From an uncultured delta proteobacterium (GTDB lineage Bacteria > Desulfobacterota > BSN033 > UBA1163): a DNA stretch of 64,000 nucleotides. The position numbers were made by a program, and so were the translations under genes. The notes under the pieces were generated by a model. The model saw nothing but the letters and a program-made list of their open reading frames with translations, searched no databases and was not told the DNA's origin. Positions 1 to 64,000 of this stretch are shown here, piece by piece (position 1 is the first letter of the stretch; the number at the start of each line of letters is the position of its first letter). Location: NCBI GenBank assembly GCA_963820625.1, contig CAWGAV010000016.1, positions 7,047 through 71,046 on the forward strand, written 5' to 3'.

Positions 1-570
1 AGACACAATCGCAGAAGTGGAGCAGTTTGTTCCATGGGCGGTGTCCGGGACCAACACTTTTTTTCTCTTCTCTCCACGGGCCTGAAGACATGCCCTGACC
101 ATCATCATCCCAGCCAATTCACCGTGTGCCCCTGCTGCCGGCTGCAACGTTACATCATCCATTCCTGTGATTTCAGCAAGAAAGCCTTGTAATTCATGCA
201 TCAATTTCAGAATCCCTTGAGCGAGGTCTTCAGGAGTGTAAGGATGGATGTTAGAAAACCCGGTCATTCTTGCAATTTCTTCATTCACCTTTGGGTTATA
301 CTTCATCGTACAGGAACCCAACGGATAAAGTCCGCTATCCACTCCATAGTTCCATTGGGAAAGTCGGGTGAAGTGCCGCACCACATCGACCTCGCTCAAT
401 TGGGGAAATCCTTCCAGCTCCTTGCGCAAAAGACTGGAGGGAATAAAATTCTGAACCTTCACCTCCTCAACATCCCATCGAGGCAAAGAATATCCCTTTC
501 TTCCTTTCCCTCCCTGCTCAAAGATCAGAAGCTCATCTTGAATCAAACCAGAATCTTTTCTCTTTCCCAT
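1..570 (-). CDS. gcvPB: Glycine dehydrogenase (decarboxylating) subunit 2, 5' part (runs off window start)
   Basis: Manual translation from ATG 570: MGKRKDSGLIQDELLIFEQ...LSEVDVVRHFTRLSQWNYGVDSGLYPLGSCTMKYNPK...KVLVPDTAHGTN; directly downstream of gcvPA. Confidence 0.95.
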   Translation of the reverse strand, partial: MGKRKDSGLIQDELLIFEQGGKGRKGYSLPRWDVEEVKVQNFIPSSLLRKELEGFPQLSEVDVVRHFTRLSQWNYGVDSGLYPLGSCTMKYNPKVNEEIARMTGFSNIHPYTPEDLAQGILKLMHELQGFLAEITGMDDVTLQPAAGAHGELAGMMMVRACLQARGEKRKKVLVPDTAHGTNCSTSAIVS

Positions 571-590
571 CGCAACACCACTACATCAAT

Positions 591-664
591 GTAGCGCCCT
601 CATTTATTGGGGGCGAATTAGATTTCCCATACTATATCTCGTCGGCAATAAATGCCGACGCTAC
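591..664. repeat. Inverted pair of GTAG-type REP-like palindromes
   Basis: GTAGCGCCCTC-ATTTATT-GGGGGCG on + (591-) and GTAGCGTCGGCA-TTTAT-TGCCGACG on - (664-640). Confidence 0.7.
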
Positions 665-742
665 ATTTGATTTGCATTATTTGAACTTGATTCACCTTCG
701 GTTCATCACTTCGTGCGAGCTTTGAAATTTGACATTGATTTT

Positions 743-2092
743 TTAACCCAGTGCTTTCTCCAGTGCCTCTGCCCAACGATCGATCTCTTCCTTTTTATTC
801 ATCTCAGTCACTGTGACGAGGAGATGATGATCGAGTTCAGGATAAAGTTTTTTCAAGGAAAAGCCTCCCAAAATCTTCTCCTTCTTTAACTTTTCCAGAA
901 CCTCTTCAGGCTTCCTTCCAATCTGCAAAACGAATTCATTAAAAGTAGGCGCAGTAAAATTCAGTTTGCAACCACGAATTCGAGAAATAACCTTCTTTGC
1001 ATACTCCGTTTTGCTCAGGTTCATCAGGGCTAATTCTTTCAAACCTTCTTTTCCAAGGCAGGATAAAAAAACCGTTGCCATCAGGGCACAAAGTCCTTCA
1101 TTCGTACAAATATTGGAGGTGGCTCGCTCCCTCCTAATATGCTGCTCCCTGGTAGCAAGGGTGAGGACAAAACCTCTCTTCCCTTCCAAATCAATCGTCT
1201 CGCCAACCAACCGGCCAGGCATATTTCTGACAAATCTTTCAAGGGTAGTGAAGATACCAAGGTAAGGACCACCATAAGAAACAGGCATACCCAGGCTCTG
1301 ACCTTCGCCTGTAACGATATCGGCTCCCATTGCGCCAGGGGGTTGCAAAATTCCATAAGCGATGGCTTCACTGAACCCTACGATCATCAACCCTCCACAG
1401 TCGTGGATTCTTTCCCCAATGGGTTGGAGATCTTCAATGACACCAAAAAAGTTGGGGCTCTGAATTACCACTGCGCTCACATCTTCTTTGAGGAGATCAA
1501 ACAAGATCTTCTCGTCCGTTCGACCCTCATCCTTCTGATAAGGGATCAGAATGATCTCCTGTTGATCAGGGTCGATGTAAGTCTGAATCACCCTTCGATA
1601 TTCTGGATGGATTGCCTGTGAGAGAAGGACTTTCTTCCTTCTCGTGATCCGGTTTGCCATCAAGACAGCTTCTGCTAAACTTGAGGCCCCATCATAAAGC
1701 GATGCGTTTGAAACTTCCATCCCCGTCAATTGGCACATCAATGTCTGGTATTCGAAGATCGCTTGAAGTGTCCCTTGGCTGATCTCAGGCTGATAAGGAG
1801 TGTAGGCCGTGTAAAACTCGGAGCGGGAGACCAAGTTAGGAACAACAGCAGGAATGAAATGATAGTAAGCCCCTGCTCCGAGAAAACTGCTCATCATAGG
1901 AACCTGGAGCTCTTGGAAGTGGCGAAGTAGATCCGGTTCGGAAAGAGCTTCAGGAAGGTTCAGAGGTTTGGAAAGCCTGTATTCTTTGGGAATGGTCTGG
2001 AAGAGGTCCTCCAGCTTCTCGACGCCAATGGCGTCGAGCATCTTTCGGATATCTTCTTCGGTATGAGGGATGTAACGCATAAAGTCTTGCAT
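743..2092 (-). CDS. gcvPA: Glycine dehydrogenase (decarboxylating) subunit 1
   Basis: MRYIPHT, FLGAGAYYHFIP, YTPYQPEISQGTLQAIFEYQ, TREQHIRRERATSNICTN. Confidence 0.97.
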   Translation of the reverse strand: MQDFMRYIPHTEEDIRKMLDAIGVEKLEDLFQTIPKEYRLSKPLNLPEALSEPDLLRHFQELQVPMMSSFLGAGAYYHFIPAVVPNLVSRSEFYTAYTPYQPEISQGTLQAIFEYQTLMCQLTGMEVSNASLYDGASSLAEAVLMANRITRRKKVLLSQAIHPEYRRVIQTYIDPDQQEIILIPYQKDEGRTDEKILFDLLKEDVSAVVIQSPNFFGVIEDLQPIGERIHDCGGLMIVGFSEAIAYGILQPPGAMGADIVTGEGQSLGMPVSYGGPYLGIFTTLERFVRNMPGRLVGETIDLEGKRGFVLTLATREQHIRRERATSNICTNEGLCALMATVFLSCLGKEGLKELALMNLSKTEYAKKVISRIRGCKLNFTAPTFNEFVLQIGRKPEEVLEKLKKEKILGGFSLKKLYPELDHHLLVTVTEMNKKEEIDRWAEALEKALG

Positions 2093-2482
2093 CTACAATT
2101 CCTCGGGTAAAAACCCTTGATAGGCTTTGGAGGATAAGAGTCCTTTTAACTCCTCTCTGTCTCGAATCTCCATTTTAACCAACCATCCTTTCCCGTAAGG
2201 ATCTTCGTTGACGAATTGGGGATGATCCTTGAGGGTAAAATTTGCATCCATCACTTTACCTGTAATCGGGGAGTAGATATCAGCAACGGTCTTTACAGAT
2301 TCAACCACTCCTATGCTATCTCCCCTTTTAAACTCAGATCCGACTTCAGGGATATCCACATAGACGATATCCTTCAATTGGCTCTGAGCATAGTCCGTCA
2401 GTCCGATCGTCACCTGACTTCCTTCGTCTTTCACCCATTCATGGCTCTCTGTGTAAAGCAAATCCTCTGGAAATTTCATCAC
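2093..2482 (-). CDS. gcvH: Glycine cleavage system H protein
   Basis: YTESHEWV, GLTDYAQ, lipoyl motif VESVKTVADIYSP, NEDPYGKGW. Confidence 0.97.
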   Translation of the reverse strand: MMKFPEDLLYTESHEWVKDEGSQVTIGLTDYAQSQLKDIVYVDIPEVGSEFKRGDSIGVVESVKTVADIYSPITGKVMDANFTLKDHPQFVNEDPYGKGWLVKMEIRDREELKGLLSSKAYQGFLPEEL

Positions 2483-2508
2483 GCCCCCCTTTTAAGCATT
2501 ATAATCCT

Positions 2509-2925
2509 TTATCTCAATTTTTCTAAAGGAATATTGATGACCGTTTCGAGGATAGAGATATGCTTCAGCTCGCCCTTGATCATGATCATATGTTTAGAAG
2601 TCTTAGGGGGCATCCTTCCCCCCGTTAAAGCTGTTTCGATGATCATTTCTTTGGTAACGGTTTCCCCCTCCCTGTGAGGAAGTACCTCGATCTCCGGCGA
2701 TTGGTAGTCGAAAAGAATGACAGGGATCCTTTTACACCCTATTTTTTTTAAAGCATGAAGACGATGATGTCCGTCTAAAATGATGAATGTATTTTTATCC
2801 ACAGCGATGGGCATTTTAAGGATTCCATCGAATAGGATCTCATTTTTCAATTCCTCCAAGTAATCGGGCCGAATCTCCTCGTGTTCTTTTAATGCTTCTA
2901 TTTCGATGAAAACAATATCACCCAC
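2509..2925 (-). CDS. Compact ParB/Sulfiredoxin-fold protein with SerK/SbnI (free serine kinase)-like motifs
   Basis: KEHEE, IILDGHHR and C-terminal MPPKTSKH...NIPLEKL motifs; GTG start; first gene after the glycine riboswitch. Confidence 0.75.
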   Translation of the reverse strand: MGDIVFIEIEALKEHEEIRPDYLEELKNEILFDGILKMPIAVDKNTFIILDGHHRLHALKKIGCKRIPVILFDYQSPEIEVLPHREGETVTKEMIIETALTGGRMPPKTSKHMIMIKGELKHISILETVINIPLEKLR

Positions 2926-3032
2926 TTCTGCAAGCTCAACCGTTTCGAAGGTTTAAATCTATGAGTCTTTAAGAAAGCTTTCCTTTTTCCCATGATCAAC
3001 CGACCACTTTTTCTTCTATTTCATTTCCACCT

Positions 3033-3077
3033 AAAATAAAAGGAGGAAGGACGATTGAATTCATATCGCCTTCCTCC
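3033..3077 (-). terminator. Intrinsic terminator, expression platform of the glycine riboswitch
   Basis: AGGAGGAAGG...CCTTCCTCCT stem followed by TTTATTTT on - strand; overlaps the aptamer-2 P1 3' strand. Confidence 0.8.
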
Positions 3078-3298
3078 TGTCTTTTGACCTGAGAGATTAT
3101 CCCTTAATAATCGGGGTTTTTCCCCTTCGGTGTCTAACCCTTCGACTGAAGCTCAGGGTTTACTTTGAGCAAAAGTCAGAGGTTCAGATCTTTCCAGGAT
3201 TTAATCAAGTTACAGTCCTTTTGCCTGAGAGTTTCGTCCCGATCTTCTCTGGATTTGCCCCTTCGGCGCCCCTTTTGATAAGGGGTCTCTCCTGTAAC
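3075..3298 (-). ncRNA. Tandem glycine riboswitch
   Basis: Aptamer 1 (3298-3209): GGAGAGAC..CGCCGAAGGGGCAA..AAACTCTCAGGCAAAAGGAC. Aptamer 2 (3199-3075): GGAAAGATC..CACCGAAGGGG..AATCTCTCAGGTCAAAAGACAGGA. Upstream of gcv genes. Confidence 0.93.
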
Positions 3299-3525
3299 TA
3301 AAAAAATTTTCTAACAATTGTAAGGTGATGTCAAGAGAAATCTGGGAGACACTTATGTAAACAATCTTGTTTGAGAAGAGAGGGTCATCTTTTTATTGCT
3401 TGTAATCAATTTCCCTCTTACATCCGGCATAGCTTCATGATGATAAACATTGTAGTTTCTTAACCCGCGCAGGAGTTCCTATTTTGAAAATGTCATCCTT
3501 AGAAGTCAGCGCTTACAGATTTCCA

Positions 3526-4614
3526 TTATTGACTTGCCCCACGAGCATAAATCTCAGCCACAGATTCCACGTAATCGTTACGGATAATAATATAACGATC
3601 ATGGAGGGGGATCGTTGTACAGCCATGACTTGGAATCAATTCGATTTTATCCCCGACGGATAGATCATGGTCCGGGTTTTCTATTCTCAGGTGGCCGTGT
3701 TCCTCATTCAGTCTGGAGACAGTGATCCCAGCCTCTCTACAGACAGGGAGCCCTTCATCTGTTGAAAGAGACTTCATTCCGGCATCGGTTACAGCCCTTT
3801 CTTTCTCGGGTCGACTGATGACCGTCGTCAAAACTGTGATGGTCTGCTCAAAATCGAGCCCATAAAACTTATTATGACTGTCCATGGTGACGTAGGAGCC
3901 GACCTGGATGTCCGTAATTCCGGAATAAAGGCCTGTAAGGTTAAACGTATTTGATCCACCGGCTGTGACAATTTCGACAGAAAAACCGTTCTTTTCAATG
4001 AGGCCCTTTGTCTCCACCAATAATTTATTGCATTCGGTGCACTTCTTCTTCTTCGCTTCGATGTCATTGATAAATAAACCACCTTCATAACCCATTAAGC
4101 CCCAAAAGACTAAATTCTTTAGTTCCATTATTTTTTGTACAAATTCTAATGCTGGTTTCCCAGGCCTGACCCCGCACCGATTCAATCCGACATTAATCTC
4201 TACAAGGACATCCATCTTCCCACCGATCTTTCCCGCCGCTTCAGAAATATTCCTTGCGTTTTCAAAATTATCAACACATACGATGAGGTTTCCATAATTG
4301 GAAAGATTAACCAGTCTCTGAATTTTTCCATTCCCTACAATTTCATTCGCGATCAAAACATTCTTAATCCCTGCCTCGAGAAATATCTTCGCCTCCCCGA
4401 GTTTGGCGCAAGTAACCCCAATGGCCCCTGCCTCGATCTGTTTATGGGCAATCATGGGGAGCTTATGCGTTTTGATATGGGGCCTGAGTTTGCAGGGTTT
4501 GTCAGAAAAGAAACTTGCCATCCTGGCGATATTTCTTTCCACAGCATCCATGTAAAGTAAAAGGGCAGGCGTATCCACTTCAGTCTTATGTCGGCCAATG
4601 ATGTTCTCCAACAT
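3526..4614 (-). CDS. DSD1 / D-threonine aldolase family PLP enzyme (fold type III)
   Basis: DTPALLL, LRPHIKTHK (PLP Lys), RCGV, DAGMKSLS, LNEEHG, PSHGCTT. Confidence 0.85.
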   Translation of the reverse strand: MLENIIGRHKTEVDTPALLLYMDAVERNIARMASFFSDKPCKLRPHIKTHKLPMIAHKQIEAGAIGVTCAKLGEAKIFLEAGIKNVLIANEIVGNGKIQRLVNLSNYGNLIVCVDNFENARNISEAAGKIGGKMDVLVEINVGLNRCGVRPGKPALEFVQKIMELKNLVFWGLMGYEGGLFINDIEAKKKKCTECNKLLVETKGLIEKNGFSVEIVTAGGSNTFNLTGLYSGITDIQVGSYVTMDSHNKFYGLDFEQTITVLTTVISRPEKERAVTDAGMKSLSTDEGLPVCREAGITVSRLNEEHGHLRIENPDHDLSVGDKIELIPSHGCTTIPLHDRYIIIRNDYVESVAEIYARGASQ

Positions 4615-4649
4615 GGGCTTTTCCTCCGTTCCTTAATTAAAATTAAGCG

Positions 4650-4681
4650 AAAAGGGCAGGGTATCAAGCCCTGCCCTTTTT
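4650..4681. terminator. Hairpin terminator between the substrate-binding gene and the DSD1-family gene
   Basis: AAAAGGGCAGGG-tatcaag-CCCTGCCCTTTT 12-bp stem with T tracts on both strands. Confidence 0.6.
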
Positions 4682-4733
4682 ATCTTTCGAATGGGGTTCG
4701 ATTTTTCTTCATCGGAGTTCAAGAAATCTCTCC

Positions 4734-6032
4734 TCATTCCTCTTTTTTAAGCCTTTCTTCCCACGTTGGAGCCGGCCAAATCGGTTTAGCACTTCTCATA
4801 TTCAACGGCCAAACAATTTCATGACGGCCTTTCTGACGTTGCTGTATCACAGCCGAAGCCAGGATGTTTTCACCCGTTGAATCAAATTTGACCCCTTTCC
4901 ATGGGACGATTACCTGATCTTGATTTAAGTTGGTCTCCGAAAGGGCCTTGATGATGGCCTTAGGATCCGTTGATCTAGCGCGGTTGATAGCATCACCAAG
5001 AACCAATAGGGCTTGAAGAGCACGAGCGCCGAGGTCGCTCATCCGTAAGTCTTGGCCAGTTCTCTTCACTCTCTGCTTAAACATTTCGTTTACTTGCTGC
5101 ATTTTTGGCTGGGTTTCGACAAGCCGCGGCGGGAAGATCCCTGGAGAAAAGATATAGTCTGAATCTCTGCCAGTAGCATTTAAAAAATCTGATAGGTTAT
5201 AAGAGTCCGGGTAGGCCATAAACACTTTCGCATCTACCCGATATTTTGCAAATGCCTTTTGTAAAAGGATGGCATTCCCTGAATAATGATGAAGCAGAAG
5301 AATTTCAGGCTGCATGGACTTTATTTTGAGAACATCCGATGTAACATCAGTTACCCTATCTTGAGTGGCAACAGCCCCTATAACTTTATAGCCTCGTGCT
5401 AATGCTTGTTCTGTGCCAGCCTTGGCAAAATCATTGCCCTGAAAAGAAGTATCATGTGAAAAGACACACCTCTCATATTTTGTACCAAATTCCTTTTGAC
5501 ATTCATCAATCATATCATGTGCATTCCTTACATAGGCCGTATTGATGGGCGTTGTCCGGAATACGACTTTGTAACCTTTCTTGCATATATCCGGGTTTAT
5601 GGCGTCAGCAACAACAAAAGGGACTCCATACCTTTCCGCTACTGGGATGGCCGTTATGGCTACTGCACTCTGATAACAACCTATAACGGCCACCACCTTT
5701 TCAACGGTGATCAATCGCTCTGTTTCCGCCCGGCCGATTTCAGGTTTTCCTTCGGTATCTCCCCATACAATTTCAATTTTGGCTCCTCCCAGATTCGGGA
5801 GTCCCTCGGTTTCGGCCAAGGGGATCCCTTTAAGATCTGTCTTGTTGTTGATGATGTCTTTGGCTAACTCAACCGCAGCCCTTGCCTCCTGGCCTTCACG
5901 TGAAACAGGTCCACTCAATGGCCAGATCGCTCCAATCCTAATCGTTTTTTCCGCTCCTTGAGCAGGAAACGACCCCAAAAGAACAAAACACACTAGAAAT
6001 AAACTGATAAAAATTTTCCTTTTCATAATCAT
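4734..6032 (-). CDS. Branched-chain amino acid ABC transporter substrate-binding protein (LivJ/K-like)
   Basis: Signal peptide; IRIGAIWPLSG, GAKIEIVWGDTEG, VIGCYQS; in an operon with livHMGF-like genes. Confidence 0.9.
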   Translation of the reverse strand: MIMKRKIFISLFLVCFVLLGSFPAQGAEKTIRIGAIWPLSGPVSREGQEARAAVELAKDIINNKTDLKGIPLAETEGLPNLGGAKIEIVWGDTEGKPEIGRAETERLITVEKVVAVIGCYQSAVAITAIPVAERYGVPFVVADAINPDICKKGYKVVFRTTPINTAYVRNAHDMIDECQKEFGTKYERCVFSHDTSFQGNDFAKAGTEQALARGYKVIGAVATQDRVTDVTSDVLKIKSMQPEILLLHHYSGNAILLQKAFAKYRVDAKVFMAYPDSYNLSDFLNATGRDSDYIFSPGIFPPRLVETQPKMQQVNEMFKQRVKRTGQDLRMSDLGARALQALLVLGDAINRARSTDPKAIIKALSETNLNQDQVIVPWKGVKFDSTGENILASAVIQQRQKGRHEIVWPLNMRSAKPIWPAPTWEERLKKEE

Positions 6033-6082
6033 GTCCTCCTTTCTTTTGGATTTTTATATGAAACGCTCGGTCATTTTATCTC

Positions 6083-6808
6083 CTATTCACCGCCAAGGTA
6101 GAGTTTGATGACCTCCGGATTGTTTTGAATTTCCTGTGTGGGACCCTCCATTCTGTTCTTCCCATTTTCAAGCACATATGCCCGGTGCGATATGGATAAT
6201 GCACTTTTTGCATTCTGTTCGACAATCATCATTGTGATTTGAAGTTGCTCATTGATCTCCTTAATCTTCTGGAAAATAGTGCGGACAATGGTAGGGGCCA
6301 AACCCAGAGTGGGTTCGTCCAAAAGAAGAAGTTCAGGCCTTTGGATCAGAGCTCGAGCGATTTCGAGCATTCGTTGCTGGCCTCCGCTCATCGTGCCCGC
6401 CAATTCATTCTTCTTTTCTGCAAGAACAGGAAACATCTCCAGAGCTGTATTAATATCCTTTTTTATCTGAACTTTGTCTTTTCGTGTAAAGGCCCCCATT
6501 TCAAGATTTTCTATCACCTTCATCCTTTGAAAAATGCTATGGTGCTGAAACACATACACGATCCCCTTTTTCATGATCTCTACCACATTCAGATAGGTAA
6601 TATCATCCTTTTTGAAGTAGACCGAACCCTTTCGAGGATGTAAGAAGCCAGTGGCTGACTTAAAAACCGTTGATTTTCCTGCCCCGTTCGGCCCAATGAT
6701 ACAGATACATTCCCCTTTATCGACTTCAAAGGAGACGCCTTTTAGGACATCAAACTTTCCATATGTAGAAAAAATATTGTCTATTTTAAAGAATGAATTA
6801 GTATCCAA
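6083..6808 (-). CDS. livF: Branched-chain amino acid ABC ATPase
   Basis: GPNGAGKST, MSGGQQRMLEIARAL, LLLDEPTLGLAP. Confidence 0.9.
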   Translation of the reverse strand: MDTNSFFKIDNIFSTYGKFDVLKGVSFEVDKGECICIIGPNGAGKSTVFKSATGFLHPRKGSVYFKKDDITYLNVVEIMKKGIVYVFQHHSIFQRMKVIENLEMGAFTRKDKVQIKKDINTALEMFPVLAEKKNELAGTMSGGQQRMLEIARALIQRPELLLLDEPTLGLAPTIVRTIFQKIKEINEQLQITMMIVEQNAKSALSISHRAYVLENGKNRMEGPTQEIQNNPEVIKLYLGGE

Positions 6809-7535
6809 AGTAGGCCTCGATCACTTTTCCATCACATTGCACCTCGGTACTGGTCCCCTCACATATCTTTTTACCATGGTCCAGGACATAAACACGCTCG
6901 CACAGATTCATCACCACCTTCATATTGTGCTCGATGATGAACATGGTCTTTCCCTGATCATGAAGTTTCCTGATCAATGACATGATTTTATTGATCATGA
7001 CAGGATTGACGCCCGAGGTCGGCTCATCGAGAAGAATCAATTCAGGGTCTGGTATGAGGATCATGGCAAACTCAAGAAGTTTCTGCTGCCCATACGAAAC
7101 CTCCCCTGCCAATTCGTTTCGCAATCTTGTCAGACCAACAAATTCAAGCCAATAGTCTACCAGGTCACATAAGAGTTGATCAAAACTTTTCGTTGGCGTC
7201 CGAAGGAAGTTCTCCCCAAGATGATTCCGGGCCAATACCATATTTTGGAACAAGGTTAAATCATGGAAGACCCGGGCAAGCTGAAAAGTTCTGGCAATCC
7301 CTTTTTGGGCAATTTTGTAAGGGGAGAGGCCAATTATGTCTTCATTTTTAAACACGATTTCCCCTTTATCGGCTTGGTAAAGACCTGTGACACAATTAAA
7401 AAGAGTTGTCTTTCCTGATCCATTTGGACCGATCAAACCCACGATTTCCCCTTGTTTCACGGTAATATTCACTTCATCAACGGCTATTAAGCCACCGAAA
7501 CTCTTTGTCAATCCATGGATACTCAGGACACTCAT
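6798..7535 (-). CDS. livG: Branched-chain amino acid ABC ATPase
   Basis: GPNGSGKTT, GIARTFQ, SYGQQKLLE, LDEPTSGVNP, C-terminal VIEAYFG. Confidence 0.9.
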   Translation of the reverse strand: MSVLSIHGLTKSFGGLIAVDEVNITVKQGEIVGLIGPNGSGKTTLFNCVTGLYQADKGEIVFKNEDIIGLSPYKIAQKGIARTFQLARVFHDLTLFQNMVLARNHLGENFLRTPTKSFDQLLCDLVDYWLEFVGLTRLRNELAGEVSYGQQKLLEFAMILIPDPELILLDEPTSGVNPVMINKIMSLIRKLHDQGKTMFIIEHNMKVVMNLCERVYVLDHGKKICEGTSTEVQCDGKVIEAYFGY

Positions 7536-7541
7536 GACTTA

Positions 7542-8558
7542 TTACCTTCTCCGAAAAGTGGGCCCGAGTTCATCCTCATATAACTTGAAGGTCTTCCCGA
7601 ATCTCCTTTTAACAATCCCAATCAGCCCCCTGGGCTCATAGAGAGCTAATAGAACGATAACAAAACCGTAAATCAAGATGTGAACTCCTCTCCCTCCTCC
7701 TCCAAAAGCCGTACGCGCGTATTCGGCTAAAGGGATTAGAAGGGTTGCGCCCAAAATTGGCCCCAATACCGTTCCCATCCCACCCACCATGGGTATGATG
7801 ATAATAAGAAGAGCAAACTCTAAATTGAGCAGGCTATCAGGATCAATATAAAGAATGTATTGAGCATAAAATGTACCAGCAAATGAAGTGATCACAGCAC
7901 TGATGACAAAGGCAAGCAATTTATACCTTCGAGAATCAATCCCAAGGCTTTTGGCCCTTTCCTCATCCTCTTTAATGGCCTTTAAATAAACCCCAAGGGT
8001 GGATTTATCTATCTTCCAAAGAAAGGCTACCACCAAAACGGCCATCGTTAATATGATATAAAAATAAGGTTCCTTATTTGCCCACTGCACATAATAGGTG
8101 GAATGTCCCAGAATAGGAATTTGGAAACCGAAGGCTCGATTCACGAAGTTCCAGTTCAGAAATATGATATAGGTAATTTCTGCGAGCCCGAGGGTTCCAA
8201 TAGCAAAATAATGTCCTCTAAGATCAAAAAAGATCTGCCCGATAAAAATGGCCGCAATCGAAGCCAAGATAGCACCCGGTATCACACCTATCCAAGGAGG
8301 CAGACCAACTTTTAACAACAACATGGTCGATGTATAGGCCCCGAGAGTAAAAAAGATGTGATTCCCCAAAGAGATCTGCCCTGAATATCCTCCAAGGATG
8401 TTCCAGGCCTGACCGAGCACCACATACATGAGCAAAATAATCATGACATGCCTAGGATGAGGGTCGGTAAAAATCCAGGGATACGAAACTAAAAAACCCA
8501 ATAGTAAAATTATGCCCCAAATTTTATAACCCCTTATTTTCTCAAGTACTCTTTCCAT
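7542..8558 (-). CDS. livM: Branched-chain amino acid ABC permease
   Basis: WNILGGYSGQISLG, LRGHYFAIGTL, GGMGTVLGPILG; hydrophobic. Confidence 0.9.
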   Translation of the reverse strand: MERVLEKIRGYKIWGIILLLGFLVSYPWIFTDPHPRHVMIILLMYVVLGQAWNILGGYSGQISLGNHIFFTLGAYTSTMLLLKVGLPPWIGVIPGAILASIAAIFIGQIFFDLRGHYFAIGTLGLAEITYIIFLNWNFVNRAFGFQIPILGHSTYYVQWANKEPYFYIILTMAVLVVAFLWKIDKSTLGVYLKAIKEDEERAKSLGIDSRRYKLLAFVISAVITSFAGTFYAQYILYIDPDSLLNLEFALLIIIIPMVGGMGTVLGPILGATLLIPLAEYARTAFGGGGRGVHILIYGFVIVLLALYEPRGLIGIVKRRFGKTFKLYEDELGPTFRRR

Positions 8559-8583
8559 CCCACAATCCCATAATGCAATGACA

Positions 8584-9453
8584 TTAAAATTTTCCGAAAA
8601 GGCCTTTAGGTCTGTATATTAAAATAAATATGAATGTCGCATACACGAAAACCATTTTAAATGTTGGAACGAAGACCGTGCCCAATACGTTCTCAATGAC
8701 GCCAATCATCATTCCTCCGAGGTAGACTCCCCAGAAACTCCCAAAGCCTCCCAAGGCAACGGAGATATAGGAAATCAGGGTAAACATCCAGCCCGAATAT
8801 ATGTGTACTGGGTAGTATGTGGCCAGAAGCACACCTCCGAGTCCAACACACATAATTCCGATTCCCCATCCTATGGCGTTGACCTTGTCCGTATAAATCC
8901 CCATCTCCATTGCTGCCTCTTTATTCTGAGAGGTTGCCTGGATGGCTTTTCCAAGTTTTGTCCTTTTGATGAATAAGAATAAAAGAGCAGTTGCTGCAAA
9001 ACTTCCGAAAAATGCTACCAGTTCGGCCTTGGTAATATAAATATTACCAATATCCAGAATCCCTGACAGCAGATTGTCATTTACTTTTCTAACATCAGCA
9101 CTCCAGAAGAAATAGGCCCCGTAACGTAAGAACAGGCCTAAACCAAAAGTACTGAACATCTGTGCTACCATGGGGGCATCGAGGATCCGGCGAATAACAA
9201 CTTTGTAAGTCGCTGCTCCAGCGAAAAACCAAATAAACAACACAAAAGGTAGGGTGACCAAAGGATCCCATCCCAGAAGGTAATTTGCCCAAAAAGTCGC
9301 ATACATCGCCAGCATGAGATAATCTCCATGGGCAAAATTGACGATGTTCATAAGTCCGAAGATAAGGGAGAGACCCACAGCCACCAGGGCATAGATCCCT
9401 CCTATCAACAACCCGCTGATGCTTGACTGAAGAAGAAGTTGAAAGGATATCAT
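8584..9453 (-). CDS. livH: Branched-chain amino acid ABC permease
   Basis: YALVAVGLSLIFG..IVNFAHG, LGGFGS; hydrophobic. Confidence 0.9.
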   Translation of the reverse strand: MISFQLLLQSSISGLLIGGIYALVAVGLSLIFGLMNIVNFAHGDYLMLAMYATFWANYLLGWDPLVTLPFVLFIWFFAGAATYKVVIRRILDAPMVAQMFSTFGLGLFLRYGAYFFWSADVRKVNDNLLSGILDIGNIYITKAELVAFFGSFAATALLFLFIKRTKLGKAIQATSQNKEAAMEMGIYTDKVNAIGWGIGIMCVGLGGVLLATYYPVHIYSGWMFTLISYISVALGGFGSFWGVYLGGMMIGVIENVLGTVFVPTFKMVFVYATFIFILIYRPKGLFGKF

Positions 9454-9482
9454 TTCTTATTCTATTAACAGGTTTTCCCATT

Positions 9483-10613
9483 TCACTTGGAAATGAGGTC
9501 GCCATAGAAAAAAGGTTGAAGTTTAAGAAATCTTCCAGGAGACTGTATTATCTCTCTCATCAATTCAATCTGATGATTGTGAATTTTTACATCCAGATAA
9601 TCGATGCAGGGATTCCTCAAGCCAGAGGGACCATCAATAGCTCCTCGATTACATGCCGCTTCAAGAATCCGAGTCTCCATTTCAGTACTTTGAAGAATCT
9701 CGGGCTGAGATAAGAGATACGCCAAACAGGCCAAAAAGGCATAGGTGGCATCTTCCGAAATAGCGCCGAAAATGGTCGCCTCAGCGGGATAGGAAGCTCC
9801 AATACCCCCACTGCAACCACATCGACATTTTTCTCCATAAAAGATCGTCTTTTTTGTCGCTTCTTTTAGGACCCCCATTCCTAACTCATTGCCCAAATCG
9901 CCTATCCCAATGGTTAAGCCACCTCTCTTCCCAACACCTTCGAAAAGTTCATCAATTTTTGCCACAAAATCGGTGATCGATCGCCCATTGGCCATGTGAT
10001 AAAACCCCTTTTCGTTTCTTCCCGGACGCTCAATGGAAATGGCTGCCTTGGGGTTCATCTCATCCAATATCCTATTGGCTTCTTCCGGGGCGCTTTGGGC
10101 ATCCTTGGTAAATGGAAGCACAGTAACCGTGTGGGGCATCAATAGGCTGATTTTAAAATTATTGAATACCCTGAGTCCGGCTGCTTCACAGCAGCCTTCG
10201 ACAATATGTACACTCTCGTCTTCACAAAAAACAACGGGTTTCCCTTTAAATCCAAGATCAACTGCACGGGCAATCAAGGCTGCCGCAACAACTCCATCAG
10301 TTTCAGTAGCTAACATATTGCTACTAAAGGTATGTTCCTTGAAGACCCTTCCATCCTTTAGGACATCAAAGGGCCCTACTGGAAAACCGGCCATGATAAA
10401 GACGACATCTCCCTCTTTGATCTTATCCACGAACTTCTGGGCTGCACGCATGGTCAAAGGCCCATCCGATTTATCGCGAGCCGCTTGGTACAGGGGATGA
10501 ATATGTCCCTGTCCTCGCCAATCGATCGTGATCAATCTATCCAGATTTGCGCCAATTATATTCATAAACTTTTTCTCAACTTTTTTTTCCATTTGTTCTA
10601 TCCTCACGATCAA
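9483..10613 (-). CDS. DUF4392 / D-glutamate cyclase-like protein
   Basis: ETDG, ISIERPGRN..YHMANG, TIGIGDLGNELGMG, GAIDG motifs. Confidence 0.75.
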   Translation of the reverse strand: MIVRIEQMEKKVEKKFMNIIGANLDRLITIDWRGQGHIHPLYQAARDKSDGPLTMRAAQKFVDKIKEGDVVFIMAGFPVGPFDVLKDGRVFKEHTFSSNMLATETDGVVAAALIARAVDLGFKGKPVVFCEDESVHIVEGCCEAAGLRVFNNFKISLLMPHTVTVLPFTKDAQSAPEEANRILDEMNPKAAISIERPGRNEKGFYHMANGRSITDFVAKIDELFEGVGKRGGLTIGIGDLGNELGMGVLKEATKKTIFYGEKCRCGCSGGIGASYPAEATIFGAISEDATYAFLACLAYLLSQPEILQSTEMETRILEAACNRGAIDGPSGLRNPCIDYLDVKIHNHQIELMREIIQSPGRFLKLQPFFYGDLISK

Positions 10614-10693
10614 AAGTTTTTTAATTTTGGGGATTTATGCAACACAAATCAAATATATTTGTGCTGCATCATCCATTAGTTTTTACAAGCGAA

Positions 10694-10813
10694 TTATGGA
10701 TATTTAAGGATGTCATCTAACAAGATCTGATTTTTCAATTCTTCCAAGTAATTAGGTCTAACCTCTTCGTGTTCTTTCAATTTTTCTATTTTGGGAAGAA
10801 GAATATCCTCCAT
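10694..10813 (-). pseudogene. Truncated paralog (39 codons) of the ParB/SerK-like gene at 2509-2925
   Basis: MEDILLPKIEKLKEHEEVRPNYLEELKNQILLDDILKYP* versus MGDIVFIEIEALKEHEEIRPDYLEELKNEILFDGILKMP; about 27 of 39 identical by hand count. Confidence 0.85.
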
Positions 10814-10920
10814 TTTTCTATCTACTGGCCCTCAAAAGTCAAGATAAATTTTTGGATGAAATTGGGCTAATGGATAGATGTTAATCCTCCTTGTTGAATT
10901 CCAGGTTTTGTAGTCTCTTA

Positions 10921-11310
10921 TTATTGAAACACCTTCTCATTCACTAAGTTTGGAGGCCGCTTGCCCGTGAGCCCTGCCACCAAATTTTAAGCCGCCATGG
11001 TAGCCATCCGAAGACAGGTCGGATGGGAAGCACTCACAATATGGGGCGCCAGAACAAAATTCTTTATCGGGATGAGGGCTGGTTCAACTTCGGGCTCTTT
11101 TGCGTACACATCCAGACCCGCTCCAGCAATCTTCCCCTCCTTCAGGGCATAGAGCCCTCTCATCAACCGCAGGGTCCCGAGAAGTAATGCCAAATGGCAG
11201 TAGGCTTCATAAAAGCCATCTCAGCTGGAGATACAGTGCGTTGTTTGAGGGACCAGCGGCACATGAAGCATCACAAAATCAGATTCGGTCAGCAAGTTTT
11301 CTTGTCTGCA
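10921..11310 (-). pseudogene. Remnant of a D-glycerate dehydrogenase / glyoxylate reductase (2-hydroxyacid dehydrogenase), C-terminal third
   Basis: Fragments spread over frames: [78 protein letters not shown]. Confidence 0.85.
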
Positions 11311-11330
11311 ATTGGATCTTTGCATTCTTC

Positions 11331-11873
11331 TTATGCTCCTTTTTTCAAGACCAAATCGATCATCAGCTCATTGGCGAGACGATGGAGGTCCTCTCTTAAC
11401 CCCTGCTCAGATATCGACCGGGGTACTTCCACCTCCATATCCATCTCAAAAAGCGGCGTCCCGCTCTCTGCAGAGAGCACACGATGGGTTTCCATGTCAA
11501 TGATATTGACTTTACGGTCAGCCAAAAGGCGGCAGACCTTGAAGACGATTCCGGCGTGATCCACCCCTGAAGTGGTGATTTTGAACCGGTCGGTCTCTTC
11601 CTTGATTTTGGGATAAGCCTCTTCAAAGGTGATCGGAGAATAGAAGACGGTCAAATTCTTTTCCCCTCCGAGTCGTTTCAGGGCGAAAGAAAGTTTCTGA
11701 TTCACCTCCTCCCTTTCTGTAGAAAAAAGGAGGAGAAGGGCGAAGTGGTTTCGAAGAAGACTCATGCTCGAATCCTCGACATTCCCCCCACACTCATAAA
11801 TCACTTCCGAAACATCGGCTACAATTCCTGGCCGATCCTTCCCCATCGCCGATAGGATAAAATAGGTCTTCAT
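11331..11873 (-). CDS. gcvR: ACT-domain glycine cleavage system regulator (GcvR-like)
   Basis: Two ACT repeats: ILSAMGKDRPGIVA and TSGVDHAGIVF; ATG at 11873 preceded by GGAGGA. Confidence 0.8.
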   Translation of the reverse strand: MKTYFILSAMGKDRPGIVADVSEVIYECGGNVEDSSMSLLRNHFALLLLFSTEREEVNQKLSFALKRLGGEKNLTVFYSPITFEEAYPKIKEETDRFKITTSGVDHAGIVFKVCRLLADRKVNIIDMETHRVLSAESGTPLFEMDMEVEVPRSISEQGLREDLHRLANELMIDLVLKKGA

Positions 11874-11895
11874 GGTTTCCTCCAATTTCGCACAG

Positions 11896-11996
11896 CGCAT
11901 GGAGCATAGAGTAACTCAGGGCTTTAGCCCTGAGGTCAGCCCTGAAGGGCTGGAGTTACACCCTATGCCCTTTGCCCTATGCTCTTTGCTTATTAC
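11896..11996. repeat. Inverted pair of GTAA-led REP-like palindromes flanked by heptamer-periodic arms
   Basis: GTAACTCAGGGCTTTAGCCCTGAG and reverse GTAACTCCAGCCCTTCAGGGCTGA, flanked by gcatggagcatagag and ctatgccctttgccctatgc. Confidence 0.6.
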
Positions 11997-14230
11997 TCAA
12001 GGATCTCCAAATTGGCATACCTGACTTTCAATCGTTTAGCTCCCACACTTTGAAAAAGAATCATTGCTTTCTGATTCTCGTCCATCCCCTCCACGGATTT
12101 GACCCTCCCTTCCCCAAATTTTGGGTGTCTCACCCGCATCCCTATCTTGAGTGGATAAAACCCCTCAGGACTCAGGACGACTCCATCCCCTTCCGGATAG
12201 GGACTCTCTTGTGACAGGTCATCCACCCTTATCTCGGTCTGATGGGACTCATCTCTCCACGGAGTTTCCTGCGAGAATAAACTCTCCATTCTCCCCTTTT
12301 TCTCTTCGAATTGCATCAATTCCATAGGGAGTTCATCAAGAAAACGAGAAGGAAGATTGGCACGGCCCACGCCAAAAGTGGATCGCTCTTCTGCCCGTGA
12401 AAGAAAGAGCCTCTCCTTCGCACGCGTCATCCCCACATAGAAGAGCCTCCTCTCCTCCTCCATATCTTCAATCTCCTCACCCCGCCGGTAGTGAGGCAGA
12501 AGGCCCTCTTCTATTCCCACGATGAAAACTACGGGGAACTCCAATCCTTTTGCGCAATGAAGGGTCATCAGAGAAACTCGATTCCCTTTATCCTCATAAA
12601 GATCCACGTCGGTCACCAATGAGACCTTATCCAAAAAGCTTTCCAGGGAAACCTCCTCTTCTCCCTGCTCCAGTCCCATCATCACGTTGATTAATTCATC
12701 AATGTTCTCCATCTTTGAAAAAGCCTCGTCCGTTCCTTCCTCTTTTAACCTTTGGAGATACTCTGTCTTGGCGAGAAGGGCTAAAGTGAGTTGGCTGAGG
12801 GTGAGGAATCCTGCATCTTTTCGGAACTCTTCTATCAATTGGACAAACTCTTTTATCTTTGCTTTGACAGCAGGAGGCAGCCAATCTTCTCCGATCGCCT
12901 GCCTCAACCCTTCATAAAGGGGAAGCCCCTTTTCTCTGGAGAAGGCCTCTATCTTCTCGATCGTTTTCTCCCCAATCCCCCTCGAAGGGACATTGATGAT
13001 CCTTTTCAGACTGAGACCATCAGAGGGATTATTCATTAACTTCAGGTAGGCCAGGACATCCTTAATCTCTTTTCGTTCATAAAACTTCATCCCTCCCACC
13101 ACCGTATAGGGAATCCGGTTTTTAACCAGCTCATCTTCCATGGCACGAGACTGGGCATTGATCCGGTAGAAGACGGCAATATCATGATAAGGCCTGACCG
13201 ATTTCCCTGTGGAGGCATGTCCCATGATTCTCCGGACCACGAAACGTGCCTCGTCCGTTTCATCCTCAGCCACATAAAAGGTGAGGAGTTCCCCTTCAGG
13301 ATTCTCCGTCCAGAGTTTCTTCTCTTTTCTGTAGCGGTTTTTCCGTACGACATGGTTGGCAGCTTGGAGGATGTTCTGAGTGGAGCGATAATTCTGTTCC
13401 AGAGTGATGACTTTGGTCTCTGGAAAGTCCTTCTCAAAATTCAAAATATTTCCTATCTCTGCTCCTCTCCAGCGGTAGATGGATTGGTCATCGTCTCCGA
13501 CCACACAGATGTTCCGATGTGCCTCGACCATCTGTCTGATGAGCTGATATTGGATCTGGTTGGTATCCTGAAACTCATCCACCATCACATAGCGGCAGAG
13601 TTCCTGATAAGACCTGAGGATCTCTGGAAAGCGTCTGAAAAGAACCGTCACAAAGGTGAGGAGGTCTCCAAAGTCGAGGGCATTATTTCTGTGGAGGTCC
13701 TCTTGGTAGCGCTGATAAACCAACGCCAGCCTCTTTTGGAATATATTATAGGGGTTTGGAGAATATTGGTCCGGTGTGATCCCCTCATTTTTCAATTGTT
13801 CAAGGCCGGATTGAATGGCCCGGGGAGGAAACATCTTGAAGTCGAGGTTCAATTCTCTCATGATCGTTTTGAGATGTCGCTCCTGATCCTGATTATCATA
13901 AATGACGAAATTTCTTTTAAAACCGAGACCCTCAATATGCTGTCTTAAGATGCGGGCACAGGCTGAATGAAACGTGGAGATCCAGGTCCCCTTTGCCGAT
14001 CTTCCAAGAAGTCTCTCTACCCTTTCCCGCATCTCATCGGCCGCCTTATTGGTAAAGGTGACCGCAAAGATATTCCAGGGCTGCATCCCTTTTTCTTGAA
14101 TGAGATAAGCAATTCGGTAGGTCAGAACTCTGGTCTTTCCACTCCCGGCCCCTGCAAAAACGAGGAGTGGCCCCTCTGTTTCCAAAACCGCCTTCTTTTG
14201 AACAGGATTGAGTTCGTTGAGAAGAGACAT
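11993..14230 (-). CDS. pcrA: ATP-dependent DNA helicase PcrA/UvrD
   Basis: AGAGSGKT, DEFQDTN, VGDDDQSIY, LEQNYRS, LMTLHCAKGLEF, EERRLFYVGMTRA; C-terminal Tudor-like VRHPKFG. Confidence 0.95.
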   Translation of the reverse strand: MSLLNELNPVQKKAVLETEGPLLVFAGAGSGKTRVLTYRIAYLIQEKGMQPWNIFAVTFTNKAADEMRERVERLLGRSAKGTWISTFHSACARILRQHIEGLGFKRNFVIYDNQDQERHLKTIMRELNLDFKMFPPRAIQSGLEQLKNEGITPDQYSPNPYNIFQKRLALVYQRYQEDLHRNNALDFGDLLTFVTVLFRRFPEILRSYQELCRYVMVDEFQDTNQIQYQLIRQMVEAHRNICVVGDDDQSIYRWRGAEIGNILNFEKDFPETKVITLEQNYRSTQNILQAANHVVRKNRYRKEKKLWTENPEGELLTFYVAEDETDEARFVVRRIMGHASTGKSVRPYHDIAVFYRINAQSRAMEDELVKNRIPYTVVGGMKFYERKEIKDVLAYLKLMNNPSDGLSLKRIINVPSRGIGEKTIEKIEAFSREKGLPLYEGLRQAIGEDWLPPAVKAKIKEFVQLIEEFRKDAGFLTLSQLTLALLAKTEYLQRLKEEGTDEAFSKMENIDELINVMMGLEQGEEEVSLESFLDKVSLVTDVDLYEDKGNRVSLMTLHCAKGLEFPVVFIVGIEEGLLPHYRRGEEIEDMEEERRLFYVGMTRAKERLFLSRAEERSTFGVGRANLPSRFLDELPMELMQFEEKKGRMESLFSQETPWRDESHQTEIRVDDLSQESPYPEGDGVVLSPEGFYPLKIGMRVRHPKFGEGRVKSVEGMDENQKAMILFQSVGAKRLKVRYANLEILE

Positions 14231-14239
14231 TGTTTTAAA

Positions 14240-14358
14240 TAAATGTCAAATGTCAAAATCCAAATGCCAAATTAATGTCAAATTCCAAAATGAAGAGATT
14301 TTAGGCTTTGAAATTCGGAATTCATTTGTACCTTGAGCTTTGACATTTGGCATTAATT
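14240..14358. repeat. Heptamer-periodic palindromic intergenic element (CAAATGT-type)
   Basis: aaatgtcaaatgtcaaaatccaaatgccaaa ... tttgacatttggcatt inverted arms; related copies at about 664-742, 31586-31710 and 57820-57990. Confidence 0.7.
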
Positions 14359-14420
14359 GGCTCCATGTTGAAAAAGATTCGCCTCAATAAAATACTTGCC
14401 ATCGGAAGGAGTGGATATGT

Positions 14421-16250
14421 TTATTCCACGGTGACGCTCTTGGCCAGGTTTCTCGGCTGATCCACATCCGTGCCTTTGAAGTCAGCCATATAGTAGGCCA
14501 GGAGTTGAAGAGGAATGGTGAGGAGAATGGGAGTAAGAGAAGGAACCGTCTCGGGAATGAAGATCACATCGTCCACTTTTTTGACGATCTCTCGATCAGA
14601 TGGAGAAGCAAGGGCAATCACCTTTCCTTCCCTTGCCTTCACCTCTTCGATATTCGAGATCACCTTCTCATAGACATCATTCTTGGTGGCAAGGACAACA
14701 ATCGGCATCTCCCGATCGATCAAGGCGATGGGACCATGCTTCATCTCACCTGCTGGATAGCCCTCTGCATGGACATAAGAGATCTCCTTCAATTTCAGCG
14801 CCCCTTCCAATGCAATGGGGTAGTTGATCCCTCTCCCAAGATAGAGAAAATCTCTGGCATGGAGGTACTTTCTGGCGACCTTGGCTACTTGAGGCGATGT
14901 CTTCAGCATTTCTTCCATGAGGTGTGGAACCCTGACCAATTCCTCGACCAAGGTCTTCCCTGTCTCGTTGGAGAGGATGCCCAACTCCCTGCCAATTCGA
15001 AGGGCAAGAAGAAAAAGGATGACCAGTTGGGTGGCAAAGGTCTTGGTGGAAGCTACGCCGATCTCAGGGCCTGCATGGGTGTAGATCACATGGTCTGCCT
15101 CTCTTGCCAAGCTTGATTCCACCACATTGCAGATGGCCAAGGTCACCGCTCCTTTTCGTTTCGCTTCTCTCAAAGCAGCCAAGGTATCGGCTGTTTCCCC
15201 GGATTGGGAGATTGCTACAAGCAGGTCATTCTCTCCAACAATAGGATTCCGATATCGAAACTCAGAGCCGATATCTGCCTCCACAGGAATTCGACAGAAC
15301 TCTTCGATGAGAAACTTTCCCACGAGGGCGGCATGATAGGAGGTGCCACAGGCAATCAGGTTGATCCGCCGAATTTTCTTTAGAAACATTGGGTCAAAGT
15401 GGATATCTTCGAGAACGGCATCACCCTTCTCCTCTGAGAGCCGACCCCGGATGGTATCGGTCACTGCCCTGGGCTGTTCGAAGATCTCCTTGAGCATAAA
15501 ATGTTTATACCCACCCTTCTCAGCCATCAAGGGACTCCAGTTGACTCGTTTCGGTTCCTTTGAAACTTCATCTCCCTTGGCATCAAAGACTTTTACTCCC
15601 TTGAAGGAGAGAAGGGCCACCTCACCATCCTCCATAAATATGAAGTCCCGAGTGTAAGGAAGGATAGGAGGGACATCTGAGGCGATGAAATACTCTTCCT
15701 TTCCAAGGCCTATCACCAGAGGACTCTCCTTTCTGGCAGCAATCAAGCACTTCTCATCCCCTTCGAAAAGAATTCCCAATGCATAAGAGCCCTTGATCTT
15801 ATCTAAAGCTATTCTCACCGCCTCCAGGGATGAATTTCCTTCCTGAATGAATTCATCGATCAGATGGGAGATGATCTCCGTATCGGTTTCAGAGGTGAAA
15901 ACATGACCCTTGCTTTTGAGAATTTCTTTGAGAGGAAGATAGTTTTCAATGATGCCATTGTGGACGACAGCGACCCTGCCTGCTTTATGAGGATGGGCAT
16001 TCTCGTCCGATGGCCTTCCATGGGTCGCCCATCGAGTATGACCTATCCCTACCTTCCCATCAAAGATCTCCCCCCCGATCAACTCTTCCAATTTTGTTAA
16101 TTTCCCTTCTTTTCTTCTGATCTCGACTTTGCCTCGATGGAAGACCGCGATGCCTGCGGAGTCATACCCTCTATATTCGAGCCGTTTGAGCCCCTCAATG
16201 AGAACTTTTACGGTTTCTCTTGGGCCGATATATCCGACAATGCCACACAT
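14421..16250 (-). CDS. glmS: Glutamine--fructose-6-phosphate transaminase
   Basis: [45 protein letters not shown]. Confidence 0.98.
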
Positions 16251-16253
16251 TTC

Positions 16254-17660
16254 TCAATCCTTCCTTTCTCTCGATTTTTTACGGCGGTGTTCTATCTTTT
16301 TATTCCACCTCTTGATGTTCTTCTGCTTCACCCGGCTGATCGCCAGTGCCCCTTCAGGAACATCTTTTGTGACCGTGGTGCCTGCACCGATCGAGGAATC
16401 GTTTCCCACCTTGACCGGAGCCACCAACTCCACATTTGATCCCACAAAGACCCGATTGCCGATGATCGTCTGGTGTTTCTCGAATCCATCGTAGTTGCAT
16501 GTAATGGTCCCAGCGCCAATGTTGACGTCTTCTCCGAGAAAGGAATCGCCAATATAGGCCAGATGGTTGGCTTTTGAACCTTTACCGATGACCGACTTCT
16601 TCACCTCCACGAAGTTTCCGATCTTTGCCTTGGTCTTCACCTCGCTCAATGGCCTCAGATGGGCAAAAGGGCCGATGGAGGCTCCCTCTTCAATTTTGCT
16701 TTCCGTGATCACAGAGTTTGAGCGAATGGTCACATCATTGCCGATAATAGAATCTGAAACCTTTGAGCTGGTTTCGATGATACACCGTTCACCAATTCTC
16801 GTCTTCCCTTGCAGATGACAATTTGGATAGAGGAGGGTATCTCTCCCTACTTCAACGGTTCGATCGACATAAGTGGTTTTGGGGTCGACAATCGTCACGC
16901 CAGAAAGCATCAGATCTCTCAACTTTTCCAGTCGGAGTTTTTCGTTGGCCACGGCAAGATCCACACGTGTATTGATCCCCATCACTTCCACTGGATCCAC
17001 CACGATATGAGCAGAACACCTCAAACCTCTCTTCTTTGCAATCTCGACCAGATCGGTCAGATAGTATTCACCCTGAGCATTCTCTTTTCCAATCTCTCTT
17101 AAACCTTCCATTAAAAAGGGAGCCTTCACACAGAAGATCCCGGTATTGATCTCTCGAACCATCTTTTCTTCTTTTGAGGCATCTTTTTCTTCCACAATCT
17201 TTTCCAGCCAACCTTCCGAGTTTCGAAGGACACGACCATACCCGAAGGGTTCCTCAACGACGGCTGTCAGGACAGATAGGGTGGATTCATTTTCCTTATA
17301 AGCATCGATAAAAGACCGAAGGGTTTCCACCTTCACCAAAGGCACATCCCCGCAGAGGATCAAAACCGTACCAGGGAATGACTGAAGAAATGGAATGGCT
17401 TGTAAGACGGCGTGACCCGTGCCCAGTTGTTCTTCCTGGGAGGCAAAGTCAATCTTGAAGTTTTTAAACACTTCCTGAATGCGGTCCGCCTGGTGACCCA
17501 CGACCACAATTGTCTTTTCGGCCTTGATCCCACTCAAGGAAAGTTCAATGGGATAAGAGAGCATGGGAAGTCCCAAAAGGGGATGAAGGACTTTCACAAG
17601 TTCTGACTTCATCCGGGTTCCTTTCCCCGCTGCAAGAATGATGGTGGCAATACTTTCCAA
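16254..17660 (-). CDS. glmU: Bifunctional UDP-GlcNAc pyrophosphorylase / acetyltransferase
   Basis: ILAAGKGTRMKS, QLGTGHAV, GEYYLTD, hexapeptide repeats, GPFAHLRP. Confidence 0.98.
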   Translation of the reverse strand: MESIATIILAAGKGTRMKSELVKVLHPLLGLPMLSYPIELSLSGIKAEKTIVVVGHQADRIQEVFKNFKIDFASQEEQLGTGHAVLQAIPFLQSFPGTVLILCGDVPLVKVETLRSFIDAYKENESTLSVLTAVVEEPFGYGRVLRNSEGWLEKIVEEKDASKEEKMVREINTGIFCVKAPFLMEGLREIGKENAQGEYYLTDLVEIAKKRGLRCSAHIVVDPVEVMGINTRVDLAVANEKLRLEKLRDLMLSGVTIVDPKTTYVDRTVEVGRDTLLYPNCHLQGKTRIGERCIIETSSKVSDSIIGNDVTIRSNSVITESKIEEGASIGPFAHLRPLSEVKTKAKIGNFVEVKKSVIGKGSKANHLAYIGDSFLGEDVNIGAGTITCNYDGFEKHQTIIGNRVFVGSNVELVAPVKVGNDSSIGAGTTVTKDVPEGALAISRVKQKNIKRWNKKIEHRRKKSRERKD

Positions 17661-17794
17661 GTCTCAATCCTTATCAGGTGATTTCACCCTTTTTTATACT
17701 ATGGATGAGACCTTTCGTCAATCCTGGAAAGTTGATTATTAATCTCGGAATAGTTTTGGCCCCTTATAAGACTACGACCTTTTCTCAAAATTGC

Positions 17795-17861
17795 GCCTGA
17801 CGTTCAAGGCTAAAAGAAGTGCGTAGCATTTGGATGTCAATCTTTTGGCCTGCTGTTATCT
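17795..17861 (+). mobile_element. Integron attC-like site 1 (imperfect R'' box)
   Basis: GCCTGAC..AGGCTAAAAGA...TCTTTTGGCCT..GTTATCT. Confidence 0.6.
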
Positions 17862-17952
17862 GAAGCGTGCCGCAAATTCGTACTTGATTTTATCATAATT
17901 AAGTTTTAATATGAAATACAAATAGTAAGAGGAACTTCTCAAGGAGGAAACG

Positions 17953-18222
17953 ATGCCAATAATAAAATCCATTTCAAGCCTGCGCAACCGGACGAGAGAC
18001 ATAGCCTCCTTGTGCCATGAACGAGACGAACCTGTTTATTTGACAACGAATGGTGAAGGCGATCTTGTTGTCATGAGCATTGAGCATTATGAAAGACTCA
18101 AAGCAAGGGTGGAGCTTTTTGAAAAACTCGCTGTTGCTCAAGCCCAAGCTGCGGCAGGGGAAAAAGGGTTTACGCATACGCAAGTGATGAAAAAGCTTAG
18201 GCAGCGCTTGCATGGGAAATAA
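17953..18222 (+). CDS. Phd/YefM family antitoxin
   Basis: IKSISSLRN, EPVYLTTNGEGDLVVMSIEHYE; own promoter TTGATT-17-TAATAT upstream. Confidence 0.9.
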   Translation: MPIIKSISSLRNRTRDIASLCHERDEPVYLTTNGEGDLVVMSIEHYERLKARVELFEKLAVAQAQAAAGEKGFTHTQVMKKLRQRLHGK

Positions 18223-18517
18223 GTACACACTTCGTTACCTTCCTGTTGCCGTTGACGACCTTGTTTCAATATTCGACTGGATCGCAAATGACAGTCCCGC
18301 AAATGCGGCAGCGTTTGTTGAAAAACTCGATCAGCTTATCGGCAACCTCAAAACACACCCCTTCCTTGGTCACATACCACGTGACGAAAAACTCAAGAAT
18401 TCAGGTTATCGAATCCTCGTCATTGAATCCTATCTCGTATTCTACATAATTCGTGGCAAAACCGTTGAAATTCATCGTGTTGTTCATGGCTCCCGGAATT
18501 TGGACGATATTATATAA
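18212..18517 (+). CDS. RelE/ParE family toxin
   Basis: AVDDLVSIFDWIANDSP, LKTHPFLG, GYRILVIESYLVFY, HRVVHGSRN; overlaps the antitoxin. Confidence 0.9.
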   Translation: MGNKYTLRYLPVAVDDLVSIFDWIANDSPANAAAFVEKLDQLIGNLKTHPFLGHIPRDEKLKNSGYRILVIESYLVFYIIRGKTVEIHRVVHGSRNLDDII

Positions 18518-18549
18518 GACCTCTGTTTTTTCCCTTTGCGGCGCATTTT

Positions 18550-18615
18550 AGATAACGTTATTGATGCAAAAGAAGCCAAAACGTTCGGACGTAAGTCTTT
18601 TGCAATGTGTTATCT
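18550..18615 (+). mobile_element. Integron attC site 2
   Basis: AGATAAC..TTGATGCAAAAGA...TCTTTTGCAA..GTTATCT; R'' complementary to the GTTATCT that opens this cassette at 17855. Confidence 0.75.
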
Positions 18616-18775
18616 GCAGGTACGTGTATCCTTCTCTATCTTTTTGTAAAGTGTATAATTTAGCCTTGACCCCATATCTAATTATCCATTCACTAAAAGA
18701 TGTGTGGCAAAGCTGTGCCTCAGCGTGTGCACCGATGCCTGTTTGGTAATAAATTGCGAACTATTATCCCGATGA

Positions 18776-19078
18776 TTGAGTCGATTTTCAACAACAAATC
18801 AGCAATCAGCAATCATTCGCGATTCAAACGAGAAATGGAAACAGATTGGCACTTGGGAGTTCTCCCTCGACGCTCGCTCATGGGGGGAACTTACTAATCG
18901 CGGTACAGGTTGCTATGTGAATCCTAAAGGTGCTCCACAATACGGTGAGATATGTCAACCACCGGATTTGCATAAATACACAGGTTCTAGAGAACAAATT
19001 CCTGAAGATGGCTTTGGGGCACCTCCCTCATATTTGGATTTCCCGAAAGGTCAAGAAAACGAGCGCGATAAATCATAA
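18776..19078 (+). CDS. Hypothetical ORF, probably the 3' remnant of a cassette gene
   Basis: Stop lies 5 bp before attC 3; no recognisable family; 5' end doubtful. Confidence 0.35.
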   Translation: MSRFSTTNQQSAIIRDSNEKWKQIGTWEFSLDARSWGELTNRGTGCYVNPKGAPQYGEICQPPDLHKYTGSREQIPEDGFGAPPSYLDFPKGQENERDKS

Positions 19079-19083
19079 GTTTT

Positions 19084-19158
19084 GCACAACCAGCGGCTGA
19101 AGAGGGACTGACAAATCCACTGCGCTCCTTTGCCAGCCTCTTAGCCACGGCGTTAGCC
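19084..19158 (+). mobile_element. Integron attC site 3
   Basis: GCACAAC-CAGC-GGCTGAAGAGG..CTG...CAGCCTCTTAGCC-ACGGC-GTTAGCC. Confidence 0.85.
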
Positions 19159-19197
19159 CGAATAGACTTTAACATATCATAATGATATAATGGATTT

Positions 19198-19467
19198 ATG
19201 ATTACCGATACCGACAAAAATATAATTGAACAACTGGCCCGGAAGTATCACGCGAAGCGTGTGGTGCTATTTGGATCCAGTCTATCCCCTACCCAGGAAT
19301 ACCGGGATATTGATATTGCAGTTGAAGGCATCGAGGAAAAGGATTTCTACACCTTCTATGGCGAACTATTGTGCGCTTTATCAAAGCCCGTTGACATCAT
19401 TGACCTGTCTAAGAAGACCCGTTTCATCGAACTGATTCTACGGGAGGGCATACCTCTCTATGCCTGA
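19198..19467 (+). CDS. Minimal nucleotidyltransferase (MNT) antitoxin
   Basis: VVLFGS, DIDIAVEG, KPVDIIDL. Confidence 0.9.
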   Translation: MITDTDKNIIEQLARKYHAKRVVLFGSSLSPTQEYRDIDIAVEGIEEKDFYTFYGELLCALSKPVDIIDLSKKTRFIELILREGIPLYA

Positions 19468-19876
19468 TTAGCGTCTTCGTATTGAAGCTGAGTATGAGGC
19501 TATAAAAAACATACTCTCTGCCCTACCTGATCGTCCTCTTTCAACACTCTCTCAGCTCGAGCTCGCGGGTGTTGCCGCATTGCTGCACAATTTCTACAAC
19601 GGCATCGAAAATATCGTCAAACAGGTTTTTCAGGAAAAATCATTATCAATTCCTCAAGGAGAATCATGGCACAGAGATCTCTTGCTTGCGGCAGCCGAAA
19701 AGAACATCATATCTGACCTATTGCTGAATAACCTGAAGCAATATCTTGCTTTCCGCCACGATTTCAGCCATGCTTACGCACTGGAGCTCTTTCCAGAACG
19801 TATGGGACCACTTGTCAAGGATGCAGTTGCTCTGTTCAATGAGTTCAAGCAACAAATTGATAAGATAATAGGCTAA
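19460..19876 (+). pseudogene. HEPN (DUF86 / HepT-like) toxin with an in-frame TAG at codon 4
   Basis: ATG CCT GAT TAG then open frame [11 protein letters not shown]...[29 protein letters not shown] (R-X4-H intact). Confidence 0.8.
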
Positions 19877-19944
19877 CAACGGCTTCAACCCGGACTGCCA
19901 ATTCCGCTGCGCTCCATTGCAGCCGGTTAAGCCGAGCGTTATCT
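19871..19944 (+). mobile_element. Integron attC site 4
   Basis: GGCTAAC (contains the HEPN stop)-AAC-GGCTTCAACCCGGACTGC...GCAGCCGGTTAAGCC-GAGC-GTTATCT; R'' matches the GTTAGCC that opens the cassette at 19152. Confidence 0.9.
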
Positions 19945-20045
19945 GACTCCGAATACCTTCCTTAAAATAGAGTTCTTCCTTTCTTCGCTGAACTGCTTTT
20001 TTGAAGACCTTGAAAAATAGTCCAAAACTTTGTAAAAAGAAAATC

Positions 20046-20969
20046 ATGCGATTCAATCTTCCTCTTCAAAACAAACCTTTTGATGTGGTAGGGATGGGCC
20101 TCAACTCTGTGGACTTCCTCAGTGTGGTTCCAGAATTCCCTACTCCGAATTCAAAAATGAAGATGCTCCGGTTTTCCAAACAGGGAGGAGGCCAGGTGGC
20201 TACGGCCATGGTGGCCCTGAGTCGATGGGGTGTAAAAACGAAATATATTGGAGAAGTCGGGGAGGATGAGTTGGGCCAGTTTTCTCTCCACTCCATTCGT
20301 CAGGAGGGAGTGGATGTTTCTTCCGTGACGATCGAACCCAATACCACGAACCAGTTTGCCATGATCATCGTGGATGGTCCCTCTGGAGACCGAACAATCC
20401 TTTGGAATCGAGATGAACGACTGATTTGCCGCGAAGGAGAACTTCGAAAAGAGGAGGTCTGTTCAGGAAAACTCCTTCACTTGGATGGTCACGATATCCA
20501 TGCCGCTCTTCAGTGTGCGAGGTGGGCAAAGGAGGAAGGTATCCCAACTGTCGTTGACCTGGATAAAGTAGAACCTCTCACCTCTGATTTGATTAAGGAG
20601 ATTGATTTCGTCATCACCTCTTCACGGTTCCCTATGCTCTACACTGGAATTCCAGATCTAAAAAAAGCTCTTGGGGAACTTCAAAAACACACCTGTGGAT
20701 TTCTCTGCTCCACGTTGGGTCATGAAGGCGCCGTCGCTCTGGTCAATGGAGAAATCCTCTCCGTCAAAGGATTTGAAGTGAATGTGGTGGATACCACCGG
20801 TGCAGGAGATGTCTTCCATGGAGGATTCATTTATGGCCTCCTCAAAAATTGGGAGGTAGAAGAAATTCTGAGGTTTGCCAATGCCGTGGCTGCACTCAAA
20901 TGCCGAGACCTCGGTGGAAGAAAAGGAATTCCCACCTTAGAAGAAGTCCAACGATTCCTTTCCGTGTAG
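20046..20969 (+). CDS. PfkB family carbohydrate kinase
   Basis: GGGQVATA, VVDTTGAGDVFHGG, ANAVAAL. Confidence 0.92.
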   Translation: MRFNLPLQNKPFDVVGMGLNSVDFLSVVPEFPTPNSKMKMLRFSKQGGGQVATAMVALSRWGVKTKYIGEVGEDELGQFSLHSIRQEGVDVSSVTIEPNTTNQFAMIIVDGPSGDRTILWNRDERLICREGELRKEEVCSGKLLHLDGHDIHAALQCARWAKEEGIPTVVDLDKVEPLTSDLIKEIDFVITSSRFPMLYTGIPDLKKALGELQKHTCGFLCSTLGHEGAVALVNGEILSVKGFEVNVVDTTGAGDVFHGGFIYGLLKNWEVEEILRFANAVAALKCRDLGGRKGIPTLEEVQRFLSV

Positions 20970-21014
20970 AAGTCAAGGGAAAAAACTTGACAGACCATTT
21001 CAGAATTTGTTAAA

Positions 21015-21235
21015 AGGAACCATTCAAACGGTGATATCCGGGAAAAGGGAACCCCGTGACTCCTCCGAAAGAGGACAAGTCGGGGACGGACCCGCCGCTG
21101 TATTCGGGGACGAAACTTGCAATAAGCCACTGCCCTTCGACGAGCTCAGGGTGGGAAGGCGCAAGGAGGCCTGAAGTACGAGGAAGACTTCAGGCCAAGT
21201 AGGAAGATCCGAGAGTCAGAAAACCTGCCTGGATA
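21015..21235 (+). ncRNA. Cobalamin (AdoCbl) riboswitch
   Basis: GGGAACCCCGTGA..AAGTCGGGGACGGACCCGCCGCTGTA..GCCACTG..GGGAAGGC..AGTCAGAAAACCTGCC upstream of btuB. Confidence 0.92.
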
Positions 21236-21287
21236 TTCTTCACTAAGAGGTCTTCGAGGATAAGACTGTGAAGGGTGCAAGCGGGTA

Positions 21288-21328
21288 AAATCCCCAGTCT
21301 TCAGTGCGAAGGCTGGGGATTTTTTTTG
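21288..21328 (+). terminator. Intrinsic terminator of the cobalamin riboswitch leader
   Basis: AAAATCCCCAGTCTTC-agtgc-GAAGGCTGGGGATTTT followed by a T run. Confidence 0.85.
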
Positions 21329-21415
21329 AACCCTTCTCCCCAGCCCCGAACCTGGTATGGTTCGGGGTCAACCAAAATCTTTTTAGGCCCAGTCGATGGG
21401 GCGAGGAGGTGCTTT

Positions 21416-23377
21416 ATGAAACATTTTATTTCCATCCTTTTATCTTTAACCCTATTTGTAGTATTCCCATCCTTTTCTCTTGCACAAGACAAAGAAGTGA
21501 CGCTTGAAAAGGTCGTTGTCACCGCTACCCGGGATGTCGAGGAAATCAGAAAGATTCCTGCCAATGTCACTGTCATCACGAAAGAGGAGATTGGACAGTC
21601 CAATGCACAAAACGTGGTTGATCTGCTCCGAAACGACGTAGATATTGAGGTCCGGGATTTTTACGGAAATGGAAAGTCAGCCTCCGTTGATATCAGAGGT
21701 TTTGGAGAAACAGGTCCTCTCAATACACTCGTGTTAGTAGATGGGAGAAGGGTGAATGAAATCGACCTCAGCGGAGTTGACTGGACTCAAATTCCTCTTG
21801 ATCAAGTGGAGCGGATTGAGATCATCAGAGGCCCTGGAAGTGTTCTCTATGGTGATAATGCTGTTGGAGGTGTAATCAACATCATTACGAAGAAGCCTGA
21901 AAAACCTTTTTCTGCCAAAGCAGAAGTAGTGGGGGGAAGCTACGGCTACAACAAAGAGAGTGCTTCCGTGAGTGGAAAATGGGGTCCCCTGTCTGCCATT
22001 CTCAACGCGAGTCATAATGCTACGGACGGATATCGTGAGAATGGATTTTTAAGAGCAAAAGATGTTGGAGGAAAGGTTATCTATGACTTGAATGAAAACA
22101 TCAGCTTCAACCTGAGCGGAACTTTCCATCAGGATGATCAAGGCTTGCCAGGTGCCCTTCCTAAAGCCATTTACGAAGCGGACCGGCAGGCAACAATTGC
22201 CCCTGACGATAAAGCAAAAACGAATGATTGGTATCTCGCTCTGGGAGCAAAGGCCAAATTATGGGACCTCGGTCGATTGGAAATGGACCTTTCCTACCGA
22301 AATAGAGAAGTAAAGGACCTCTTTCAATCCTACTCCTTCAGTGACAAAAGAAATTTAAGCACCTGGGGAGTGACTCCAAGATACATTCTCGAAAAACCCC
22401 TCTGGATCTTGCCTAACAAATTAACTCTCGGGCTCGATTTCTATCATTCGGATTCCAACGTCTTCTCCGAGTCGTCCTTCGGATCAAACCGGGTAGAAGT
22501 TACGAAGCAATCGATAGGCGCCTATATATTGGATGAATTGTCTCTCCTCAAGAGCCTGATCCTCTCCATGGGTTATCGCCAGGAGTGGGTGACTTATGAC
22601 CTCTTTCAAGATGTACCCAGAGCAAAGGATAAAAAAAACAATAACGAGCCTGCCTGGAATGTTGGTCTAGACTATCTATTTGGCAAAAAATCTTCTGCCT
22701 TTCTTAGTGTCAAAAGGAGCTTCCGCTTCCCCGTTTCTGACGAATTGATCCAATTCTTCCCGACCTTTCAGGTGAACCCCGGGATGAAACCCCAAACGGG
22801 ATATCAGTATGAGGCTGGTGTCCGCCATGCTTTTACAGATCAGATCGAAGCCAATCTGACCCTCTTCTGGATCGATCTCCACGATGAAATTTTTTTCAAT
22901 CCTGAAACATTTACCAATGAAAACTTTCCCAAAACTCGGCGTCAGGGAATCGAAATAGGAGCAAAGGTGAGACCCCTCCAATGGCTCACTCTTTGGGGTA
23001 ACTACAGTTATATTAAGCCTACCCTGCAGGAGGAACCCTATTCAGGAAATGACATTCCCGGTGTTCCAAGGCATAAAGGCTCAGTCGGCGCGGATGTCCA
23101 AATATGGGGCGGTTTATCCTTCAACACCAGAGCCAATCTTGTAGGGTCCCGATACTTTATCAGTGATTGGGCCAACAAGGTGGATAAACTGGATGGATAT
23201 TATTCCATCGATGCAAAGCTCTCCTACGCCTGGAAGGGATTGAAGGCATTTATCGGTGTGAATAACCTGACCAATCAAAAGTTTTCAGAATTCGGCGTTG
23301 TCAATGCCACGGGGGCACAATTTTATTATCCTTCACCTGAGCGTAACTTTATCGGAGGTCTCTCCTACACTTTTTAG
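21416..23377 (+). CDS. btuB: TonB-dependent cobalamin receptor
   Basis: GGAGGT SD, signal peptide, TonB box LEKVVVTATR, plug motif RIEIIRGPGSVLYG, terminal GLSYTF; under the B12 riboswitch. Confidence 0.88.
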   Translation: MKHFISILLSLTLFVVFPSFSLAQDKEVTLEKVVVTATRDVEEIRKIPANVTVITKEEIGQSNAQNVVDLLRNDVDIEVRDFYGNGKSASVDIRGFGETGPLNTLVLVDGRRVNEIDLSGVDWTQIPLDQVERIEIIRGPGSVLYGDNAVGGVINIITKKPEKPFSAKAEVVGGSYGYNKESASVSGKWGPLSAILNASHNATDGYRENGFLRAKDVGGKVIYDLNENISFNLSGTFHQDDQGLPGALPKAIYEADRQATIAPDDKAKTNDWYLALGAKAKLWDLGRLEMDLSYRNREVKDLFQSYSFSDKRNLSTWGVTPRYILEKPLWILPNKLTLGLDFYHSDSNVFSESSFGSNRVEVTKQSIGAYILDELSLLKSLILSMGYRQEWVTYDLFQDVPRAKDKKNNNEPAWNVGLDYLFGKKSSAFLSVKRSFRFPVSDELIQFFPTFQVNPGMKPQTGYQYEAGVRHAFTDQIEANLTLFWIDLHDEIFFNPETFTNENFPKTRRQGIEIGAKVRPLQWLTLWGNYSYIKPTLQEEPYSGNDIPGVPRHKGSVGADVQIWGGLSFNTRANLVGSRYFISDWANKVDKLDGYYSIDAKLSYAWKGLKAFIGVNNLTNQKFSEFGVVNATGAQFYYPSPERNFIGGLSYTF

Positions 23378-23386
23378 AGACTCGAA

Positions 23387-24193
23387 ATGGAATACTCTCT
23401 ACTGCAAAAATGTTATAAAAGGATGTTCCCATTTAGATTGGGGACCACCTCTTATATCTATCCTGACCAAATTGTTCCAAACGTGGCTAAGCTGACTCCC
23501 TTCCTCGATGAGATAGAACTGGTCCTTTTTGAGAGTGAAGGCCAAGATAATTACCCGGATGAAGTCGAATTGAGAAGCCTGATGAATTTCTGCCTCAATG
23601 GGGAAGTGGATTTTAACGTCCATCTTCCCATCGATATATTTCTTGGAGATAAAAACGAGGAAGTCAGGTTCAAGGGAATCTCGGTTGTCAAAAAGGTGAT
23701 CGAACGAACCCTCTGTATTAACCCTTCTGTCTACACCCTCCATTTCGATCTAAGAAAGAGTGATGGACAACAAGAACGCGATATCAACGCCTGGAAGAGT
23801 CGCATTATCCGAAGCATAGAAGAGATGGTGGAATATGGAATCGAACCGAAACGTATTTCCATTGAAACCCTTTCATATCCATTCGAATGGATTGAAGACA
23901 TCGTAAAGGGATTTGGCTTTTCGATCTGTCTCGATATCGGTCATATGTTGATCTATGGCCAGGATTTTCGAGGCTATTTGGACAAATATCTCCCCCAAAC
24001 TTCCATCATCCATCTCCATGGTTTTCAAAACGGTGTCGATCACTTGGGAATTGACAGATTAAATGACAGAATCGTTGATCTGATCCTTTCCAAGCTTCAG
24101 AATTATACGGGAATTTTGTCCATTGAGGTCTTCTCATTTGATGACCTGAAAAACTCTCTGGAGGTCTTGGAGCAAAAATGGGAAAAAAGATGA
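23387..24193 (+). CDS. cbiR: Cobamide remodeling phosphodiesterase CbiR-like (AP endonuclease 2 / TIM barrel)
   Basis: FRLGTTSYIYP, DEIELVLFES, NVHLP, ISIET, CLDIGH, IIHLHG, DHL; directly upstream of cobU-cobS-cobT. Confidence 0.7.
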   Translation: MEYSLLQKCYKRMFPFRLGTTSYIYPDQIVPNVAKLTPFLDEIELVLFESEGQDNYPDEVELRSLMNFCLNGEVDFNVHLPIDIFLGDKNEEVRFKGISVVKKVIERTLCINPSVYTLHFDLRKSDGQQERDINAWKSRIIRSIEEMVEYGIEPKRISIETLSYPFEWIEDIVKGFGFSICLDIGHMLIYGQDFRGYLDKYLPQTSIIHLHGFQNGVDHLGIDRLNDRIVDLILSKLQNYTGILSIEVFSFDDLKNSLEVLEQKWEKR

Positions 24194-24708
24194 TCTTTAT
24201 CACCGGAGGATGTCGGAGCGGCAAGAGCCGCTTTGCTTTGAACTATGCCAATCAACATTCTACCAAAAAACTCTATCTGGCTACCTGTGAGCGCCTCGAT
24301 GAAGAGATGGCTCAACGAATAGAGGATCATAAAAAAATTAGGGGTCCAGAATGGCAGACGGTGGAGGAACCTATAAAGGTAGTAGATAAGATCAGGAAAT
24401 ACGGAAATGTGGTGGACGTGATTCTTTTGGATTGTCTTACCCTCTGGCTTTCTAATCTTCTGATGAGACGAAATGATGATCCGGAGATAATGGATGAGGT
24501 AAGCAGATTAATTGATACTATTAAGCAGAGCCAAACCTCACTCATCCTTGTATCTAATGAGGTAGGGATGGGGATTGTCCCAGCAGATCCATTAAGCCGT
24601 CGGTTCAGAGATCTTTCAGGAATGGCCAACCAGAAGATTGCTGAAGTGGCAGAGACGGTGATTCTTATGGTTTCTGGAATCCCGGTATTTTTAAAGGGTG
24701 TAGAATGA
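24178..24708 (+). CDS. cobU: Adenosylcobinamide kinase / adenosylcobinamide-phosphate guanylyltransferase
   Basis: ITGGCRSGKS, RIEDH, WQTVEEP, LDCLTLWLSN, VSNEVGMG, FRDLSG. Confidence 0.95.
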   Translation: MGKKMIFITGGCRSGKSRFALNYANQHSTKKLYLATCERLDEEMAQRIEDHKKIRGPEWQTVEEPIKVVDKIRKYGNVVDVILLDCLTLWLSNLLMRRNDDPEIMDEVSRLIDTIKQSQTSLILVSNEVGMGIVPADPLSRRFRDLSGMANQKIAEVAETVILMVSGIPVFLKGVE

Positions 24709-25454
24709 GAGACTTTCTTCAGGCTATTTCCTTTCTTACTATTCTACCTGTTGGCCAAGTTTTACCTTCAAAAGATAAGGTATTGGCTCGTTCGATGGCT
24801 TTTTTCCCCTTAGTGGGCCTGGTGATCGGGTTGCTTTCGGCCCTTGGCAATTATCTCCTTTCATTCTTCTTGCCCAAACCCCTTGTCCTTTGGTTAACGA
24901 TCGGACTTCTGGCACTCTTAACGGGAGGCCTCCATTTGGATGGATTTGCAGATACCATGGATGGTTTGTCTTCGGGTGGGACAAGAAAAAAGATTCTCGA
25001 AGTAATGAGGGACAGTCGAATAGGTGCCTTTGGAGTAATCAGTCTGATCTTGCTAATCGGAGCTAAATATCTTTCTTTGGATCAAATTTCGAATCCTTCC
25101 ATTCTCCACTCCTTAATCTTGATGGCTGTAATGGGAAGAAATTCTATGGTTTTGGTTTGTTATCGTTCACCCTATGCCAGATCCGGTGAGGGGTTAGGTA
25201 AACCTTTCACTGAAAATCTTGGTACTCTGGAGATGGTCTTATCCTTAGTCTCGGCATTTGGCATCGCCTTATTGCTCATGGGCCTTAAGGGGATTTTGGT
25301 ATTCTTGGGAATCTGTCTTTTCAGCCTCGGATATCGGTTCTTTTTCATAAAAAAATTAGGTGGGGTGACAGGTGATATTTTAGGGGCAGCTAATGAACTG
25401 GCAGAACTTCTATGCCTCACCTTTTTTGTGATTATAGAGCATATTCGTATGTAG
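24705..25454 (+). CDS. cobS: Cobalamin synthase
   Basis: FLTILP, TGGLHLDGFADTMDG, MRDSRIGAFG, GGVTGDILGA. Confidence 0.95.
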   Translation: MRDFLQAISFLTILPVGQVLPSKDKVLARSMAFFPLVGLVIGLLSALGNYLLSFFLPKPLVLWLTIGLLALLTGGLHLDGFADTMDGLSSGGTRKKILEVMRDSRIGAFGVISLILLIGAKYLSLDQISNPSILHSLILMAVMGRNSMVLVCYRSPYARSGEGLGKPFTENLGTLEMVLSLVSAFGIALLLMGLKGILVFLGICLFSLGYRFFFIKKLGGVTGDILGAANELAELLCLTFFVIIEHIRM

Positions 25455-25457
25455 AAT

Positions 25458-26528
25458 TTGAAGGAGAGAATAATGGATAAAATTAACCACGTAATCGCCA
25501 ACATTAAACCTTTGGACGAAAAGGCCATAGAAGAGGCCAGAAGGAGGCAGAACAACCTAACAAAACCACACGGCTCTTTAGGCCAACTGGAATCTCTTTC
25601 CATTCAGGTTGCTGGGATAAAAGGGAATCCAAGGCCTCGAATCATCCACAAAGTCATATTTACACTGGCTGGAGACCACGGTGTCACCCAGACAGGTGTG
25701 AGCGCCTATCCATCTGAAGTGACTCCCCAGATGGTCTATAACTTTCTTCGTGGAGGTGCTGCGATCAATGTCTTGGCACGACAAGTAGGGGCAAGGGTCG
25801 TCGTAGCAGACTTAGGAGTTGCCTCTGTTCTTGAACGACACCCTCAATTGAAAGATAAAAAAGTGGCCATGGGCACTCACAATATGGCCGAACGGCCTGC
25901 CATGAGTCGGGAGGAAGCCATCCGTTCCATCGAAGCAGGAATCGAGTTAGTGGAAGAGGAGTTAACGAAGGGGATCGATATTTTGGGAACGGGTGATATG
26001 GGAATTGGAAACACCACCTCCTCCAGTGCGATCACAGCTACTTTAACAGGAGCTGATGTTACCACAGTGACGGGAAGAGGGACAGGCCTTGACGAAGAGG
26101 GATGGGGGCGAAAGGTGAAGGTGATTCAAAAGGCTTTAGCACTCAATCGACCCGATCCAAAAGATGCGATCGATGTCCTGTCTAAAGTAGGAGGGTTTGA
26201 GATCGGAGGAATCGTGGGAGTGATTTTGGCAGGGGCCAGATATCAAATCCCTGTTGTAATCGATGGGTTCATCTCTGGTGCAGCCGCTTTGATTGCTGCA
26301 TCCCTTTCACCTCAAGTAAAGCCCTGCCTCATTGCCTCTCATCAATCAGCTGAACCAGGACATAAAAAAATATTGGAACACCTCGGCCCGATACCTTTGC
26401 TCAATCTCAACATGAGATTAGGTGAGGGAACTGGGGCGGCCTTGGGGATATTTCTGGTTGAGGCCAGCCTTAAGATTCTTGACGAAATGGCAACTTTTGC
26501 TGAAGCGGAAGTTTCTGAGAAAATATGA
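25458..26528 (+). CDS. cobT: Nicotinate-nucleotide--dimethylbenzimidazole phosphoribosyltransferase
   Basis: LTKPHGSLGQLE, AGDHGV, GDMGIGNTT, GGFEIGG, RLGEGTGA. Confidence 0.96.
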   Translation: MKERIMDKINHVIANIKPLDEKAIEEARRRQNNLTKPHGSLGQLESLSIQVAGIKGNPRPRIIHKVIFTLAGDHGVTQTGVSAYPSEVTPQMVYNFLRGGAAINVLARQVGARVVVADLGVASVLERHPQLKDKKVAMGTHNMAERPAMSREEAIRSIEAGIELVEEELTKGIDILGTGDMGIGNTTSSSAITATLTGADVTTVTGRGTGLDEEGWGRKVKVIQKALALNRPDPKDAIDVLSKVGGFEIGGIVGVILAGARYQIPVVIDGFISGAAALIAASLSPQVKPCLIASHQSAEPGHKKILEHLGPIPLLNLNMRLGEGTGAALGIFLVEASLKILDEMATFAEAEVSEKI

Positions 26529-27424
26529 TTAGAAAATCGCTTCTCTTAGCCTTGGTGATTAGTCTCCTTCTTAATATTTCTGTTGAGGGGGAAGAACGCC
26601 TATTGACCGACGAGATAGGGAGGAAGGTTAAAATTCCTCATTCTGCAAAAAGGATCATCTCTTTAGCCCCCAGTATTACAGAGATCCTGTTCGCTTTGGG
26701 ATTGAATGAGGAAATAGTGGGGGTCACCAGCTTTTGTGATTATCCAGAAACTGCTTCGACCAAACCGAGAATCGGAGGGTTTATAAATCCAAGTATTGAA
26801 AAGATTGTTTCATCGAAACCGGATCTGATCATTGCTATCAGAGATGGCAACCGATGGGAAACCATCCACAGACTAAACGAACTGGGGTTCCCTGTCTATG
26901 TAGTTGATCCAAGAAATTTTGATGGAGTGATGAGGACAATCAGGAATATTGGTGAAATTGTGGAAAAACGAGATGCATCAGTAAGAATTATACAAAATAT
27001 GGTTACAAGAAAGGAGAACATCCTCAATCTTACTCAATCCCTCTCTAAGCCCAGGGTTTTCTTCCAGGTCGGGGATGTACCTATTATAACGGTGGGAAGG
27101 GGGACACTCGCTAATGATCTCATCCGTTTAGCGGGAGGGGAAAATATATCGGAAGATGAACCTGTGAATTACCCTCTTTACAGCATCGAGACTGTCATGT
27201 TGAAAGCCCCAGAGGTGATTATCATCAGTTCCATGGAAAGTAAAAGGGATTGCATGAGCTTAATTAAGAAGTGGCAGGACTGGAAAAACATCCCTGCGAT
27301 AAAAAGGAAATCGATTTACGTCATAGATTCGAATTTGGTCGACCGGCCGACCCCGAGGATCATAGAAGGATTGGAAGCGATGGTGAAAATGATTCATACA
27401 GAATCTTTTGGAGAGAAGAGATGA
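26525..27424 (+). CDS. btuF: Cobalamin-binding periplasmic protein
   Basis: [40 protein letters not shown]. Confidence 0.88.
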
Positions 27425-28963
27425 AGTCGCTGATGATCCAAGGAACAGGTTCCTATGTCGGAAAAAGTTTGATCGTAGCTGGACTCTGTCGGATCTTCAA
27501 AAAGGATGGATTCGATGTCGTTCCCTTCAAGTCCCAGAACATGTCACTGAACTCATTTGTGACAAAGGAGGGGGGAGAAATGGGAAGGGCTCAGGTAGTG
27601 CAGGCAGAGGCAGCCGACATCGAGCCCCATGTCGACATGAACCCCCATCCTGATCAAACCCAATACGGATATCGGCGCTCAGATCATCATCCATGGAAAA
27701 GTTTACAGAAACATGTCTGCCATCCAGTATCACCAATTTAAGAAAAGGGCCTTAAGGGCTGTCAAAGAAAGTTTTTATCGTCTGAAAGAAAGATACGAAC
27801 TCATGGTCATCGAAGGTGCTGGGAGCCCTGCAGAGATCAATCTAAGGGAGAATGATATCGTAAATATGGGAATGGCAGAGATTGCAGATTGTCCTGTTAT
27901 TTTGGTGGGCGATATTGATAAGGGAGGGGTCTTCGCCTCTCTCATCGGAACCCTTGAACTCTTGAGCAAGGAAGAAAAAAAGAGAATCAAGGGGTTTATC
28001 ATCAATAAGTTTCGGGGGGACATCCGATTATTAAAACCAGGGCTGGACTTTCTTGAGAAGAAGACGGGTATCCCTGTGATCGGCGTCATCCCTTACTTTA
28101 AAGATCTGTACATACAGGAAGAGGATGGGGTCTCAGTGGAAAAGATGGGAATGGGTGTGGTGAGAGGGGACATCCGCATTTCCGTCATTCTCCTTCCCCA
28201 TATCTCAAATTTCACCGATTTTGACGCCTTGGAGAAAGAACCGGATGTAGAACTCCTGTACATAAGGCCCGGGAGTCAAATTCCCTCTTCCGATTTAATC
28301 ATCATCCCAGGAAGCAAGAACACGATTGATGACCTCCTCTATCTCAAACACCACAAGTATGATCAGGCGATTCTTCAACATCATGCAATTGGCGGATTCG
28401 TCACGGGCATATGTGGGGGTTACCAAATGCTGGGTAAGCGGATTTTTGATCCTTTCAAGATCGAGACAAAAAAGAAGACCATCTTAGGGCTGGGGCTGCT
28501 CAAGGTCGAAACGACGATTGAAACGGACAAGGTGACTTCTCAGGTAGAAGCGAGGATGTTACAAAAGGATTGGGTCCCGTGGAGGTCTGGGGCGATTCTT
28601 GGATATGAGATTCACATGGGAAGAACCCGGAGGGAGGGGCCGGTTCATCCGGCCTTTTTGATTGTCAAAAAAGGAGGCCGAAAGGTCTCTGTTGAAGATG
28701 GGGCGATCTCTGAGGATGGAAAGGTGTGGGGAACCTACATTCATGGAGTCTTCGACAATGATAAATTCCGAAGAGGCTTCATCAACCATTTGAGGCAAAG
28801 AAAGGGATTGATTCCTTTGCGCAGTGGCGATATCCTCCGTTACCACCAATTGAAAGAGGAGGGATTTAATAGATTAGAAAGAGGGCTTAGAGAGAATCTG
28901 AAGATGGACATCCTTTATCGGATCATCGAACAGATGCCCGTACAATACAAAACTAAATCTTGA
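27421..28963 (+). pseudogene. cobQ: Cobyric acid synthase split by a +1 frameshift in a C5 run at 27642-27646
   Basis: [27 protein letters not shown]; removing one C restores [25 protein letters not shown] into EGAGSPAE...ISNFTDFD..GICGGYQMLG..GTYIHG. Confidence 0.88.
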
Positions 28964-29007
28964 CACATCGGAGGGGTTGTAATATAAAAACTTTAATTAC
29001 TCAGGAT

Positions 29008-29080
<73 letters not shown>

Positions 29081-29178
29081 CTTTGTTTTCAACTTAGGGC
29101 AATTTCAATTGCCCTATTTTTTCATCCCTGCCTGCGCCTGCCTGCGGTAGGCAGGGTAAGCAGGTAAGGGGGTATGGG

Positions 29179-29790
29179 ATGTTCATTTCACTCATCATAA
29201 AAGGGGGACCCATCATGATCCCCATCATTGCCTTATCGATCATTGCCCTTGCCATCATTTTGGAAAGATTTTGGACCCTCTGGAAGATTCGACTCAACTT
29301 TCAACAGTTTGCCCAGGAGATCTTCCTCTATATGGAAAGGGGTCATTTTCAGAAGGCCTTAGAGCGATGTGAAAAAGTGAAGCATCCTATTGCGGAGGTG
29401 TTTAAACTGGGAATTCTCAACCGTACTTTGAAACGAGAAGAATTAGAGGCGATGATGGAACGAGAAGGTGACGAACAGATCCAATACCTGGAACGATACT
29501 TAGGGGCCTTGCTCATCATCATCGGTGTTGAGCCCATGCTTGGATTTCTTGGAACCATCGTCGGTCTCATTCAGGCTTTTATGACCTGGGAACAGTTGGG
29601 GACCAATATTACCGTCAGCGCCTTGGCGGCAGGGATTTATCAGGCCATGATCACCACGGCAGCGGGTCTCATTGTTGCCATTCCTGCTTATATCCTCTAC
29701 CACCTCATTGTCGGGAAAATTAAGAGCCACGCCCAGGAGATGTCTTATTATGGAAATGGGTTGATCGATATTTTGGCAAGGACCAAATAG
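29179..29790 (+). CDS. exbB: MotA/TolQ/ExbB proton channel protein
   Basis: PMLGFLGTIVG, GIYQAMITTAAGLIVAIPA. Confidence 0.88.
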   Translation: MFISLIIKGGPIMIPIIALSIIALAIILERFWTLWKIRLNFQQFAQEIFLYMERGHFQKALERCEKVKHPIAEVFKLGILNRTLKREELEAMMEREGDEQIQYLERYLGALLIIIGVEPMLGFLGTIVGLIQAFMTWEQLGTNITVSALAAGIYQAMITTAAGLIVAIPAYILYHLIVGKIKSHAQEMSYYGNGLIDILARTK

Positions 29791-29871
29791 GAGAGCGTTG
29801 AAAAACTACTTTACGCTCTCTTGATTAGAGATTTCTGGATTTTTTCAGAAATCTCAAGAGGGAGGAGCGGG

Positions 29872-30315
29872 ATGAAAATTAAAACCCATCGAGATTCGGT
29901 AGTCTCATTAGAATCCATTGCCCTCACCGATATCATTCTCAATATCTTCATCTTCTTCTTCACCGCATTCAGTTTGGTCTACACCTTCAACCCGACAAGA
30001 GAGTCTCGAATCATCGTGAAACTTCCTCAGGCCGATATCAAAATGCCTGCTGACCAGAAAGAGCCCATCGTCGTGACCATCAACAGTAGGAATGAAGTCT
30101 TCCTCAATAACAAACCCAAAAGCCTCAGAAATTTGAAGACAGAACTGGAATCCCTCATTGCCTTTAACAAAACGAGGTCTGTGATTGTCAGGGCGGACAA
30201 GAGCGTGGTTTTCGACCGAGTTGTTCAAGTTCTCGATGTAGCAAAAAATGCAGGGGTGGAACGTCTTGGCATAGCTATCGAAGATAAAACCTCCTCAACC
30301 AGTCCCAATCCTTAA
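29872..30315 (+). CDS. exbD: ExbD/TolR biopolymer transport protein
   Basis: LTDIILNIFIFF, VKLPQA, VRADKSV, LDVAKNAGV; ATG after GGAGG. Confidence 0.88.
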   Translation: MKIKTHRDSVVSLESIALTDIILNIFIFFFTAFSLVYTFNPTRESRIIVKLPQADIKMPADQKEPIVVTINSRNEVFLNNKPKSLRNLKTELESLIAFNKTRSVIVRADKSVVFDRVVQVLDVAKNAGVERLGIAIEDKTSSTSPNP

Positions 30316-30601
30316 AAAAACCCTTTTTAAAAGCTTCCAATTTCTGTGTATTGTTTTATTCCTTCAAATCGGAGAAATCGGAGTATATCCCTTAAATTTC
30401 ATTAAGATGATTTAAAAAATTATTGTTTTACTTTTCTTTAAAACTGTAACTATTTGATATTTAAAGTAATTTATTTTATAAAAATTTGAATTTTTTTCTT
30501 GACATTTCCATATTTTGTGTTTTAGAATAGGCACAATTCTAAATATAGAATACTTGGTTCCGTCTAGACTGGTTGCCAATAGGTGGAAAGGGGGATTTAA
30601 A

Positions 30602-30739
30602 ATGAGTTATCTCATTTGTGATAAAAGGAAAGGAAGCCCAAAAATTCATGTTGAAGTCTGTCGGAGAAAGTGCAAACTTATCCAAGAATGTAAGACCTAT
30701 AAGGAATTTGTCGATAATTTAGAGAAAAAGGCTGCTTAA
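30602..30739 (+). CDS. Small (45 aa) four-cysteine hypothetical protein
   Basis: AAGGGGG SD; MSYLICDKRKGSPKIHVEVCRRKCKLIQECKTYKEF; upstream TTGACA-18-TAGAAT. Confidence 0.6.
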   Translation: MSYLICDKRKGSPKIHVEVCRRKCKLIQECKTYKEFVDNLEKKAA

Positions 30740-30803
30740 ATACCTCTTCTTCATACCCCTCCTTTCTGGTTGGGCCGGTTCTTGGACGGAATCGGCCCTC
30801 TTT

Positions 30804-31541
30804 TTATCCTATATCTCCCCGTTCATATTGAAGGATGCTGAGAAGGCATAGACTGGATGTTTCAGCTCTTAATATCCTCCTCCCCAGTGTAACAGGGATG
30901 AATCCAGCTTTTTTTGCCTCTCCAACTTCCTCCTGGCCAAAACCCCCTTCTGGTCCGATGATAAAGAAAATCTTCATCTTTTCTTTTGATCTTTCCAATA
31001 CTTCTTTCAACCTGATCCCTTCTTTTTCCCAGAGAATAAAGCGGAGGGCATCCGGGGAAGCTATTTGGAGCATCTCAGAATAGTCTCGGAGGGATTCAAT
31101 CTTTGGGACCACCCCCCTTCCGCATTGTTTGGAGGCCTCAATGGCAATTCTTTCCCATCGATGATGGCGCTTCAGTCTTTTCGATTTTTCTAAAAGGGGT
31201 ACTGAGCGGGAGGAGAAAAAGGGAATGATTTCTTTGACCCCCAACTCCGTGGCCTTCTGGATCAGGGTGTCCATCTTCTCACCCTTAAGCAGGCTTTGGG
31301 CCAGAGTAACTTCTAAGGAAGAATCCTTTTTTGAGGAGAAAATATTTTCAATCTTAATCATGACAGAGGAGGGTCTTTCTTCAGCTATCGTACCCTCATA
31401 CTCCTTGCCCAATCCATCGAAGACAATGATCTCATCTCCTGTTTTGAGGCGGAGAACCTTTCGAATATGTTTCACCTCATCCCCTTCAATCCTGAGCATC
31501 CCTTTCTCAATCCGGGGCTGAGGAACATAAAATCTGGCCAT
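30804..31541 (-). CDS. rsmE: 16S rRNA m3U1498 methyltransferase
   Basis: HIRKVLRL, QKATELGV, IGPEGGF, LGRRILRAET. Confidence 0.95.
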   Translation of the reverse strand: MARFYVPQPRIEKGMLRIEGDEVKHIRKVLRLKTGDEIIVFDGLGKEYEGTIAEERPSSVMIKIENIFSSKKDSSLEVTLAQSLLKGEKMDTLIQKATELGVKEIIPFFSSRSVPLLEKSKRLKRHHRWERIAIEASKQCGRGVVPKIESLRDYSEMLQIASPDALRFILWEKEGIRLKEVLERSKEKMKIFFIIGPEGGFGQEEVGEAKKAGFIPVTLGRRILRAETSSLCLLSILQYERGDIG

Positions 31542-31713
31542 CCTTTGACTCCTAACTCAACCAAACTTTAGCCGAGGAAGTTATTGAAATCCAAATTTCA
31601 AAGTTCAAATGTCAAATGAATGACAAATGCTTAAATGTCAAAAATTGGATTCGGAATTTTGTAATTTGAACTTTATTTGAACTTTGGACTTTGAAATTTG
31701 ACATTTGATTCTT

Positions 31714-32601
31714 TCACTTCTTTTTGAAGGTAAGGCAAACCCACTCTCCTTCTTGAGTGACTTTGCTCAATTTTAAGAACCCGGTCTCCATAAAATGTTG
31801 ACGAATTCTCTCTTTTTCCTCCTCCAATATTCCTGAAAGGATGAGAAACCCTTGGTCCTTGAGGTGGTTCGGAAGAGGCCTTTTCATCCTCCTCAAACTC
31901 TTGAGATCGATATTGGCTACGACCACGTCAAACTTTTTTTCAAGAACACCAATGCTTCCTTTCCTTATCTTGACGATATTCGAAACATGGTTCTTCTCCA
32001 CGTTCTCTCTGGCAATCTCTACTGCTACCCCATCGATGTCTATCCCCCAAACCTCCTTAGCCCCTAATTTGGCGGCGATAATGGAAAGAATCCCTGAACC
32101 TGTTCCCACATCAAGAACGGATAGCCCCCTCTTCTGAAGCCTTTCCTCCAATGCCTGGATGCAGAGGATGGTTGTGGCATGAGTTCCTGTGCCAAAGGCC
32201 ATTCCTGGGGTGATGTCAATGGCAATCTGCCCTCTTTTCAATCGAATCTTGGACCAGGGTGGCCTCACCACAAATTTAGATGTTACCTGAACAGGTTTAA
32301 AAAACCTCTTCCAATTCTCACCCCAATCCTGTTCGGGAATAGAAGCCGTCTTAATTTGTGAGCGGGAAGTTTCAGGGGCGATCTTCTTTAACGATCTCAA
32401 ATAATGATGGAGAGCATGAAGAATTCTGTTCTCTTTTCCGTCCTGCGGGAAATAAGTCCTCAGCCTTTCCCATTTTAAATCTCCATTGATCTCTTCAATA
32501 CCTGTAGCTCCTTGCTCAATCAGGAAGTTTGAGACCGCATCTCCGAATTCCTTGGGAATAAAAAGTTCTACGACCCACCAGCGCTTCATAGGTTCTATCA
32601 C
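31714..32601 (-). CDS. prmA: Ribosomal protein L11 methyltransferase
   Basis: DWGENWK, PGMAFGTGTHATT, VLDVGTGSGILSI, VVANI. Confidence 0.95.
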   Translation of the reverse strand: MIEPMKRWWVVELFIPKEFGDAVSNFLIEQGATGIEEINGDLKWERLRTYFPQDGKENRILHALHHYLRSLKKIAPETSRSQIKTASIPEQDWGENWKRFFKPVQVTSKFVVRPPWSKIRLKRGQIAIDITPGMAFGTGTHATTILCIQALEERLQKRGLSVLDVGTGSGILSIIAAKLGAKEVWGIDIDGVAVEIARENVEKNHVSNIVKIRKGSIGVLEKKFDVVVANIDLKSLRRMKRPLPNHLKDQGFLILSGILEEEKERIRQHFMETGFLKLSKVTQEGEWVCLTFKKK

Positions 32602-32654
32602 TTGACCCCTTGAATCCTAGAATCCTTGAACCCTAAAGAAGACTTTGAATCCTC

Positions 32655-33425
32655 TTATTTCGTTAATATAAATTCTCCAATCTTTTCGTTGAAGGCCTGA
32701 GGTGATTCCATCATGGCCATGTGACCAGCATTTGGAAGGACCTCCATTTTCGAACCTTTGATTCGACTTTGAAGGAATTGGGAATACTTTATGGGCGTGA
32801 GTTGGTCATCATCCCCGCAGAGGATGAGCGTGGGAAGATTAATTTTTCCCACCTCGTTCATGAAGTCAAATCGGTCACAGGCCAGAAAGTCGCCATAGAG
32901 AACTTCTGCGCGACATTGCAACATAGTGGAAACACCCTTTTCAATTAAATCCGATGAAGCCTTTTGAGAGTAGGCAAACTGGTTTATCTTCTTAACCGTT
33001 TCCTCAAAGTTATTTTTGATCCCATCCAGGATCATAGGGAGAACCTTTAACCTTGCCCCGGTTCCGACTAAAACAATCCCTTTGATCATCTCTGGATGGG
33101 TTAAGGCCAATGTCTGAACAATCGTTCCACCCATTGAATGACCAACGAGAAAGACTTTTTGGAGACCTAGAGTCTTTAAGAAGGTACGAACATGCTCAGC
33201 ATATCTTCCGATCTCTTCCTCTCCTTCTTCTCCTGATTCTCCATGACCAGGCAGTTCGATGACGATGGGATTGAACTGCTTCTCAAAAAAACCTTTTTGA
33301 TAACTCCACGTGTATTGCCCCCCTCCCGCTCCATGGATGAAGAGAACGGCCACCCTTCCTTCTAAAAGACCTTTTCTCCCTGTCCAGTAACTGATCTGCT
33401 TTCCGTCGATTCGAGCGATTGGCAT
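32655..33425 (-). CDS. Alpha/beta hydrolase
   Basis: FIHGAGG, ELPGHG, GHSMGG, AGHMAM. Confidence 0.9.
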   Translation of the reverse strand: MPIARIDGKQISYWTGRKGLLEGRVAVLFIHGAGGGQYTWSYQKGFFEKQFNPIVIELPGHGESGEEGEEEIGRYAEHVRTFLKTLGLQKVFLVGHSMGGTIVQTLALTHPEMIKGIVLVGTGARLKVLPMILDGIKNNFEETVKKINQFAYSQKASSDLIEKGVSTMLQCRAEVLYGDFLACDRFDFMNEVGKINLPTLILCGDDDQLTPIKYSQFLQSRIKGSKMEVLPNAGHMAMMESPQAFNEKIGEFILTK

Positions 33426-34390
33426 GGATTCCTCCCCTGAACGAAATCGAAATAGGAATGGATCGCTTCAAATAAAGCCTCTTTCTCTCTTAAGCCTGAT
33501 AATTTCGAATGGAAGAAGGCACAACAAGGGAGCCCCTTCGTATACCAGTAAATATGTTTCCGGATCTTTTTCACCGCCCCTTTTTCACCATAGTGGGTTT
33601 GTGTCAGCAAAAAATGATGATGAATCATGTTTTTCCTCTTCTCCAGAGAAGGAGGAATTGTCGGTTCTCCTTCCAGAGGCATGGAATTTTTAAAACCAAA
33701 GATCCACGGGTTCCCTAATGCCCCTCTTCCAATCATGACCCCATCACAACCCGTCTCTTCGAACATCTTCTTTGCAATAGACGGTGTGATCACATCTCCA
33801 TTTCCAACGACAGGAATACGGACCGTCTTTTTCACCTCACCGATCAAGTTCCAATCCGCCCGCCCGCGAAACCCCTGATCCCTTGTTCTGGGGTGAATAG
33901 AGATGGCATCCGCGCCACAATCCTCAGCGACTTTAGAAATCTCCACAGCATTGATATGTTTTCCATCCCATCCAGAACGGATTTTAATGGTAACAGGTTT
34001 TTTTACCTTCTTTCTTACTTTAATCAAAATGCCTTTCACTTTTTCTGGAAACCGCATCAAATCAACACCTGCTCCAGTCATGACCACCTGCTTTGCCGGG
34101 CATCCCATATTGAGATCAATAGCATCTGCACCCATTGCCTCAGCCATTCCAGCAGCTTCGGCTAATACCTCCGGATCTGAACCGAAGAGTTGAACAGAGA
34201 CCGGATGCTCATCCTTCTTGATTTTTAAAAACGCTTCTCCCCTTCTGATTAACCCCTCTGCACTCACCATCTCCGTGAAGACCAGACCACATCCCATCTC
34301 CCTTGCCAGTTGGCGGAAGGGATAATCTGTAATCCCCGACATCGGTGCCAGAACAAGGTTACTATTCAGACGAAGATTTCCAAGTTTCAT
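33362..34390 (-). CDS. dusB: tRNA-dihydrouridine synthase B
   Basis: LAPMSGITD, VQLFGS, DLNMGCP, VGNGDV, GVMIGRGALGNPWIF. Confidence 0.93.
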   Translation of the reverse strand: MKLGNLRLNSNLVLAPMSGITDYPFRQLAREMGCGLVFTEMVSAEGLIRRGEAFLKIKKDEHPVSVQLFGSDPEVLAEAAGMAEAMGADAIDLNMGCPAKQVVMTGAGVDLMRFPEKVKGILIKVRKKVKKPVTIKIRSGWDGKHINAVEISKVAEDCGADAISIHPRTRDQGFRGRADWNLIGEVKKTVRIPVVGNGDVITPSIAKKMFEETGCDGVMIGRGALGNPWIFGFKNSMPLEGEPTIPPSLEKRKNMIHHHFLLTQTHYGEKGAVKKIRKHIYWYTKGLPCCAFFHSKLSGLREKEALFEAIHSYFDFVQGRNPCQSLESTESRSVTGQGEKVF

Positions 34391-34413
34391 ACCAATTTAT
34401 TATCTCATACTAA

Positions 34414-34455
34414 TCCCCCCCTCCCCCCCTTTAGCAAAGGGGGGATGGGGGGATT
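34414..34455. repeat. C-run/G-run hairpin element (related copies at 37306-37347, 43961-43998, 57195-57230)
   Basis: TAATCCCCCCCTCCCCCCCTTTAGCAAAGGGGGGATGGGGGGATT. Confidence 0.7.
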
Positions 34456-34461
34456 TGCCAT

Positions 34462-35316
34462 CTACGATTTTTTCGCGTCGTCCCAGTGCTTCTTGATGGA
34501 TTGGATCGCCTCATCAATACGGAGGGGATCTCCAAAATCGAGCCCTTCCTTTTTTAATCCCTTGAAGAGTCTCGTCAGGGTGGGTTCTTCCAGATTAAAA
34601 CTTTCTAAATCCTTAAATTTCCCGAAAATCTCATCTGGCCTTCCTCTTTCGCTGAGATCCCCATGCCCGTGCATGAGGTAGAGAATATCGGTTATCTCCG
34701 GTACCAGATCAACTTCATGGAGTGTCATGATAAAGGTGATCCCTTTCTCTTTATTCAATTCATTCAGAATCTGGACCAGATCTCTTCTGGAAACAGGATC
34801 CAATCCTGTAAAGGGCTCATCCAGGATGAGTAAGTCTGGCTCCATGACCAAGGCTCCGGCTAAAGCAACTTTCTTCTTTTCCCCACCCGAGAGGTAATTC
34901 ACTATCTTCTTCTGGATCGATTCAAGATTCAACCTCTCGATCACACTCTTCGCCATCGCTTCTGCCTTTTTCCTCTCGATGCCATAATTTAATGGAGCAA
35001 AGAGGATATCATCATAAACGGTCGGGCCAAGGATCTGCTCATCCACATCCTGCATGACCATGCCAACCTTTTCTCTGATCTTCGAGAATTCCTTTCCAGG
35101 ATCCACCCCAAAAACCTTGACGCTTCCATCCTTTGGCACAAGTATTCCCAAGAGGTGCTTGAGCAGAGTCGTCTTTCCACAGCCATTGGAACCCAGGATC
35201 GAAACCCTCTCTCCCCGATTGACAATAAAATCTAGACCGCAAATCTGCACTTTGGTCATATCTGGATAGACATGGGTAATACAATCTACTTCGACAATCT
35301 TTTCATCTTCCTTCAT
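34462..35316 (-). CDS. cbiO: ECF transporter ATPase (CbiO/NikO)
   Basis: GSNGCGKTT, LSGGEKKKVALAG, LDEPFTGLD; ATG at 35316. Confidence 0.85.
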   Translation of the reverse strand: MKEDEKIVEVDCITHVYPDMTKVQICGLDFIVNRGERVSILGSNGCGKTTLLKHLLGILVPKDGSVKVFGVDPGKEFSKIREKVGMVMQDVDEQILGPTVYDDILFAPLNYGIERKKAEAMAKSVIERLNLESIQKKIVNYLSGGEKKKVALAGALVMEPDLLILDEPFTGLDPVSRRDLVQILNELNKEKGITFIMTLHEVDLVPEITDILYLMHGHGDLSERGRPDEIFGKFKDLESFNLEEPTLTRLFKGLKKEGLDFGDPLRIDEAIQSIKKHWDDAKKS

Positions 35317-35320
35317 GGTC

Positions 35321-35947
35321 CTATTCTCCCCTGTAATAAATCTTGTTTTTGAATCCTCGGAGCACCATGGATTCGTACATCTTTTCGCTGGCATCGATGC
35401 CTTTAATGATCAGATGGCCGAAGGCATTGGAAATATTGATCAGGCTTCTCCACGGATGTCTCCACTGGAATCCTCCGCGAAGGTAGAGGGCATGTTGTGT
35501 CTCCTCGAGAATATTGAGGAGGATAAAGATGGATCGGTAGGTCAAAAAAAGAGCCGTTACAAAAGAGGAGGGAAGGACTCTCCCCAGGACAGAAAAGATC
35601 GAGGGATAAGGAGTGGTAGCCAGAAGCAGAACCACTCCCGTAGAGCCGCAGAGAACCTTTAAAAAGATGAGAAGAATAAAATGGATTTGAAACCCAGAGA
35701 TAAAGATGAAAAGAACGGCAAAGATAAGGGGATAGAGTGTTAAAGAAAATATTTTTGTTGGAATTCGTGATAGGAAAAAAAGAGCAAGGAGAATCCCATA
35801 AAGGAGAAGGAATCCGGGAAGGTTTCTCAACGTGACAATGCCCAATAAAACAAAGACCATTCCGATGATTTTCAACTTCGGTGAGAGACGGTGAAGAAAG
35901 CTCTTCCTCTCCATAGCGATATAATCTAAATAGGAAAGCTGAATCAT
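35321..35947 (-). CDS. cbiQ: ECF transporter T component (CbiQ/NikQ)
   Basis: SFLHRLSPKLK, LTYRSIF, YESMVLRGF. Confidence 0.85.
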   Translation of the reverse strand: MIQLSYLDYIAMERKSFLHRLSPKLKIIGMVFVLLGIVTLRNLPGFLLLYGILLALFFLSRIPTKIFSLTLYPLIFAVLFIFISGFQIHFILLIFLKVLCGSTGVVLLLATTPYPSIFSVLGRVLPSSFVTALFLTYRSIFILLNILEETQHALYLRGGFQWRHPWRSLINISNAFGHLIIKGIDASEKMYESMVLRGFKNKIYYRGE

Positions 35948-35958
35948 GGGGATTCCTT

Positions 35959-36672
35959 CTATAAATGCAATAAGTCTGGCCGCAGCCGATAGATGTATCT
36001 GGCGATTAATGTGGTGATCACACCTTCCATTATCCATCCGATAAAACCCAAAGGAAGGACAATGGCTATGAACCGTCTTAAATTTATCTCACTCTTTTTT
36101 TTCTCCCCTTCATGATAATCATTCTTTTCCTTTGAAAGATGAAATTCAAATATACCCTTCCCTTCCTGATGAATCAATTTTTCATAATGAGGTGTGCCCA
36201 GGCTGACCACTCCGATCATGGCAAAGGTGGAGAAAATAAGGGCGATGAAGGTCGCTAAAAAAGCAGCAGGGGTTAACCTTTTTAAAACCTTCCAGAAGAG
36301 GCGGAAAAGTAAATATCCCAATACCCCTTCGATCGAGAGGGTAAGTGTATTAAGCCCGATGACGGTAATTCCACCATGTCCAAAAAGAGCCAAGATGACA
36401 TTGACGACAAGGGTGGCAAGGAAGATGAGAGAAGGTCCTAATAAGATTCCTGAAATGACTGTCAGGTTGACATGATAAGCGATGGGAACAATCTCGACGG
36501 AAGCACCCAAGACCATTACCGCTGCCATCATTCCCAGCAAAGGCAGCCGCCTGGTTAATTCTTCTTTCTTAGTGAGTCGAAGAAGAATTGTCCCGACCAG
36601 AATGGCAACGATAAATCCTGAAGCCCAAAGCCAAACAGGTAAAACTCCATCGGGAAGATGAATATGGGACAT
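35959..36672 (-). CDS. cbiM: ECF S component, CbiM/NikM family with variant N-terminus MSHIHLPDG
   Basis: HIHLPDG, YHVNL, GILLGP, LFGHGGITVIGLN, MEGVIT. Confidence 0.8.
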   Translation of the reverse strand: MSHIHLPDGVLPVWLWASGFIVAILVGTILLRLTKKEELTRRLPLLGMMAAVMVLGASVEIVPIAYHVNLTVISGILLGPSLIFLATLVVNVILALFGHGGITVIGLNTLTLSIEGVLGYLLFRLFWKVLKRLTPAAFLATFIALIFSTFAMIGVVSLGTPHYEKLIHQEGKGIFEFHLSKEKNDYHEGEKKKSEINLRRFIAIVLPLGFIGWIMEGVITTLIARYIYRLRPDLLHL

Positions 36673-36726
36673 CCATTCCTCCTTTAAAAACAAAGCATAG
36701 CGTCTGCCTACCGGACAGAGCATCCT

Positions 36727-36783
36727 TTGGCGGGGTTAGAAAACCCCGCCTATCCTGATAGGCGGGACATTCTTGTCCCGCTT
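36727..36783. repeat. Tandem pair of REP-like palindromes
   Basis: GGCGGGGTTAGAAAACCCCGCC and GGCGGGACATTCTTGTCCCGC. Confidence 0.7.
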
Positions 36784-37228
36784 AGTGCTCTGCGCTTGGC
36801 GGTCTTTGTAAAGGTTTACAGGCTTTGCAAAACCCATAAAAACTCAATTGATGATCGATCACCTGATAACCTGTGGACTCCGACACCTTTTTGGACCAAT
36901 CAGAAATATCACAAAAGTCCAATTCGACCACACTCCCGCATGCCTTGCAGATGATATGGTGATGGTGTTCGTCTATTTCACAGAGTTTATATTTAACACT
37001 CGAACCATTGATGATTTTAAAGACCATGCCCATGGATTCGAAGAGATCAAGAGACCGATAAATAGAGGTCAATCCAATCTTCTTCTGCTCTTTTAGAAGG
37101 CTTTGGTAGAGCTCCTGAGGACTCAAAGGGGTTATGGCATTGGAGAGCTCCTGATAAAGCAAAAGTCTTGGATGGCTTAGTCGGAGTTTTTTATCCTTAA
37201 ATAGGTTTTTAAAAAGTCCTTTATTCAT
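36782..37228 (-). CDS. Fur family transcriptional regulator (Zur/Nur/PerR-like)
   Basis: LRLSHPR, IGLTSIYRSL, HHHIICKACG, FYGFCKAC. Confidence 0.92.
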   Translation of the reverse strand: MNKGLFKNLFKDKKLRLSHPRLLLYQELSNAITPLSPQELYQSLLKEQKKIGLTSIYRSLDLFESMGMVFKIINGSSVKYKLCEIDEHHHHIICKACGSVVELDFCDISDWSKKVSESTGYQVIDHQLSFYGFCKACKPLQRPPSAEH

Positions 37229-37246
37229 AATAAGTTAAGAAAAGAA

Positions 37247-37260
37247 TGAAAATATTTTCA
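37247..37260. promoter_or_regulatory. Perfect palindrome, candidate Fur-family operator
   Basis: TGAAAATATTTTCA, 19 bp upstream of the regulator ATG and downstream of TTGACA at 37288-37293 (- strand). Confidence 0.5.
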
Positions 37261-37347
37261 ATTAGAAAATAAGCGTTCCCTCCCTCTTTGTCAAGAAAAT
37301 AACTAATCCCCCTTGCCCCCCTTTAACAAAGGAGGGAGTGGGGGGAT

Positions 37348-39402
37348 TTAACCCAATATTTTCTTTAACTCTTTTTCATCTTTTACTGGAGGCAGGCAGG
37401 TGAATCCTTTGCAGACGAAAGTGGTTGGAACCTCGGCGACCCCTTTCTCCATGAGAAATGGGAACCAATTCTCTTTAATGGGTTCTTGAGGGTCCCTCAG
37501 GCTCAGGATTTTGTTAGGAAGGTAGGTAAGGTAAATTTCTTTGAGCATGGATTTTGTCTTAAGATCGTTCTTTGAGCCGATGATCCCGATCTCCTCCGGA
37601 TTCAAAAAGAAGGAGAGGCCGGATAGCATTTGGGTAAATCCAGAGGGATGTTGGTCTAGAAAGTTATAAAAGAGGTGAAGAGTTTGTTCAGCCTTCTGTT
37701 TCAAAGATTCTTCTCCAGTCAGATACCCAAGCCTGATCAAATTAAATGCGGCTATAGAATTTGCTGAAGGGATGGCATTGTCATAAGGGTTTTTTGATTG
37801 GGCGATCAAAGATTCGTTCTCCTTTCCCGTGAAGAAGAACCCTCCGTTTCTCTCATCCCAGAATTGTTGGATCATTCTCCGATTGAGGTCATCTGCTTCC
37901 TTCAGCCATCCCGTCTCAAAGGTGGCTTCATAAAGATCGATAAGGGCCTGGGTAAAAAAGGCGTAATCTTCTGAATAGCCCTTCACCTGGCATTTCCCCT
38001 TATTAAACACCCTCATCAAGTGGCCATCCTTCCTCATCTCATGGAGGATGAAGAGGGCTGCCTCTTTTGCCCCATTAAGATAGTGTTCATTTCCAGTGAC
38101 TTTAAATCCATCAACAAAACTTGAGATCATTAAACCATTCCAGGAGGTCAAAATCTTCTCATCCCGTCCAGGTCTTACTCTTTTCTCCCTTTCGGCATAA
38201 AGTTCCTGCCGTCCCTCTTCCAATACTTTTTCCAAATCTGTAGTGGACATTCCATATAATTGAGAAACCTTTTCTAAAGTGGAGGCAATACTGAGTACGC
38301 TCGCTCCTCCCTCAAAATTTCCCTGAAGACCCACCCCATAATAAGCACAAAAAGGTGTCCCTTTCTCTTTGCCCAATACTTCCTTAATCTCGTCTCTTGT
38401 CCAGACATAAAACTTCCCTTCCTTGCCTTCGCTGTCTGCATCCTGGGTTGAGTAGAAACCTCCCTCTGGGCTTTTCATCTCACGAAGAACATAATTGAGG
38501 ATTTCTTCTCCCACTCGGCGATACCTCTTCTTTTGTGACGCCTGATAGGCTTCAAAATAGGTTCGGGAAAGCAGGGCGTTGTCATAGAGCATTTTTTCAA
38601 AATGGGGAATAAGCCATCGTTCATCTACAGAATAGCGATGGAATCCTCCTCCTAAATGGTCGTAGATTCCACCATTGGCCATCTTCTCCAGTGTTTTTTC
38701 CACCATCTCTAAAGCTTTTTTTGAACCTGTACTCTTCCAATACCTGAGAAGGAAAGAAAGGGTCATGCTGCTCGGGAATTTAGGAGCATTACCGAATCCT
38801 CCATAAATTGGATCAAATTGATTCTCCAGAGCATTAAAAGCCTTCGCCAGGACTTTGTCGCTCATGGCTTCCTGGGAAGGAACAATTTCAACGATCTGAT
38901 GGAGGGCATTCTTCATCTGTGCCTCCATCTTTATAATCTCTTCTTGATGGGTCTTGTAATAGGTGGAAACCGTAACGAGCACCTTTGGAAAACCCGGCAT
39001 TCCCCCTCGATCTTCAGGAGGAAAATAGGTTCCCGCATGAAAGGGGACAAGGTCAGGAGTTAAAAAGACGGTCATTGGCCATCCCCCTGAACCCGTCATC
39101 ACCTGAACGGCATTCATATAAAGTTCATCAAGATCTGGACGTTCCTCCCGATCAATTTTGATATTAATGAAGTGCTCATTCATGATTCCTGCAATGGCCT
39201 CTTTTTCGAAAGATTCATTTTCCATCACATGGCACCAATGGCAGGAGGAGTAGCCAACGCTGAGGAGGATAGGTTTGTCCTCTTTTTTTGCTCGAGCGAG
39301 GGCCTCCTCTCCCCATGGATACCAATCCACTGGATTATGAGCATGCTGCAAAAGATAAGGACTGGCTTCGTGAATCAGCCGATTCGTATATTTATGCTCC
39401 AT
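37348..39402 (-). CDS. yyaL: YyaL/SSP411 thioredoxin-domain glycoside-hydrolase-fold protein
   Basis: [64 protein letters not shown]. Confidence 0.93.
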
Positions 39403-39681
39403 TTCCTCTCCCTATTAATTCTATCTATAATTTATTTATAACCACAGGAAGGACGAATAACAAGGAAAAACACTTATTTAAAAAATAGAAAATAGGGACA
39501 CATCCCATTTATTGTTCGGAAAAAGGGATGTACCCTTATTTAAATGAAGCCTAAAAATTCAAAATCCCCCTATCCCCCCAGATTAAGAATTCTTAATTTA
39601 AATTTAATCCGGATTTAACCTTTTTAAAGAATAATGAATGATCAAATAGTAATAGATCTGTCACTTAAAAACGGATTAAAT

Positions 39682-41477
39682 ATGAATCTGCAGAAAATCT
39701 ATAAAGGCCGTTTTGGCCTTCTAACTTTATTCTTTTCTATTTTTTTTAGCTCTCTCATTCATTATAAGAACAGTACTTCTCATTAAATCCTGGCCTCTCC
39801 TTGACCAATCTCTATGGCTCTTTATCAAAATTTACGGAATTGGTTTCTTCTATGATGTTTTCACAATGATCTATTTTGCCATCCCATTTGTTCTTTATCT
39901 GATTTTCGTTCCGGATAAAATCTTTCGACACCGTTTTCATCAACCCCTCATTTATCTCGTTTCTTTTATTACGATTTACATAATGGTCTTTGATGGGGTT
40001 GCAGAATATTTCTTCTTTTATGAATTCGGGGCACGGTTTAATTTCATCGCCATCGACTACCTCATTTATACAAGGGAATTAATAAATAATATGAAAGAGT
40101 CGTATCCCCTTCTTCCCCTCTTTCCAGGGATAGCCCCCATATCCTTTTTCATTCTTTTATCTGTTAGAAAATGGCTCGTTCTGCCAATGGAATTTACAAC
40201 CTTTTTACTGCTTTCAAAAATAACCAGATCCATTACAAAACCTTTTATGCCAACCTGGATGACCAGATGGTCTTCAAAAATCTAAAGACATTGTTAGCAG
40301 AGAAAAACAACTCCTTTGCAGCGGATGATATTTTTGATATTACCCAGAAGATAAAGAATTCTGGAAAAGAAAAAAGACTGAATATCGCGGTCATCGTTGT
40401 CGAAAGCCTCAGTGCAGAGTACCTGGGTGCCTTTGGAAATCGAAGGGGCCTGACCCCGAACCTTGATCAACTGGCAGGGGAAAGTCTCTTTTTTACCAAT
40501 TTACACGCTATAGGAACACGGACAGATAGAGGTCTCGAAGCTATCACTCTTTCTGTTCCGCCTACCCCGGGCAGGTCGATCGTGAAACATCCAGACAATG
40601 AGAACATGTTCTCCTGGGGTCTTCTCATGAAGGAAAGAGGCTATGATGTAAAATTTATTTACAGCGGATATGGGTATTTTGATAACATGAACTACTTTTT
40701 CAGCCATAACGGGTTTGAGACCATTGACAGAAAAAACTTTTCTAAAAATGAGATTATTTTTGAGAATGCCTGGGGTGTCTGCGATGAGGACTTATTTAAT
40801 AAGTGTATCAAAGAGTTCGACAGGTCTTTTAAGAAAAATACCCCGTTTTTTGCACTGATACTGACCACATCCAACCACAGACCTTTTACCTATCCCGAGG
40901 GCAGAATAGACATTCCCTCCCAATCGGGAAGAAGTGGGGCGGTGAAATATACGGATTATGCCATTGGCAAATTTATCAGAGACGCAAAGGAAAAGCCGTG
41001 GCTTGAAGACACTCTTTTTGTGATTGTTGCAGACCATTGTGCAAGTTCGGCTGGGAAAACGAAACTCCCTGTGAAAAAATACGAGATCCCCCTTTTCATC
41101 TACTCGCCTGCTCATGTTCCCCCTCAGAGGATTGATAAACTAACCAGCCAGATCGATATTGCTCCCACAGTTTTGGGGCTTTTAAATTTCAATTACAAGA
41201 ATAATTTTTTTGGTAAAGATATTTTAAAAATGGAACCGGACCAGGAAAGGGCATTCATCGGGACTTATGAAAAACTCGGATATATGAAAAAGGACAGACT
41301 AGTCATCCTCGATATTGAAAAAGAGATGAGCCTGTACCAATTTGACAGAAAAACAGGAGAAACAAAAAAATAATCCCCGATCAGAACCTAATCGATGAAA
41401 CCATCAGTTATTACCAAGGAGCCGATTACGTGAATCAAAACCATCTCAATCGGTGGGACCTCAACAAGAAAGATTAA
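39682..41477 (+). pseudogene. LTA synthase / sulfatase family gene with three lesions
   Basis: +1 in T8 (39740-39747), apparent internal deletion with frameshift near 40175, -1 in an A run near 41370; motifs VVESLS, TRTDRGLEA, TTSNHRP, VADH, SQIDIAPT. Confidence 0.8.
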
Positions 41478-41548
41478 GGAAAGTATTTTTGAAGCAATAA
41501 AAATAGGGATCATCCTATTTATAAAAAATGATGAGTCCCTATTTTAAA

Positions 41549-42514
41549 TTACTTAGCCTGGTTGATTGCTGATAATTGCCACGGGTTATTCCCCACCGGC
41601 CGGGTAAATGTCCAGTACTCCTCAAATTTTACGGGTTCTGTCTTGCTGCCTGACACCACCTGACCCGTGGTCTCATCAACCGTATAATCCAATATGTTGG
41701 CGTAGAACCTTACGGTGATGTAATCCCTTCCCGATTCCTGCCAGGCTTCCACAATATCGACCGACCTGACGGCAATATTTTCAAGCTTGTTAATTTTTCT
41801 TTCTGACTTCAATTTCTCTGCATCGTCCTGAATAATTTTGGACATCTCTTCTGTCAATAAGTTTCTTACTCCAGACATATCTCTATTTGCCCAGGCTCCT
41901 TGAATGTTGAAGAAATGATCCATACATAAATCCTGGAATTTCTTTTCATCAAAGGATGAATCCATCTGCCGGATGTAACCCAAACCTTTTCCCAAGTCCC
42001 GCTCTTCTTCACGTGGTTGTTCATAACTCTGCCCATAGGAGGGCTGATAGGAAGGCTCTGCCGTTCCCATTGAACTCTGATAATATGCATTTGCAAGGGC
42101 TGCCTGACGTCTCCTCTTAATGTACCAGTAGACACCAAAGAGTAAAGCACCAATCAGCAAAATCTCAAACAGTCCGATACCACCACTTCCCTCGGCCCCC
42201 AGGTCACCTCCGAATCCCAGGCTTCTGAAAAGCATCCCTCCTAATATTCCACCCATCATACCACCCATCACACCTCTCCAGAGGCTGCTTTGTGGCTGTG
42301 GTGAGGGTTGTGAAAGTGGCTGTGAAGGAGAAGAGGGTTGTGTGGATCTTGGAGTTGAATATGACCCAGGAGGTGTTGAAGACCGAGAGCCTCGGCTACC
42401 CGATGACCTTCCACCACTGACTCTTGCAAAGGCATCCAGTGGCAAAACATAGAAACATAAAAAGTAAAAGATAAAAAGAGCTAAACATCTCTTTGCCCAT
42501 CTATTTTTGAACAT
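41549..42514 (-). CDS. Tim44-domain protein
   Basis: Signal peptide, RGGSS low-complexity N-terminus, GGMMGG, FDEKKF, FEEYWTFTRP..WQLSAI. Confidence 0.85.
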   Translation of the reverse strand: MFKNRWAKRCLALFIFYFLCFYVLPLDAFARVSGGRSSGSRGSRSSTPPGSYSTPRSTQPSSPSQPLSQPSPQPQSSLWRGVMGGMMGGILGGMLFRSLGFGGDLGAEGSGGIGLFEILLIGALLFGVYWYIKRRRQAALANAYYQSSMGTAEPSYQPSYGQSYEQPREEERDLGKGLGYIRQMDSSFDEKKFQDLCMDHFFNIQGAWANRDMSGVRNLLTEEMSKIIQDDAEKLKSERKINKLENIAVRSVDIVEAWQESGRDYITVRFYANILDYTVDETTGQVVSGSKTEPVKFEEYWTFTRPVGNNPWQLSAINQAK

Positions 42515-42558
42515 ACATCCTCCCGGTTAAGGATTTGTTTTTTTGTATTCTAACACCT

Positions 42559-43087
42559 TTAATTTCTATTATACAACCCCGTCAGCTGAGCCCGAGAAAT
42601 GATGTGACCTTCTGACTTTTTCCAGATCTTTTTTGGTTAAATTGGGATTCAGATTGAGAAGGGTATCAAGAGCATAGATTTTAAAAACATACTTGTGAGC
42701 CCGCCTGGGTGGGCAAGGTCCCCCATAATTAGGTTTCTTAAAATCATTCACCTCCTGCACCACTCTTTCAGGAACAGAATTTTCTTTAATCTCTTTTACA
42801 CTTGGATCAATGTTCCACAAAATCCAATGGACATAGGTACCTCTGGGGGCATCGATATCATCAAAGACCAGGGCTAACGATTTTGTATTCGATGGAACAT
42901 TTTCAATCTTAAGGGGCGGATTAACATTTGCCCCATCGCAAGTGTACTTCTTCGGGATCTCTCCACCATTTTCAAAGGCAGGACTGGATACCTTTAATCC
43001 CTCTATCTTTGTTACGCTTTGGCCCATTGCATAGGAAAAAAGAAAAACCTGTAAAAAAACCAAAAAATAGATCAGCAGGCGCTTCAT
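42559..43087 (-). pseudogene. YbhB/YbcL (PEBP) family protein with a C-terminal frameshift near 42614
   Basis: SSPAFENGGEIPKKYTCDG, DDIDAP, YVHW, YGGPCPP; the expected tail EGHIISRAQLTGLY lies in another frame. Confidence 0.75.
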
Positions 43088-43108
43088 TCTCCCTCCAACA
43101 AGTAAAGA

Positions 43109-43232
43109 ACCCCGCCCACAGGGCGGGGCTTTAAAACCCAAATTCTTAAAACCAAGATCCCGAAACAAGTTCGGGATGACAAAAAACGAGAAACAAACCC
43201 TGTTGTCATGCTGAACTCGTTTCAGCATCTGA
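43109..43232. repeat. Cluster of REP-like palindromes
   Basis: CCCGCCCACAGGGCGGGG; AGATCCCGAAACAAGTTCGGGATGAC; GTCATGCTGAACTCGTTTCAGCATCT (the last two are an inverted related pair). Confidence 0.65.
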
Positions 43233-43417
43233 TTTAGTTTTTTTCTGCCTTCGGCAGACACACCTTTCATCCCCGTCCACAGGACTGGGTTTTCAGGTGT
43301 GATCTTAATAAAATGCGTTCAGAATTATAACACAAATCTCCGAACCCATTAAAAAATGGCACATTTACCTTTTTATCGCGGACCTCCCAGCTCTTTTCCC
43401 CTCTTAAACTTCCAATT

Positions 43418-43846
43418 CTATACGGTGCACCGAACCAGAAAGACCGGCTTAGGTGTGTGTCGAATGACTTTCTCTGCCACACTTCCACGGAGAAAACGCT
43501 TGACCCCTCTACGACCATGGGTAGACATTGCAACCAAGTCAATTTCTTTCTGGGCAGCATGATCCAGAATCTCCTCGACCTCATTCCCGTAACGGACATG
43601 GGTATCTACGTCAAATCCTTTGGCTTTGAGGTGTTCCTCCAAACCTTGAAGATATTCTTTCGCCTCCCCGACAACCTTCACCTGGGCATCTGTTTGATCC
43701 ACTCCGGGAAAAGTATGAGCTAATGCAACCCGCAAAAGGCAAATACCTGCCTTCAAATCGGAAGCCAATTCCTCGACCTTGGGGATAATATTTTCTCCAT
43801 ATCTTGATCCATCAAGGGGAACAAGAATCCTTTCGTCCTTTTCCAT
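43418..43846 (-). CDS. Universal stress protein
   Basis: ILVPLDGS, IDLVAMSTHGRRG, GSVAEKVIRH..PVFLV. Confidence 0.93.
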   Translation of the reverse strand: MEKDERILVPLDGSRYGENIIPKVEELASDLKAGICLLRVALAHTFPGVDQTDAQVKVVGEAKEYLQGLEEHLKAKGFDVDTHVRYGNEVEEILDHAAQKEIDLVAMSTHGRRGVKRFLRGSVAEKVIRHTPKPVFLVRCTV

Positions 43847-44204
43847 AAAAATCTCCTCCTTTCAATTCCCTCCCTACCCAAAATTTAATAATTCCAACTT
43901 TAAGTGTCAAACACCAACAAACTAAATTATCCCTCAAATTCAAAAATAAAAGCCCTATAAACCCCTTACTCCCCTTAAGGGAGTGAATCAAGAGGGGCCA
44001 ATAGGTAGAACCATCTCAGAGATTCCTTACCTGCTTTTCTATATTGTTAGTGGTAAAAGGAAAACACCAGAGGCTATAACAGAAAGATACCAGATGTAGC
44101 AATTGTGGCTTCTGACAGGCTTAATTCTTTCACCTACTCGATTATTTCTGAATAATATCGAAAAAAAATCTTGACAAAGGTTTAACGTGTGCACTATATT
44201 ATTA

Positions 44205-44338
44205 GATAATTAGTGAAAAGTTACACAGCCATGTTAACGTGAAACCGAAATTAGTTTCCTAAGACTTTGGGCCCTATATATCTTTTAAACCCCACCTACC
44301 AAACCCCACCCAAGACAAGATATATAGGGCCTTTTTTA
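44205..44338 (+). ncRNA. Candidate small RNA
   Basis: TTGACA(44171)-18-TATATT promoter; 15-bp perfect stem 44270-44284/44317-44331 with a T tract; no ORF. Confidence 0.4.
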
Positions 44339-44613
44339 TTTGAAGATACCCCTTTATCACAGATTTTTTAGGAGTCAAAAAATATCGTGGTATTTCTTCA
44401 TCTTCTTTGCAAAGAAGTGTCACTTTTGTCAATCAAAGAATTCGATTAATTTTATGAATCAACAAATACAAAATGAGGTTTAATGAGGACTAACAATTGT
44501 AAGTTTAAATCTTTAGTATTCAGAGAAACCGTATTGAAAACAACTCCAGAAGGAAGAAGTTAATATTCTATTTAACATTTTCTGTCAGGTGGAGCATCAA
44601 CTTTTACTAGTGA

Positions 44614-45243
44614 TTAATCAGGATTTTCTCGTTGTTTAACGCCGCAGGTTTTTAAGAATCTTTCGAGAGCTTCATAGGGTTGGAATCCCACGGTCGCTCG
44701 ATGATCGACCAAAAAGGTAGGGACCCCTGTGATTCCAAGGGTACGAGAACGCAACCAGTCGGCATCCACAGCTTCCTTAAAGGCTCTTGATTCAAGGGCT
44801 GATCTTGCCTCCTTCTCTGGAAGACCTATCGGTTTCACCAGAGCGATAAGTTCATCCACCTTGCCGATATTTTTACCATCGACAAAATAGGCTCGAAAGA
44901 CGGATTCGTGAAATGGGTCCCCCTTCCCCTTTGATTCTGCCCATTTTGCCAACTCTTGAGCGAGGCGACTGTTGTAGGTTTTTCTCCGCTCACCAAGGGG
45001 CAAACCCAATTCTTCAGCCACCTGTTTCAAACGTGACATGATCTTCTTGATATCTACGGGCTGTCCAGCAAAAAGTTCCTCAAGCGTGAGCCCGCTTTCA
45101 GGCGTCTCGGGATGGAGAGGAAAAGCTGTCCACCGAACTTCAATTTCATAATTCTTCCGCAATGGATCAATACGCACGGTACTGAAATAGCACCACGGTC
45201 AAACATAATCGGAGAATATTTCAAGAATCACTCGCACCACCAT
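44614..45243 (-). CDS. DsbA/FrnE-family oxidoreductase, probable selenoprotein (UxxC)
   Basis: AGGAGG SD; MVVRVILEIFSDYV-UGA-PWCYFST; cis-Pro motif GITGVPTF; UGA (45199-45201) aligns with the first Cys of CPWC. Confidence 0.85.
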
Positions 45244-45344
45244 GGGCTTCTCCTCCTATTTCCTCTTCAATTGAGCCAACTTTTTTATGGATGACACCAA
45301 TGCGATGTTGATTGTTGAGATCTGACCATTCGTGTTTTCTTCTC

Positions 45345-45389
45345 CTTTCTTCAAGAACTTCGTCTGGTATTCTATCTCTGGATATCATT
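45345..45389 (-). pseudogene. N-terminal remnant of the GntR-like gene
   Basis: ATGATATCCAGAGATAGAATACCAGACGAAGTTCTTGAAGAA nearly identical to the leader at 48226-48268. Confidence 0.6.
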
Positions 45390-45412
45390 CCTTTTGCCTA
45401 TCCATTCCATTC

Positions 45413-45604
45413 TCATCCTTCTGTTTTCTTCATTATTTTAGAATCGTATTTCCGAGCCTTATCCTTTCCTAAATTACCTTTAAAATATTCATTGAAACAA
45501 ACAGGACATATTAAATCCTCTCCTACAAACCGACCCAACTTATAAAAAAATGGATAATTTTTTAATTCCGCTCCACAATAATCACAGTAGATTTGGTTTG
45601 CCAT
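45413..45604 (-). CDS. Small CxxC...CxxC (putative zinc-binding) protein
   Basis: YCDYCG...ICPVCF; coupled to the upstream repeat ORF (TAAAATG). Confidence 0.65.
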   Translation of the reverse strand: MANQIYCDYCGAELKNYPFFYKLGRFVGEDLICPVCFNEYFKGNLGKDKARKYDSKIMKKTEG

Positions 45605-45605
45605 T

Positions 45606-45800
45606 TTACTTAGGTATTATCCCCTTTTCATTCTTTCTCTTCATCTCCCTATCCACCACCTTCACCATTTCAAGAAACTTTTCCTTGCTGAATATCCCCT
45701 TTACCACAAGTAGCCTGGTTAGTGCTTCTTGCTAAACTACCTGGGACATGAGGAGTTCTTCGAATGAAACGATTTGTTTGGGGTCAAGGGCGGTTGCCAT
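45606..45800 (-). pseudogene. MATALDPKQ unit, copy A (TAG at codon 23)
   Basis: GGAGG SD; MATALDPKQIVSFEELLMSQVV*QEALTRLLVVKGIFSKEKFLEMVKVVDREMK. Confidence 0.8.
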
Positions 45801-45821
45801 AGAAGCCTCCGAAAAGATCAT

Positions 45822-46859
45822 TTAGTTTGCTTTAAGAAATTTCAATAACTCCTTATGGAAGAGTTCCGGCGCTTCCAGATGAGGGATATGGCCAACGTCA
45901 GGCAATTCAATCAGGGAAGAGTTTGCTATCAGTTTTGCAGTCCTTCTGCCTAATTCCGGGTATTGCCCCACCAAAGAGAGCAGTTCTTTTTTCACTTTTG
46001 CTTTACCGACAACCGTTCTGTCGGATTGCCCAATGACCAGAAGGGTCTTTGACCTGATATATGGAAATTCATAGCAAACGGGTTGTTCGTAAATCATCTG
46101 GGATGTGAGTGCTGAAGACATGGCCAGCCTCGGGTATTCACCGCTTGCTTTCCACCTGAGAAAAACTTGAACATATTCTTCATAGTCAGGCTTCCATTTC
46201 ACATAGTAAGTTTTATGGTAATTCCGAATTCCTTCCTCTGTTGTGTTCAGTTCATTCCGATATGCTTCTTCAATAGGAGTATAGGGCACATATATTCTAT
46301 AGTCTTCCAGACCAATGGGATTCTCGAGGATCAGATGGCTAACCGTCTCAGGATACATGAGGGTAAATCTTGTTGACAGCATTCCTCCCATCGAGTGACC
46401 AACAACCGCAACTTGCGTTATTCCGAGGTTGTCCACAACTTTCTTGGTATTGATTGCTAATAAATGAAAACTATAATGGATATTCGGTTTTGACGATTTC
46501 CCGAAACCGATCTGGTCAGGGACAATCACTCTGAAGCCGTTTTGAGACAAGATATGGATAGTCTCTTTCCAGTAGGCTCCGAAGAAATTCTTTCCGTGTA
46601 AAAGTAATACGGCCATGCCATTTGGGGTTCCTTCAGGTAGTATGTCCATATAGGCCATTCTTAAGTCCTGACCCTCTATGGTAAGGGGAAGTAATTTTAC
46701 CGGGTAGGGATAGTCATAATTTTCCATTGATATGGATAGGGGTATCGTCTCTTGAGCAATTGTGGTGAAGGGCAGTGAGAAGATCCAAATCAATAAGCCG
46801 TAATTCAACATTTTCGTTGACAAACTGACAAAAGCCTGTGTGATACATTTCATGGTCAA
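45822..46859 (-). CDS. Secreted alpha/beta hydrolase
   Basis: LLHGKNF, PDQIGFGKS, GHSMGG, VGHIPH. Confidence 0.88.
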   Translation of the reverse strand: MTMKCITQAFVSLSTKMLNYGLLIWIFSLPFTTIAQETIPLSISMENYDYPYPVKLLPLTIEGQDLRMAYMDILPEGTPNGMAVLLLHGKNFFGAYWKETIHILSQNGFRVIVPDQIGFGKSSKPNIHYSFHLLAINTKKVVDNLGITQVAVVGHSMGGMLSTRFTLMYPETVSHLILENPIGLEDYRIYVPYTPIEEAYRNELNTTEEGIRNYHKTYYVKWKPDYEEYVQVFLRWKASGEYPRLAMSSALTSQMIYEQPVCYEFPYIRSKTLLVIGQSDRTVVGKAKVKKELLSLVGQYPELGRRTAKLIANSSLIELPDVGHIPHLEAPELFHKELLKFLKAN

Positions 46860-47000
46860 TCCCTTTCTTCAAAGCGCTTGATATGTACTAGAATTTTAAC
46901 CATTTGCTGTCTATGGGGTGAAAAAATTTTCATTTCGTTTCACCTCTTAATTCCTCTGTTCCGAGGAGTTATTCGTCCCGCCTGAAAGCCAGCCTCCTTT

Positions 47001-47534
47001 TCACTCATACTTCTCAAAGCAAACTATCTGATTCAGGCTCTTTCTGGATTTTTGCGATGGGGGTTGATTTGGATATCCCAACGGAGTCATGGCCACAACT
47101 CTAACATGTTCTGGAATGCTCAGAATTTTCTTGGTCTCATCCTCTTTAAAGGCGCCGATCCAACACGTTCCCAAACCCAGTTCATAAGCCTGTAGGATCA
47201 TAAACGCACAGGCAATGGATACATCCACCGTATAAGCGGGTTGACCACAGGCCATGATTGCCTTCGATTCCGTCCCGCAAGCAACAATGACGACAGGTGC
47301 TTCCCCGATAAAAGACTGTCCGAAGGCAGCCTTAGCCAGTTTCTTCTTTGTTTCCTTGTTCCTGACAACGATAAATTTCCATTCCTGGCGGTTGCTGGCA
47401 GAAGGGGAAAGTCTTACTGCCTCCAGTATCTTTTTTAGTTTATCCTCTTCGACATCAGTTGCTTTGTAAGCTCTCACACTGCTTCTTTGGCTAATGGCAG
47501 CAAAAACATCCATTTTTTGTTTCCTCCTTGTCAA
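47001..47534 (-). CDS. Nitroreductase family protein
   Basis: [39 protein letters not shown]. Confidence 0.92.
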
Positions 47535-47588
47535 CCAAAATCATGTCTCTTGTTAGTAGAGCTATGCCGTGTTTTTAGCATAGATGAG

Positions 47589-47638
47589 GTAAATATCCCT
47601 TTCTCCACAAGCAACCTGGTGAGGACTTCTTGTTCGAC
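47589..47638 (-). repeat. MATALDPKQ unit, copy B (3' half only)
   Basis: Encodes VEQEVLTRLLVEKGIFT. Confidence 0.7.
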
Positions 47639-47670
47639 TGCCTTAAAACGGTTCACCGATTATCTATTTG

Positions 47671-47964
47671 CTATCTTCCCAATATAGTGATTCTTGTGAC
47701 TGCATTCCTCCCCAGTTTATCCTTCACATACTCGACCCTCACCCTGTCTCCAAAGAATGGAATCCTGGAATCAAAATGGGTCCGGTGTCCCATCCAAAAT
47801 ACTGAGACCTTGCCGTCATCTCCTCGAACCTGGATCACAGAGAATTCCGTGCCCACAACCTTGCCATAGTAGATCCTGGGTTCAGCCGAGGCAGGAGTAG
47901 TTAAGAAGGAAAAAACCATTAAGATCCACACTAACACCAAGGTGAAAATAATTCTCTTTCTCAT
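47671..47964 (-). CDS. Exported hypothetical protein (possible OB-fold)
   Basis: Signal peptide ending ASA-EP; beta-rich mature part, GDRVRVEY. Confidence 0.65.
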   Translation of the reverse strand: MRKRIIFTLVLVWILMVFSFLTTPASAEPRIYYGKVVGTEFSVIQVRGDDGKVSVFWMGHRTHFDSRIPFFGDRVRVEYVKDKLGRNAVTRITILGR

Positions 47965-48000
47965 GCCATCCCCTTCATGAAATTTAATCCAAAAATTTTG

Positions 48001-48270
48001 TCAAACAACGAATGGTCCTACTCCATTCTTGCTCATTACCAGTCCATCCTCTTTCAATTGAGAAAATGCGATTGCGACAGTTACTCTGCTCACATCGAAA
48101 TCTTGGGCTATTCTCTCCTGCAATAACCTCTGCCCTTTTTTAAATTTCCCAGAAAGGATCATTCGTTTCAGGTGGGAATACACCTGCTCTGAAGCTAAAC
48201 TCCTACTGAGCTTTTTTGGGAAAGATTTCTTCAAGAACTTCTGCCGGTATTCTATCTCTGGATATCATCA
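48001..48270 (-). pseudogene. GntR-family HTH-only protein with a +1 frameshift in A6 near 48212-48217
   Basis: MMISRDRIPAEVLEEIFPK joins out of frame to ..EQVYSHLKRMILSGKFKKGQRL..VSRVTV; the paralog at 50399 has A5. Confidence 0.7.
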
Positions 48271-48312
48271 CTTCTCCTTCGTCAAATCTAAAAGTTCAAA
48301 TTCTAAACTAAC

Positions 48313-48486
48313 TTATTTGATTTCCCCTTTACAACCATTACAAACATATGGGTTTTCTTCCAAATCATCTGATGTAATAGCACGGTCAATTTCCTTCATA
48401 ATTTCTATGTTCTTATTTATACAATCTATGCAATAGATATTTCCATCTTCAGTGTAATAACCGATTACCTCTTTCTTATTGGTCAT
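48313..48486 (-). CDS. Small CxxC...CxxC protein (57 aa), missed by the ORF track
   Basis: MTNKKEVIGYYTEDGNIYCIDCINKNIEIMKEIDRAITSDDLEENPYVCNGCKGEIK; GGGGAG SD. Confidence 0.65.
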   Translation of the reverse strand: MTNKKEVIGYYTEDGNIYCIDCINKNIEIMKEIDRAITSDDLEENPYVCNGCKGEIK

Positions 48487-48514
48487 TTTTCTCCCCTATT
48501 ATTTAACTCCTTTT

Positions 48515-48684
48515 TTACTTTCTCTTCATCTCCTTATCTACCACCCTCACCATCTTCAAAAACTCCTCCCTTGTAAATATCCCCTTCTCCACGAGTAATC
48601 TGGTAAGGGCTTCTTGTTGGACTACCTGAGGCATGAGAAGTTCTTCAAAGGAGACGATTTGTTAGGGTCAAGGGCAATTGACAT
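48515..48684 (-). pseudogene. MATALDPKQ unit, copy C (1-nt deletion after codon 7)
   Basis: MSIALDP then, out of frame, QIVSFEELLMPQVVQQEALTRLLVEKGIFTREEFLKMVRVVDKEMKRK. Confidence 0.8.
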
Positions 48685-48703
48685 AAAACCTCCTTCACTC
48701 TAA

Positions 48704-49039
48704 TTATTCTCCACTTTCAATCTTCAATAGTGTTTCAGATATATTTTTTATGAGCAAGGCAGCAATTCCCCATACGAAAGGTAACCATAAGGGGATTAAA
48801 TAGAAGGGTTTAGAATATTCCCAAGCCCCAAAATATACTGCTATTGACTCTGCTATAGAGCCAAGGATAAATGCAACAAAATAATAATATAGGTTTCTTA
48901 TCGTATGCCATTTAAAGAGTATAAGTATACTAATAACAGCATAGCAGACCGTTAAAACAACTGGCTTATTCCAAAGGGCTACTACTAATATGAGGGATAC
49001 AACGTATATGGATAATTCAAAAATGAGTTCTTTTTTCAT
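48704..49039 (-). CDS. Small membrane protein (DUF2878-like)
   Basis: Four hydrophobic segments; AESIAVYFGAWEY, IPLWLPFVWG. Confidence 0.65.
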   Translation of the reverse strand: MKKELIFELSIYVVSLILVVALWNKPVVLTVCYAVISILILFKWHTIRNLYYYFVAFILGSIAESIAVYFGAWEYSKPFYLIPLWLPFVWGIAALLIKNISETLLKIESGE

Positions 49040-49070
49040 TGCCTTTAAGATAGTAGCTGAAATTCTTCGT

Positions 49071-49128
49071 GGGACATGAGGAGCTCTTCAAAGGAAACGA
49101 TTTGTTTAGGGTCAAGAGGAATTGCAAT
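49071..49128 (-). repeat. MATALDPKQ unit, copy D (5' half only)
   Basis: Encodes IAIPLDPKQIVSFEELLMS. Confidence 0.75.
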
Positions 49129-49173
49129 AGAAACTTCCTTTGATTCCTATTTGAGACAATACTCCCGAAGAAA

Positions 49174-49533
49174 TCAACAGTTTGTTGAGACCAATTCCCA
49201 TACACCGGACCTTAATGTTATCTTATCAGAGTTGGACTTCCAAGGCCAAAGAACAGCGAATATAACTTCGTTCCCATCTTGCCTATAGAAGAAGGATTGC
49301 TCAATCCGCAAGCCACCCAAAGAATCAACCATTTTCTGAATTTCTATCGGCAGATTTGCTTCTTTTCCAGATTCTTTAACTGCTGGACCTAAATGGTTTT
49401 TTAATAAAGATTTAAGCAAATCAAGGTCCTTCTTGTTAATGACTGCTTCAAGATACTCCAGTCCTTGTGAGTTTGGTCTGATTTCCATCCGGAGATTTTT
49501 TTTAATCTCCTCAATCGGGTTCATCACTTTCAC
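49174..49533 (-). CDS. Hypothetical protein
   Basis: 119-aa ORF co-oriented with neighbours; AVLWPW motif. Confidence 0.7.
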   Translation of the reverse strand: MKVMNPIEEIKKNLRMEIRPNSQGLEYLEAVINKKDLDLLKSLLKNHLGPAVKESGKEANLPIEIQKMVDSLGGLRIEQSFFYRQDGNEVIFAVLWPWKSNSDKITLRSGVWELVSTNC

Positions 49534-49705
49534 CCTATAAAAATTTCTTTGTTACCCCCAATATGTTACCTGTTCAGCACTCTGCCCGTTTAGACCTCCG
49601 AGTGCTGAGCGTGGTCTTGCCAGTTCTTTGTATAGAGTTCAGCCAATTTCTTATCATGGATTACGAGGAGATTTTCAGCATTGTTATCCTCGGCAAGCAC
49701 AGGAA

Positions 49706-58044: not shown

Positions 58045-58527
58045 TCGAAGGGGACCATAAGCCGAGTTCTGTCCTCCCGATCCCGCTTTTCAGTGGGATT
58101 CGGGGGGATGGTCATTTATCTAGGGCCCTGATTGCTCAGGGTCTCAAGCGACCTCACCCGTCCCGCCTTTGCCCGAATCATCGGGTAAATTTGAATGGGC
58201 TTTTCTCACCCCTTTTCAGGGGAGCGGAATCTATTTGGTCTTGCTCCGGGTGGGGTTTACCTATCTACCCCAATCACTCAGGGTACTGGTGAGCTCTTAC
58301 CTCGCCTTTTCACCCTTACCCTGTGAAGTGGCGGCTACGCCTACTTCACAGGGCGGTATCTTTTCTGTGGCACTTTCCTTACCCCCTGTGAAATAGCGGC
58401 TACGCCTCTTTCACAGGGGACAGTCCGTATTACGGACCACCCTGCCCTGTGGAGCTCGGACTTTCCTCCCCTCCCGTTTTAATGCTTCGCATCATATCAG
58501 GAGGAGCGACCATCTGTTCCCCTTCGA
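58045..58527 (-). ncRNA. rnpB: RNase P RNA (type A), enlarged by hairpin insertions
   Basis: GAGGAAAGTCCGAGCTC, GGAAAGTGCCACAGAAA, GGTAAACCCCACCCGGAGCAAG, ACAGAACTCGGCTTA; P1 TCGAAGGGG/CCCCTTCGA. Confidence 0.95.
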
Positions 58528-58629
58528 TTTCCCCCCTTTCCTGAGATTTCTGAAAAAGTAAAGAAATCTCTGATTACACCGATTAGGAACGATTACGCAG
58601 ATATGAATTGAATTGAAAAATCTGTGCAA

Positions 58630-59121
58630 TCATTTTTTGGAATCTGTGCAATCAAGAGAGCTTATCGTAGTTTTTTTGAGCTCTCTTCCTTTTTCCTTTG
58701 CGATCTTTCTCTGGATCGCTTGATTCGCCAAACGGTCTGCCTCTTTGTTCTCTTCCCTTGGAATGGATTCGATCTCAAAGGATGAAAATGTTTTCAAATT
58801 CTGTGTGACTGCGTTATGGAGAGTTCTTAAATTCAAATCCTTCACGCGATAGACCCCTTTAATTTGTCTTTCGACCAATTCTGAATCTGTGAAGATTTGA
58901 ATGGGGTCACCTCCCAATCGCTTTGCTTCTCTCAGCCCTAAAAGAAGAGCCCAGTATTCTGCCTCATTATTGGTCTTGTGGCCGAGATATCGGCTCACCT
59001 CCGAAATTTTTTTCCCTTCTCCATTCGTAATCCAAATCCCTGCTCCTGCCCTTCCTGGATTTCCCCTGGAGGCCCCATCAATATAGAGGATCAACCGATG
59101 TCCTGGTTCCAAGTCCTTCAT
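58630..59121 (-). CDS. rnhA: Ribonuclease HI (type 1, archaeal-like)
   Basis: YIDGASRGNPG, TNNEAEY, DSELV, IPREENKEADRLAN; ATGA overlap with the upstream gene. Confidence 0.9.
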   Translation of the reverse strand: MKDLEPGHRLILYIDGASRGNPGRAGAGIWITNGEGKKISEVSRYLGHKTNNEAEYWALLLGLREAKRLGGDPIQIFTDSELVERQIKGVYRVKDLNLRTLHNAVTQNLKTFSSFEIESIPREENKEADRLANQAIQRKIAKEKGRELKKTTISSLDCTDSKK

Positions 59122-59858
59122 TTTGTATTTCGATCTCCATCCCAATAAAGAATGCGGTTACAGTTGGGACACCGGACGAGGGCATTGTTTTTTTGGACCT
59201 CGATGAACATTTGAGGGGGAACGTTCACAAAACAACCCTGGCAGGTCTCATTCTTGACGCTGACCACCCCCATCCCCTGTCTTTTTTCCTTCAGGGTGTT
59301 ATAGAGTTTGAACAGTTTGGATTCGATCTGTTTAGAGAGGACCTCTCTTCGCTCCATCTGTTCATTCCAAACCCTCTCGTCATGGGCCATCTTTTCCTGA
59401 AGCTTTTTTCGCTCTCCTTCAATTTTTTCCAGAGTGATCCCCATTTCCTTTTCCCTTTTGGAGAGATCCTTTTTGAGTTCATCAATCTCGTCCAAGACCT
59501 GGAGGATCTCCTCTTCCATCCGGCTGCTCGCTTCCTTGATCGCATCGATTTCGCTGAGGAGGGCCTGATACTCTTTGTTGGTCTTCACTTCGAACATCTT
59601 TCCCTCTGCCTTCTTGATTTTCTCTTGCTCCAAATTGAGGTGCCCCTCTTTCTGCCTCCGCGTCTTCTCTAACGACTCGATCTTTTCCTTTTCCTTCTGA
59701 ATCCTCTCCTTCTCGATCTTTTGTTTTTCATCCAGTTTTTTCATCTCTTTGGGATACCGATCTTTTTCTTCCTTGATACTCTTCAGTTCAAGGTCAATTT
59801 TTTGAAGTTCCCAAAGGAGTTCTAATTGTTCCCTCAACCCTTGCCTCCTATCTGACAA
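59118..59858 (-). CDS. C4 zinc-ribbon / coiled-coil protein (DUF164)
   Basis: LQKID, TNKEYQAL, CQGCF..PPQ..CPNCNRILY. Confidence 0.9.
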   Translation of the reverse strand: MSDRRQGLREQLELLWELQKIDLELKSIKEEKDRYPKEMKKLDEKQKIEKERIQKEKEKIESLEKTRRQKEGHLNLEQEKIKKAEGKMFEVKTNKEYQALLSEIDAIKEASSRMEEEILQVLDEIDELKKDLSKREKEMGITLEKIEGERKKLQEKMAHDERVWNEQMERREVLSKQIESKLFKLYNTLKEKRQGMGVVSVKNETCQGCFVNVPPQMFIEVQKNNALVRCPNCNRILYWDGDRNTK

Positions 59859-59898
59859 ATTTTATAGGAATAAATCCTAAAATGGTTTGCCTCCAAAC

Positions 59899-59931
59899 AA
59901 AAAGAGTGCACCCCTTTGGTGCACTCTTTTT
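59899..59931. terminator. Symmetric terminator downstream of tRNA-Ile2
   Basis: AAAAAGAGTGCAC-ccctttg-GTGCACTCTTTTT. Confidence 0.75.
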
Positions 59932-60001
59932 GTCCCGCCCATATTCACGGAGCACCTTTTCTTTTATTCCAAAGGAGTGCATAAGAAATTTTTCCCCTTC
60001 G

Positions 60002-60077
60002 TGGTGGGCCCACCTGGGTTCGAACCAGGGACCTACCGGTTATGAGCCGGTGGCTCTTCCAGCTGAGCTATGGGCCC
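60002..60077 (-). tRNA. tRNA with CAT anticodon, Ile2 (lysidine) type
   Basis: GGGCCCATAGCTCAG..CCGG-CTCATAA-CCGG..GGTTCGAACCC..GGGCCCACCA; follows rpoD. Confidence 0.9.
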
Positions 60078-60218
60078 CATCCTTAATTATTAATTATATG
60101 TTATCCCCCAAGTGTGTCAACCCCATACCTATTCAAAAACCGTCTTAGCGTCTTTGCGTCATAGTGTCTTAAAGACTCAATGACTCTATAACCCAATGAC
60201 CCAAAGACCTTAATAAGT

Positions 60219-61949
60219 TTAAGTTTCAAGGAAACTTTTTAACTTTTTGGCCCGGCTGGGATGTCTTAACTTCCTTAATGCCTTTGCCTCAATCTGCCGA
60301 ATCCTCTCTCGGGTAACATCGAAATCCTGTCCCACCTCTTCCAAAGTATGGTCGTATTTTTCTCCAATCCCAAATCGCATCCTCAAGACCTTCTCCTCTC
60401 TGGGGGTGAGACTGGCCAAGACTTTCCGGGTTTGTTCTGATAAATTGGCACTGATCACAGCCTCCTGTGGGGAGATGACCGCTTTGTCCTCGATGAAATC
60501 CCCTAAGTGGCTGTCTTCTTCCTCACCAATGGGCGTTTCAAGAGAGATGGGTTCTTTGGCAATCTTCAATACTTTCCTCACTTTATCCAAGGCCATATCC
60601 ATCTTCTCAGCGATCTCTTCGGGAGCGGGTTCTCTCCCCATCTCCTGGACAAGGTATCTGGAGGTCCGGATCAATTTGTTGATCGTTTCGATCATATGCA
60701 CGGGGATTCGGATAGTCCGAGCCTGATCGGCAATGGCCCGTGTGATGGCTTGCCGGATCCACCAAGTCGCATAGGTGCTAAATTTGTAACCCCGTTGGTA
60801 TTCAAATTTATCCACTGCTTTCATCAACCCAATATTCCCTTCTTGAATGAGGTCTAAGAATTGAAGTCCACGATTGGTATATTTTTTTGCGATGGAGACG
60901 ACCAGCCTCAGGTTCGCTTTCACCAGTTCACTCTTGGCCTCCTTGGCCTTTGTCTCCCCCTCTATGATGGCTTTCACCGCTGTGGCTATCTTGTCAGCGG
61001 TCAGACCACATTCAGTTTCCACCTTGTGGATCTTCCTTTGGACATTCATGGCCGCTCGGGAAATCTCTCGGAGATCAGCCTTGCTCAATTTTCGGGTTCG
61101 AAGAAGTTTTTTCTCGCTCACACTTCTTGCCTTCAACTTTTTCAGATAGGTTCTGGATTCCTGAACAGAAACCCCCCACTTCTCTTCAATCTTCTTGACT
61201 TCGCCCTGCCCTTTTTCCACCCGATTCAGCATCTGTTTCATTTTCTGGACAATTTTATCAATCTGGATGTCTCTCAAATTCATCTGATTGAAATATTCTA
61301 AAATCTCCTCCTGTTTCTTCCTAACCTGCTTCTGAATCTTGCTCCTCGGGACCGACCTTTTTTTCAGAAGCCGTCGAACCTCCTCGTCCCTTCGCTTGAT
61401 CCGATCGGTCAGGTCCAAAATCTTTTTCTTCTGAACCTGTTCTTCTTCGAAGCTAGTCTCTTCCTCGTCGATTTCGTTGGTCACTTCACGGATCTCTACC
61501 TTGCCAGCCTTAATCACATTGCCCAGATTGATAACTTCTTTGACGGCCATGGGGCAGTTCAAAACGACGCTCAGCACTTCTCGCTTACCGCTTTCAATTC
61601 TTTTGGCAATCTCCACCTCTCCTTCTCGGGTGAGGAGAGAAACCGATCCCATCTCGCGGAGATACATTCGCACGGGGTCCGTGGCCCTGCCAAAGGTCTC
61701 CATCTCCAACTCATCGCCTTCCTCCTCTTCCTTCTCCACAGCTTTCTCTTCCTCTACTTTCAATCCCTGGAGGTCATCCACCACATCGATGTCCATTTCG
61801 TCGAACATCATCAGGACATCATCAATTTGATCGGAGGAGACGATATCATTGGGAGGAATACCATTCCCCTCATCGAAGGTCAGAAATCCCTTTCCCCCTT
61901 CCATATTAATCAATTGCTCAACCTCTTTGATCTTTCCTCCCTTTACCAT
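60219..61949 (-). CDS. rpoD: RNA polymerase sigma-70 factor
   Basis: Region 1.1; [46 protein letters not shown]. Confidence 0.98.
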
Positions 61950-61961
61950 GGACCTCTCCTT

Positions 61962-63764
61962 CTACCCTTTTCGAAAGCTATCTTTCTGAAGGCCTCTCTC
62001 CCTTTTCACCAGTTCCTGGCGTTCCTTTAAAAGAGGGACTAGCTTTTTTCCCTCTTGCTCTTTCTCCGCTTCTTTAATCCTTTTGAGCAACTCGCCTTTT
62101 TCCCTTTTCAATCTCTTTTCATGAATCTTTTGGACACAGTCCTGCAAGATCTTTCCTCGGTCCCCTCCCTCCAGTCCGCTCTCCTGAAAGGCAAACTCAC
62201 ACAATCTCCCCTTGAGGTCCTCATCAAAATTGGATAGGGCTTCTGGTAGGTCTATCCTTCCCTTTTTCTGATAAAGATCTTCCAGAGCCTCAGCCATTTT
62301 TTGCAAGATCGGGTTTTCAAATTCTTTGAAGATTCCTTCCTCTGAAAGGGTCGTAATCAATTCAGGATGGTGAACCATGAGACGGACAACCATTTCCTCT
62401 GACTTTGGGAAAGTCTTTTCCAAGGATGACTTTTTTAAATCCTCTCCCGCCTTGGATGGCTCCTTGGGAGAGGATCGGAGCATCTCATAGAGAAAGGACT
62501 CTTTGACATCCAGCCTCTCTGCTAAAGCCTTGATATAGAAATCCCTTCGAATCTTGTCTGGGATCTTACCGAGGAGGACCATTCCCTCCTTGGCTACTCT
62601 AACCTTGCCTTCGATGGATTTCAAATCATGAGTCTTCATCAGCCGTTCAAAAAAGAAATCGACGAGGGAAATGGCACCCTCCACCCTTTTCCCGAAGTCT
62701 TCTAAATTTCCCTTTCTTAGAAACCCATCGGGATCTTCCCCTTTCGGGAGGACGATCGTTTTCCCCACCACCTCCTCTTCTAAAAAGAGAGGAAGGGAGC
62801 GAAGGGTGGCCTGAATCCCGGCCGGGTCCGCATCAAATAGGGTGATCAAATTTTTTGTATATCGCTTTAGGGTTCGAATATGTTGGGGTGTCAGCGCCGT
62901 TCCTAAAGTGGCAACGCTATGCTTTAATCCATATTGGTGGAGGGTTAACAGGTCAAAATAACCTTCGACAATGACAACACAATCCTTATCCGTAGCATAC
63001 CGCTTGGCCACCTGAAGGCCGTAGAGAACCTCTCCTTTATGATAGATACTCGATTCCGGAGAATTGAGATATTTGGGCTGTCCCTCTTTGATCTCCCTTC
63101 CCCCGAATCCGACTACCCGTTGATGGAGGTCAAAGATGGGGAAGAGGATCCTTCCTCGAAAAGCATCGTACCAGCCTTCTCTCTTCTTGGGAAAGATCAA
63201 ACCCAGTTCCCACGCCAGTTCGAGAGAAACCTTCTTCTCCTGGAGATACTGCACCAATCCATCCCAGCGGTCGGTGGAAGTTCCCAGTCGGTGTTCCACA
63301 ATGACCTCCTGGCTGATCCCCCTTTGAGATAAATACTTTCTACCCTCCTCACCTTCTCGCCTTTTGGTCAGGAGATCATGAAAATATTCCGAGGCAATCT
63401 GGTTGATATGGAAGAGGGCCTCTCTTTTGGCCATCTCCTTATTTTGGGTTGCAGAAAGTTCGCGGGAAGGGAGTTGCACTCCATAGCGTTTTGCCAGTTC
63501 CTCCACGGCCTGTGGAAAAGAGAAATGTCCCACTTTCATTAAAAAGGTGAAGGCATCTCCCCCTTCTCCGCAGCCGAAACAATGAAAAATTTGTTTTTCC
63601 TCATTGACCATGAAAGAGGGAGTCTTTTCAGAATGGAATGGGCAGAGCCCTTTATAGTTCTTTCCAGTCTTTTTAAGGGTCACATAATCCGAGACGACTT
63701 CCAGAATGCTGGACCGGTCCCGAATTTCGGAAACCTTCTCTTCGGATAAAAATCCAATGGCCAA
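61962..63764 (-). CDS. dnaG: DNA primase
   Basis: CPFHSEKTPSF..CFGC, GFGGR, KYLNSPE, VEGYFD, ATLGTA, DADPAG, EDPD. Confidence 0.97.
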   Translation of the reverse strand: MAIGFLSEEKVSEIRDRSSILEVVSDYVTLKKTGKNYKGLCPFHSEKTPSFMVNEEKQIFHCFGCGEGGDAFTFLMKVGHFSFPQAVEELAKRYGVQLPSRELSATQNKEMAKREALFHINQIASEYFHDLLTKRREGEEGRKYLSQRGISQEVIVEHRLGTSTDRWDGLVQYLQEKKVSLELAWELGLIFPKKREGWYDAFRGRILFPIFDLHQRVVGFGGREIKEGQPKYLNSPESSIYHKGEVLYGLQVAKRYATDKDCVVIVEGYFDLLTLHQYGLKHSVATLGTALTPQHIRTLKRYTKNLITLFDADPAGIQATLRSLPLFLEEEVVGKTIVLPKGEDPDGFLRKGNLEDFGKRVEGAISLVDFFFERLMKTHDLKSIEGKVRVAKEGMVLLGKIPDKIRRDFYIKALAERLDVKESFLYEMLRSSPKEPSKAGEDLKKSSLEKTFPKSEEMVVRLMVHHPELITTLSEEGIFKEFENPILQKMAEALEDLYQKKGRIDLPEALSNFDEDLKGRLCEFAFQESGLEGGDRGKILQDCVQKIHEKRLKREKGELLKRIKEAEKEQEGKKLVPLLKERQELVKRERGLQKDSFRKG

Positions 63765-63769
63765 GTCAT

Positions 63770-64000
63770 TTACCTCAATTCCACGATCGTGATCCCACGA
63801 CCACCCTTCATCGTCTCCCCAGGAGAAAAACTTTTAACAGTCCGGTTTCCGCTCAGGTATTGACCGACCGCATTTCGCAACCTTCCAGAACCCACTCCAT
63901 GGATAATATAGACTTTCTCCAATCCATGGAGGAGGGCTTGATCGATAAATTTATCGATCTTTGGGAGGGCATCTTCCACGGTCATACCGATGACATTTAA
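63770..64000 (-). CDS. mutS2: Smr domain, C-terminus of probable MutS2 (runs off window end)
   Basis: LNVIGMTVEDAL, IIHGVGSGRLR, GGRGITIV. Confidence 0.8.
   Translation of the reverse strand, partial: LNVIGMTVEDALPKIDKFIDQALLHGLEKVYIIHGVGSGRLRNAVGQYLSGNRTVKSFSPGETMKGGRGITIVELR

Follow-up and report, generated by a model that had tools for sequence, protein, structure and literature searches.

Free-serine kinases are known only from a few archaea and from staphylococci. The archaeal enzyme, SerK (TK0378; PDB 5X0B and related entries), phosphorylates free L-serine in an ADP-dependent manner in Thermococcus kodakarensis; in P. furiosus it is PF0380 (1VK1). The staphylococcal enzyme, SbnI, is an ATP-dependent serine kinase and a regulator of staphyloferrin B synthesis (PDB 5UJD, 5UJE, and 6NR6). 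It was proposed that the SerK route together with GlyA can serve glycine assimilation, phosphoserine being converted to 3-phosphoglycerate (Makino 2016, PMC5120207). Some serK genes, in Desulfurococcales, adjoin genes of 2-hydroxyacid dehydrogenases (PMC5120207), and no clear-cut bacterial homologues of SerK were reported by Makino et al. (PMC5120207). Proteins of the DUF1015 family, named 'SerBK', were proposed to be serine kinases acting on the way from serine to 3-phosphoglycerate; they are remotely SbnI-like and are encoded beside serA (Price et al., GapMind 2026, PMC13759103). Sulfiredoxin (Srx) has a compact fold of about 100 aa, and its nucleotide motif carries the catalytic Cys.

The window analyzed here is a stretch of 64,000 nucleotides from the 71%-complete genome of an uncultured delta proteobacterium (contig CAWGAV010000016.1). 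An operon of the glycine cleavage system (GCS) is encoded at its beginning on the minus strand. A sigma-70-like promoter, TTGACA-17-GAAAAT (3306–3334), recognized by consensus match only, lies directly upstream of a tandem glycine riboswitch. The first gene, with its core at 2509–2925, encodes 138 aa from a GTG start and bears the motifs HEE (residues 15–17), DGHHR (51–55), PPKTSKH (106–112), and IPLEKL (132–137); we refer to its product as the mini protein. More than 500 homologues of this open reading frame were found; thus, it is a real gene. It is followed after 26 nt, with a strong SD sequence, by gcvH (2093–2482; 129 aa; PF01597, E = 2.4e-44), then by gcvPA (743–2092; 449 aa; PF02347, E = 2.6e-133) and by the N-terminal part of gcvPB (1–570), which is truncated by the window edge and was assigned from the ORF call and the homologous order in related loci. 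No gcvT was found in this operon segment, the sole GCV_T match of the genome being located on another contig. The first-pass annotation, which had placed a protein with these motifs between a tandem glycine riboswitch and gcvH and had noted the lack of gcvT in the segment, held in both respects. A D-threonine-aldolase/BhcC-like gene and an amino-acid transporter gene are located upstream in the window, and a GcvR-like ACT protein is encoded near the operon.

Both riboswitch aptamers matched RF00504: aptamer 1 (3203–3304, minus strand) with 73.1 bits and aptamer 2 (3067–3207, minus strand) with 46.2 bits, at a gathering score of 32. The second aptamer fell below the gathering threshold in the initial search of the window, and its score comes from the search of the whole genome. 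The tandem model RF03166 covered 3073–3308, i.e., both aptamers, and its alignment placed an insertion of about 47 nt in the variable loop of aptamer 2. The expression platform is an intrinsic terminator (3032–3078, minus strand), composed of a 14-bp GC-rich stem (3041–3078) and the subsequent UUUUAUUUU. Folding of the hairpin with its U-tract (3032–3040) gave −24.5 kcal/mol with z = −3.1. This hairpin was detected by folding the region and was absent from the terminator scan, the rule of which admits only loops of 3–8 nt. The 5' arm of the terminator overlaps the 3' end of aptamer 2. Such a layout is typical of a glycine-ON transcriptional switch, the ON direction being inferred from this overlap. 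The locus thus has what defines a tandem glycine riboswitch, namely a pair of RF00504 aptamers and, after them, a terminator competing with aptamer 2, and the arrangement is conserved in relatives. No other glycine riboswitch was found in the 71%-complete genome; the only one is at the mini gene.

The length of 138 aa given in the first-pass annotation had to be corrected. In the nearest relatives, up to 99% identical, the protein has 161 aa and begins with a Lys-rich N-terminal tail, MGKRKAFLKTHRFNPSKRLSLQK; this basic tail of 23 aa is a feature of a sub-clade. In the window the 23 codons of the tail start with ATG 2993 and occupy 2925–2993 on the minus strand, but the absence of one G near position 2925 puts them in a different frame from the core: where a metagenomic contig of 98% identity reads GCAGAAGGTGGG, the aligned DNA of the window reads GCAGAA-GTGGG. 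Tail-less forms of 138 aa occur naturally in other members of the clade, and there about 56 nt separate the end of the riboswitch from the start codon. The neighboring genes are intact; therefore, the lesion may be either one error of the assembly or a mutation of recent date.

It is accordingly possible that the mini gene is decaying in this genome, the deletion of one nucleotide being genuine and the core poorly expressed; translation from ATG 2993 would then stop out of frame at about 2892. The frameshift is visible against the 98%-identical contig; the first 20 kb otherwise contain intact genes, which shows that indels do not abound in the assembly; and the locus is rearranged and contains a decayed older copy. 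Against decay, the core is 99% identical to that of an intact relative and has no second lesion, the GTG codon lies exactly at the junction, tail-less forms exist in nature, and a single assembly error is not excluded.

The closest relative of known structure was SerK. Residues 3–82 of the mini protein matched SerK residues 17–100 (5x0b) with E = 1e-12 in a phmmer search of the PDB, and a second, weak stretch placed residues 89–117 on SerK 202–230. The next PDB match after SerK was SbnI, with its ParB-fold N-domain (E = 5e-7). SerK was also the best NCBIfam match (NF053625), with 66.9 bits, under the equivalog cut-off of 380 bits; the score with NF033589 was 36.9 bits, under the equivalog cut-off of 350 bits. 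Comparison of the mini family with full-length SerK-like proteins by hhalign gave 99.95% probability and E = 3e-38, both ends being aligned across a gap of about 100 aa, which corresponds to the SerK middle domain. The full-length SerK-like proteins were hits of 260–320 aa with two matching stretches, and their profile fits the SerK crystal chains end to end. In the joint alignment, about 105 residues that follow the W-R-R position and a C-terminal extension of 25–40 residues have no counterpart in the mini protein, which has a hairpin of 9 residues instead. The SerK middle domain, which comprises about 100 aa and closes the cleft, is therefore absent from the mini protein, as shown by the alignment gap of about 105 columns. 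It had been claimed earlier that both ends of the SerK-type protein are kept and that a middle domain of about 100 aa is absent; this was confirmed by hhalign and by the joint alignment. Because the mini protein stays below the curated cut-offs of both SerK and SbnI and is without one of the defining domains, it is to be regarded as a variant and not as a member of SerK or SbnI.

The AF2 model, built from an input of 56 sequences, had a pLDDT of 95.8 and a pTM of 0.87. In Foldseek it matched SerK over the full length with TMq of 0.80–0.82 and SbnI with 0.68–0.70, whereas ParB, Noc, KorB, and Srx reached TMq of only 0.37–0.47 and only over the first ~85 residues. Thus, in the structural comparison that had been named as a check, the protein grouped over its full length with SerK and SbnI and not with Srx or ParB CTPases. 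The TMt values were only 0.47–0.49, in keeping with the missing middle domain. Twelve columns were invariant in mini and full-length proteins together: H15, E16, D51, G52, H54, R55, P68, Y74, K92, K108, T109, and H112. All of them fall within the shared parts, and no invariant column was found in the middle domain. H15 and E16, invariant in the family, align to SerK H29 and E30; DGHHR 51–55 aligns to the SerK DGHHR and is at least 96% conserved in both gcv and non-gcv groups; K92 and PPKTSKH (106–112) align to SerK 205 and 219–225.

Two other identities were rejected. The identity of a ParB CTPase DNA clamp was excluded by the score with TIGR00180 (26.5 bits vs. 58.45), by the lack of an HTH or dimerization domain, and by the structure. 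The basic ParB N-terminal fold, which is shared, is represented by a match to PF02195 with 23.3 bits, below its cut-off of 26.3. The identity of a sulfiredoxin was excluded by TMq of 0.37–0.46 and by the DGHHR motif without Cys.

The same data bear on two non-kinase functions. The first is action on a protein partner, either an ATP-dependent, Srx-like modification or repair of the lipoyl H-protein or a non-catalytic role as a subunit of the complex. The mini gene always lies immediately before gcvH, the operon also contains lplA, lpd, and lipA, and Srx shares the basic fold. We nevertheless regard this function as very unlikely: the structural similarity to Srx is low (TMq just 0.37–0.46), DGHHR is as in SerK with no Cys-containing Srx motif, the SerK-specific C-terminal segment is retained, and the closest non-gcv relatives work with CysK/M and not with lipoyl proteins. 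The second is a nucleotide-binding regulator, corresponding to the second role of SbnI or to a ParB-type switch, with the Lys-rich tail binding nucleic acid. It is supported by the basic tail of 23 aa in one sub-clade and by NCBIfam and PDB, which name SbnI a bifunctional transcriptional regulator. This possibility can hardly be upheld either, since an HTH or other DNA-binding domain is missing, many members of the clade have no tail, the catalytic Glu is invariant, and the operon is already served by the riboswitch, with a GcvR-like ACT protein nearby.

The small form is not restricted to gcv operons. In a library of cluster representatives, 1609 clusters were found at E < 1e-3 and 662 at E < 1e-10, their members being mostly of 120–170 aa; hence, the small proteins make up a large family and are not truncated products. 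Protein P0259 consists of a mini domain and a CysK/M domain (395.7 bits, above the subfamily cut-off); P0124 combines a mini domain, a degenerate second mini domain, and a CysK/M-like domain, and P0125 has the same tandem of mini domains without the PLP domain. These natural tandem fusions make it possible, by inference, that the small proteins act as dimers. Fusions to a nucleotidyltransferase (P0242) and to a PaaK-like ligase (P0241) were also observed.

Neighborhoods of non-gcv minis were sampled among proteins 41–58% identical to that of the window. A CysK/M-type or other PLP (PALP-fold) enzyme was encoded next to the mini gene in 8 of the 10 contexts (L022, L023, L027, L028, L054, L055, L056, and L059). 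The CysK/M gene directly adjoins the mini gene in archaeal L022, L028, and L054 and in L027; in L023 a CBS-type enzyme is followed by a PLP-dependent enzyme of Cys/Met metabolism (PF01053); in Bathyarchaeial L055 and L056 a gene for a PALP-fold protein of 455 aa overlaps the mini gene; and in L059 the neighbor is a divergent PALP-fold gene. The genes cysS, NifS/NifU, and Rrf2 often occur near these minis. No PALP-fold neighbor was found in the two remaining contexts, L057 and L058, which represent one non-gcv lineage. The fusions and neighbors fit a kinase that, like SerK and SbnI, provides beta-replacement enzymes with O-phosphoserine; this is evidence from context only, the activity being inferred. 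Serine-kinase chemistry is supported independently of the gcv operon by the non-gcv relatives, which are linked by fusion or adjacency to CysK/M-type or other PLP (PALP-fold) enzymes.

The gcv-linked minis, 67–99% identical to that of the window, were found in Thermodesulfobacteriota MAGs labelled Deltaproteobacteria, Syntrophaceae, or Syntrophorhabdus, and they form a single clade with support of 100/99. The order mini–gcvH–gcvPA–gcvPB was retained in all 21 loci with downstream sequence, and lplA, lpd, and sometimes lipA continued it wherever the sequence extended that far. A glycine riboswitch was present in 19 of the 19 loci of the clade with enough upstream sequence, as well as in L001–L004, L024, and L026. 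The linkage to gcv, also proposed earlier as a check, was therefore conserved (21/21 related bacterial loci, with the riboswitch in 19/19). The gene is rare in the phylum (12 of 301 genomes), strong hits being confined to the family of the window. In that family, each of the three carriers tested had exactly one tandem glycine riboswitch, at the mini gene, and no glycine riboswitch was found in the three non-carriers tested.

A 2-hydroxyacid dehydrogenase gene adjoins the mini gene on its upstream side in part of the clade (L026, L043, L049, L050, L052, and L053). Its product scored best as a glyoxylate reductase (404 bits vs. the cut-off of 455) and had 256 bits as a phosphoglycerate dehydrogenase. 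Three of these loci (L026, L052, and L053) have the riboswitch first, then the dehydrogenase gene, and then the mini gene; therefore, both genes are co-regulated there. By inference, this glyoxylate/hydroxypyruvate-reductase-like dehydrogenase is co-transcribed with the mini gene in part of the clade.

All residues conserved at 80% or more in non-gcv minis were kept in the gcv clade. Eight positions were fixed in this clade only (R19, Y22, N28, M38, Q75, E86, R104, and M105) and are variable elsewhere in the family. Because the conserved residues are kept and the clade-specific sites vary elsewhere, there is no sign of lost chemistry in the gcv clade; an altered substrate is not excluded by this inference from conservation. 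Such a case would be a small-molecule kinase of the SerK type acting in the gcv clade on another substrate, i.e., D-glycerate or another product of the dehydrogenase, L-threonine, homoserine, or D-serine. The adjacent dehydrogenase, with its best score as glyoxylate reductase in six loci, the D-threonine-aldolase/BhcC-like and transporter genes upstream in the window, and the eight positions fixed in the clade speak for it. We consider it unlikely, since the strongly conserved residues are all common to the CysK/M-linked relatives, the clade-specific positions are variable elsewhere, and the cluster's own products (GCS and SHMT) make serine.

The only GcvT of the genome is a fusion protein of 900 aa, with GcvT (303.5 bits, above the cut-off) and a divergent SHMT (244.9 bits, cut-off 335). 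All 10 genomes of the family encode the GcvT–SHMT fusion; its gene in G274 and G053 belongs to the same cluster and lies on the same strand, about 1.3–1.5 kb after lipA, with one gene between. As inferred from gene content, the cluster of the relatives with the fusion encodes everything needed to convert two glycines to serine. An Fe-S serine dehydratase was not found in any of the 10 family genomes. CysE was present, and the idea that the mini protein is needed for ordinary cysteine synthesis in the gcv clade was rejected on this ground. SerB was encoded in 9 of the 10; therefore, a serine kinase risks a futile cycle unless it is tightly regulated, and control of the mini gene by glycine appears sensible given SerB. 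No match to the serC_1-type phosphoserine aminotransferase (TIGR01364) was found in the 10 genomes; other PSAT types exist.

Taken over all alternatives, the reading that we favor, by a modest margin, is that the mini protein is a glycine-induced minimal L-serine kinase ('mini-SerK') acting downstream of GCS and SHMT; its activity and substrate are inferred from sequence, the structure model, and gene context, and its phosphate donor may be ADP, ATP, or another NTP. Mini-SerK would consist of the ParB/Srx-like nucleotide-binding fold and the SerK C-terminal segment K-x(15)-PKT[ST][KR]H. Abundant glycine would bind the tandem riboswitch, the 3' strand of aptamer 2 would be kept from the terminator, and the operon would be transcribed, this direction also being inferred. 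Two glycines would be converted to serine by GcvH, GcvP, and the GcvT–SHMT fusion, whose gene belongs to this cluster in relatives, and mini-SerK would turn L-serine into O-phospho-L-serine. The base may be the invariant Glu16, which corresponds to Glu30 of SerK, and DGHHR, Lys92, Lys108, Thr109, and His112 are predicted to hold the nucleotide and the substrate, a prediction made without comparison to the serine contacts of the crystal structures. A second subunit may stand in for the missing lid domain, as inferred from the natural tandem fusions. Phosphoserine would be converted to 3-phosphoglycerate via the reversed phosphorylated serine pathway or, alternatively, to cysteine.

The earlier proposal of a minimal amino-acid kinase induced by glycine and linking glycine/serine to phosphoserine is thus supported in silico, with kinase activity and substrate inferred. 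Its designation as an accessory function of the glycine cleavage system is best taken to mean a reaction that follows GCS and SHMT, not a part of the complex.

Several points count against the kinase reading. The SerK middle domain is missing, and its part in the serine pocket is undetermined; the score of 66.9 bits is far from the SerK equivalog cut-off of 380. There are no biochemical data on any mini form. The onward route of phosphoserine is undocumented, with no serC_1 match, and the neighboring dehydrogenase scores higher as glyoxylate reductase than as phosphoglycerate dehydrogenase. Finally, the L057/L058 lineage has no PALP neighbor, and the copy of the window is frameshifted after the N-terminal tail.

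A bolder reading, which we put forward only as a hypothesis and judge less likely than not, joins these elements. The form of ~140 aa would be a widespread, self-sufficient amino-acid kinase, dimeric and possibly the ancestral SerK. It would have been recruited in one Thermodesulfobacteriota lineage together with the glycine riboswitch, a complete GCS, lipoylation genes, and the GcvT–SHMT fusion. The resulting module would lead from glycine via phosphoserine to 3-phosphoglycerate; it would thus assimilate glycine by running the phosphorylated serine pathway in reverse, a solution at which DUF1015 proteins elsewhere would have arrived independently.

In the literature searched, the coverage of which was incomplete, we found no description of the small family or of its linkage to gcv and the riboswitch, and nothing relevant on a link of a ParB-like gene to a glycine riboswitch or gcvH. 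To judge from this literature, serine phosphorylation had not previously been linked to the glycine cleavage system. If active, the small proteins would account for missing steps of cysteine biosynthesis in many uncultured archaea and bacteria via phosphoserine-dependent CysK/M enzymes, define the smallest catalytic core of SerK-type kinases, and extend the glycine-riboswitch regulon by a new class of genes. The gcv clade suggests a route for surplus glycine into central carbon metabolism in anaerobes without Fe-S serine dehydratase.

In comparison with known systems, the DUF1015 'SerBK' proteins belong to a separate and much larger family, and the protein of the window has no match to PF06245. 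Sulfiredoxin and the ParB/Noc/KorB CTPase domains share with the mini protein the basic ParB N-terminal fold of ~85 residues, but the mini protein lacks an HTH or dimerization domain and has the SerK-type C-terminal segment. SbnI has in common with it the ParB-fold N-domain and, as a supplier of phosphoserine to the PALP-fold enzyme SbnA, a role that the CysK/M-linked minis appear to share; it differs by its length of 254 aa, its extra domain, its more distant relationship, and its context of siderophore synthesis. SerK has the same fold across the 138 aa of the mini protein, and the HE motif with the catalytic Glu, DGHHR, and the TKE...PKT[ST][KR]H segment are common to both, as are genomic ties to CysK-type enzymes, 2-hydroxyacid dehydrogenases, and glycine/serine assimilation. 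Unlike SerK, the mini protein of this locus, for which data on activity and donor are lacking, is bacterial and is encoded under a glycine riboswitch.

The mini gene, the small SerK-like ParB-fold gene that follows the glycine riboswitch, has a second, truncated copy on the minus strand at 10667–10813. It reads MEDILLPKIEKLKEHEEVRPNYLEELKNQILLDDILKYP and then runs into a stop codon; this remnant has 59% identity to the live mini copy and falls within the gcv clade, i.e., the mini proteins linked to gcvH, gcvPA and gcvPB. Upstream of the truncated copy, on the same strand, a decayed remnant of a 2-hydroxyacid dehydrogenase gene was identified (approximately 10985–11330). The gene order of the relatives is GlmU-GlmS-UvrD-ACT-[dehydrogenase]-mini-gcvH, whereas in the window the old junction is now parted from gcvH by a block of about 7 kb and a fresh riboswitch–mini unit.

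Immediately upstream of the glycine riboswitch lies a gene block (3526–10613, minus strand) that encodes a PLP enzyme of the BhcC/D-threonine aldolase family (268.8 bits against a cut-off of 690), a D-glutamate-cyclase-like protein, and both a LIV-type ABC transporter and the binding protein belonging to it. A plausible role of this block is the import of a beta-hydroxy or D-amino acid from which glycine is released. The second aptamer of the riboswitch carries an insertion of about 47 nt in a variable loop (3136–3160, minus strand), which reduced its Rfam score.

In contig_26839 of a relative (loci L001/L033), gcvPA, gcvPB, lplA and lpd were each broken into several ORFs, the usual signature of indel errors in assemblies built from long reads. 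This contig serves as a caution: single frameshifts in such MAGs require read support.

A GcvT–SHMT fusion protein of 900 aa was encoded elsewhere in the MAG to which the window belongs (contig C1, 8322–11024, plus strand; positions 1501–4203 of locus L060). Its GcvT part scored over the curated cut-off, and the SHMT part was divergent. Across the family the fusion was conserved, being present in 10 of 10 genomes; in two of them, G274 and G053, it terminates the riboswitch–mini–gcvHP–lplA–lpd–lipA cluster. We failed to find a description of a fusion of this kind in the literature searched. The protein from C1 shared 98% identity with its counterpart from G246, a genome of the same family assigned to a different genus and containing neither the mini gene nor the riboswitch; identity to other family members was 67–84%. 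Contig C1 may have been mis-binned, or else genera may have been loosely assigned.

The mini domain also occurs in natural fusions, seen in four proteins from outside the window (P0124, P0125, P0241 and P0242). One fusion type is a tandem, the degenerate second copy of which lacks HE and DGHHR; the further partners are a sugar-phosphate nucleotidyltransferase or a PaaK-like adenylating ligase. These fusions hint that the mini domain functions as a dimer and that its roles are not confined to cysteine synthesis.

The window also encodes, at 11331–11900 on the minus strand, a protein of 189 aa with two ACT domains (ACT_6 and ACT); it is kept beside the locus in the relatives and resembles GcvR.

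Follow-up and report, generated by a model that had tools for sequence, protein, structure and literature searches.

A probable integrase-less, partly decayed cassette array between glmU and pfkB with two kinds of folded recombination site

Clusters of attC sites that lack an integron integrase (CALINs) have been catalogued, and 15 of 279 such clusters lie near a recombinase pseudogene (Cury et al., 2016; PMC4889954). Sedentary chromosomal integrons such as the Vibrio cholerae superintegron contain toxin-antitoxin (TA) cassettes, whose expected role is array stabilisation (Richard et al., 2024; PMC13108822). Further points of comparison are the "inverted" integrons of the Treponema denticola type (PMC3607928), the archaeal XerA/dif chromosome-resolution recombinases (NF040815; PDB 4a8e and 5hxy) and the pdif modules of Acinetobacter plasmids, in which gene modules are flanked by XerC/D sites (PMC7399989).

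[quoted passage not shown] It differs in that two of its four sites are non-canonical, and in that the pseudogene is XerA-like and without the IntI insertion, rather than intI. As in the V. cholerae superintegron, the TA pairs are single cassettes, each with its site, and the MNT-HepT cassette has its own promoter-like element; in contrast to the superintegron, the array is tiny, has no integrase and contains one toxin gene with a nonsense codon; a stabilising role would be assigned by analogy. The array fills the 2.15-kb glmU-pfkB interval, where four hairpin sites in one shared orientation are separated by a Phd-ParE pair, a scrambled segment and an MNT-HepT pair:

16254..17660 (minus strand): glmU, housekeeping gene, left flank (Pfam hexapeptide and NTP-transferase domains)
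17795-17861 (plus strand): s1 site, GCCTGAC...GTTATCT
17953..18222 (plus strand): phd/yefM-type antitoxin gene (PF02604, PhdYeFM, 3e-10; 99% identical copy in relative G043)
18212..18517 (plus strand): parE-type toxin gene (PF05016, ParE_toxin, 5e-17; 96% identical copy in G043), overlapping phd by 11 nt
18550-18615 (plus strand): s2 site, AGATAAC...GTTATCT
18680..18798 (minus strand): remnant of the recombinase gene int2, 39 codons (TIGR02249 fragment match at C16:25731-25820 and direct reading)
18776..19078 (plus strand): ORF100, 3' fragment (~85 codons) of an unnamed cassette gene, pseudogene (phmmer)
18800..18813 (plus strand): 7-nt tandem duplication, CAGCAAT CAGCAAT (sole indel in the alignment of the window with metagenome contig L241)
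19084-19158 (plus strand): s3 site, GCACAAC...GTTAGCC
19163..19191 (plus strand): sigma-70-like promoter by consensus match alone (TAGACT-17-TATAAT with TG; 10/12 consensus matches), ahead of the MNT gene
19198..19467 (plus strand): MNT (minimal nucleotidyltransferase) antitoxin gene (PF18765, Polbeta/MNT, 8e-10; 100% identical protein in G043)
19460..19876 (plus strand): HepT (HEPN) toxin gene (PF20797, HepT-like_2, 2e-19, in the frame after the stop)
19871-19944 (plus strand): s4 site, GGCTAAC...GTTATCT
20046..20969 (plus strand): pfkB-family sugar kinase gene, right flank (PF00294, 1e-45)

The first-pass annotation, made from the sequence alone, had placed attC-like palindromes at 17795, 18550, 19084 and 19871, and all four are found there, with R'' (RYYYAAC) and R' (GTTRRRY) boxes in common, which in the attC definition used here are spaced 50-150 nt apart. 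The AAC...GTT boxes are present in s2, s3 and s4; R'' of s1 has GAC, and its G043 homologue AAC. The identical end noticed in three of the sites is GTTATCTG, common to s1, s2 and s4. Complementary boxes frame phd-parE (GTTATCT/AGATAAC) and MNT-HepT (GTTAGCC/GGCTAAC) as had been proposed, and such complementarity across single cassettes is also seen on contig C34. Boundary complementarity was rejected as an orientation test because it looks the same on either strand. The HepT stop codon (19874-19876) does lie inside R'' of s4. Pfam upholds the view that both complete cassettes are TA pairs, PhdYeFM with ParE_toxin and Polbeta/MNT with HepT-like_2, and each, a putative type II TA module, consists of adjacent small antitoxin and toxin genes of known families; the name phd-relE given to the former pair stands for its antitoxin (PhdYeFM, 3e-10) but not for its toxin, which is ParE_toxin (5e-17). 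No T-run was seen after any of the four hairpins, and no Rfam family matched the sites.

With s3 and s4 spaced by 713 nt, and no integron integrase within 4 kb, the locus is a CALIN under the operational definition (at least two clustered attC) of Cury et al. (2016). No TIGR02249 match above cut-off was found in the whole assembly, which represents 71% of the genome, consistent with the earlier remark that no intI is visible; overlooked, however, was the 39-codon tyrosine-recombinase remnant at 18680-18798 (minus strand), a non-IntI fragment and the sole recombinase sequence near the array. The CALIN reading is mostly right but incomplete, as it passes over the fact that s1 and s2 are missed by a canonical model, the int2 fragment and the decay of the locus. 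There is nothing unusual about the locus as a TA-bearing CALIN. The same genome has 23 canonical attC sites, two arrays among them.

As a stand-in for IntegronFinder's attC model we used R1, a covariance model trained on 14 non-window attC sites (some IntI-adjacent in other genomes, the rest from elsewhere in this genome), which is home-made and lineage-biased, such that s1 and s2 might still pass the IntegronFinder model. Searched with filters off, the whole 64-kb window gave R1 matches to s4 (41.3 bits, E 1.5e-8) and s3 (28.2 bits, E 5e-5, full length, plus strand) only, with s1 and s2 unmatched. Arm alignments revealed 3 and 4 extra bases on the 5' ('') arms of s3 and s4, respectively, and stems without any in s1 and s2. 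Both checks suggested by the first-pass annotation, a covariance model hit (with R1 as the model) and extrahelical bases, bear out the attC assignment for s3 and s4 and not for s1 and s2, and bottom-strand folding, also suggested there, is supported for s2 (z -2.8) and s4 (z -2.4). In 30 test loci, 15 of the 16 R1 matches were upstream of and divergent from true IntI genes; the relatives of s3/s4 at L170 1213-1300 and L176 866-937 adjoin IntI genes (374-407 bits) on their divergent side. Both s3 and s4 are integron attC sites of the canonical type (R''-L''...L'-R'; '' arm with 3-4 extrahelical bases), and MNT-HepT plus s4 is a discrete cassette beginning at G|TTAGCC in s3.

s1 and s2 belong to a separate, conserved family of 66-67-nt three-helix sites, not the canonical type, comprising an R box, an asymmetric internal loop of 5-6 x 1-2 nt, a bulge-free stem of 9-12 bp and an inner covarying hairpin. 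In s1 and s2 the stem is perfect or near-perfect, and asymmetry is confined to the R-L spacer (5-8 nt versus 3-4 nt). The s2 site is of type A, AGATAAC-GTTATTGA-TGCAAAAGAAGCC...TCTTTTGCA-ATGT-GTTATCT, and s1 is of subtype A2, with a degenerate R'' (GCCTGAC, i.e. GAC in place of the expected AAC) and homologues in G043 (where R'' is AGCTAAC), L192 and G048. Their scores on the corresponding model R2 (70.9 bits for s2, 65.4 bits for s1) are not independent, because both sites are in its training set; independent support comes from regex matches, which recovered ~40 full type A copies in other species, hosted by Nitrospirota, Desulfobacterota, Nitrospinota and Planctomycetota. In these copies the interior is kept, the R boxes differ in their outer 4 nt and AAC/GTT is invariant. 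Together with the R1 matches to s3 and s4, this recurrence sets the sites apart from a chance resemblance. The three helices covary (16 of 22 pairs changed on both sides; 0 of 500 shuffles reached the observed score). The sites flank unrelated genes across ~40 species, and the polarity of the flanking ORFs is opposite to that in classical arrays (25:5 and 21:9). Two AAC...GTT palindrome scanners, used for candidate picking only and replaced by the covariance models, were too noisy (162-233 matches, mostly plain hairpins or REP-like) and missed the G043 counterpart of s4.

The recombinase int2, of which the window retains the remnant ...VVENRL...ASVHTLRHSFATHLLVNG* (roughly residues 295-333 of the intact 377-aa copy in L030), is an XerA/IntI-like tyrosine recombinase. 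It passes the NF040815 cut-off of 220 with 240 bits and stays below the TIGR02249 cut-off of 265 at 219 bits, leaving TIGR02249 model positions 181-235 unmatched. The distance from GKGxKDR to HxLRH is ~62 aa, versus ~103 aa in the IntI of G062; int2 is without the IntI-specific insertion and is not classed as IntI. That insertion is said to have been placed around patch III by Messier and Roy in 2001. It is "not fully conserved" in an integron-like subgroup (Smyshlyaev et al., 2021). The best solved relative of int2 is VchIntIA (2a3v). A conserved extra N-terminal domain of ~100 aa precedes the shared domains; HARP matches of 19-26 bits and a fold-search match to 4o66 (probability 0.94, E-value 0.055), in a search that gave no match with E below 0.001, make a HARP-like assignment a weak lead. 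Copies of int2 number several per genome and are often broken, and those in the window genome's family are mostly fragments. The copy on contig C34 is dead; this integrase and the window fragment were considered as an IntI pseudogene, which was rejected at 33% identity to true IntI and without the insertion.

int2 and the s1/s2-type family are linked. R2 matches were found in 11 of 17 int2 loci and in 0 of 13 IntI loci (30 loci scanned; p 3e-4); since some R2 training sequences came from int2 loci that were later scanned, detection in the int2 loci is partly circular, whereas absence from the IntI loci is not. The matches are always on the strand opposite int2 and, in all but one locus (L189), downstream of it. 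At the genome level, within a family of 55 genomes, R2 sites occur in 8 of 9 genomes with int2 versus 18 of 46 without (p 0.009), and show no association with IntI (p 0.28), which is above cut-off in 21 of the 55; of the 26 family genomes that carry R2 sites, int2 went undetected in 18. In nine loci a conserved attI-like region of ~120 nt follows the int2 stop codon, ending AAC(G/A)A|GTTRRRY. Cassette ORFs in int2 loci are downstream of, and co-directional with, the recombinase gene, and the putative insertion site lies 3' of the gene. The window remnant adjoins s2 in the expected orientation relative to the two R2 sites, and no attI-like region survives in the window.

In Treponema denticola-type integrons, intI is transcribed in the direction of the cassettes. 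The arrangement in int2 loci is similar, with int2 upstream of and co-directional with the cassette ORFs and the insertion site 3' of the gene; in contrast, the Treponema systems pair canonical attC with a true IntI that includes the extra domain, whereas int2 is without that domain and, relative to the ORFs, the hairpins of its sites have the opposite polarity. Relative to archaeal XerA, int2 is above the family cut-off, has the same CB and catalytic domains and likewise no IntI insertion, but its ~100-aa N-terminal domain, its several and often broken copies and its position next to cassette arrays are not the behaviour of a housekeeping resolvase. As with pdif modules, discrete gene modules, often TA or accessory, are bounded by Xer-type recombinase sites; pdif sites, however, are 28-bp double-stranded XerC/XerD sites in alternating orientation, whereas s1/s2-type sites are directly oriented, structured hairpins of 66 nt whose R boxes are attC-like.

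Comparison of the glmU-pfkB interval in relatives, as recommended in the first-pass annotation, revealed three situations: an empty site, cassettes unlike those of the window, or the window's own cassettes joined at a different junction. pfkB is conserved in 46 of 55 family genomes, and in 12 of 29 relatives glmU adjoins it (111-480 nt start to start), i.e. the site is empty. G043 contains s1'-phd-parE, half of s2, a different attC and then MNT-HepT-s4'-pfkB, and R' of s3 is the exact point at which its homology with the window is broken. In G048 the interval is occupied by four other cassettes, a content wholly different from that of the window genome (G000). These alignments demonstrate cassette-level polymorphism between relatives. 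Arrays at this position are limited to a few related genomes (G000, G043, G048 and perhaps G019), and mixed arrays with both site types are present in the window, G043 and L184. Because 14 of 17 long glmU-pfkB intervals (1.5-6.1 kb where glmU could be placed) had no R1 or R2 sites, recombinase or TA matches, the locus is variable for other reasons too, and we claim no general hotspot; the 1.1-kb interval of L214 also had no sites.

We regard the interval as probably an integrase-less, partly decayed cassette array with two kinds of folded recombination site, an int2-type half and a canonical half. Were it a plain classical CALIN, all four sites would be ordinary substrates of an IntI now lost or unassembled, type A would be a lineage-specific flavour of attC, and the int2 fragment would be incidental cargo or debris. 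The co-orientation of the sites, their common RYYYAAC/GTTRRRY boxes and the GTTATCTG end shared by s1, s2 and s4 fit such a scheme, as do the mixed arrays of G043 and L184, the frequency of IntI in the family (21 of 55 genomes over cut-off), the 23 canonical attC sites (two arrays included) of the window genome and the known tolerance of IntI for diverse attC sequences (PMC4889954). We nevertheless consider it unlikely: type A stems are without extrahelical bases, go unmatched by R1 and occur in 0 of 13 IntI-adjacent loci; across genomes type A tracks int2 and not IntI; int2 has its own conserved attI-like junction; and the polarity of the flanking ORFs (25:5 and 21:9) is opposite to that of classical arrays.

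That the hairpins are internal or terminal repeats of one element that carried int2, entered the glmU-pfkB interval once and was then eroded by deletions, would account for the int2 remnant in mid-array, for the middle segment as deletion debris and for the restriction of arrays here to G000, G043, G048 and perhaps G019. A single insertion is very hard to reconcile, however, with the wholly different cassette content of G000 and G048 at one locus, the G000/G043 junction exactly at an R' box, the R-box complementarity across single cassettes in the window and on C34, and the occurrence of the site family beside unrelated genes in ~40 species. REP-like elements or terminators flanking TA operons by chance, rather than recombination sites, are disfavoured to the point of being barely credible; the hairpins do sit after stop codons in a genome with unrelated REP-like palindromes, but they are followed by no T-run, have no Rfam match and have canonical relatives adjoining IntI genes, and their outer boxes vary around an invariant AAC/GTT and are complementary across cassettes.

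In the preferred reading, a decayed array with two site types, cassettes would have been mobilised as folded single strands recombining at G|TT, with IntI acting on s3/s4 and int2 probably on s1/s2, and the recombinase would have been lost afterwards; the array may have persisted in part because its loss would be penalised by the intact Phd-ParE pair and, in the past, by MNT-HepT. Since int2 on C34 is dead and no IntI is assembled, the array has probably become inert, unless the 29% of the genome missing from the assembly contains a recombinase gene. A single enzyme may act on both site types, as suggested by the mixed arrays and by the end GTTATCTG that s1, s2 and s4 share.

More tentatively, and at somewhat less than even chances, s1 and s2 could be relics of a second integron-like gene-capture system, apparently undescribed and widespread in Nitrospirota, Desulfobacterota and neighbouring phyla, in which int2, with a HARP-like (branched-DNA-binding) N-terminal domain and its own attI-like site just 3', would use bulge-free three-helix sites co-directional with the int2 gene and of mirror-image hairpin polarity relative to classical integrons. 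The proposed system appears to swap chromosomal locations, and perhaps cassettes, with classical integrons of the same genomes; that it is active we infer from sequence. Our literature search found no description of an XerA-like recombinase with attC-like arrays, and the int2-linked system may be undescribed. Should an Xer-like enzyme operate cassette arrays of its own without the "essential" IntI insertion, the integron principle would be older, or more often reinvented, than thought, and many "integrase-less" arrays of uncultured anaerobes would have a missing partner that current tools discard by design (IntegronFinder's IntI filter). The system is directly testable, because the intact recombinase, the attI-like site and the cassette site are all short and defined.

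The array is partly decayed, as seen in the middle debris, the HepT nonsense codon and the mutated R'' of s1, and adds an example of a cassette array that decays after the loss of its integrase. The middle segment consists of two gene fragments and is debris, not a cassette. One of these, ORF100, has its stop codon 5 nt before s3 and no Pfam match; phmmer against 1.84 billion proteins gave 38 matches, in which the domain is always C-terminal and the full-length relatives have 150-290 aa. Codon 4 of HepT is a nonsense TAG (19469-19471) where G043 has TAC, and the TAG is also present in the independent contig L241, i.e. in two independent assemblies. L241 is 97.6% identical to the window and is without the 7-nt duplication.

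The array lies in a window (contig C16, 7047–71046) of a 2.34-Mb metagenome-assembled genome (MAG; 35 contigs, 71% complete) from a family of uncultured Desulfobacterota-like bacteria, whose relatives are labeled Syntrophaceae, Syntrophorhabdus, or "Deltaproteobacteria." The four imperfect palindromes reported between glmU and pfkB in the first-pass annotation were all recovered in place, and the interval reads as follows.

16254–17660, minus strand: glmU, left flank
17795–17861: site s1, outer boxes GCCTGAC...GTTATCT
17953–18222: PhdYeFM gene (Pfam)
18212–18517: ParE gene (Pfam)
18550–18615: site s2, outer boxes AGATAAC...GTTATCT
19084–19158: site s3, outer boxes GCACAAC...GTTAGCC
19198–19467: MNT/Polbeta gene (Pfam)
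19460–19876: HepT-like_2 gene (Pfam)
19871–19944: site s4, outer boxes GGCTAAC...GTTATCT
20046–20969, plus strand: pfkB, right flank

As that annotation had also proposed, the outer boxes (R' and R'') are complementary across each toxin-antitoxin (TA) pair (phd-parE and MNT-HepT), the HepT stop codon lies within R'' of s4, three of the sites share the end GTTATCTG, and both complete cassettes are TA pairs, which Pfam assigns as PhdYeFM/ParE and MNT/HepT-like_2. Its description of the array as a CALIN (an attC cluster lacking an integron integrase) is operationally right, and as a CALIN the array is ordinary; however, this description missed a second class of site, a recombinase remnant, and decay.

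Two classes of site can be distinguished, s1/s2 and s3/s4. Alignment of the 5' ('') arm to the reverse-complemented 3' arm places three extra bases on the '' arm of s3 and four on that of s4; surplus bases on this arm are the classical attC asymmetry. The stems of s1 and s2 are unbroken in such alignments, their asymmetry being confined to the spacer separating the R box from the stem. As a surrogate attC covariance model we used R1, drawn in part from hairpin sites on the divergent side of true integron integrase (IntI) genes in other genomes (TIGR02249, 360–433 bits). Those of the hairpin sites with strong scores have their surplus bases on the '' arm, in keeping with classical arrays. R1 was built from 14 sites (7 IntI-side sites and 7 from this genome outside the window), non-window sites being used because the membership test had to avoid circularity. 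With filters off, R1 gave two significant matches in the 64-kb window, each over the full length of the site and on the plus strand: s4 at E = 1.5e-8 (41.3 bits) and s3 at E = 5e-5 (28.2 bits). Neither strand of s1 or s2 was matched. By R1 match as by extrahelical bases, the earlier attC assignment is supported for s3 and s4 and not supported for s1 and s2.

Scanning the s2 core, AACGTT-N3-7-TGCAAAAGAAGCC, across one genome per GTDB species returned 111 stretches versus the ~22 that we estimate to be expected by chance. About 40 of these are full 66–67-nt sites, in Nitrospirota/Thermodesulfovibrionia, Desulfobacterota, Nitrospinota, Planctomycetota, and other hosts. In the s2-type sites the interior is conserved; at both R boxes the four outermost bases are free while AAC/GTT is invariant, a pattern that is the signature of recombinational exchange of site ends. 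When 21 family members of several subtypes (s2 is type A, s1 type A2) are aligned, three helices are supported. One is the R box, the next a stem of 9–12 bp, and the innermost a 3-bp hairpin between conserved GAAG and TTTGG. Both partners differ in 16 of 22 pairs, a covariation reached by 0 of 500 shuffles and lost on sliding the partners. The same alignment, s1 and s2 included, was used to train a second covariance model, R2.

The first-pass annotation saw no intI in the window, and a TIGR02249 search of this 71% complete genome found no IntI; a recombinase remnant is nevertheless present. The search detected a 38-codon open frame on the minus strand of the window (18685–18774), and direct reading extends the remnant to 18680–18798 (minus strand, ...VVENRL...ASVHTLRHSFATHLLVNG*). 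Its other find was a broken integrase on contig C34 that reaches 105 bits with the N-terminal half alone. An intact relative, here named int2, at locus L030 (1953–3083; 377 aa), scores 240 bits against NF040815 (XerA/"integron integrase"), above the cut-off of 220, and 219 bits against TIGR02249, below the cut-off of 265, with model positions 181–235, the IntI-specific insertion, unmatched. Its closest solved structures are VchIntIA (2a3v, 1.5e-42) and archaeal XerA, and its identity to the true IntI of genome G062 is only ~34%. The int2 family is very large (at least 8000 scored clusters, the best 120 being full-length and 58–78% identical), and NCBI labels int2 relatives "site-specific tyrosine recombinase/integron integrase." An extra, strongly conserved N-terminal domain (~75 aa) matches Pfam HARP at 19–26 bits in three members; top fold matches to its AlphaFold model (pLDDT 85–89, residues 11–70) include SMARCAL1 HARP and the XPB damage-recognition domain (probability 0.91–0.94, but E only ~0.05), and HARP is taken as a lead. 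The array on C34 (C34:105207–107885; L010 5208–7885) lies between nfi and an aminotransferase gene. From the nfi side it comprises an int2 pseudogene with two interruptions (past ~residue 245 and past ~residue 281), a site, a PIN-domain gene, a type A site, a MazEF-like pair (antitoxin plus MazF-like), and a further type A site, with R boxes complementary across each cassette.

The int2 genes and R2-type sites co-localize in a fixed geometry. In every locus holding both (the window, C34, L030, L042, L070, L132, L135, L180, L181, L183, L184, L186, L188, L189, L191, L192, G012:C20, G021:C7, and G028:C38) the site is on the opposite strand to int2, and it is downstream of int2 in all but one. The exception is L189 (G067:C9), where the site (9673–9734) directly adjoins the 5' side of an int2 truncated to residues 286–372; L189 and the window alike suggest that sites come to lie within, or right beside, broken int2 genes. 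R2 matches occur in 11 of 17 int2 loci versus 0 of 13 IntI loci (p = 3e-4), and 15 of 16 R1 matches in the same 30 loci are in IntI loci. Among family genomes, R2 sites are found in 8 of 9 with int2 versus 18 of 46 without (p = 0.009), and IntI in 12 of 26 with R2 sites versus 9 of 29 without (p = 0.28). Common to nine loci is a ~120-nt region directly 3' of the int2 stop codon, containing a TGACAAnnnTTGTCA palindrome, CAGCCAGA, and two GATATCCGAA...TTCGGATATC hairpin repeats around CCCCAAATTTGGGG. It ends GAAC(G/A)A|GTTRRRY, beyond which the sequences diverge, and the first cassette of L030 begins at its GTTAGCC and ends in a type A site with R'' GGCTAAC; from these features the region looks like the attI of the int2 system. 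Flanking ORFs are co-directional with int2 and opposite to the R2-modeled strand (25:5 and 21:9), ending 5–60 nt ahead of the R2-type site; the window phd-parE pair is among the minority of "inverted" cassettes. R2 and canonical sites are matched on the same strand in three mixed arrays (window, G043, and L184), so the hairpin polarity of the int2 system relative to its ORFs is the mirror image of that in the classical integron.

By analogy with integron biology, cassettes would be excised and inserted when folded single strands recombine at G|TT, with int2 as the putative enzyme acting on R2 sites, an asymmetric internal loop possibly selecting the strand in place of extrahelical bases, and the HARP-like domain perhaps aiding recognition of the branched substrate; TA pairs would slow array loss (PMC13108822). 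No description of an int2-linked cassette system was found in the searchable literature. That this system is a variant of the integron principle, exposed by the window array, is a tentative reading of these analyses to which we give less than even weight.

Comparison of the glmU-pfkB interval in relatives, as put forward in the first-pass annotation, revealed cassette-level polymorphism ending at R boxes. In G043, which represents another genus within the family, a 6.5-kb contig carries s1'-phd (99%)-parE (96%), then the 5' half of s2 only and a 155-nt stretch with another canonical attC, then MNT (100%)-HepT (95%)-s4'-pfkB (93%). Homology to the window covers 17807–18595 and restarts at the R' box of s3 (G|TTAGCC; 19151), so the MNT-HepT unit begins at the same point although the attC that precedes it differs between the two genomes. 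A 1.7-kb metagenome contig, L241, is 97.6% identical to and colinear with 18007–19747. The interval holds four R2-type sites and four unrelated minus-strand ORFs in G048 (glmU 94% identical) and two weak sites in G019. Twelve of 29 relatives have an empty site, with glmU and pfkB 111–480 nt apart, and 14 of the 17 longer intervals fetched and scanned had no R1 or R2 sites, for which reason we make no claim that the locus is a hotspot in general.

The window array has undergone decay. GAC replaces AAC in R'' of s1, the AAC being kept in G043. The s2–s3 segment was ruled out as a cassette, since its R boxes mismatch and its contents are fragments: the int2 remnant and "ORF100," the C-terminal ~85 codons of a family with full-length members of 150–290 aa and no Pfam domain. 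A 7-nt duplication (18800–18813) is present in the window and not in L241. HepT starts ATG CCT GAT TAG, with the stop at codon 4 (19469–19471); the independent L241 contig also has TAG, indicating that the stop is real in this population, and G043 has TAC. The HepT toxin is probably dead, and the TAG gives the appearance of a TA cassette whose toxin has been inactivated. Both phd and parE appear intact. A promoter-like TAGACT-17-TATAAT lies upstream of the MNT gene, and the candidate ahead of phd fell below the scan threshold.

Across the MAG, R1 identified 23 canonical attC sites. Among them, an integrase-less 7-site canonical array (C13:112618–117985; L008 6619–11985), all on the plus strand, reaches the contig end, and a TIR-domain protein and a restriction endonuclease of the Mrr type are encoded in its cassettes; a 6-site canonical array (C5:88152–92814; L009) is on the minus strand of a contig with no IntI. 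R2 identified 9 sites, on C16 (the window's contig), C34, C7, C27, and C20. IntI is present in 21 of 55 family genomes and none is assembled in this MAG; a classical integrase may therefore be encoded in the missing 29%.

Other repeats were also noted. A 53-nt near-perfect palindrome, GGTTAACCCTGAGCAAGCCCCGGCATTTATGCCGGGGAGTCGAAGGGTTGACT, is repeated almost identically on several contigs (C4:5855; C5:4181 and 60357; C10:15221 and 36867; C17:24704), in many cases with another palindrome of 70 nt next to it; it resembles a REP or MITE and is not an attC. In the glmU leader (17661–17697), a weak Rfam CRISPR-repeat match (26 bits versus a gathering score of 45) is almost certainly due to chance. 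A 27-nt mini-palindrome, GACCAACAACCG...GCGTTATTC (46397–46423), in a tmRNA-adjacent island of the window was matched by the attC model at its R''/R' ends only (E = 0.21), and may be a collapsed attC or a chance occurrence.
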